From positions 1 to 31,081 of the IMG/VR virus record IMGVR_UViG_3300005941_000022: a DNA stretch of 31,081 nucleotides; one strand, written 5' to 3'. The position numbers were made by a program, and so were the translations under genes. The notes under the pieces were generated by a model, which worked only from the letters and a program-made list of their open reading frames with translations, had not been told where the DNA came from and did not search any database. Source of the stretch: a virus (lineage: Duplodnaviria > Caudoviricetes). Shown piece by piece: positions 1 to 31,081 of the stretch (positions are counted from its first letter, which is position 1; each line of letters begins with the position of its first letter).

Positions 1-1460
1 TCAATGGCTTTTCTCCATTTGGTATCTGTAGTCTCTTCAGCTAGATCATTTAACTTACCGTATATGTTATGAATATCGCCGCCGACTTCATCCATAATAT
101 CTACCTCAGCTTCATTAACTTCAACTGCTTCAAAAGCTGGAACAAGATCTCTATCACCATAAACATCGACCATGTACCACTTCTGGTCTCTTTCGTCGAA
201 TAGGTAAATATATTCTGCACCCTGTGCGTCAGCATCGTTAACATATTTCTTAAGGTTCTTAACAGTACCCATCATTGGCTTCAAGCTGTTTTGATCGCCG
301 TAGAACTTCATCTTGTCTGGAGAAACCTCTAGACCAGAGTTATCACCTTTACCTAGAACTGCATCAACGTCAGTACCTTTTTTGTAGCCCTTCTTAATAG
401 TTGGAAGCATGTGCTCTGGGTATGAATCGTAATGTGTGTATACTGAAGCGATTTCACCAGACTTATAGATCTTACCGAACTGGCCTCTAGTACCTTCCAT
501 GATAGCAGTTACTAGATCAGTTGTTGCGAATGCGATAGATTCGTTTAGATCGTATTTAGAGATTGCTTTGTAAAGCTTGTTAGCTGCAGCTTCTTCACCA
601 ATTTCTCTTAGGAAATCAACTGTGCCGTTAGCGATTGCATAACCATCCCAGCCTGCAGCTGAAGCGATATCAGAACCCTTTAGACCTGAAACCTTGCCCC
701 TTGACGCAGAGCCGATAGCTTTAGAAGTACCCATTTCTTGGTGGAAATTAGCATCTTCCATTGCATCTGCATAAAGTTTAGCAATACCGTTAAGGTCTTT
801 AATGCCAGTCTTCATCCAGGCTGAAGCAACCATTTCTCTATTCTTGTTACCTTCTTCGATAACTTCAGCCTCAACTGATTCGTTAGACTTGTTTTTCTTA
901 GCAAGAGCTGCAAGAGCTTTACCAACTAGAGCAGTGTACATCTGTGCAACTTGAGCAAGTGATTTACCTCTTGTTTGACCAACAGTCTTATCACCAAGGA
1001 CTAGACTACCGCCGTCAAAGTAGATTGAGTATGGGTAATCGAAATCACCAGGCGCCTTATCAATACCAGCAGCTTTAGCCATTTGAATACCAAGGGATCT
1101 TAGGATATAGTAACCCTCTTGATCACCGTAGCCGGCTCTCTCACCCCATTTTTCATTACCATATTTCTTTACTATAGAAGCAGCAACTTCAGGACTAAGG
1201 TCTATGCCCATAGCTTCTTTAATAGTCTCAACTGATTCGTTAGTCTTTTCGAATTTGAAATTACCAACTAATTCAGACATGAAATCCTGTAGTTTGTCTT
1301 CAGTTACGTCAGCAATAGTAGCCGCTTCGTATTTTTTAAGAAGCTCAGCAAATGCAGTGGCAGAAGTTGCTCTTTTTACATTTGTTTCTTCAAGTGTAGC
1401 TTTCTCTTTTAGCTGTTTTTTAACGTCTGAGAAAGACTTAAATGATTGAATACGTTCCAT
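1..1460 (-). CDS. Partial (3'-truncated by the window edge) modular protein of at least 486 aa; putative internal head/ejected cargo polyprotein
   Basis: Not in the ORF track. Manual translation from ATG at 1460-1458 is open to the window edge: MERIQSFKSFSDVKKQLKE...TNESVETIKEA...SNESVEAEVIEEG...LNESIAF...IMEGTRGQFGKIYKSGEIASVYTHYDSYPEHM...EYIYLFDERDQKWY...FEAVEVNEAEVD...KWRKAI. A GATATATA motif lies 43 nt upstream. The CDS is well supported; the function is inferred. Confidence 0.85.
   Translation of the reverse strand, partial: MERIQSFKSFSDVKKQLKEKATLEETNVKRATSATAFAELLKKYEAATIADVTEDKLQDFMSELVGNFKFEKTNESVETIKEAMGIDLSPEVAASIVKKYGNEKWGERAGYGDQEGYYILRSLGIQMAKAAGIDKAPGDFDYPYSIYFDGGSLVLGDKTVGQTRGKSLAQVAQMYTALVGKALAALAKKNKSNESVEAEVIEEGNKNREMVASAWMKTGIKDLNGIAKLYADAMEDANFHQEMGTSKAIGSASRGKVSGLKGSDIASAAGWDGYAIANGTVDFLREIGEEAAANKLYKAISKYDLNESIAFATTDLVTAIMEGTRGQFGKIYKSGEIASVYTHYDSYPEHMLPTIKKGYKKGTDVDAVLGKGDNSGLEVSPDKMKFYGDQNSLKPMMGTVKNLKKYVNDADAQGAEYIYLFDERDQKWYMVDVYGDRDLVPAFEAVEVNEAEVDIMDEVGGDIHNIYGKLNDLAEETTDTKWRKAI
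870..886. repeat. 17-nt direct repeat copy (ctcaactgattcgttag) encoding an NESVE linker
   Basis: Exact match to 1227..1243; both copies are in frame in the 1..1460 ORF. Confidence 0.85.
1227..1243. repeat. 17-nt direct repeat copy (ctcaactgattcgttag) encoding an NESVE linker
   Basis: Exact match to 870..886. Confidence 0.85.
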
Positions 1461-1502
1461 TTTTTGCGTGGTTGTGTATTTTTATATTATTGTATCTTAT
1501 GG

Positions 1503-3014
1503 TTATATATCCCCTTCAAAAGATACCTTTTTGATTTCGTAGCTGAACTTCTCCTGTCTGTAAATCTTTTGTCTAGCTAAACCATGTTTGTATAAGTAAT
1601 TTTGGTGGCCATCAAAACAAATATCATCAACAAAATCAATGATATTTACAGAATCTTTTGACTCGTGCTGTCTAAGACCACGGCCAATAGACTGTCTAAT
1701 AATAACCTCAGACTTAAATGATTCTGTAAAGAAGATGTTGTGGATTTTCTTAATAGAGATACCAGTTGAGAATGTACCATAAGAGGCCACGATAACTACT
1801 TCGTCGCCAGCTTCCATTTTCTTCTTGTATTCTTCTCTAATATCCTTATCAGTACTACCATCAACATAGTAAACCTTTTTGTCGCTCTTTCTTCTCAATA
1901 ACTCATATAGTTTTTTACCATGTTCGATTCGATGGAAAAGAACTAGTGAGTTTTTAGGAACCTTTGAAACAACATTAACAATAAAATTAAGTCTACCTGG
2001 TGATTGAATAATATAGTTTTGTTCTAACTGGAAAACATCTTTGTTCTCATATCTGTTTGTCGAGAGTTCCATGAATGCTTTTCTGGCAGTCTCAGGTGCA
2101 TAGTTCATTTCAATGATCTTAACTTTACACCCTGCAATGTGGCCTTCTTGTTGTAGGAAAGAAGCCTTAACCTCCGTGATTAAAGGCCCAGTATATGCCA
2201 TGATAGTTAACCTATCTAATGTATTATCTTTAGGAATGGTTCCAGACAGGCCATATCTATATGTTGCCTTATCACATTTCTGTAGGATAGTCTTAATCGA
2301 TGTTGACTTAGCCTTGTGTGTTTCGTCTACAATAACACAATCAAATTGATCAAAGAAGTCTTTACCTTTTTTTACAAGTGATTGGTAAGTTCCGATAACA
2401 ACATTTCTACTGTCCTTGATCTTTTGACCAGAGTAGACTTGTTGTACCATCATCTGTACTCTGTTCTCATAGTTGTATTCAGCAAAGTCCTCAGTGGCTT
2501 GTACAACCAATGAAACGTTTGGAACAACAAACAATATCTTTTTAGCGCTCTCCTTCTCTAGCATGTATGCAATAGTAAGGAATGAGATCATGGTCTTACC
2601 TGCTGAAGTTGCAAGCTCGGACAATGATCTTCTAAACTTTAAGATATTAAATGCTGCTTCAAGCTGATAGTCTCTAGGTGTTAACTCACTACGCTCAAAG
2701 AACTCAAGAGACCAGGCTTCAAAGCCTTCGGCTGTAATATTCTTGTCAAAGAGTCTAGTTATACCGTTGATCTTTAACTCGTATTTGTACTGCTTACAGA
2801 TCTTTGTAATTTCTTGCCATAGACCAGAAGGGATCCACTTGTTATCTTTAATATAAGACACATAGCCATCCCACACACCTCTTTTGACCAGTGGGTTAAA
2901 CCTCCAGCCTTCGATGCGTCTTGTTAACGAAATATTCAACTGTTCTAGTTCTAGCTCTGTAGCAGCATCGATTCTTAAGAACTGGTTGTCTTCTGTAAGC
3001 GTTAGCTCCACCAT
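1503..3014 (-). CDS. uvsW: UvsW-like superfamily 2 DNA/RNA-DNA helicase
   Basis: PRDYQ Q-motif, LATSAGKT (Walker A), VDETH (motif II), GLSGT (motif III), ASYGTFSTG, QSIGRGLR (motif VI); N-terminal 'GVWDG' typical of T4-like UvsW; adjacent to uvsY. Confidence 0.93.
   Translation of the reverse strand: MVELTLTEDNQFLRIDAATELELEQLNISLTRRIEGWRFNPLVKRGVWDGYVSYIKDNKWIPSGLWQEITKICKQYKYELKINGITRLFDKNITAEGFEAWSLEFFERSELTPRDYQLEAAFNILKFRRSLSELATSAGKTMISFLTIAYMLEKESAKKILFVVPNVSLVVQATEDFAEYNYENRVQMMVQQVYSGQKIKDSRNVVIGTYQSLVKKGKDFFDQFDCVIVDETHKAKSTSIKTILQKCDKATYRYGLSGTIPKDNTLDRLTIMAYTGPLITEVKASFLQQEGHIAGCKVKIIEMNYAPETARKAFMELSTNRYENKDVFQLEQNYIIQSPGRLNFIVNVVSKVPKNSLVLFHRIEHGKKLYELLRRKSDKKVYYVDGSTDKDIREEYKKKMEAGDEVVIVASYGTFSTGISIKKIHNIFFTESFKSEVIIRQSIGRGLRQHESKDSVNIIDFVDDICFDGHQNYLYKHGLARQKIYRQEKFSYEIKKVSFEGDI
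1504..1511 (-). promoter_or_regulatory. GATATATA putative late promoter overlapping the uvsW stop codon
   Basis: Minus strand reads GGG GAT ATA TAA (G-D-I-stop); the same motif recurs at other gene junctions. Confidence 0.65.
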
Positions 3015-3041
3015 TAGTTGAGCATTTTTATTCTCGCTGTA

Positions 3042-3467
3042 TTACAGCCCATTTAGCTGTAGTTTGTTGCGAACGGCCCAGCTCATGTTGTCTAGAGTCT
3101 TAACCGATTCTTTGTAAAAGTCCATCTGTGTTTCTAACAAAGATAGGATCATGCTGTCATCTGACATATCTGCTTTAAGGAATGATTCCTTCTGCTTGTC
3201 AGTAAGTTTGTAGTCGTATTCGTAATATTTAATAAAGGATTCTTTGTAGACCTTTGAGATCTTACGCTCTTGTTGCTTTATCTTAATATTAAGCTGAGCA
3301 ATTTGTTCGATGATAATCTGGCGGTATGATGGAATAGTCACCATAGCCTCGTTAAGGTCATCAATATTTTTAAACGCTTTTGCCAGTTCCCTGATCTTAG
3401 CGGTCCATTCTTGACGTTGGTTGCCTAAGTACTGGTCAATCTCAACAATCTTATTCTTTTCTGACAT
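3042..3467 (-). CDS. uvsY: UvsY-like recombination mediator
   Basis: 141-aa helical protein with a YY..YKLTDKQKESFLKAD...KTLDNMSWAVRN pattern like T4 UvsY; immediately upstream of uvsW. Confidence 0.75.
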   Translation of the reverse strand: MSEKNKIVEIDQYLGNQRQEWTAKIRELAKAFKNIDDLNEAMVTIPSYRQIIIEQIAQLNIKIKQQERKISKVYKESFIKYYEYDYKLTDKQKESFLKADMSDDSMILSLLETQMDFYKESVKTLDNMSWAVRNKLQLNGL

Positions 3468-3477
3468 TTGGTTACGT

Positions 3478-3687
3478 TTAAAATAGAGATCCTTTATCCT
3501 TGCCCTGCTTAATCCATTTATGTGCCGTCAACTTCTTCTTCATCTTAGGAGTTCCAGGATTAAACACAGGTCCAGTATAGGATATCTTTGATTGTTGAAA
3601 ATCTATCAACATCTTTAGATTCCTACGGCCTTCGTGATCATCATGAAACTGATCTAACTCCTGATCCATCCAACTAAAGTCTATCAT
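3478..3687 (-). CDS. Hypothetical protein (69 aa)
   Basis: ATGA overlap with the primase stop; fills the gap before uvsY. Confidence 0.6.
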   Translation of the reverse strand: MIDFSWMDQELDQFHDDHEGRRNLKMLIDFQQSKISYTGPVFNPGTPKMKKKLTAHKWIKQGKDKGSLF

Positions 3688-4763
3688 AGGTATAAAGCAT
3701 CTAAATGTGAACTAGTAAAATACTCACCGATCTTCTTATGTGCATCACTCTTAAGCTCAAAACACTTTTTAATCAAATCGTTTAGATCCTTTATATCGTC
3801 ATTGTATATATTCAACTTTGTATCCTTCAAGAACTTTGACCACATAAAGACAGCCTTTCCTTTACGGAGCTTCTCTAGCATCTTCTTCTTTCCGGTTTCA
3901 TCATTGTCAAACATATACCTGATTGTTGGTACTTCATCAAGCTCTGTTGTTGATCTACCGGCAGTAGCCAGGGCGATAGAGTTAAACATGAACTTAGCGT
4001 CAAGAGGACCTTCAAAGACCGTAACTGGTCTCATCATATCCACTTGCATAATACCAAACAGTGTTGATATTTTGTTGACAGCAATCAAGTCATCGCCTTC
4101 TAATGGAAACTCACGTCCCATCTCTTCATAAAGCTTGGCTAGATCGTATGTCAAGTATTTTGTCCTGGCGTTCTTTCCCATTTGTCTGCTCTGACAACTT
4201 AGGATTTTACCGTCAGGTGTTTTATTTAATATCCAAAGCTTCTTGCGTTGGGCTGAATACAAGAATTCATCGGCTCTATTGTGTAGTAATCTACCTCTTA
4301 GATAGAACCACGCAAAATCACCAACGCTTATATTATCTGCTTTGAAATGTCTTTTGAAATCACTAACCTCAATGGCTAGCTCAACTGCAGTGTTGTATAC
4401 ACTATGTTGTAGTGTACTAATCTCTTTAACATTAACCTTCTTGTCTTTAATATACTCGATTACATGAATAGAATCGTCACCGGATCCAAAGCGCTTGCCG
4501 TGGTCCCTAAAGAAAGAAGTTAGATCAGAGTGGTGGTTGCAGTTATAACAATGATATTGGAGAGTGTCCCAGAAGATGTTACCTCTTTTCTTGAGAAGAT
4601 CCGTTGTAGAATCCCCACAATAGGGACATGCCAGGTTCAAACGACCTGACATCTCCTTTATCATTTGCTTTGGAGGAGCAGAGTGGTTTTCAACAACCAC
4701 CTGCTTCACCAAAACTCTAATTGTGTTCTTTAAATCCTCTGAAAGATTAGAGATCGAGGTCAT
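3684..4763 (-). CDS. DNA primase (T4 gp61-like)
   Basis: Zn ribbon CPYCGDS...YHCYNC; TOPRIM motifs VFEGPLDA and FDNDETG; C-terminal KDLND. Confidence 0.92.
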   Translation of the reverse strand: MTSISNLSEDLKNTIRVLVKQVVVENHSAPPKQMIKEMSGRLNLACPYCGDSTTDLLKKRGNIFWDTLQYHCYNCNHHSDLTSFFRDHGKRFGSGDDSIHVIEYIKDKKVNVKEISTLQHSVYNTAVELAIEVSDFKRHFKADNISVGDFAWFYLRGRLLHNRADEFLYSAQRKKLWILNKTPDGKILSCQSRQMGKNARTKYLTYDLAKLYEEMGREFPLEGDDLIAVNKISTLFGIMQVDMMRPVTVFEGPLDAKFMFNSIALATAGRSTTELDEVPTIRYMFDNDETGKKKMLEKLRKGKAVFMWSKFLKDTKLNIYNDDIKDLNDLIKKCFELKSDAHKKIGEYFTSSHLDALYL

Positions 4764-5685
4764 TCAAGAATGATTCTAGATCGTCATCTGCATCAACTTT
4801 AGTCGCAGTAGAAGAAGGACCGTTAAAGTCGAATGCTTCCTGTGTTGAAGCTGGACTGATAGTCGAGCTTGAAGTTGCAGTACTCTTAGATTCAGAAGCT
4901 GCAGGGCGTGAAGTCACAGCACCTACTGCCATACCTGGATTTGAAATGTATTGTCCAAGTACTGAGTTTACGAAGTCACGGGTCTGATCGTCCCACTGAC
5001 GGTATTCGTAAGGCTCAAGCTTTGGAGCGTTATCAAGTTCAGCCTTGATTACAGTCATCGCATCTTTAGTGCGCTCAACAGGAGCACCTTCGATAACGAT
5101 AGCAGACTTGCTAGCTGAGAACTTAGACTTATCGTAGTTATTGTATTCACCCTGGCGTGTGATGATCAACTCAAAGTTCTTACCTTCGAAAAGGTCAAAT
5201 ACTTGAGTAGATTCGCCGAATGAAGGCTTCAACTCCTCATCGATCTTTTCTTTGATCTTGTAGCCATACTTGAATACCATGTATTGACCTTCCAAGTCTG
5301 GACGTTGTGGGTCCTTAATGATCTTGATAAGTGAGTAGAACTGTTCACGACGCTTCAACTTCTCTGACATCTTGCGGTCGACTGCTGAGTCTGACTTGCG
5401 AAGACGGAAGAATGCGTCTTGAATTGGGCACTTCTCGCCGACTGAAGCGGGAGAGTCTACCAAGCGACCATTGCCTGCAGGGTCAGTCATCCAGTGGACA
5501 TACTTGCGAACCAATGATTTGCGTGGGTTTTCTGGGTTTGGTACAAAGCGAATCAATGCTTTATAGGTACCGTCCTTACCGTCATCTGCGGTAGGCTTGT
5601 AGATGATATCTTCTTTGTTTGAAGATGCCGTTTCGTGAGTGTCAACGTCTGCAACACTCAGGTTGAAAATGTCAAAATCTGCCAT
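4747..5685 (-). CDS. Single-stranded DNA-binding protein (T4 gp32-like)
   Basis: ALIRFVP, CPI, IIKDPQRPDLEG, FKYGYKIKEKI, FDLFEGKNF, NYDKSKF; acidic tail DDDLESFLNDLDL. Confidence 0.92.
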   Translation of the reverse strand: MADFDIFNLSVADVDTHETASSNKEDIIYKPTADDGKDGTYKALIRFVPNPENPRKSLVRKYVHWMTDPAGNGRLVDSPASVGEKCPIQDAFFRLRKSDSAVDRKMSEKLKRREQFYSLIKIIKDPQRPDLEGQYMVFKYGYKIKEKIDEELKPSFGESTQVFDLFEGKNFELIITRQGEYNNYDKSKFSASKSAIVIEGAPVERTKDAMTVIKAELDNAPKLEPYEYRQWDDQTRDFVNSVLGQYISNPGMAVGAVTSRPAASESKSTATSSSTISPASTQEAFDFNGPSSTATKVDADDDLESFLNDLDL

Positions 5686-5756
5686 AATCCTTTAAGTTAC
5701 TTTTAAATTGTTTAAACCTGTTAATCTCTCTTTACTTCAAAGATGCTTTAACTCCT
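5686..5756 (-). promoter_or_regulatory. AT-rich gp32 leader with four TTAAA units; putative translational autoregulation operator
   Basis: Plus-strand tttaa at 5691, 5702, 5711 and 5747; resembles the UUAAA-repeat operator of T4 gene 32. Confidence 0.45.
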
Positions 5757-5785
5757 ATTATACAAACATCCCGAAGAATGTTTCA
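5757..5785 (-). promoter_or_regulatory. Putative early/middle promoter TGAAAC-N17-TATAAT overlapping a cUUCGg hairpin
   Basis: Minus strand TGAAAC ATTCTTCGGGATGTTTG TATAAT; hairpin AAACATTC-TTCG-GGATGTTT at 5764..5783. Confidence 0.55.
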
Positions 5786-5793
5786 GAAAACTT

Positions 5794-5976
5794 TTAACTC
5801 TTAATAATCTCTGTCGTGCTACCATCCGGGGATTGCCACTTGGATTCTCCCATTTGTACATAACCTGTCTTAGCTAGGAAGGCATTGGCTTCCTCTTTAT
5901 TAATGCGATCACATGCGACCATATCTTCCAAAGTGGCATGCAGTCTAAGAAACTGTCCAGAGCTAATTGTTTTCAT
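5794..5976 (-). CDS. Hypothetical protein (60 aa)
   Basis: ORF 4 nt downstream of a GATATATA motif; same orientation as all neighbours. Confidence 0.65.
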   Translation of the reverse strand: MKTISSGQFLRLHATLEDMVACDRINKEEANAFLAKTGYVQMGESKWQSPDGSTTEIIKS

Positions 5977-5980
5977 ATAC

Positions 5981-5988
5981 TATATATC
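5981..5988 (-). promoter_or_regulatory. GATATATA putative late promoter
   Basis: GATATATA-GTAT-ATG. Confidence 0.65.
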
Positions 5989-6102
5989 ACGAAACATTTA
6001 GTTTGTTTCATAATCTTGTAATAATATAATATATTTTAGGCTAAATGAAACAATGCCCCAAAACGAGCATACAAGAATTGGGTTTCAGTTCCAGGGGTAA
6101 GA

Positions 6103-6726
6103 TTACATCGATTGGGCTAACCTTAAAAGGTAGTAAGCATCTACAAGGTCATCAACCGGTTTAGGTAACTTCTTAAATTCAAAGGACTCGATGGTCTTGC
6201 AAAATTTCCAAAAGGGAGAGGACTGAAAGGAGTCATCTATTAAGAAGTGTTCCCACATCCCTTCTTTCTTCATATTGCCTTTTCCAACAAACTTCTTAAT
6301 GGATGTAGGGGCAATAACATCTAGTTGTTCGATCTCAAATCGGTCAAACATAAAGCTTTTAAGGATCGAGCTGGCTGAAGCCAAGTCAAGGAGGGAGTTT
6401 GTTCCAAATCTAGATGTCCCGTAGGAAGCACCTTCAAAAAAGATTCTGTAGGGCTGAGATGTGTCCGTGTGTTCTTCTATGAGGTTGCAAATTTCTTCCG
6501 CGATGTATCGGTGTCTTAAAACCCGGCTCATCTCTTGCCTATCAATGTTAGGCTCTTCTTGGAATACTAGATGTACATCACCTAGTTCTGTCATTTGAGA
6601 CTGTAGGGCCTGTTGGGCCTTTGTACCTGTGGTTGGTTTTAAGAATGCAATGAAATATGGATTTCCATCCTTTAAGATGCAAATACCTGGAGAGTTAATT
6701 GAAAAGTCGATTGCTACGATATTCAT
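6103..6726 (-). CDS. RuvC-like Holliday junction resolvase (RNase H fold)
   Basis: MNIVAIDFSINSPGIC (first catalytic Asp), FFEG (Glu), PTSIKKF, DDLVDAYY. The start is placed at ATG 6726, just after the upstream stop, rather than 6744. Confidence 0.82.
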   Translation of the reverse strand: MNIVAIDFSINSPGICILKDGNPYFIAFLKPTTGTKAQQALQSQMTELGDVHLVFQEEPNIDRQEMSRVLRHRYIAEEICNLIEEHTDTSQPYRIFFEGASYGTSRFGTNSLLDLASASSILKSFMFDRFEIEQLDVIAPTSIKKFVGKGNMKKEGMWEHFLIDDSFQSSPFWKFCKTIESFEFKKLPKPVDDLVDAYYLLRLAQSM

Positions 6727-6727
6727 C

Positions 6728-7096
6728 TTAGATATTCTTACCAAGAGAAGCGCCTAGAGCAGCACCTACAAGTCTTGAAGTTAATAGATCATAGAAAATA
6801 CCTTTTTCAACACCTAGTGCCTTGGCAACAATCTTACCAACTGACTTACCTAGTGCGAAACCTGTTAGACCGCCTAGGATAGAACCTAGAAGACCCTCAT
6901 TAGTTAGTTCTTCGTTGAATCTATCGAAATCGTAAGAACCATCTTCATTTTTAAATTCCTCAAAGAACTGCTCGATTGCAGTATCAACCTTAGCCTCAAG
7001 CTCAGGAGTCCACTCAGAGTTTAGAGATTCATTAAGAATGTGCATCTCCTGCTCAGTGATTTTATTTGATTCTAGGTATTCGATAAAAGTTTTCAT
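6728..7096 (-). CDS. Small putative capsid-internal prepro-protein with a C-terminal glycine-zipper amphipathic segment
   Basis: N-terminus MKTFIEYLES resembles the T4 capsid-targeting sequence; acidic residues 1-67 end in TNE, followed by GLLGSILGGLTGFALGKSVG...GAALGASLG. Confidence 0.8.
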   Translation of the reverse strand: MKTFIEYLESNKITEQEMHILNESLNSEWTPELEAKVDTAIEQFFEEFKNEDGSYDFDRFNEELTNEGLLGSILGGLTGFALGKSVGKIVAKALGVEKGIFYDLLTSRLVGAALGASLGKNI

Positions 7097-7100
7097 ACGT

Positions 7101-7108
7101 TATATATC
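7101..7108 (-). promoter_or_regulatory. GATATATA putative late promoter overlapping the TGA stop of the gp3-like gene
   Basis: TGATATATA-ACGT-ATG. Confidence 0.65.
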
Positions 7109-7658
7109 AGTCTAATTCGTTAAGTAGGTTGAACTTATTGTAACTGAAGTCAACCGAGAATGTTGTAAATTCTGCCACATTCGAAGACATATTTAGTGAA
7201 AGCTCATTAATGCCTCTCATAATAGGCTTTTCAAAAACAGCACTCATAACATGAAGTCCTTCGGCATCTAGGATCTGTAACTTAATATCATCTAGATACA
7301 TTTCCTTAGTACTCCTGTCATAGTAATATAGAAGAGTATCAGTTAATATCCAATAATTAATAAAACCATCAAGTAGTTGCATCTCGATAGAGAATTCACG
7401 TGTGATTAGATTCTGAACAGGAACATAACCCCTTTTGTAAGTAATAGTACCTGGGTTAGGGTCTTGTTGTACTGGATCAAATGCAATACCTGGAACAGTA
7501 ACACCCTGGATTGAATAGTTAACGTAATCAATCGGCTCGCTAATAATATTGCCAGGCATCTTATTCAGATACGGTCTATATTTGTCAGCAACTTCTTTAG
7601 GTATAAATGTTCTTGGGAACTTTAAGTTATAAAGATTGCTCCTAGAGTTTAACATCAT
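7107..7658 (-). CDS. Tail tube terminator / tail completion protein (T4 gp3-like, tail-tube fold)
   Basis: QGVTVPGI, INYW, DIKLQILD and FTTFSVDFSY patterns; about 180 aa; near uvsY/uvsW, as in many T4-like phages. Confidence 0.65.
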   Translation of the reverse strand: MMLNSRSNLYNLKFPRTFIPKEVADKYRPYLNKMPGNIISEPIDYVNYSIQGVTVPGIAFDPVQQDPNPGTITYKRGYVPVQNLITREFSIEMQLLDGFINYWILTDTLLYYYDRSTKEMYLDDIKLQILDAEGLHVMSAVFEKPIMRGINELSLNMSSNVAEFTTFSVDFSYNKFNLLNELD

Positions 7659-9742
7659 AACGCTGAAGTGATGTTTTGTTTTGTAGCCTGAATAGGTGCA
7701 CTTACAGTTGTGTTTGCTGAAGCACCTAGTACTGTATATTTACCATGGTGGATCATAGTCTTATCTGAACCATTCTGGATTGAAAGCATATAAACATTGT
7801 CCGAAGAGTTTGCAATAGCGTTCTTTGCTTTTTGTGCATTCTCCTGTGAGATCTTGAACATGATTTCACCATCAGATAAATCAACATCATCATAGTTCAT
7901 GTTGTTATCGATTGAAACACCGGCAAGATCAAGTACAACCTTATCTGCACCTTCAAGTGAAATAGAGATTAGATCGTTACCATCTTGTTTAGCAACTTTA
8001 AATTTAATATAGTTATCAAATGGGCTAAGCGTTAGTTGGCTATTTCCATCAGAATAATATGTGATAGTAGAGTTGTCAACAACTTCGTTTTGTGAAACTG
8101 TAACACTAGTAGAACCTGTAACAATGTTCATACGCTCAATGAATGTAGGTACGAATCTTGTCTGGTTGTTTGGTAGTGTTGCAAGGTTCTGAGTAATCTG
8201 TCTGTTCTCAAGAATATTAGGCATAGTATTGTATACCTTAAGGATCTTGTTTGAAGAAGGCAGATTGATTCTTGCAAGTTTCTTACCATACTTGCCAGTT
8301 TCAAACGAAGTATAAGATGCTCTCTTTACAATTTGAGTATTATCCTTTTCATTGTAGATTCTAATTACATAGTCAATGTTGTATGAAATAGCATTAGATG
8401 CATTCTGAATAACTGGTCTAAATGGAATCGGAACATCGAAGTTTTCAACTTGAACAATGCTCATGTTATATGTAATATCCCAGTAGCTTGTGATTTGTTC
8501 ATATACTGTAATGTCATGGAATACTGTAATGTCATCACCAAGATTTTGAATTCTATTAGCAATATAAGAATCAAATGCAGTGATAGATCCATTTCTAGTT
8601 GCATATAGTTGGAAGTAGTCGCCGTCTGGTGCAGGAATAAGATTTGCTGCAATATCGTTGAACTCATCTTCTTTAGCAAGAGTTAAGGAAACTTCATCAA
8701 CTGTATTGATATAATCAAAGCCTCCAAGATCTTCTACTGATTGGATATGTTTAAATGTGATCTCATAGTTACCTAGTGGATCAACTGCATCTACACCTGT
8801 TCCAAAAAACCATGTAGCAAAGTTAGGGTCCATATCAGTAAGAGCAGGAACCTTGATCTCAATAAACTTAGAGTAAAGAGTTTCACCGATAATAAAAGGT
8901 GTTGGGTTTTGAATCTCAAATGATGATGAATTCAAATATACAATAGAAGTATAATATGAAATAACACCACTAACTCTTGGTACACCAACCTGGAATAAGA
9001 AACCTTGAAGACCTCTACCAGCAAAGTTGTATCCAGATCTTAAGTGAAGTCTTACTGTATCGTATGTAATAGTATTAGATGGAATATCTACAGCATCAGC
9101 CTGATCAATAGTAGATGAAGTTGAACCTGTCCAAGTAAGGTTATTGTCGATAAAGTTATTTGTTGAATCTAGAAGCGCATATCTAGAACCGTTGATGTCA
9201 TCGACTAGTACTGCATGGTACCTTTCAACAGTACCTGATCCAGTCTTAATATCATTACCAGTTTCTTCATCAGCAGTTGCATATAACGGATTAGCATTAC
9301 TTTGAACTGTAATAATGCCACCTAAAAGAAGTGGTGAAGAATATGCAAATGTTCCATTTGCAGTTGGATTATAAATAGCAACAGTTGTTGAAGGTACGAA
9401 ACCAGAATCGTTAATAGTAAAGTCAAGTGGATTAATTAGAGCGCTAACATCAAACTTATATGTTTTTCCAGCTTGAAGTGTTAGGGTTCTATTTGCAAAG
9501 TTCTCAATGACTAGTCTGTCAGATGCCTCTGTAACATCAAAGTTTACAACATTAGCACCTAGCTCATGAATCAAATGGCGAGAATCAGAAGCAGATGCAG
9601 TCGTATTAAGAGCTTTTACATGAGAGCCGTTATCATCGATCTCAATTTGATAGTTAACAAGTGTGCTAACATTTTGATCGTGATAAATGAACTCTAGTAG
9701 AACATCTTGGTCTAGCCTAGCGTATTTTGATGATTGTGCCAT
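7655..9742 (-). CDS. Putative virion structural protein (695 aa)
   Basis: Beta-rich, N/T/S/D-rich composition; TLTLQAGKTYKF motif; located in the tail gene cluster. Confidence 0.7.
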   Translation of the reverse strand: MAQSSKYARLDQDVLLEFIYHDQNVSTLVNYQIEIDDNGSHVKALNTTASASDSRHLIHELGANVVNFDVTEASDRLVIENFANRTLTLQAGKTYKFDVSALINPLDFTINDSGFVPSTTVAIYNPTANGTFAYSSPLLLGGIITVQSNANPLYATADEETGNDIKTGSGTVERYHAVLVDDINGSRYALLDSTNNFIDNNLTWTGSTSSTIDQADAVDIPSNTITYDTVRLHLRSGYNFAGRGLQGFLFQVGVPRVSGVISYYTSIVYLNSSSFEIQNPTPFIIGETLYSKFIEIKVPALTDMDPNFATWFFGTGVDAVDPLGNYEITFKHIQSVEDLGGFDYINTVDEVSLTLAKEDEFNDIAANLIPAPDGDYFQLYATRNGSITAFDSYIANRIQNLGDDITVFHDITVYEQITSYWDITYNMSIVQVENFDVPIPFRPVIQNASNAISYNIDYVIRIYNEKDNTQIVKRASYTSFETGKYGKKLARINLPSSNKILKVYNTMPNILENRQITQNLATLPNNQTRFVPTFIERMNIVTGSTSVTVSQNEVVDNSTITYYSDGNSQLTLSPFDNYIKFKVAKQDGNDLISISLEGADKVVLDLAGVSIDNNMNYDDVDLSDGEIMFKISQENAQKAKNAIANSSDNVYMLSIQNGSDKTMIHHGKYTVLGASANTTVSAPIQATKQNITSAL

Positions 9743-9756
9743 TTTAATTCTTTATT

Positions 9757-10518
9757 TTAAAATTGTAACCACTTAGGTGACCATCCTAACATAACACCAA
9801 CTGTCGGTGTAACTGCAAGGCCTGTCGTACCGTTAGGAATAACTCCAAGTCCAACACCGAAGTTTATATTCCAACGTGATTTTTTATTGTATGCATTTAA
9901 TTCAGCATTCACTAGAGAAACACCTTGTAAGTTGATCTCGTCGAATGGATATTTAGTACTAAGCTTTAAACTTTTCTTACCGTCTTTTTCATCAATAGAA
10001 GACCATAGGGTAATCTTCTGTTCAATATCAATTGTGCCAGTAACTTTAGTGTCAATCAATTTACCATTAACCCAAGTGTATCTGTAGTTACCATCGCCAT
10101 AATCAGCTGAATCAGCAAATGAAAATGTAGAGTCTGGGTTTAAGTTGCTATTGAAGATAATACTGTCCTTGTCTGTAATTTCAGCCTTAAGAAGTGAGTT
10201 TACTCCTTTTAGCTTTTTATTTAAATCAAGGGCTTTTGCATAATCACTAGCCAACTTTTTATTAGTTTTTATAAGTTGTTCATTAGTCATTTGAAATGCA
10301 GAGATTTCAGCAATCATGTTACCGTTTTCTTGGCGTTTAATTTCAACAGAATCTTGGCTAGCCATTAAATTAGCTTCACCTAGAGTAACTTGACCCTTAA
10401 GTTCTTTAACCTTATCGCGCAGAGATGCATTCGAGCTACATTGGCCCAAAAGAAGGAGTACAACGATCACTAGACCGATGAACGTAATATTGTCTCTATT
10501 TAATTCTAATTTGATCAT
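9757..10518 (-). CDS. Membrane-anchored coiled-coil protein with C-terminal amphipathic beta strands; spanin candidate
   Basis: Hydrophobic ITFIGLVIVVLLLLGQC, then a coiled coil, then the C-terminus RWNINFGVGLG...VGVMLGWSPKWLQF. Confidence 0.55.
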   Translation of the reverse strand: MIKLELNRDNITFIGLVIVVLLLLGQCSSNASLRDKVKELKGQVTLGEANLMASQDSVEIKRQENGNMIAEISAFQMTNEQLIKTNKKLASDYAKALDLNKKLKGVNSLLKAEITDKDSIIFNSNLNPDSTFSFADSADYGDGNYRYTWVNGKLIDTKVTGTIDIEQKITLWSSIDEKDGKKSLKLSTKYPFDEINLQGVSLVNAELNAYNKKSRWNINFGVGLGVIPNGTTGLAVTPTVGVMLGWSPKWLQF

Positions 10519-11825
10519 GGTCCTACTGGTAATGGTCCGCCACCGCCTGATGTGTCATAAGTTAGAGTTGCACTACCTAGATAGATCATGAAACCAACTA
10601 CAGTACCTGGAGGAACTACGTTTACGTTATTTACTACAGCCGACGTACCAGAAGTTCCCGTTGAAATTTGTCCAGTTGAACTAGTAACATAAGGGACATA
10701 CTTGGCAGTAGTTCCCGCTGAAATATCAGTATATGCATATCCACCACCACCAAGTGCAACATTTTTAATAACGTGACTATGTGGTGCTGCAAAACCTGTA
10801 TCAATTGCTTGAAGGGCATCCACTCTGCCCTTGTTTGTTGTAAGAGTACCATTGGCAGTATAAACTTCAGCTGAGTAACCACCAGCACCTTGCATGGCAG
10901 TATTAACAAAACCAACAGGCATTGCCTCTCTCATATCAGGAGTCTCATAAGTACCCCACGTCTGACCCCAGCAATAATACCAACCTTCCCAATCAGTACC
11001 AGCATTACCACGACCTACATAGTCAGTACCTAATATACCAGTAGAAGTCCAGTTAATATATCCATTTGCAGGATCTAGAACAAATTTAGGTACCATAACA
11101 ATAGTACCTACTGGTGTTTCATATGGTGCTGTCCAAGAAGCAACGCCAGTTGCATTCGAAGTAAGAACCTTACCGCTACCTGGACCACCAGAAGAAATTC
11201 TAAGTGTACCACTAATCAAAAGGCTTGAAGCAATTTCAGATGCTGTAGAGTCAAGTTTAATAACTTCACCTGTACCACCATTAAGAACAATAGTATCTCC
11301 GTTAAAAACATACTTTTGAGTACTAGCACCCAAAGCAGTTGGTGCCCATGTCAGTACTCTATCAACACCATCAGCAGTAATAGAAAGAGTTACAAATTCA
11401 TCAGTATTGTCAGTTCCAAATTTGGCAAGATATGGATGATCAAACTGCTTAACATATAGTAGTGCATCAGTTTCTGAACTAGTACTAAACGGATCTAATG
11501 GTGCATCGCCAAGAATAAGAGATGCGGGTTTAGAATAACCAAGAGGTGCAGTTGCATCATCTTGTCTTGGTGTATATGTAAACTTAGTACCATTGTCGTT
11601 TCTAAAGAAGTAATCTGTAGCAATGCCAGGATCTCCTTGAGGACCTGCAATACCCTGATCACCCTTATTACCCTTATTGCCTTGAGGGCCTAAGTCACCC
11701 TTAGAACCTTGAGCACCTGTAGGACCGCCACCATTAGCAACGATCTGATCGAAGTTATAATTTACCTTATCTAGATGGTCCGTTGCCGAATCAGTACTAA
11801 ATAACTCTTTAATGTTAATTGCCAT
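10515..11825 (-). CDS. Tail fibre with collagen-like repeat and tail-collar-like domain
   Basis: N-terminal DS...KVNYNFD; 11 G-X-Y triplets; GKVLTSNATGVASW; collar-like PVGTIVM...GWYYCWG...PDMR; HSH and NVVPPG near the C-terminus. Confidence 0.8.
   Translation of the reverse strand: MAINIKELFSTDSATDHLDKVNYNFDQIVANGGGPTGAQGSKGDLGPQGNKGNKGDQGIAGPQGDPGIATDYFFRNDNGTKFTYTPRQDDATAPLGYSKPASLILGDAPLDPFSTSSETDALLYVKQFDHPYLAKFGTDNTDEFVTLSITADGVDRVLTWAPTALGASTQKYVFNGDTIVLNGGTGEVIKLDSTASEIASSLLISGTLRISSGGPGSGKVLTSNATGVASWTAPYETPVGTIVMVPKFVLDPANGYINWTSTGILGTDYVGRGNAGTDWEGWYYCWGQTWGTYETPDMREAMPVGFVNTAMQGAGGYSAEVYTANGTLTTNKGRVDALQAIDTGFAAPHSHVIKNVALGGGGYAYTDISAGTTAKYVPYVTSSTGQISTGTSGTSAVVNNVNVVPPGTVVGFMIYLGSATLTYDTSGGGGPLPVGP
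11628..11726 (-). repeat. Collagen-like (Gly-X-Y)11 coding repeat
   Basis: GPT GAQ GSK GDL GPQ GNK GNK GDQ GIA GPQ GDP. Confidence 0.9.
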
Positions 11826-11826
11826 T

Positions 11827-14800
11827 TTAACTGCTTATTTTTACGTAGACATATAGCTCATGTCTAAAGCCAGGTCTTTTGTTATATATTAACCTTACAT
11901 TTAGTGGTTGTACAGGATCATATTCAAGTCTAAAACTCTTCTCCTCTACGAATGTAGTGTTTAATATTTCTTGTAGGTTTTCTGCAGAAAGAACTGCTGA
12001 TTCTACAATCTGTTTCGTCTTATTATTCCAAACTCTAATCTCTTCGATACCCATTAACTTGATAAGGTTAGCCTGGATATATTTTGTGATGTCGTCATCT
12101 AGTGATGTTTTGTCACCGTAAGAATTAGAAGCATCTACATATTTTTTAATGCTGTATCCAGCGTTGTCATCCTTTAGGATATTTACAAGATTGTTCTGTA
12201 AGTAGAAGTCCATCCAAATGTTAGAATCGTCTTCGAATGTAATAAGGTCACCTACATAGTTTCTAGCATCCTTATACGCCTTCATTTCTTCTAGAGATGT
12301 TGCCTTGATAATGTTTGAATAACTAGTAATATCATAAGCAGCTCTAGGTAGGTTTAGAGTTGATGCAATGAATGCACCCTCTTCGCTGGCCGATAGAGTT
12401 CCGAATACAAACGATCTGTTAAACTGGTTATCGTTCTTAGTATAGAAGCCATCCTCCCATGAAGATCTAAATACATTAATATCTCTTTTATCAATAGCAA
12501 CTTCACCGATTAGTGGATAAACTGGTTGGTCCTCTGTAGAGTTTGAAAGCTTAAGAATACCATCAGCCTTTTCAGGATTGATCTTATGAAAATGCATATC
12601 TTCGATAAGACCAAACTTATCATAGCCTAAATTAGTGTATGATGCAAACGCAATACCTAAACGATTATATTTGTTATATACAACTTTTTGTCTAGCCTCC
12701 TCATCAGAAAGACCAGCCCATAGTTTGTCAATCTTGTTATCTCTGTAAAGATCTGTAAATGCAATAACAGTTCTATAGTTAGGCATATAGTCACCTGCCA
12801 TTCTAACAAGCTTAACATCAATAGGAGTAGTTCTATTAGTATTAACATATCCGACAATACCACTACTAACCTTATAGCTCTGTGGTTTCTTTGAATCTGC
12901 CTCTACAACAATAGTAGATTTTTTAGTTACATGATTACCATCTTCAATGTTTAGAATAAATCTATTTGGATTGATAGTTCCACCCTCTTCAACTGTTAGG
13001 TATTCAATGTCTTCTGTATTATTAGAGTTAAACAGTTCTGCAATATATTTTGCAGACACTCTTTCAAATGTACTCTTAGCTAAATTGTAACCACCGCCTT
13101 CATAAGTAAACTGAGTACCCTGCCATACAATTGACGGTAATGAAGTAGGTGTTAATATTTGTGTATTTGTTATATCACGCAATATACCACCCGGTGCTAA
13201 AATTCTTAATGAGTTGTTGTTAAATACTTTCTCAACTGGGGCTTCCCATGTGTAACCACCATACTCAAAAGTAATAGTACTGTATGAACCTGAACTATTA
13301 ACCTGAACTTGTCTAATAAGTTCAGTGTTAAAACCTTTAACATCTAGTGAATCGCCAAAACCAACAGCAGATGAGAAATCAAGATAACCTTCAAGAGGTG
13401 TTGCCGTAGCAGTAGTACCTGAAGTATAGAAATCTCTCATGTTATACAACAACTTTCTGTTAACATATTCAACAACTTCTTCAGTAGAATTTACCTCAAC
13501 ATAAAGAGTAACTGTTTTCCACTTCTTGTTTTGAATAGCCTTATACTTGACTGAGTCTTCTGGTTCTTTACCAAGCTCAACTTGAGTCTGATAATTATTG
13601 AACACAAGAACTGAACTGAACTTATAGTTATTGAATTCAGGTGTGTTGATTAGATTTCTAGGGTTACTTTCGTTAAACTCTTTACGAGCATACATCTTAA
13701 CCTTCAATCCTCTAAACATTGTTTCAGCAGGTTGAGCAGTAGAGCCCTTAATTAGTCTTGTGTACTTTTTATTAATTACAGTTGGAACCATTTCGCCATC
13801 AACTTCAACACCCTCAAATGTAAATAGTCTGCTAAACCAATCTTCCGTAATATTTGTTAGATTATCACTAGAAAGATTGATAGACTTTTCAGGTTGAATA
13901 TAACTGTAGAAGTCTCTAATGATATCACCCATACCAGCAGCAGTTTGTGGAACTGAAGAATACTCAGGGTATCCATAAATATAGTACCATTCGTGAGTCA
14001 TTGCTTTAGGGTCTCTTCCAGAAACATTTAAGTCAGGTGCAAAGTTTGTTTTACCAAATGCCTCAGACATTGATAGGAAGTATGGCTTCTCTCTTGATGT
14101 TAAACCATTTTTATAAACCCACTTATTAATAGTAGGAACAACTCTTGAAACAATCGAAGTCTCTTTAGTATAATTCTCCTGAAGACGATCATACTCGTTA
14201 GAGATATTATTGTTAGGTGTGATTGTCGGAGTAATTGGTTGTAGGATGCCTTCAAGTTGTTTGAAGTATGTTGACCAATCCTCATTATATTTGTTAATGT
14301 CTTCTAGCTGAGAAGTATTAACATTTGTATCCTGTTCTGTTTCATGGAACAGTTCTTTTGGATCAGAGTTTTGTGTTGAGAAGAAGTTGAAATCAAAATC
14401 AATGAAATTAAATACCTCAAACTTACCAAACTCAATATAAGAATCTTTGTATAGATTTACTGATGCCTCAAAGTAAAGGTTAGTAGAAGTTTTGCCACCT
14501 AGGCAAACTCTCCATCCATCATAAAAAGGATCTTTTACGACTTCAACTATTCTAATATAATTAGCACCGTCTTTAATAAAAGTATTGTTATCAATATCAC
14601 CGATCTCTGAGTTAGGAATCAAATAACCAGTATTAACAGAAGAACCACCGACTGGATAATAAGTCAAATATGTTGCATAATCTGCAGTATCCAGGTCGAC
14701 TTTCTTAGTAACATTGTCATATTCACCAACCTCAACTTGAATAGTATTAGAAGTGTTTGTTAGATGTATTCCAAAGAAAGATCTATGAAGTCTGTTACCT

Positions 14801-16260
14801 GTTGAATAGTTCTCAATAATTAGAGAGCTGTCAACTCTAGTAATCTTAAAAGGATTGTCATCGATATTATTAAATGCAGTAAGCATTGCAAGGGCAATCT
14901 GATTAGTAGTTCCTAGATTAGAAAACTTTAAACCATCTGCCTTACCAGCGGCAACTGATGAATCAGCAAAAATAGTAAAGCCATCTTTGTTAGTTGTCGG
15001 AAGCCATTCAGTTTTTGCTGCTAGAACAAACTTCTCACCAGAATCAGGAGTTCCAGTAATATTAATTTTGAAGAAGTCTTTAACATTAGGAATAATAGAC
15101 TTAATCTCAAGGGTCTCTTTCTTTTTAATCATTCCGCCAATCACGTTAGCTGGAATACTAGGAACCTTTAATTGAAATAGTGGAATATTTTCGTTAACAA
15201 CGTTATAGAAATTATCTCTAGTTCTAACCCACTGTAATACTGGCTTGTTAAGATCCATAGTAGGCAACATAGAGATGTCTGTTAAAGACGAAGCACTTAG
15301 ATCATATTCAGTTTCAATTGTAGATATATCAACGTGTAGAATTCCTTTAGCAAACTTAGATGCTTTAAACTTACCTTCTGTATGTGCTTTAACATAGAAT
15401 CCAACATATCTGTTTACGTCATATGCTTCAACAGTTGCATCATCAAAAATAAACTCTAAGTTGATTAGGTTTGCGCAAACCATTTTGTTACGTCTAAAAC
15501 CCTCTGTAATAAATTGATTGTTTAGAATTTCTTGACGGTCAGTGACAACAAACTCGTTATACATAAACTCAGCCGAAGATGTAAAACCACCTTTAACCAA
15601 ATCAATACCATTCCAAGTTGATTTCTCACTTGATTCAAATGATACGGTTACAGGAGCATATGGAAACCTAGGATCGTTTACATAATTATCTAGATAGTTA
15701 CCAAGCTTAGAACCCTTACGCATATCAAACGTTTTGACAAGAGTTGCCTTCTTAAGCATCTGCATAATTCTAGCATTGATGCCACTTAGACCATCTGATA
15801 GATCAACCTCAGAAACAGGTTCATCGATTCGGTATACTACAAAATATTCTGGTAGATCAGATTCCAACCATAAAGGTGCCATGAATCTGATGTTGTCCTT
15901 GTAAAGCTTTGAATCATTTAACCTAGCACCATAATGGTATTGCTCTTCATACTGACTCTCATAGTCTCTGTAAACAGATAAATCAGATGTGGTTCTATAT
16001 GTTTCAAATGCCTTGTCTAATGGTGTATTCTTGTAAAACTTGGCTAGATCATAGGCATAGCTACTACCAGAATCAACTGAAACCTTTTTGTAACGTTGGT
16101 CCGATAGTACTCTATTGGCACTAATGCTGTCCATATACAAAGAACCATCCGAATCAACTACAAGCTTTACGTTAGAAGTTAGATTTGGATTCGTTCTTAA
16201 GACTACATTAGACTTATTTTCGAATGAATTAGAGTTTGCCTCAAAATTGATGTTAGCCAT
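11827..16260 (-). CDS. Large putative virion structural (baseplate/tail-associated) protein (1477 aa)
   Basis: Long intact ORF downstream of GATATATA, within the tail cluster; no family recognised. Confidence 0.75.
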   Translation of the reverse strand: MANINFEANSNSFENKSNVVLRTNPNLTSNVKLVVDSDGSLYMDSISANRVLSDQRYKKVSVDSGSSYAYDLAKFYKNTPLDKAFETYRTTSDLSVYRDYESQYEEQYHYGARLNDSKLYKDNIRFMAPLWLESDLPEYFVVYRIDEPVSEVDLSDGLSGINARIMQMLKKATLVKTFDMRKGSKLGNYLDNYVNDPRFPYAPVTVSFESSEKSTWNGIDLVKGGFTSSAEFMYNEFVVTDRQEILNNQFITEGFRRNKMVCANLINLEFIFDDATVEAYDVNRYVGFYVKAHTEGKFKASKFAKGILHVDISTIETEYDLSASSLTDISMLPTMDLNKPVLQWVRTRDNFYNVVNENIPLFQLKVPSIPANVIGGMIKKKETLEIKSIIPNVKDFFKINITGTPDSGEKFVLAAKTEWLPTTNKDGFTIFADSSVAAGKADGLKFSNLGTTNQIALAMLTAFNNIDDNPFKITRVDSSLIIENYSTGNRLHRSFFGIHLTNTSNTIQVEVGEYDNVTKKVDLDTADYATYLTYYPVGGSSVNTGYLIPNSEIGDIDNNTFIKDGANYIRIVEVVKDPFYDGWRVCLGGKTSTNLYFEASVNLYKDSYIEFGKFEVFNFIDFDFNFFSTQNSDPKELFHETEQDTNVNTSQLEDINKYNEDWSTYFKQLEGILQPITPTITPNNNISNEYDRLQENYTKETSIVSRVVPTINKWVYKNGLTSREKPYFLSMSEAFGKTNFAPDLNVSGRDPKAMTHEWYYIYGYPEYSSVPQTAAGMGDIIRDFYSYIQPEKSINLSSDNLTNITEDWFSRLFTFEGVEVDGEMVPTVINKKYTRLIKGSTAQPAETMFRGLKVKMYARKEFNESNPRNLINTPEFNNYKFSSVLVFNNYQTQVELGKEPEDSVKYKAIQNKKWKTVTLYVEVNSTEEVVEYVNRKLLYNMRDFYTSGTTATATPLEGYLDFSSAVGFGDSLDVKGFNTELIRQVQVNSSGSYSTITFEYGGYTWEAPVEKVFNNNSLRILAPGGILRDITNTQILTPTSLPSIVWQGTQFTYEGGGYNLAKSTFERVSAKYIAELFNSNNTEDIEYLTVEEGGTINPNRFILNIEDGNHVTKKSTIVVEADSKKPQSYKVSSGIVGYVNTNRTTPIDVKLVRMAGDYMPNYRTVIAFTDLYRDNKIDKLWAGLSDEEARQKVVYNKYNRLGIAFASYTNLGYDKFGLIEDMHFHKINPEKADGILKLSNSTEDQPVYPLIGEVAIDKRDINVFRSSWEDGFYTKNDNQFNRSFVFGTLSASEEGAFIASTLNLPRAAYDITSYSNIIKATSLEEMKAYKDARNYVGDLITFEDDSNIWMDFYLQNNLVNILKDDNAGYSIKKYVDASNSYGDKTSLDDDITKYIQANLIKLMGIEEIRVWNNKTKQIVESAVLSAENLQEILNTTFVEEKSFRLEYDPVQPLNVRLIYNKRPGFRHELYVYVKISS

Positions 16261-16290
16261 TAAACGAGTTATATTATTAAGCGCTTAGCT

Positions 16291-16298
16291 TATATATC
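16291..16298 (-). promoter_or_regulatory. GATATATA putative late promoter flanked by palindromes
   Basis: Intergenic, 30 nt upstream of ATG 16260. Confidence 0.65.
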
Positions 16299-16317
16299 CC
16301 CTGCTCCAGGCGCGCCT

Positions 16318-19300
16318 TTAGGCCTTATACTTGGCGAATACTTCTAGATCGAATGAGAACTGATTACCAGACTTATCGAATAGATCGAAACCAATCTTCT
16401 TAGAATATGAAAGGTTATTAAGTGTCGTAGAAGCAATACCACCAACAAAGCCAGCAGCACTATCAGAAATACCAGAGTAGTCAGTCATTCTGTACTGGAA
16501 TACAACATCAATAGTGATCGCGTTGTTCTCACCAATCTTAATAGACTTAATACCAGAGTTGTTATCGGCGTTAACAGATAGTGACGTTGCAGAAAGAGGT
16601 GCAACAAATAGGTATGATCCACAAGATCTACCACCCAATAGGTATTGATCATTAGGTTCAAATGAAGACTTAACAGTTCTTCCTAGAGCAGAGTCATAGT
16701 AGTATGCCGTTTGCTTAAAGCCTTCTGCATCTGTAGCTTTTAGGTTAGCAGTTTTAGCCTGTACAAATCTACCACCATTGTCGTAAATGTCACCATATGT
16801 TGTAGTAGATGCTAGAGCTGGGTGGCTAGGATGTAAGAAGATTCCAGAGTCATAAGTTGCTGTAGTAACAGTAGCCAATGGAAGGGTATTTGGTGTAGTA
16901 CCAGTCCATGTACCCTCGAAGATATATTCGCCTGAAGTAGTAGTTGGAGTAAAAGTCGACACATCATACATACCATATTCGAATGCATTTGCACCGGATG
17001 AATCTAGTAGGTTAATGTTATTGTATACGTAAAGGTCTGTGTCTGTTGCAATGTTCTTAAATCTCGAGTATGCAAACTGACCTCTTAGCTGACCTGATTG
17101 ATATGGAGAATCGTTGAAGTATGGAAGTGCCAAGTTCAAACCTGATACGTTCTGGTATTGAACAGGAACAAGGTCATACTTACCAACAGTTCTATAGTAA
17201 TTATCGTTAGCTACGTTAGGATCAACTGTAGTTGAAGGTGCAGTACCAAAGCCATTATTAATGCTCGTACTTGAGTTATATGTTGGAAGTGTTCTATCAC
17301 CTACCAGCCTAGAGATAAGTTCAAGAGGAGTTGCCTGTGTGTTCTCAATGACAATCTTGAACGTCTTAGTAACAATGTGACCCTTCTTGACAGTTAGGTT
17401 AGCAATCTCGTCAGAGTAGTACCCTGCAAAGATCTGCTTGTTGTCATTGTTTTGAATAACTTCTGATGAACCATCTTCACGAACAATCTTAACAAGAAGT
17501 TCACCCTGAACACCCTCAATAATGTTACGAAGTCTTAGGATCTCATTTTGCATCTCAGTCAACTTATCAAATAGGTTGATTGGTGACTGTTCAGGAGTCA
17601 AGAAGCCAGAAGCAATAGAACCTGCTTCGTGTGCAAAATACTTTTCGTTAACCGCAAATGAATCTGCTACGTGCGAGTAAAGACCTCTAGACTCAAGTTC
17701 TTCCATCAACTTAACTTTAGCAATCTCCGCTGAGTTTTGATCGACGATGCTAACAACAGACTCAGTAGCTTGCGTACCATTAGCAAACTCGACTCTAGCG
17801 ATATTAGACCACTCAGATTCCACTGGGTTTGCAGGCCATCCTGCCTCAGAGACAGACTTAACTCTGATCTCTACAACCTCTCCAGACTGGATAGGAAGAT
17901 CTAGTTGGTTAATATTGATTGCCTGGCTGTCTTCAACGTTTTCAGAGTCCCAGTAGTATTTACCAGTTGCCTCATCTTTTACACGCTTTCTAACAGGAGT
18001 CATTACTTCATTCCAGTTAGAGAATGCACCAGTCTTCTCCTTACCAGATACTGTATCAGTAAATGGAATTTGTGTAATCGGCGCTGGCTTGCCATCAGCA
18101 GATAGGTATCTATATTGAACCTTAAACTGTACAACTTCTTGGTCAATCGTGTTAGCAGACTTCTTAGGAGCTGGAATAGTCCAGAAACCTCTAATTCTAT
18201 ATTTAGCCGCAGTGCTTTTTACAGAGTTAACATCACTTAGAGATCTGATCTCATTTACAAGAGATGAATAAAGTTTAGACTCAGCAGATCTTTGGTTTAA
18301 CGCAGCTGTAAGTTCGTTTCTATCTCTGTCTTTTTCAACAGATGTATTATACTTCTTAGTAGCAATAGAAGATCTTCTAGCAGCAAGATCCTCGTCAAGC
18401 TTCTTAATGTTCTCTTCTGCTGTAGTCTTACTAGAGTTTAGCTTTTTGATTTGCTCAAACGCGTTGTTGGATGTCAGGTGCGCATTAACCTGTACAACCT
18501 TAAAGTTACCAGTCTCAAGAGTTGGTGAGTCTGGAACCACTCCAAGTGTTGATGGTGGGATCGAGTCATCTTTTAGTGCCTTGATCAATTGACCAAAGTC
18601 AGAGACTTGCTCCTTGTAGTATTGTGCTAATGTCTGAACTTCACCATTTGCAAGTGTGATGATCAAGTCATTAGTATAGATCGCAGTACCAGGTGACCAG
18701 AATTCAGCCTCTAGGTTTGAGTCTGGATCAACAGGCTTAATAAAGATGGCTGCTCTCTCATCGAAACCAACGTTGATGTCGATAGAAGAGTAAGCCTCTT
18801 TGTTTTTATAAACTTTTAGTTGGGCGTTGCCGACTTTAATAGCTTCATAGCCTTCTAGTAGAAGTAATTCAACCTCAAGTGTATCTGAGTTAAGTGCTAC
18901 GATTCTGTATTTAGTCGAGTTAGTGCCGGAGTTAACAAGTAGTTCATCACCAATCTTAAGAGTCTCAGTATCTGTTTGAGACTTCTTAGCATCAGTATAT
19001 GTTAGCTTGTTTAGGCTGTATAGCTTTACTGATTTAGTAACTGAAACACCATCAACAACTACATTTCTTTGAGCAGTCTTTACTTTAGACACATCAAAGA
19101 AACCCGCGTATTGTGTTGATCTAACTGGAGCATCAATAACCTCTTCGTCAATGATGTAAGCAATGTTGTTAGTTTCTAGATCAGAAATAAGGCCATTGAT
19201 CTCAATAGAATCAGAGCCTTTAATATTGTTATCGAACCACTCAGCAGAAGCTGCAACAGTAGAATCGATTAGGTATCTTTTAACTTTGATCTTCTCAGTA

Positions 19301-19731
19301 TCTGCTGGAACTTGACCCGCAACGTCAAGCTGAATGCTTAGCAATGGATTAAGGAAAGACTCAAAGAAGTTATTTGATTTAGTTGTAAATGTTCTAGGTG
19401 CAGATACAGATGTAACTGTCTTAGCAGGCGACTTTAGCTTAGACTTATGAATCTGTCTAAATGTACCATCAGCCATTCTAACAGCTGCATCACCTTGGCC
19501 AAGACCAGATAGAGACTTAAAGTTCTGATCTAGTCTTTCGATTTCACGCTTAAGGTATCCAAATGCTGGGACTTGAACTGTCTTAAGATTACCAGACTGG
19601 TCGAATAGATCAACCGTTACTGTCTTCTTATCAGTCGTAATCGCTTCAGAGATCTTCTCATAAGTCTCCAAAGAGTTCTGGTTCATTTCCAGAAACTGTC
19701 TAATGATTTGTGAAATACTGTTATTTGCCAT
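16318..19731 (-). CDS. Large putative virion structural protein with coiled coils and an FN3/Ig-like segment (1137 aa)
   Basis: Coiled-coil stretches (EENIKKLDEDLAARR; KLTEMQNEILRLRNII); FN3-like EIRVKSVSEAG...SEWSN. Confidence 0.72.
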   Translation of the reverse strand: MANNSISQIIRQFLEMNQNSLETYEKISEAITTDKKTVTVDLFDQSGNLKTVQVPAFGYLKREIERLDQNFKSLSGLGQGDAAVRMADGTFRQIHKSKLKSPAKTVTSVSAPRTFTTKSNNFFESFLNPLLSIQLDVAGQVPADTEKIKVKRYLIDSTVAASAEWFDNNIKGSDSIEINGLISDLETNNIAYIIDEEVIDAPVRSTQYAGFFDVSKVKTAQRNVVVDGVSVTKSVKLYSLNKLTYTDAKKSQTDTETLKIGDELLVNSGTNSTKYRIVALNSDTLEVELLLLEGYEAIKVGNAQLKVYKNKEAYSSIDINVGFDERAAIFIKPVDPDSNLEAEFWSPGTAIYTNDLIITLANGEVQTLAQYYKEQVSDFGQLIKALKDDSIPPSTLGVVPDSPTLETGNFKVVQVNAHLTSNNAFEQIKKLNSSKTTAEENIKKLDEDLAARRSSIATKKYNTSVEKDRDRNELTAALNQRSAESKLYSSLVNEIRSLSDVNSVKSTAAKYRIRGFWTIPAPKKSANTIDQEVVQFKVQYRYLSADGKPAPITQIPFTDTVSGKEKTGAFSNWNEVMTPVRKRVKDEATGKYYWDSENVEDSQAININQLDLPIQSGEVVEIRVKSVSEAGWPANPVESEWSNIARVEFANGTQATESVVSIVDQNSAEIAKVKLMEELESRGLYSHVADSFAVNEKYFAHEAGSIASGFLTPEQSPINLFDKLTEMQNEILRLRNIIEGVQGELLVKIVREDGSSEVIQNNDNKQIFAGYYSDEIANLTVKKGHIVTKTFKIVIENTQATPLELISRLVGDRTLPTYNSSTSINNGFGTAPSTTVDPNVANDNYYRTVGKYDLVPVQYQNVSGLNLALPYFNDSPYQSGQLRGQFAYSRFKNIATDTDLYVYNNINLLDSSGANAFEYGMYDVSTFTPTTTSGEYIFEGTWTGTTPNTLPLATVTTATYDSGIFLHPSHPALASTTTYGDIYDNGGRFVQAKTANLKATDAEGFKQTAYYYDSALGRTVKSSFEPNDQYLLGGRSCGSYLFVAPLSATSLSVNADNNSGIKSIKIGENNAITIDVVFQYRMTDYSGISDSAAGFVGGIASTTLNNLSYSKKIGFDLFDKSGNQFSFDLEVFAKYKA

Positions 19732-19732
19732 C

Positions 19733-21625
19733 TTATCTTAGTACGTCTGTTGCAAACGTTAATGTTAGTTCATCTACACATACCATTTCAATGTATGGCT
19801 TAGAAGCATTTAAATCGCTTGTTACGACTGTAGCGACATTCTGCCATCCACCTTTCTTGTCAGTGTAAATGTTGATGTTATATCCGTCCATATTTAGTAC
19901 ACTATCAAAAACAATCTTGAAAGATTGTCCATTGGTCCACTTATATGTAGAATCATCAATGTATATATTTACGTCCTCAATCGCGGTAGTTGACGTAGTA
20001 ATAACTCTAAGCATGTTAGAGAAATCCTTTAGTCTAACATACATACCATATTGATCGGCAGTATTAGGATCAAATGCATCGATCTTCACACCGACTGCAC
20101 TTGTATTATTATCCCATTGGAATAGAGTTGGGAACTGATAACCCTTATTAATGTTATTAATCTTGATCTTGTTTGCAGTAGACTTATCTACCTCAATACC
20201 AGGACCTGCAAAAACAACGTTAGTATTATATTGTACTTCTGTTGGAATAGTACCGTTTACAATACTATTAACTCTTCTATTAATCTCAGTGATCATGTCT
20301 AGAAGAGAAGCTTCGTCAGCATAATTAAGAGAAGCATTCTCAACTTGAGTTTGAAGACTAGCAATTTGAGCAGACATTTCTTGTGCATCTTCAGATGAAA
20401 GAACCATGTTCTCCATCACATTCAGTCTGTCAAGAATGCCGGCATATCTATCATTAGCTTGCATAAGTAGCTTGGTAGCATTCTCAAGAACAGAAGTAGT
20501 ATCAAAGAACAAATCCATTGAGAACGTTGTAAAGTCGTTGATTGAATTCTCAACGCCAACATTATCAAGAGATGTGTTATACTTGATATTAAGCTTTAAG
20601 GAGTATGCATTACCATTTAGACCAGTGACAGAGTTTGGCTTGTACTTGATAAGCTCTCTAATGTTACCATCTTGAAACTGATCCAATAGAAGGATACCGT
20701 ATAGGTTTGTAGCTCTGTTACCAGGATTTGTTTGTGAGTACAAATCATAGTAAACTAGAACAGCATTAAACGTAAAGTTACCACCTCTTTGTGAAAAATC
20801 ATGTAGAGTATTGATAGAAGAATTTACGTTAACTGCATAGTAGCTAGCCTCGTTGAAATCAATACCTACAGCTGGTGTAGTATTTGTATTGATATCATAT
20901 ACTGGAGTAACACCATCAATATCATGCAACGATAGTACACTTAGAGAATCTGGATGGCTAGATCTACCATTAATATTTGTGCCTGGAGTTAGAGTCAGGC
21001 TAGTTGTATTGTATGTGTCTTCTTTAAGAAGAACTGTTGGTGTATAACCAACTGAAGTAGGAACGTTAATGAATACCTCTTGGTATGTGTTAGCTGCGTA
21101 ATTCTTATCGTTGATTACGTCGATAGTACCAAGATACTTAATCAGTCTTGTGTAATCACTACCAGTACCAGTTGCATTAGGAAGTTCTACGTATCTACCT
21201 AAAGTAGAAAGAGCCTCTGAAGATGAAGCAGCTTGAATCTTAAAAGAGTCAAGAGCTGCAAGATACTTAAAGAAGATTTTCTCGGCATCTGACTGATACA
21301 TTACAGGATCAAAGTCATCGTCATTTCTAATGATCTCCTCTAGGTTTAGAGCATAGTTCTGAAATGACATTGACCAGTTCTCGTTATCATCTGTAGAAAG
21401 CGTAGGAAGTGACCATGGCGTAGCCCCTTCATACAAGTTTTCCCATTTAATAGAGTTGGCAGTTGTACCAGCATTTACTTCTGGAAGATCCAATAGAGCA
21501 TAGTGAGAGAACTCGAACTTCAAATCCGGGTCTCCTTGCGCTCTAGTTAAATCTCTAGCCGCAGAAGCAAACGCGAACATAGTTCCGCCTTGCTCTTGAA
21601 CTTTTCTTACTAATGGTGTTGCCAT
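19733..21625 (-). CDS. Putative virion structural protein (630 aa)
   Basis: Intact ORF tightly coupled to the next gene; central coiled coil; baseplate context. Confidence 0.7.
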   Translation of the reverse strand: MATPLVRKVQEQGGTMFAFASAARDLTRAQGDPDLKFEFSHYALLDLPEVNAGTTANSIKWENLYEGATPWSLPTLSTDDNENWSMSFQNYALNLEEIIRNDDDFDPVMYQSDAEKIFFKYLAALDSFKIQAASSSEALSTLGRYVELPNATGTGSDYTRLIKYLGTIDVINDKNYAANTYQEVFINVPTSVGYTPTVLLKEDTYNTTSLTLTPGTNINGRSSHPDSLSVLSLHDIDGVTPVYDINTNTTPAVGIDFNEASYYAVNVNSSINTLHDFSQRGGNFTFNAVLVYYDLYSQTNPGNRATNLYGILLLDQFQDGNIRELIKYKPNSVTGLNGNAYSLKLNIKYNTSLDNVGVENSINDFTTFSMDLFFDTTSVLENATKLLMQANDRYAGILDRLNVMENMVLSSEDAQEMSAQIASLQTQVENASLNYADEASLLDMITEINRRVNSIVNGTIPTEVQYNTNVVFAGPGIEVDKSTANKIKINNINKGYQFPTLFQWDNNTSAVGVKIDAFDPNTADQYGMYVRLKDFSNMLRVITTSTTAIEDVNIYIDDSTYKWTNGQSFKIVFDSVLNMDGYNINIYTDKKGGWQNVATVVTSDLNASKPYIEMVCVDELTLTFATDVLR

Positions 21626-21648
21626 TTAATGCCTAATTATTCTTTTAT

Positions 21649-21660
21649 CGGCTTAAGCCG
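21649..21660. other. Intergenic perfect palindrome CGGCTTAAGCCG (hairpin)
   Basis: GC-rich 12-bp palindrome in a 42-nt AT-rich spacer. Confidence 0.55.
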
Positions 21661-21667
21661 TTTTCAA

Positions 21668-22222
21668 TTATACGATCGTTACGTTGAACGAACCTAGGAT
21701 GTACCAAGATGCACCGATATATCTTAGAGTAAGAGTACCGTATTGTTGGATATCAATAGAAGTAGATACACCTGCAATGTTACCAACTACAGCGAATTGT
21801 ACACCAGCTGCATCATTTGCAATAAGTGTGATTTGCTGTCCCTCTTCAGCTGCATTAAGTGTAATTGGTGTTGCGCCAGAATCGATCATGTATGTGTTTG
21901 AATCGAAACCAAGTGCAGCAGGCATTGAAGTTGTGATAATCTCCTTGTCGTAGATAACTGCGTCATTGAAAGTAATTTCACCGTCAACTGCAGTAGCAGC
22001 TGTAAGAGTGTTACCAGCAGTTTTAAATTCAGCAGCAAGACCACCATCAACTAGTACGCTAGTAGCTTCAGCTGCAGCAATACCAGTTAGGTTACCAGTA
22101 ACAGGATCCAACTTAGCAGTTACAGTAACCAACTCATCGTTGATAGCTGTAAAATTATCGTTCAATGTAACCCTAGAAGCTGATAGGCTGTCTGTACCTT
22201 GAATGTTTGTAATAGTCGCCAT
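21668..22222 (-). CDS. Small baseplate/fibre-associated protein with a gp9/gp10-like N-terminal motif
   Basis: GTDSLSASRVTLNDNFTAINDEL; Ala/Thr-rich beta C-terminus. Confidence 0.65.
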   Translation of the reverse strand: MATITNIQGTDSLSASRVTLNDNFTAINDELVTVTAKLDPVTGNLTGIAAAEATSVLVDGGLAAEFKTAGNTLTAATAVDGEITFNDAVIYDKEIITTSMPAALGFDSNTYMIDSGATPITLNAAEEGQQITLIANDAAGVQFAVVGNIAGVSTSIDIQQYGTLTLRYIGASWYILGSFNVTIV

Positions 22223-22233
22223 TTGTTTGTATT

Positions 22234-24912
22234 TTATTTAATTGTTAGTGCGTTTTTTACCAGTTTGTTAGTGTTACCGTTAACATCAGTAACTTCGAGC
22301 TCAAGTGTATAGTCACCCCTGTGCTCAAAGAGATATGTTAACCACTTACTATTGTAGTATATATCCTCTACTTCTTTACTAGTATTATGTAGTTTCCAGT
22401 CATATTTTAACTTACCAGGCATTCTAGACTTATCTACTGAGAAAGTCATGTGTGTAAGTAGTTCAATTTCAGCATGTGCCTCAGCAATCTGAACATCGTT
22501 ATATGTTGGATTATGTTGTGTATAATTCTGTCTAGCATCAATAGTTACAACAGTAGGGCTAGTTGATGCCTGATCAACTGTTACAAAATCATAGGATGAA
22601 GAATACTCCTTACCGACTGCTAGAATGTACAGACACTCGTCATTAAAACCATCATTATTATTATCAATAAACACTGGGTTATAATTGAATTTAGAGATGA
22701 TAGGATCTGTAGATGTATTTAGATCGTCCGCTGCTTGTTGCCAAGATGGCAAGTCAAGTGGGTCATTAAGATCAAAGTTAATCGTAGCATAACCGTATGC
22801 ATAGACACCTTCACTTACTTGATGTTTGATTTCAATGATTGAATCAATGTCAGCTTGTGTGATCTTAAATGAAGCGGCCACATCAGCACCTACGTGAGTT
22901 GCATCCCACCAAGTGTGTTTACCATCATTCCATACATGCTTTTTAAGATTCTTCCAGAAGTATGGCCCTGTTGTGTCTGAGTATCCAGTAGGAGAAGATG
23001 GATCTAGATATCTTCTAACCATAGAGAAGTTAATACCATCAGTCTCATCATGTAAATAGTTAGCCCTATCAAGAGTCAAATAAAGTGTACCAATCTCTTG
23101 GTCAACTGTATCATCGTTCTGTTGTGGAAAGCTCCATGAACCACCTGCTTGACCCCACTTAAAATTAGAAGAGAACCAATCATATTTCTCACGATCCATC
23201 CATCTATAAACACCATAGATCTCAACCTGCTTCATCTTAACTTCAATAGAATTAGGGTATCTTAGAACTGTAGTGTTATTGAATAGATCAATTTGTTCGA
23301 AGACAACTGAATAGGTTCCTTTGTATGGAAGTGCTATAGCAACCTTTAGTACATCATCAATAGATCCTGTGATCACCTGCTTCCAGTTCTTAGGACCTGT
23401 GATTGTCCATCTTAGTTCATACACATTGCGCTTCCACCAATTAGACCAAGTGATGTAAGACTCAGCATCATCCCAAGTAAACATGGCTGCATCCCATGTG
23501 TCATCAAAAGAGGTACACTCAAGCATAATAGGAGCACCAATAGGAAGAGCCTCTGTAATATCAGCAAACGTTGTGCGAGTTAAATTGTAATAGTTATTAT
23601 AGAATGCAAGTGTGTCGGCATATAAGGTAGCCCTGTCAACACTTGACAGATTTTCAAAGTTTTGTTCCTTACCAGTATAAAGATTTGAAACTAAATTTAA
23701 ATCTTCGATAAAAGCTTCAGCGTTGTGGATCTCAATCTTAGGTTCCACACCAGCTGTCATGGTAGTAATAGGATTCTGGTTATTCCAGATATTTGTATTA
23801 TAGTTCGTGAAATAGTCGGCCTCACCAATGATGTCAATGATCTTGGCATTTAGTGGTAGATATTCACGCTGTAGTTTAGACTTAAGACCATAAAGCTTGA
23901 TTAGTACCTCGTCAGCTGTGAAGTCAAATACTTCATCAACTTCTGGAATATCCCACTTGTCAAAGTTACCATTAGGTGTGTTTAGTTTATAGAATAGACC
24001 AAATCTAGATGTCTTCTTATATGTTGAAGAAGGCAGTCTAACACCCATAAGTTTGTTAGAGACATAAGCACCCTTTGAAGAGTTAGGTACTTCAAATGCC
24101 TTAAGTTTACCAAACATAGGTGATCTATCGTCAATGACTAACCAATATTCTTTAAGTGTAAGGTTGTTATATCCAAAGAACTTAATAGCATTTACAAGAG
24201 CCTTATATGTTCCAACGAATGGTTTGATATTTGAAAGTTCTAGTAGAAGTTCTCTACGCTTTCTATTGATAAGAATCCAGTCAGGAGCTACCTCGTTGAT
24301 GTCATGATCCTTAAAAAGGAACTGATCAGATGCAGTAAAGTTTGCACCTAGGTTACTAAGTAGAACAGAAAGTCTTTCTTCTTCAGCAACAGTCTCACCA
24401 TATACTTCGATCTCAACAACAAGAGTGTTATCAATTACATCAACAACATGTAGGTATCTAAAGTGAGGTCCTTCAACTTGAGAGTTTAGGGCAACGTTTA
24501 CCTGAAGTGCCTCTCTAGTAGATGCGCCACTTACAGTATGAATGCCATCAAGTGTACTAACTGCAATTGAGTTATCTTGTGGATCCAAGTAAACCGAATC
24601 CTCAATAGAAATAGAAACATCACCATCGGATAGTGACGCTGTAAAGAGATTGATATCTTTACTAGTATATTCAGTGTCCGCAAACTTAAACATAAATTGA
24701 GAACCAACGTTAGAACCAATTGGTGTCATAAGGGATGCTGCACCATATTGTGTAACAACCTCTTCTAGAATAAAGATAGTAGCAGCTTCGTATAGACCTG
24801 TTGAAACCTCATTTAGGTTTAGAGTACCAGTATAAGCACCGAGTGCCGAGTCAAAGCTCAGCTCAATTTCAGTGTTCATGCCATTAAAGAATCTAAGCCC
24901 CTGGTACCTCAT
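22234..24912 (-). CDS. Baseplate wedge protein (gp7 / tail protein I-like) with Trp repeats and PKD-like domains
   Basis: RRELLLELSNIKPFVGTYKALVNAIKFFGY resembles the gp7/P2-I-type 'KGT..A+' motif; C-terminal YDWKL...GDYTLELEVTDVNGN; downstream of the gp6-like gene. Confidence 0.6.
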   Translation of the reverse strand: MRYQGLRFFNGMNTEIELSFDSALGAYTGTLNLNEVSTGLYEAATIFILEEVVTQYGAASLMTPIGSNVGSQFMFKFADTEYTSKDINLFTASLSDGDVSISIEDSVYLDPQDNSIAVSTLDGIHTVSGASTREALQVNVALNSQVEGPHFRYLHVVDVIDNTLVVEIEVYGETVAEEERLSVLLSNLGANFTASDQFLFKDHDINEVAPDWILINRKRRELLLELSNIKPFVGTYKALVNAIKFFGYNNLTLKEYWLVIDDRSPMFGKLKAFEVPNSSKGAYVSNKLMGVRLPSSTYKKTSRFGLFYKLNTPNGNFDKWDIPEVDEVFDFTADEVLIKLYGLKSKLQREYLPLNAKIIDIIGEADYFTNYNTNIWNNQNPITTMTAGVEPKIEIHNAEAFIEDLNLVSNLYTGKEQNFENLSSVDRATLYADTLAFYNNYYNLTRTTFADITEALPIGAPIMLECTSFDDTWDAAMFTWDDAESYITWSNWWKRNVYELRWTITGPKNWKQVITGSIDDVLKVAIALPYKGTYSVVFEQIDLFNNTTVLRYPNSIEVKMKQVEIYGVYRWMDREKYDWFSSNFKWGQAGGSWSFPQQNDDTVDQEIGTLYLTLDRANYLHDETDGINFSMVRRYLDPSSPTGYSDTTGPYFWKNLKKHVWNDGKHTWWDATHVGADVAASFKITQADIDSIIEIKHQVSEGVYAYGYATINFDLNDPLDLPSWQQAADDLNTSTDPIISKFNYNPVFIDNNNDGFNDECLYILAVGKEYSSSYDFVTVDQASTSPTVVTIDARQNYTQHNPTYNDVQIAEAHAEIELLTHMTFSVDKSRMPGKLKYDWKLHNTSKEVEDIYYNSKWLTYLFEHRGDYTLELEVTDVNGNTNKLVKNALTIK
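22358..22365 (-). promoter_or_regulatory. GATATATA motif inside the 3' end of a CDS, 135 nt upstream of the next start
   Basis: Encodes part of E-D-I-Y; same motif and strand as the intergenic copies. Confidence 0.45.
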
Positions 24913-25187
24913 TACTTAACTTTTAAATAGTCTTTCGGCATTGCAAATGCCTTGTATAGTTTTAATTGTGTTACGGTCTTAACACCGTTCACAAACATAT
25001 CTTGAATGAATCTAACGAAATCAAGCATTGTATCATTACGAGTAATGTGTCTCGATAGGCCTTTAAGCATCAAGTCATTCGTGTAGTCTCTGCCTTCATT
25101 TAGTCTACTATCGTTAGAAGACTTAGCAATATCATATCGCTTTCCTAACTTGTATTTCCAAAGGCCTCTGTATAGTTCGTCTGCCAT
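24912..25187 (-). CDS. Small baseplate-associated hypothetical protein (91 aa)
   Basis: TAATG stop/start overlaps on both sides, indicating translational coupling. Confidence 0.7.
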   Translation of the reverse strand: MADELYRGLWKYKLGKRYDIAKSSNDSRLNEGRDYTNDLMLKGLSRHITRNDTMLDFVRFIQDMFVNGVKTVTQLKLYKAFAMPKDYLKVK

Positions 25188-27016
25188 TATAATGCTCTTC
25201 TATTTGCTGACTGTATTTGTGTATATACTGATCTTGGGATAGGCTTACTAAAGTTAATAGAAAGTGCAGCCAATTCACCGATTCTAGCAGAGTCATTTAC
25301 TGTAGCACCGTCTCTATCTGCCCATCCACCTCTAAACATAGCAACTTCTTCTTTACTCAAGACGATATCACCAAACTCATCAAGACCTGTAACATTCTGT
25401 CTTACTTCAGCTGGAATACCTTGAGTCTTATCAAATGTAACAGTGCTAGAAGTAACAGTCTTCTTAAAGAACATCATTCTATTTTTACCGTTACCAACAT
25501 CTTCAAGTACTGGAGTTTGTGGTGTAATAGTAGTTTGTGTAACCGTATACGTTCCAGTTCTCATGGCATCTTCTTCCGCCTTAGATAGAAACTGTACGTT
25601 TACAGAATCAATACCATCAATACCTTCTAGTAGTGCAACGATGTCTGACTTAGGAAGTCTATCACGTCTTGTAATAGAAAGGATATATTGTGAAATCTTG
25701 CTTCTTACAACACTCATAAGTTTAACTTCATCAAAGCCTTCAAAGTGTCTGATCCAAACATTCATTGCATACATCTTAGCCTTTGGATTCACAAACGAAA
25801 TCTCAGTAGTTACCATCTGCTGGCCTGAAAGTTCAATAGCCTCTCTAATACCTTCTAGTTCAGACTCCATAAAGAAGAACTCTTCTTTAGGCATAGAGAA
25901 ATAGTCATGTCCTGTTCTTAGCTTAGACTTAACGTCTGGTAACAAGAATAGGTACATAACGTTGTCATCGTCTAAGTATTGATCATCAGTCAGGTTGTAT
26001 GCATCGATGTAAGAGAACATGTTATAACGCGCCAGGAAGTGCTCGTAGTTCTCTGGTGTAGCCAACACAAATGACTTTGAGTTTAGAGGTGCAATAAGCT
26101 TTGTAAATTCAATTGACTCAGGGTCAGCACCCATCTTAGGAGCTGAAGTTACTCTAACCTCGATAAGGTTGTTTAAGTTATATTCATTACCGATACTATC
26201 AAAGCCGGCTGTTTCAAATTCAAATGTGATATCAGGAGCATCTCCTAGGTTACCTGCAGAACCGCCTGTTTTAATATATTCAACTAGGATGAATGCACCT
26301 AGATTAGGCATCATACCGAAGTTACCATTACCAAAGAAAAGATCAATACCACCAGTAACACCAGTTCTAATAACAACACCTCTAGTCGTTGCGTTCATAT
26401 CGTAAAGGCTATTGTATACAGTCCATTGTTCACCATTTACTGAAACATATACCTTGTCATGTGCTGTAGCACCGCCAGTCTGAACATTAAAGGTTTGGAA
26501 CGGTTCACCAGTACCAGTAAGAGATTGTCTCTGTACCTCACCTTGAATAATAGGTATTCTAATAAAGTTTCTTTCAGACTTAAGTAGTGGAATAATATCA
26601 TCAGAAGATCTTAGTAGATACTTTAAGCCATTGTTCTGTGATTTAATAACAGTGTTGCTAGAGATGTATAGAGTTTCACCTGCAATAGTGTCTTGTTGGC
26701 CTGGCTGCCATGCGATTTCAATTTCGCCCATAGCAGAGAAACCTCTAGTTGCATTGTGACCTGTAAGAGCGGCTAGGCCATAGATTGATTCAGGTTGTTG
26801 AGCTGTTAAAATATTCTGCTCAACAGTAGCGTCTTCAACATAGTACATGATCATCTCAGTAAGCTCTGAAGCCACCTTGACCATTTGCGCAAATGGAGAA
26901 GCTGAAGTAAATAGATTATTGGCACGACCATAAACCCTGCTCAAATACGATTTAGTATCCTCCTGAATTTGGGTAGCCTTGACTCTTGCGGCACTAAGAA
27001 AGTTAAAATCAGCCAT
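25187..27016 (-). CDS. Baseplate wedge subunit (T4 gp6 / baseplate J-like)
   Basis: AQQPESIYGLA..GH, LFFGNGNFGMMP, VEYIKTGGSAGN, GADPESIE...AP, ATPENYE; follows the gp25-like gene. Confidence 0.85.
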   Translation of the reverse strand: MADFNFLSAARVKATQIQEDTKSYLSRVYGRANNLFTSASPFAQMVKVASELTEMIMYYVEDATVEQNILTAQQPESIYGLAALTGHNATRGFSAMGEIEIAWQPGQQDTIAGETLYISSNTVIKSQNNGLKYLLRSSDDIIPLLKSERNFIRIPIIQGEVQRQSLTGTGEPFQTFNVQTGGATAHDKVYVSVNGEQWTVYNSLYDMNATTRGVVIRTGVTGGIDLFFGNGNFGMMPNLGAFILVEYIKTGGSAGNLGDAPDITFEFETAGFDSIGNEYNLNNLIEVRVTSAPKMGADPESIEFTKLIAPLNSKSFVLATPENYEHFLARYNMFSYIDAYNLTDDQYLDDDNVMYLFLLPDVKSKLRTGHDYFSMPKEEFFFMESELEGIREAIELSGQQMVTTEISFVNPKAKMYAMNVWIRHFEGFDEVKLMSVVRSKISQYILSITRRDRLPKSDIVALLEGIDGIDSVNVQFLSKAEEDAMRTGTYTVTQTTITPQTPVLEDVGNGKNRMMFFKKTVTSSTVTFDKTQGIPAEVRQNVTGLDEFGDIVLSKEEVAMFRGGWADRDGATVNDSARIGELAALSINFSKPIPRSVYTQIQSANRRAL

Positions 27017-27028
27017 TGATAGGGTTTA

Positions 27029-27385
27029 TTAATTTATGTAGACACCGACTTGATACTTAGAATCAACTACAATGTCAATTTGCGCAATGTCACGTACAGT
27101 CCCTTTAAAGAAAGATACAGACACTTGCGTGTTATATTTTTGTGCTAACGGTGAGAACATTTCAATTTGCTCTTCAATGAGTCCTCGAATCTGCCCTTCG
27201 TTATAGTTTAATGTGTACACAAGGTCTTCTAGATTAGCTCCTAGTAATGGTTCACCCATAACATCACCCCTCTTTGTGAAAAGAATGGTTTCGAGTTGTG
27301 TAAGAACCATTGAAATCTCACTCTCAGAGTGGATTTTATATGGATCAAAGTTAGGATCACCGTAAGCTCTAATATAGAATTCCAT
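27029..27385 (-). CDS. Baseplate wedge/sheath initiator (T4 gp25-like)
   Basis: QLETILFTKRGDVMGEPLLGANLEDLVY; 118 aa. Confidence 0.85.
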   Translation of the reverse strand: MEFYIRAYGDPNFDPYKIHSESEISMVLTQLETILFTKRGDVMGEPLLGANLEDLVYTLNYNEGQIRGLIEEQIEMFSPLAQKYNTQVSVSFFKGTVRDIAQIDIVVDSKYQVGVYIN

Positions 27386-27394
27386 TGCTAAGTT

Positions 27395-27402
27395 TATATA
27401 TC
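27395..27402 (-). promoter_or_regulatory. GATATATA putative late promoter
   Basis: In the 20-nt spacer, 9 nt upstream of the gp25-like ATG. Confidence 0.65.
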
Positions 27403-27405
27403 AGT

Positions 27406-28242
27406 TTAAGAATGGAACATCCAATCTGTACCTTCGTCTGTTTTGATCTCTTCGATTACCTTATCAAGTTCTTCCTGTCCCATAGACTGGATAACATCAG
27501 CATTGATAGTAATGTTACCAGGTAGATTGTAGCCAAAGATAGCTAGCTTCTGACCAAGAGAAACCTTTACCTTCGCAGCAACATATCTAAAGAAGATCTC
27601 GTCACCGAACAGAGCACAATCAGGAATAGTCTCATAGATCTCAAGAATAACAGGCTTGTTTGGTGTTTGACCTGTGAACTTAAGTTCATGAGTCTGTTGT
27701 GAGTAGTGGAACGATAGTGGATTTTCTAAGATCTGGCGCGCCATGTCAAAGAATGATTCGTTGATCACATAGTATTGTAGGTTCTCAGCACCTTCAACAA
27801 CAGATGAACCGCCTGAATATAAAGAACCAAATAGGGCTCTTTGAATATCAAAGTCACCTGTTGTAAATGTAATAGAAGAACCAGCACCATATCTAGATCC
27901 AACCATAGCAACAGCGTAGATAGAATAGACTTCGTTACCTCCAGTCGCTGGGTTTTCACCAGGCATAGTTAGGGCCCTACGATTTTTAAAGTGCTCAGAC
28001 TGGAATGCCTCTAAAGGAATATACAAGAAGTTCTCAGTCATTGAGTACTCATAGTTCTTGTAGAACCACTTCTTTGCTCTTTTAATAATATTGTATACCT
28101 CGGCTCTAGGCAGATTCATAGGAATCATACAAGAACCTGTTACCTCACTTGCAATCTCATCGATGAAATCATTCAAGCAGTTTGGATCATACGATGGTGG
28201 TGTTGTTAAATCACCTAAGTTACCTTCGAAAATATCTCCCAT
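27406..28242 (-). CDS. Neck / head completion protein (T4 gp13-like)
   Basis: C-terminal FFRYVAAKVKVSLGQKLAIFGYNLPGNITINADVIQSMGQEELDKVIEEI matches the gp13 'Y..A..K...GQ.L.....LPG.V.++' pattern. Confidence 0.78.
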   Translation of the reverse strand: MGDIFEGNLGDLTTPPSYDPNCLNDFIDEIASEVTGSCMIPMNLPRAEVYNIIKRAKKWFYKNYEYSMTENFLYIPLEAFQSEHFKNRRALTMPGENPATGGNEVYSIYAVAMVGSRYGAGSSITFTTGDFDIQRALFGSLYSGGSSVVEGAENLQYYVINESFFDMARQILENPLSFHYSQQTHELKFTGQTPNKPVILEIYETIPDCALFGDEIFFRYVAAKVKVSLGQKLAIFGYNLPGNITINADVIQSMGQEELDKVIEEIKTDEGTDWMFHS

Positions 28243-28247
28243 TTTCT

Positions 28248-29552
28248 TTAGTCTATTTTTGTAGAGTTCACAATTTCAGTTCCGTCGAATTGTGCATGTT
28301 TTTCGCTGTATCCACCCTCTCTGAAGATACCCGCTTTCATTTTACCTTTAAAAATACTGTCAACGCCAAATACATAACAGTCTTCTAGGGTACAACTTGC
28401 ATGCGTATAACATGATTGTACCTTAGAACCTTTAATAGATGTTGATTGAAATAGATTACAGCTTTGTAGATCAGCACCTTCAATTTTGCAACGATATAAA
28501 TCACTTCTTTTTATTTCGCCTCTAATCTCACAATCAACAAATTCATAACCAGATAAGTTATGTGCTGCCATTAGTTTACCGTCTTTAACCTGAACCTTAG
28601 ATCTATCGGTATCATAGTTGATATGACCCTCGATTAGACCGCCTTCAGTAATAAGCTTAATGACTTGCTCCTTGATCTGATCCCAATACATATCTATCGT
28701 TTCACCACGATTACCACCATCAGGACTTAAATCAAGTGTAAACTTAATATTCTGAAAGTTCTTAAAGTTTCTGTGGTCCTTGTATAGATCATATGTTGGT
28801 TTTAACTTGTTCATGATCCTACGTAGTTCAAGTCTGTTCAACTCATTCAAATCTGGATTAACACACGCATTCCAAAGCTGAATCAAGAACAGGTCCAATA
28901 AATGTAGGATTGTTGTAGTCTTCTTCTCGTAGTCTTTACCACCTAGATATCTAAACTCTAGATAGCCATCATTTTGCTTTAAGAAGTTAACACCATAATA
29001 CTTAGTATCTGGATATTTAAACTGCTGTTTTGAGATGTGGTTTTCATCAAAGTTAAACAACTCGTTTTTAGGTAGAATATACTTAATAGACTTTGCGTAA
29101 ACGAGGTCCCTTCTTTCAGGGAAGAACTTATAAACCTGATCCTCTTTAAAGTCAAGAATAAACTTAAGAGTATTCATATGTGTGATGAAATTTGCACCCA
29201 CCTGCTTCTTATCAAAAGAAACATTCAAGTGGATACCTGCTCTATCTGTAGTGTATCCATTTTCCTGAATCCACGCTAGAGTCTTGATAATAATCAATCT
29301 TGCATCAGTATATGCAAGTGCGCCGGTCACCATTTCCATGAGACCGGCACCACCTGACATATCGGGTTCTATCTTAAACTCTCTATCGGAAGGTTTGAAG
29401 TCCGAGTGTGCTTTTTCTTCGACTCTGACCTTTCGGTTCAGTACCTTTCCAAGCATTTCAGCAGTCTGTTCAACCGAATGGTTTGAATAAAATTCAAACT
29501 CAATTCCGCAAAAAGCTTTTAATAGAATATCTTTGTTCGCTTCGTTTAGCAT
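28248..29552 (-). CDS. Putative amidoligase (Amidoligase_2 / COOH-NH2 ligase-like) with a C-terminal beta-solenoid
   Basis: GIEFEF, EPDMS, EMVTG, AGIHLNVS, KYYGVN, LEFRY motifs. Confidence 0.78.
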   Translation of the reverse strand: MLNEANKDILLKAFCGIEFEFYSNHSVEQTAEMLGKVLNRKVRVEEKAHSDFKPSDREFKIEPDMSGGAGLMEMVTGALAYTDARLIIIKTLAWIQENGYTTDRAGIHLNVSFDKKQVGANFITHMNTLKFILDFKEDQVYKFFPERRDLVYAKSIKYILPKNELFNFDENHISKQQFKYPDTKYYGVNFLKQNDGYLEFRYLGGKDYEKKTTTILHLLDLFLIQLWNACVNPDLNELNRLELRRIMNKLKPTYDLYKDHRNFKNFQNIKFTLDLSPDGGNRGETIDMYWDQIKEQVIKLITEGGLIEGHINYDTDRSKVQVKDGKLMAAHNLSGYEFVDCEIRGEIKRSDLYRCKIEGADLQSCNLFQSTSIKGSKVQSCYTHASCTLEDCYVFGVDSIFKGKMKAGIFREGGYSEKHAQFDGTEIVNSTKID

Positions 29553-29581
29553 GGATATATTGGAATCTTACTATTTAAGAT

Positions 29582-29589
29582 TATATATC
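29582..29589 (-). promoter_or_regulatory. GATATATA putative late promoter
   Basis: Intergenic, 29 nt upstream of the amidoligase ATG. Confidence 0.65.
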
Positions 29590-29613
29590 CGCCTCAGAAA
29601 GCGTATTAAGTTA

Positions 29614-30957
29614 TTACATAATGACCTTCAAGAATACTCTCTTAGTGTCTAGATCAACCTTAGTAACTTCTACTTTGATCTGTTCACCCTTAGTAAACGT
29701 ATCCTTTAGGGATGTTCCTTCTGGGAACTCTGAGATATGCGCCATACCAACTACAGAACCATGTACTGAGATGAATACACCATAATCCTTAATAGATCTA
29801 ATAACAGCATTTTCAACAATCATAGGTACCTTCAAAGTCTTTGAGAACTCTTCCCATGAAGTGTCTTCCTTAACCTCTGCAACTTCTTTTTGTGTTAGGA
29901 TAATCTTCTCATTTGATACGATCTCCTTGATCTTGAACTTAACCTCTTCACCTGGTTGGATGCTTTGAGATCTGTGTCTTTCAGCAAGGTCTTGATCTAG
30001 GTCATTAACGTGAATCATACCTGTTAGGCAAGTATTAAACTCAACGAAGACACCATACTTAGCAGAACCTGTAACACTACCAGTATACTCGTGTGTCATA
30101 TTGTTCTTCACCTCTTCGATTTGGTGTGGGATCATAGCCTGTAGATACTTTCTGTGTGATACGACAATAGTACCTTTTTGTGCAGAGAAAGAATCTGGAA
30201 CAACATACATCTTTGTGCCAATGATAGACTCAAAGTCATGTAGCTTGTTAATACCTGCCAAAGAACCTGGCATGAAACAATTAATACCTTGTACGCTGAC
30301 AATGTAACCACCGCCTGGAATCATCTCCTTAACAGTACCCATGTAAGCAGTACCACCTTCATCTGCTGCAACTCTTAGTTCAGCAAACACACGCTGCTTA
30401 GTTCCTTCAGAGATAGACGCAGTTGCGTATTCTTTCGATTCTGTCTTATCGCTAAGGATCTTAATTGAAACTTCGTCACCTGGCTTGATATCTTCAATAA
30501 CATCACGATCTTCTTTAGCTAGATCAATGTAAAGCATCTCACGATAACCGATATCAACAGTAGCCCATTTCTCACTCATAGAGTGGATACGACCAGTCTC
30601 AATACGACCTACACCAAGTTCAGAAATAGTTTCTTCAAACTGTACTGTTGAGATCATGTTGTAAAAGTCCTGTGCATATGGCTCGTGGCAATACACGATA
30701 TCCTTATGACTTCCAGTCTTAATACGATCGTTACGTCTTAGTTTGGTGTTGTGATGAAATTCATAACGATCCCAATCGAATTCGCCATTAGGCAATAGGA
30801 ATGTTTCTTCATCTGACGCATCATCTGAAAGATCTAATACGTCTACTTCAAGTGATGTTTCTTCTTGAAGCTTAACAGGAGCCTGTTCTTTCTTAGAGAG
30901 CCTCTGTCTTTTTGGTTGGCCGTTGCTATTTGCACCAGCCTCTTTTTTTGAGTTCAT
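29614..30957 (-). CDS. rpsA: Phage-encoded ribosomal protein S1 (bS1) homolog with four S1 domains
   Basis: ATVDIGY...PGDEV (D1); GYIVSVQGINCFMPGS...IVVSHR (D2); GSVTGSAKYGVFVEF...GMIHVNDL (D3); SIKDYGVFISV...GMAHISEF...KVDLDTKRVFL (D4). Confidence 0.88.
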   Translation of the reverse strand: MNSKKEAGANSNGQPKRQRLSKKEQAPVKLQEETSLEVDVLDLSDDASDEETFLLPNGEFDWDRYEFHHNTKLRRNDRIKTGSHKDIVYCHEPYAQDFYNMISTVQFEETISELGVGRIETGRIHSMSEKWATVDIGYREMLYIDLAKEDRDVIEDIKPGDEVSIKILSDKTESKEYATASISEGTKQRVFAELRVAADEGGTAYMGTVKEMIPGGGYIVSVQGINCFMPGSLAGINKLHDFESIIGTKMYVVPDSFSAQKGTIVVSHRKYLQAMIPHQIEEVKNNMTHEYTGSVTGSAKYGVFVEFNTCLTGMIHVNDLDQDLAERHRSQSIQPGEEVKFKIKEIVSNEKIILTQKEVAEVKEDTSWEEFSKTLKVPMIVENAVIRSIKDYGVFISVHGSVVGMAHISEFPEGTSLKDTFTKGEQIKVEVTKVDLDTKRVFLKVIM

Positions 30958-31014
30958 TTTATTTAATTTAGAGTGAATGAATACTTAATATATAACTCGC
31001 TTCTTTTTAGTGTA

Positions 31015-31080
31015 TTATTTGTTGTTAATCTTAAAACCTAGCTGTTTACCATACTCAAGAATCTGTAAAGTAGTATCTTC
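31015..31080 (-). CDS. 3' end of an upstream gene (partial)
   Basis: Open frame ...EDTTLQILEYGKQLGFKINNK* ending at TAA 31017-31015; too short to be certain of the frame. Confidence 0.4.
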   Translation of the reverse strand, partial: EDTTLQILEYGKQLGFKINNK

Positions 31081-31081
31081 C

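Follow-up and report, generated by a model that had tools for sequence, protein, structure and literature searches.

A modular polyprotein gene beside uvsW in an uncultured T4-like huge-phage clade encodes candidate capsid-delivered cargo

The window analyzed here, i.e., a whole stretch of 31,081 nucleotides of viral DNA, starts with an open reading frame that is missing from its gene track and that raises the question of whether a tailed phage may load a polyprotein into its capsid and have it cut there into several cargo proteins, as proposed by the initial annotation. Polyproteins that give rise to separate products by cleavage are a hallmark of RNA viruses. The frame (positions 3..1460, minus strand, as are all features of the polyprotein gene given below) comprises 486 codons and runs off the contig end; it was probably missed by the gene track since the 31,081-base contig is the whole record. 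An exact 22-nt search of viral contigs for an extension of the contig returned no matches, and the full-length form was recovered from a protein collection as P0013 (749 aa; encoded on a 109.8-kb contig), which shows 100% identity across the window's 486 aa, so that the window encodes residues 1-486 of 749. Three further proteins (P0014, P0017 and P0012) are identical to the polyprotein and then either turn into unrelated C-termini (PF02562 and PF02548 are listed) or end early; these probably represent assembly chimeras.

The polyprotein gene belongs to an uncultured clade of T4-like huge phages. The window carries a T4-type gene set (uvsW, primase, gp32, RuvC, tail tube, baseplate and neck genes); both gp21 and gp23 are absent from it and are known from relatives with uvsW proteins that are 55-86% identical. 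The closest record is a 462-kb uncultured phage (uvsW 55%), and the sequencing runs that contain window DNA are of marine and estuarine origin. As the nearest cultured relatives are distant (26-31% identity on a 1137-aa protein), their mostly Bacteroidota hosts point only weakly to the host of this phage. The uvsW helicase gene (1503..3014, minus strand) is the constant upstream neighbor of the polyprotein gene. Among 80 IMG/VR loci found via uvsW, seven stop at uvsW and 71 of the other 73 have a family gene next (in one of these 71 as the second gene after uvsW); the set of first genes omits the seven loci ending at uvsW as well as L035, L036 and L081. Family members at this locus range from 145 to 930 aa, with an N-terminal domain that is constant throughout. 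The 147 non-identical relatives used below do not include P0012, P0014 and P0017 (with C-termini that look chimeric or are cut off) or the fragment P0001. At positions 29614-30957 (minus strand), the window also encodes a protein of 447 aa that has S1 RNA-binding domains (PF00575, E 6e-21) and resembles ribosomal protein S1.

Within the window, four modules follow the N-terminal leader domain. Module A (aa 83-192; 885..1214) is an optional alpha/beta module, module B (aa 204-305; 546..851) is helical, has a conserved DANFH motif and occurs at several positions as well as in a second polyprotein type, module C (aa 323-443; 132..494) corresponds to phrog_1987, and a helical module D (aa 451-514 in P0013; start at 3..110) continues past the contig end. 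Beyond the window, P0013 continues with DUF5661 (residues 533-592), a 45-aa module that also occurs in the scaffold, an acidic spacer and an end module of 63 aa; predicted cuts in this part would give new N-termini at G599 and G687. P0013 consists of nine segments, seven of which have a pI of 4.2-5.7, and the mean net charge is below zero in 11 of the 12 profiled module families. The modules were expected to be dissimilar and 100-125 aa long; they are indeed distinct, but their sizes range from about 40 to 140 aa.

The four linkers between these domains lie where the initial annotation had placed them, with every quoted position correct (N74 and E82/A83; N193 and E203/G204; N306-E307 and E322/G323; N449 and E450/A451; a slash marks a predicted cut). 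Linker 1 (aa 74-82; 1215..1241) has predicted cuts at E75/S76 and E82/A83, linker 2 (aa 193-203; 852..884) has one at E203/G204, and linker 3 (aa 305-322; 495..548) has a double site (E307/S308 and E322/G323), in which E307 and E322 are invariant among 50 relatives. Linker 4 (aa 443-450; 111..134), with a predicted cut at E450/A451, takes up a 67-aa hydrophobic module in other strains (P0018 and P0023), and loose assembly ends are found at 110 and 120 in this region. The joint consensus reads E-S-x(n)-[VIL]-x-E/[GA]. A single continuous fold across the linkers was not seen: in an AlphaFold model built on a 50-sequence alignment (pTM 0.32), pLDDT fell below 50 only at residues 1-10, 66-85, 191-205, 303-323 and 445-454, i.e., at the N-terminus and at all four linkers, where the low values are owed partly to poor alignment.

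The linker motif occurs far more often than expected by chance, with 497 copies of [VIL][NT]E[GAS] in the 147 family proteins as compared to 43 in shuffled sequences. Ahead of module starts, P3 is V, I or L (50%, 30% and 13%), P2 is N, T or E (36%, 17% and 13%) and P1' is A or G (50% and 44%), while the P1 glutamate of this logo is circular, as the segments had been cut on the motif. We also compared 800 close pairs of proteins and clustered their clean indels of at least 25 aa, with boundaries that do not assume the motif. Both ends were within 4 aa of [ILVMFAT]xE/[GAS] for 29 of the 33 indels (which include overlapping composites), as compared to 4.6% in a random-segment control; in the other four, only one end has a site and the other mostly reads E/R or E/E. 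Moreover, 51% of the starts of ungapped alignments (n = 191; background 20%) are no more than 6 aa away from a site, with a modest enrichment for their ends (36% vs. 20%; n = 221). In the relative G001, the core motif was observed five times in four head-region proteins (0.8 in shuffled sequences) and five times in 11 leader-tagged proteins (0.7 in shuffled sequences), which are small numbers, and was at chance level in the 161 other proteins (16 vs. 13.6). Internal sites are absent from eight of the 12 module families, the main exception being the long forms of module B; the sequences pooled for module B contain [ILV]xE[GAS] internally about once each (1.03, as compared to 0.45 after shuffling), so that the motif by itself is no boundary marker.

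Gain, loss and shuffling of modules at the linkers, which had been anticipated for homologs, are seen throughout the family. Cutting the 147 proteins at the motif yielded 917 segments in 92 clusters, some of which are uncut concatenations; by eye, these represent approx. 50-60 distinct modules. Based on profiles for only 23 modules, 68 architectures were found among the 147 proteins. Module swapping is also seen within the species: with 98% identity to the window, P0023 and P0024 lack module A and have the extra 67-residue hydrophobic module at linker 4. Both linkers flanking module A are encoded by a 24-nt direct repeat (867-890 in linker 2 and 1224-1247 in linker 1), and contigs from three metatranscriptome studies join position 887 to position 1245, skipping 357 nt in frame. 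In DNA run X5, the assembly breaks or forms a bubble at the repeats, module A has about half the depth, and the loose end found at 1227 matches 861-869 (a match read by eye); this half depth and the same join indicate that forms with and without module A both exist as DNA. Splicing as a cause of the 357-nt skip was rejected, as the join is present in this DNA run (loose end and bubble). We infer that recombination between linker-coding DNA is the mechanism of these swaps.

Such natural deletions between repeats would also be expected if the protein were an uncut polyvalent protein, in which the linkers are relics of fusions between neighboring leader-tagged genes and are kept as recombination homologies. 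The internal site of the long module B forms, which is presumably left uncut, and the complete leader-like peptides that five related polyproteins (P0004, P0005, P0009, P0010 and P0085) retain internally also fit this explanation. On the other hand, third codon positions vary in 27 linkers to a degree similar to background. As synonymous linker codons vary much like background, selection appears to act on the linker peptide, with DNA homology as a by-product; a fixed, att-like DNA site at the linkers is not favored for the same reason. The P3 and P1' preferences furthermore fit the protease rule and the gp23 N-terminus, and cleavage would be expected for a packaged protein that exposes L/I/V-x-E sites in its disordered joints. 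Overall, we consider an uncut polyvalent protein quite improbable.

Module C, which also argues against an uncut protein, provides the strongest single argument for a cut polyprotein. Its match to phrog_1987 starts at profile position 2, at G323, and in cultured phages it is a free protein starting with Met-[A/G/S]-T. In 8 of 8 cultured-phage homologues examined (S-SRM01, ACG-2014f, Javan123, CcrColossus, KVP40, CBB, P-HM1 and fHe-Yen9-04), module C represents the protein N-terminus at Met+1; the KVP40 homologue is annotated with a start five codons earlier and has an in-frame ATG at the matching position. Among polyprotein loci, module C directly follows hydrophobic-x-E in 80 of 80 (the best 80 of 229, with 26 distinct contexts, mostly from one clade). 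Because free homologues start at Met+1 and fused ones start after hydrophobic-x-E, the predicted cut would restore the native N-terminus of module C, i.e., the N-terminus that the free protein would have after Met removal (aminopeptidase rule: PMC10052503). When modeled alone, module C folds with high confidence (pLDDT 91.8, pTM 0.87). It retains invariant His, Tyr and Glu residues, and in cyanophages and KVP40 its free forms are found among small non-structural genes. In Streptococcus phage Javan123 (L104:2498-2842), a standalone homologue is flanked by a Doc toxin-antitoxin pair on one side and by the portal gene on the other.

Searches for functions and for further free forms of the modules gave few leads. 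Pfam found no families in the window ORF and, among 58 proteins, DUF5661 was its sole match in polyproteins; enzymatic, MuF, portal or metallopeptidase domains were not named by Pfam (58 proteins), NCBIfam (16 proteins) or fold searches, and these lists do not exclude such domains. The module C profile reached only E ≥ 0.15 against PDB sequences, and the BFVD fold search matched only uncharacterized small phage proteins. In VIA, the best match of the whole model had a Z of 5.0 (rmsd 3.3, 66 aligned), and module C gave no match to a solved structure (Z 3.8, rmsd 4.9, 75 aligned); VIA lent no support to module C as an N-terminal-nucleophile hydrolase. None of 648 scored short candidates was a standalone module A or B, Atlas had no usable match for module B and only viral clusters below 0.9 for module C, and none of 45 pattern matches to module C in prokaryotic genomes was confirmed. 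The modules, labeled effectors at the outset, are at most putative effectors, as none has an assignable function, most are acidic and one small module is also present in the scaffold.

The N-terminal leader domain (aa 1-75; 1236..1460) is a predicted core-targeting propeptide. Its F7-x-x-F10 is invariant at both phenylalanines among 50 aligned relatives, and F/Y-x-x-F/Y is located close to the start in 141 of the 147 family proteins; targeting by the T4 CTS depends on residues 4 and 7 (PMC9026906). A T4-like targeting leader had been proposed, and the F-x-x-F spacing is indeed kept, but the leader is a 75-82-residue helical domain (one long helix and two short ones; helices at 10-43 and 54-65 in the AlphaFold model), with the first predicted sites, E75 and E82, only after it, and there is no short 10-19 aa propeptide ending in L/I-x-E. 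A T4-type 10-residue CTS is therefore ruled out, as the predicted cut site does not directly follow F-x-x-F. Genes located downstream in the cluster, on the other hand, begin with short M-K-x-[FY]-x-x-F-[ILV]-N-E leaders that are near the T4 CTS pattern, and polyprotein modules also sit directly after short T4-like leaders in neighboring and other genes. As modules follow such leaders elsewhere and whole leaders persist inside the five polyproteins listed above, the linkers likely arose by fusion of leader-tagged genes.

Further leader-tagged genes were noted. The relative G001 has two gene clusters (C1 11846-19507 and 159497-163308; L093, L100 and L101) with MKxVKLFEQFxNE-type short leaders, the first of which includes a 621-aa gene whose L014 counterpart has a cytidyltransferase domain. 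In the window, a 122-aa gene (6728-7096, minus strand) starts with the short T4-like leader MKTFIEYLE, has GATATATA 12 nt upstream, and encodes an acidic middle, an LTNE/G site and a hydrophobic, glycine-rich C-terminal part; counterparts of 122-123 aa with the same leader are present in many relatives. This gene represents a candidate ejected membrane protein.

A search for the protease and comparison with the capsid propeptide gave the expected picture. T4 gp21 cuts after L/I-X-E (PMC9026906), removing N-terminal propeptides of capsid and internal proteins and shredding gp22, gp67 and gp68 (PMC9026906, PMC5694885). Both gp23 and a Pfam S77 (gp21-type) protease were found above cut-off in 5 of 5 long relatives, and the N-terminus of the relatives' gp23 carries [L/R]INE/A and IIE/[S/G]-type sites, i.e., the same type of site as the linkers. 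In the same number of relatives (L087, L089, L090, L091 and L092), the gp21-type protease is fused to a gp22-like scaffold in open frames of 632-718 aa, and two of these fusions hold the 38-aa module of the polyprotein in their acidic part.

Sharing of this 38-45-aa module with the protease-scaffold fusions of two relatives could also indicate a protein of the prohead core, or a filler, comparable to T4 gp22, gp67 and gp68, which would be packed and cut by gp21 into pieces that contribute to building or sizing the head, most of them being cleared afterwards rather than delivered. That the modules are mostly acidic, as in these T4 core proteins, that the shortest relatives consist of the leader and a single acidic helical module (L034, 145 aa), and that cleavage of T4 core proteins yields numerous fragments are consistent with this role. 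The distribution of sites is the opposite of shredding, however, since they lie between folded domains, with none inside eight of the 12 module families; at least one module, moreover, is a free protein elsewhere, namely module C with its invariant His, Tyr and Glu, which is encoded among non-structural genes in cyanophages and in KVP40. A filler role would also fit poorly with dozens of modules that are unrelated to each other and vary between strains, and we regard a core or filler role as unlikely.

The gene is presumably transcribed late. Its upstream region includes GATATATA (1504..1511), a predicted late promoter of the clade that overlaps the final uvsW codons and starts 51 nt upstream of the ATG. 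A motif ahead of the ORF had been pointed out at the outset, and it proved to be the one found before structural genes, including the protease-scaffold gene of G001. In this relative, GATATATA has 25 copies on the coding strand and none on the opposite strand, and 17 of the 25 are located 10-90 nt from a gene start; in the window, 7 of 7 copies are on the coding strand. Of 28 distinct regions upstream of the polyprotein gene, 25 contain GATATATA, with the overlap of the uvsW end at many loci inflating this conservation. Another copy is located 12 nt upstream of a 60-aa ORF (5794-5976, minus strand) between the RuvC-like gene and gp32.

RNA contigs from the three metatranscriptome studies cover the polyprotein gene and hardly cover uvsW, keeping in mind that missing coverage carries no evidential weight and that RNA libraries can hold DNA. 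Such coverage, together with the free module C homologues among non-structural genes of other phages, would also be compatible with a late cytoplasmic polyprotein that is cut outside the head by a phage or host protease and acts in the producing cell without being packaged. As the F-x-x-F leader is common to T4-like tagged genes and T4 gp21 works on assembled prohead proteins, we consider this explanation highly improbable.

Capsid-delivered modular cargo, as first proposed, is thus supported overall, and the checks that could be run matched this prediction throughout; judged from sequence, a polyprotein that is packed into the capsid and cut by a gp21-type protease into separate cargo proteins delivered to the host appears fairly probable. 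The polyprotein would be made late in infection and enter the prohead core by means of its N-terminal F-x-x-F domain, the protease is predicted to cut after the glutamate of each joint and free the modules, and the freed proteins would enter the host by ejection, while the acidic spacers and the scaffold-shared module would probably be discarded rather than delivered. A possible, rather speculative extension is that T4-superfamily huge phages use a protein-level cassette system, in which the product of any small gene dropped in frame between two linker repeats would be packaged, inactive as a fusion in the producing cell and activated when the head protease frees its native N-terminus; each virion would then inject a mixture specific to its strain, taken from dozens of small proteins whose folds are undescribed.

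The polyprotein resembles the T4 CTS/gp21 cargo system and stands outside the T4 internal-protein family. With T4 IPI, IPII, IPIII and Alt it shares an aromatic-x-x-aromatic N-terminal signal, an L/I-x-E-type site, T4-type head genes and hypervariable cargo (as described in PMC9026906, PMC3012670 and PMC5694885). T4 internal proteins are basic (PMC9026906) and carry one CTS per protein (PMC3012670); according to these accounts, each small basic protein has one tag and gp21 trims terminal propeptides only, whereas here a 75-82-residue leader is followed by several mostly acidic modules with internal sites and in-frame swaps at these sites. T4 gp22, gp67 and gp68 are shredded to peptides, while here the sites spare folded modules. 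Polyvalent proteins of phages and conjugative elements, described as containing 2-15 unrelated domains, with packaging and injection proposed for them (Iyer et al. 2017, PMC5512222), share the concept of a multi-domain injected protein with disparate domains and rapidly shuffled architectures (PMC5512222, PMC7824862). They have recognizable enzymatic and MuF, portal or metallopeptidase domains and, as described in PMC5512222, no repeated prohead-protease linker; in the present polyproteins, Pfam names DUF5661 only, and a protease-type motif is found at every joint. The ejection proteins of SPN3US and phiKZ are similar in that they have long N-terminal propeptides with several sites and Glu-directed cuts, and differ in that, as reported in PMC10052503, they are processed by another protease family with an A-X-E rule and yield one mature protein per gene.

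A cut polyprotein as a cargo strategy of tailed phages was not found in the literature searched (main texts, largely non-subscription), which contained no description of gp21-cut cargo polyproteins; for the CBB virion proteome, the locus tags looked for are absent from the main text of the paper. If the proposed reading is true, the one-tag-one-protein CTS of T4 would be extended to one leader and many proteins, and the linker would provide a sequence rule to identify the proteins that uncultured huge phages inject upon infection. Many long "hypothetical proteins" would become testable units of 40-140 residues and good candidates for anti-defense or host-takeover functions, and the turnover of cargo between strains would be explained.

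Related genes are also present in cultured phages. The Flavobacterium phage vB_FspM_immuto_13-6C (MW353177.1) encodes an 841-aa protein (gp191) that shares a module with the polyprotein P0004 (47% over 66 aa, E 6e-10) and an ESVNE/G joint, and it has a gene with a leader and DUF5661 (gp190). The 841-aa gene is part of a cluster of leader-bearing genes before the terminase, and a scaffold-like gene before gp23 in this phage has a module duplicated in tandem between VNE/G and LEE/G (L190:3928-11675 and L194:6-1247). Caulobacter phage Cr30 has a T4-like leader with DUF5661 alone, and in the cyanophages S-SRM01 and B3, modular proteins with DUF5661 (in S-SRM01 also with DUF6321) are encoded between the terminase genes (L193:3881-5710, L191:4656-5786 and L192:2151-2363, including Cr30).

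Follow-up and report, generated by a model that had tools for sequence, protein, structure and literature searches.

A four-domain bS1-type protein encoded among the baseplate genes of a large marine phage as a putative stand-in for host bS1

We analysed a window of 31,081 nucleotides, the whole of the IMG/VR record IMGVR_UViG_3300005941_000022 (Caudoviricetes), and found that a large uncultured marine phage carries a gene for a bS1-like protein whose home is among the baseplate genes. The gene is a real phage gene under purifying selection, and its 447-residue product is a well-supported bS1-type phage homolog of a known kind, with a putative function. In the explanation that we favour, with a probability of roughly 0.6, the protein would be a late stand-in for the bS1 of the host, docked at the bS1 site and serving A-rich, unstructured leaders that lack SD sequences. 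The gene itself is a common one, and its worth lies in the test that it allows rather than in its discovery. In the passages of PMC7162821 on these genes (2020), it was left undecided whether phage 'S1' genes encode true ribosomal proteins, and the corresponding passages of PMC6375957 (2019) set the question aside as ambiguous. A docking motif that is specific to a class of hosts and has named residues, together with a reconstituted Flavobacterium johnsoniae system with purified bS1, makes this question testable. If the phage S1 binds, remodelling of the ribosome by phages, so far a matter of small proteins, would extend to the arm that recruits mRNA, in hosts with SD-independent initiation.

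The open reading frame runs from 30957 to 29614 on the minus strand and encodes 447 residues followed by a stop codon, exactly at the coordinates given in the original prediction for this DNA (Table 1). Pfam S1 matched the protein with an E-value of 5.8e-21, two stretches being significant singly, and TIGR00717 aligned with residues 109-443 at 127.9 bits. This score, as well as those obtained with PRK06299 (134.8 bits) and PRK06676 (120.8 bits), was far under the cut-offs of the three bS1 models (577, 524 and 368, respectively), none of which was reached. Searches with phmmer matched 17 distinct PDB sequences, with bS1 at the top. The AlphaFold2 model, built on an alignment of 31 sequences (pLDDT 74.9, pTM 0.47), contained four beta-barrels and short helices at residues 49-53, 62-68 and 95-102, with low confidence for residues 1-51, and its best fold matches in Foldseek were bS1 chains. 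No family for the S1-like protein was present in PHROGs, and the ESM Atlas held several all-viral S1 clusters of 76-112 members. The predicted arrangement of four S1 domains after an N-terminal region was thus borne out by TIGR00717, Pfam, the four barrels of the model and Foldseek. The PKRQRLSKK, acidic and EFDWDRYE segments were also all present, with eight K/R in residues 1-30 and ten D/E in residues 31-52. Residues 1-52 are predicted to be disordered and are variable, most relatives having a basic K/R-R-x-R patch. Their dN/dS was 0.24, compared to 0.06 for the whole protein (computed against a single relative, L004, with dS near saturation), and that of residues 53-110 was 0.04, indicating a constraint equal to that of the folded domains.

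Table 1. Positions of the S1 gene, its parts and its neighbours in the window
Feature	Position	Strand	Evidence or remark
Four-domain bS1 homolog gene, 447 aa	29614..30957	-	ORF, Pfam, TIGR00717, phmmer, AlphaFold2, Foldseek
N-terminal tail, residues 1-52, basic then acidic	30802..30957	-	Model, conservation, dN/dS
GEFDWDRYE, residues 58-66, F-x-W motif of Bacteroidia-type bS1, likely uS8 contact	30760..30786	-	Conservation
Predicted helix, residues 94-102, aligning with the uS2-binding N-terminal helix of bS1	30652..30678	-	Model, alignment
Domain 1, ~residues 114-186, D1 type	30400..30618	-	Profile typing; D135/R139 align with E. coli D39/K43
Domain 2, ~residues 201-271, D2 type, family motif FMPGSLAG	30145..30357	-	Profile typing
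Domain 3, ~residues 286-358, D4/5 type, not D3; RNA-binding S1 domain	29884..30102	-	Profile typing
Domain 4, ~residues 376-447, D4/5 type; RNA-binding S1 domain	29617..29832	-	Profile typing
G-free leader TTCACTCTAAATTAAATAAA, conserved and restricted to S1	30958..30977	-	Leader comparison
GTTATATATT, variant of the GATATATA motif of the window	30987..30996	-	Likely late promoter
Downstream neighbour, 434 aa, amidoligase-like lead, in 79/80 loci	28248..29552	-	Own GATATATA at 29582-29589
Neck adaptor, gp25-like and baseplate wedge genes of the structural module	25187..28242	-	Profile matches, locus comparison

A profile scan of IMG/VR found at least 505 S1 relatives in the first 600 stretches matched, and ~910 were estimated overall. 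The best 80 related loci hold 49 distinct S1 proteins, 31 of which have less than 92% identity and are the relatives compared below. Of these best 80 loci, 79 have the next gene, 76 the neck gene, 75 the gp5-like gene, 74 gp25 and 71 the wedge gene. In the window, whose 31-kb record is estimated to be 10% complete, the neighbours include T4-like neck, baseplate, tail tube, SSB, primase and helicase genes. A second IMG/VR contig (L001) equals the window over 11,465 bases and then continues for 10 kb further upstream with co-directional ORFs, including a gp5-like baseplate gene two genes upstream of S1. The S1 gene therefore sits inside a structural module; its earlier placement upstream of structural genes was correct for the genes downstream of it and incomplete for the other side.

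The gene lies near the contig end, as would be expected for an assembly chimera or a recently captured host rpsA, and a chimeric join with host DNA had been considered from the outset. This explanation was refuted, and we give it next to no credence. L001 is identical to the window over the shared bases and carries phage genes upstream, and a Logan contig of another run, one that is not marked as a source of the record, covers 28563-31081 with 0 differences. Further, the GC content of the S1 gene (0.397) and its GC3 (0.339) are in the range of 12 neighbours, and identity to Bacteroidales S1 is ~25%. A joint seen in run X5 (32-letter side, 90% likeness) is best explained by a related phage. At least half of the words of the window were contained in 19 of 24 listed runs; all 19 are marine metagenomes, and two may be sources of the record.

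Several observations were made on the surrounding genes. The 434-aa neighbour matches, at 0.96, Atlas clusters that are viral, with Amidoligase_2 on 17-19% of members; the Atlas also gave a pentapeptide-like lead, and Pfam gave no match. This protein may be a peptide ligase whose gene is linked to one for a ribosomal protein. The gene directly upstream of S1 (L001, 8729-9943, plus strand) is highly variable and its neighbours are conserved, the product being 404 aa in L001, ~150 aa in L005 and L008, and 365 and 572 aa in G080 and G045. Positions 3-1460 of the window (minus strand) encode a protein of 486 or more residues with repeated 'E-S/G/A' segments and phrog_1987 at its C-terminus, and GATATATA lies upstream of it. 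L021 (MT835643.1) and similar small 'phage' records contain an ordinary bacterial rpsA, and look like misfiled host contigs.

The types of the four domains were determined using profiles made from the bacterial set. S1 domains have been grouped into types 1, 2, 3, 4/5 and 6, and short S1 proteins ascribed to C-terminal loss (Salah et al., 2009; PMC2760812). In all 31 phage relatives the first domain was of type D1, the second D2 and the third D5, while the fourth was D4 in 28 and D5 in three. The third domain of the window protein scored 12 bits with D3, 28 with D4 and 35 with D5, and the typing is weakened by these low scores and by long branches. When six short or divergent bacterial S1 proteins were held out as controls, the third domain was typed as D3 in every one. 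D3 followed D2 in none of the 54 phage-type representatives among the 150 best matches, LR756500 giving a tie. The inter-strand loop of the third domain has eight residues in 31/31 relatives, like D4 and D5, compared to seven in all 44 D3 domains that could be parsed. A quick domain tree also placed both C-terminal domains of the phage proteins on the D4/D5 side (SH-aLRT 91), on very long branches. Profiles of two domains with their linker could not separate D3-4, D4-5 and D5-6 for the C-terminal half, and the linker after D2 appears in the AlphaFold2 model as the long helix of the D2-D3 junction. We read this pattern as a loss of D3 internally, by recombination between repeats, and sequence drift may be the alternative. 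The description of the protein as a shortened S1 holds for its four domains in place of six, but not in the sense of a plain C-terminal truncation, since domains 3 and 4 are both of type D4/5. The RNA-face residues F304, H316, D319, Y392, F395 and H407 are invariant among the relatives. In E. coli, the mRNA path is lined by OB2-OB4 (PMC10983998).

E. coli bS1 is anchored on uS2 by F5 and F9 of its N-terminal helix, with K43 in a zinc pocket (PMC10123108). In F. johnsoniae, the segment with the F-x-W motif is a helix touching uS8, and the bS1 N-terminus is held stably on uS2 and uS8 (PMC13000457). F98 and I102 of the phage helix occupy the positions of F5 and F9, and the helix positions are hydrophobic but variable. 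R139, which aligns with K43, is invariant in 31/31 relatives, and D135, which aligns with D39, is kept in 30/31; at the K43 position, five of six more distant huge-phage homologs have K and Lak has S. F60 and W62 are also invariant in all 31 relatives, and the motif is found in Lak phages of Prevotella as well. A similar F-(D/N)-W motif had been attributed to the start of the S1 of Bacteroidota. Among 49 bacterial S1 proteins, F-x-W was present in all 19 of Bacteroidia type (10 named Bacteroidales, and nine assigned by identity and tree) and in none of 30 others (20 of the same phylum and 10 outgroups), in agreement with this attribution. The motif was absent from five distant huge-phage homologs, and only 12 of the 54 phage-type representatives among the 150 best matches had it. 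Of the ribosome-docking region proposed to be kept, D1, D2, R139 and F-x-W were conserved in 31/31 relatives each, and the helix less well, with its variable positions and I102 for F9. Judged from these conserved residues, docking at the bS1 site of the Bacteroidia 30S subunit is likely.

A quick tree of the helix and D1-D2 was made from 14 of the 31 phage, six of the seven distant and 32 of the 49 bacterial proteins. The 20 phage rows grouped together with a support of 100, on a long stem that lies apart from the 32 bacterial rows, and holding this clade with Bacteroidia was not rejected (p-AU 0.333). The separate, long-stemmed clade indicates an old phage lineage and shows no donor; in this tree it is not nested in Bacteroidia. 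We infer that the host belongs to the Bacteroidia, on account of F-x-W, the homologs in Lak phages and the use of SD.

An SD core (GGAG, GAGG or AGGA at -17 to -5) was found at 0 of 24 ORF starts in the window, compared to 6.3% of random positions, the first start codon of each ORF being used and a few starts being possibly wrong. The four A-rich leaders quoted in the original prediction were found in the sequence, and the SD-less character of the window was confirmed. SD use was seen in 9 of 304 ORFs of the phage relatives, 33 of 339 in Bacteroidia loci and 14 of 42 in other phyla. Since the mRNAs of Bacteroidia hosts are SD-poor too, SD-less leaders cannot tell phage from host messages, and we rejected the absence of SD as evidence for phage-specific translation. 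The supposition that a bias towards phage mRNAs could be based on such leaders is unsupported for the same reason.

Features specific to the S1 leader were found when it was compared to those of other ORFs. CAC(C/T) occurred at -24 to -14 in 24/31 S1 leaders and in 6/271 other ORFs, and the information in the S1 leader was 17.3 bits compared to 5.4-13.6 bits for eight neighbouring genes, the motif being defined and counted on the same 31 related sequences with neighbours at the same loci as the control. In the window, only the S1 gene has the motif. It was found in 0/22 host rpsA leaders and was absent from seven distant huge-phage and Lak leaders. A is present at -12, -13 and -6 of the S1 leader, and A at these positions favours initiation in F. 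johnsoniae (PMC13000457). Folding energies of the phage S1 leaders were between 0 and -3 kcal/mol in 12/12 cases tested; a structured, riboswitch-like element was dropped because the leader folds only weakly, and Rfam gave no match in L001. The TTCACTCTAAATTAAATAAA leader probably acts as a strong region for initiation or as a site where S1 binds. In E. coli, bS1 is a repressor of the SD-less leader of its own gene (PMC10931766), which makes autoregulation of the phage S1 through its leader a lead, a plain strong initiation region being an equally likely role.

The GATATATA motif occurs seven times in the window (1504-29589), compared to 1.81 expected; all are on the coding (minus) strand, and six lie no more than 51 bases from a start. 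A looser TATAT promoter-like motif was found upstream of S1 in 30/31 relatives, against a background of 8.7%. Promoters of the T4 type served as the model for a late promoter. On the strength of its position and this model, the GATATATA motif is likely a late promoter of the phage. One RNA run (X20, with 5% of the words) yielded three close contigs, which fall on neighbouring genes and none on S1, and therefore has no bearing on S1 expression. A separate motif, roughly TTTTG-N-TTATATTAG-TA, was observed upstream of many small ORFs (relatives G080 and G045; L283, 6700-16400, plus strand; L285 and L286, minus strand), and is possibly an early promoter for the host polymerase.

Among other translation components, bS21 was found in 8 of 10 related contigs searched, 19-24 kb upstream of S1 and on the same strand; all eight are longer than 120 kb, and four of the eight look near-identical. 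It was not found in contigs of 44 and 72 kb, the former, this phage's own, ending before the expected place. Five incomplete relatives of 123-170 kb were searched for IF1 and IF3, with no match, and two of the five carried tRNAs; the window and L001 contained no tRNA or tmRNA. Of the partners suggested at the start, bS21 and, in part, tRNAs were thus present in relatives, and the initiation factors were not found in these incomplete ones. The phage bS21 (L283, 9238-9426, plus strand; L285, 19711-19905, minus strand) lies between DnaJ-like and PhoH-like/RNase H-like ORFs, labels read by eye from the translations, and is co-directional with S1. On the Bacteroidia 30S subunit, bS21 stabilises bS1 (PMC13000457).

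In the explanation that we favour, the S1 protein would be made late in infection, and the F-x-W segment, the N-terminal helix and D1 would dock it at the bS1 site of the Bacteroidia 30S subunit. There, it would displace or stand in for host bS1, and bring A-rich phage mRNAs without SD sequences to the ribosome. In F. johnsoniae the ribosome holds bS1 only loosely, and the addition of bS1 raises initiation on an SD-less mRNA twofold (PMC9976891). D1 and D2 were counted in favour of docking, since they are the ribosome-binding domain types and are kept in 31/31 relatives. Counted against it were the lack of a D3-type domain, I102 in place of F9, the patchy occurrence of F-x-W and the position of the clade outside Bacteroidia. 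Against any role on the ribosome, we counted that S1 domains act off the ribosome in many roles during phage infection (PMC10931766). The protein may be such an off-ribosome RNA factor, either a chaperone of late mRNA, a helper of a phage nuclease or a decoy for an attacker of host bS1, with the docking residues a relic or meant for another partner. Host bS1 activates T4 RegB, the minimal part being D4-D5, and is targeted by T4 RIII and ModB (PMC10931766); the phage protein retains two D4/5-type domains, and the choice between 'on or off the ribosome' is left undecided in the relevant passage of Al-Shayeb et al. (PMC7162821). For RNA chaperoning, however, F-x-W, the helix and R139 would not have to be as strongly constrained as they are, and bS21 co-occurs in 8/10 relatives searched. 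We regard an off-ribosome role as unlikely.

Binding to the ribosome could also serve inhibition, the protein filling the bS1 site, ejecting host bS1 and lowering host translation while unstructured phage leaders are spared. In E. coli, the S1 fragment of residues 1-106 drives out native S1 and acts as an inhibitor of canonical mRNAs (PMC3296737), and both the absence of a D3-type domain and the nearly unfolded phage S1 leaders would suit an inhibitor of this kind. The invariant RNA-face residues in both RNA-binding domains would be superfluous for a pure blocker, and the likely late timing is unsuited to host shut-off, making this role rather improbable. A virion or assembly protein, co-expressed with the baseplate genes as a part of the particle or its cargo, would account for the fixed place of the gene between the gp5-like gene and the neck, gp25 and wedge genes (71-79 of the best 80 loci), and baseplates contain OB folds. 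We consider this very improbable, as all profile and fold matches are to bS1, and Lak as well as three of five other huge phages carry the S1 gene apart from the neighbour block of the window.

Beyond a stand-in for host bS1, we can offer a more speculative possibility, which we hold to be doubtful. A family of giant phages, widespread among those of Bacteroidia, may refit the platform of the ribosome with bS1 and bS21 as a matched pair, the D3-less S1 docking by F-x-W, ejecting host bS1, preferring phage leaders over those of the host and regulating itself via the conserved CAC-Y-TTAA leader. If true, the result would be a specialised ribosome of viral making, fitted with a feedback loop of its own.

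Phage S1 genes, the idea that they replace host S1 and the correlation with SD use are already published (Al-Shayeb et al., 2020; PMC7162821). In the open-access literature, which takes in few subscription journals, we found neither an experimental test of a phage S1 nor any typing of its domains. Likewise not found in print were two D4/5-type RNA-binding domains without D3, a G-free leader specific to S1 and the presence of bS21 in 8/10 relatives.

Al-Shayeb et al. (2020; PMC7162821) reported a 'possible rpS1' in SD-poor huge phages and suggested that it replaces host S1. These proteins (LR756500-LR756504, LR745206 and Lak) also have multiple S1 domains, and their TIGR00717 scores of 131 and 173 bits (Table 5A of that paper) compare with 128 bits here. 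Their identity to the window protein is 28-37%, in six records of phages of 462-735 kb and 15 Lak records, and they fall in one clade with it. LR756500 has the same gene block as the window, and the other huge phages lack the block except for single structural neighbours. Among the passages of that paper on rpS1, we found neither a typing of the domains nor any motif for docking or in the leader. The marine subfamily is distinguished by its basic and acidic tail and F-x-W, compared to the five distant homologs without F-x-W and the three domains of Lak. The Lak homologs (L018, 11947-13056; L019, 11950-13059; code 15) keep F-x-W and the spacer but stop at a charged tail that follows the third domain.

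The bS1 of Bacteroidia (Phocaeicola vulgatus, L107; F. johnsoniae, PMC13000457) has the same F-x-W, helix, D1, D2, helical linker and basic residue at the K43 position. It has six domains and ~600 aa, whereas the phage protein has four domains and 447 aa and stops after domain 4. At ~25% identity, the phage S1 differs further in a longer spacer between F-x-W and the helix, in having no D3-type domain and only two domains past D2, and in falling outside the Bacteroidia bS1 clade. The S1 proteins of Bacillota and Actinomycetota also have four domains, but in the order D1-D2-D3-D4 ascribed to C-terminal loss (PMC2760812), unlike the D1-D2-D4/5-D4/5 of the phage S1.

Phage bS21 (PMC9723584, PMC6375957) is also an initiation protein carried by Bacteroidetes-type myoviruses, and has been linked to late expression. 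The bS21 of Chen et al. (2022; PMC9723584) is on the reverse strand by the TerL and capsid genes, whereas the one described here is co-directional and near DnaJ-like, PhoH-like and RNase H-like ORFs. S1 was excluded as ambiguous by Mizuno et al. (2019; PMC6375957), and was not found in the portions consulted of Chen et al. (PMC9723584) and of the jumbo-phage papers PMC7824862 and PMC11165621. The bS1 of cyanophage PhiMa05 (PMC13157829) is phage-encoded too. By its description, it is host-like and belongs to a set of six ribosomal proteins with a Vampirovibrio-like donor, which sets it apart from the deep phage-specific clade seen here.
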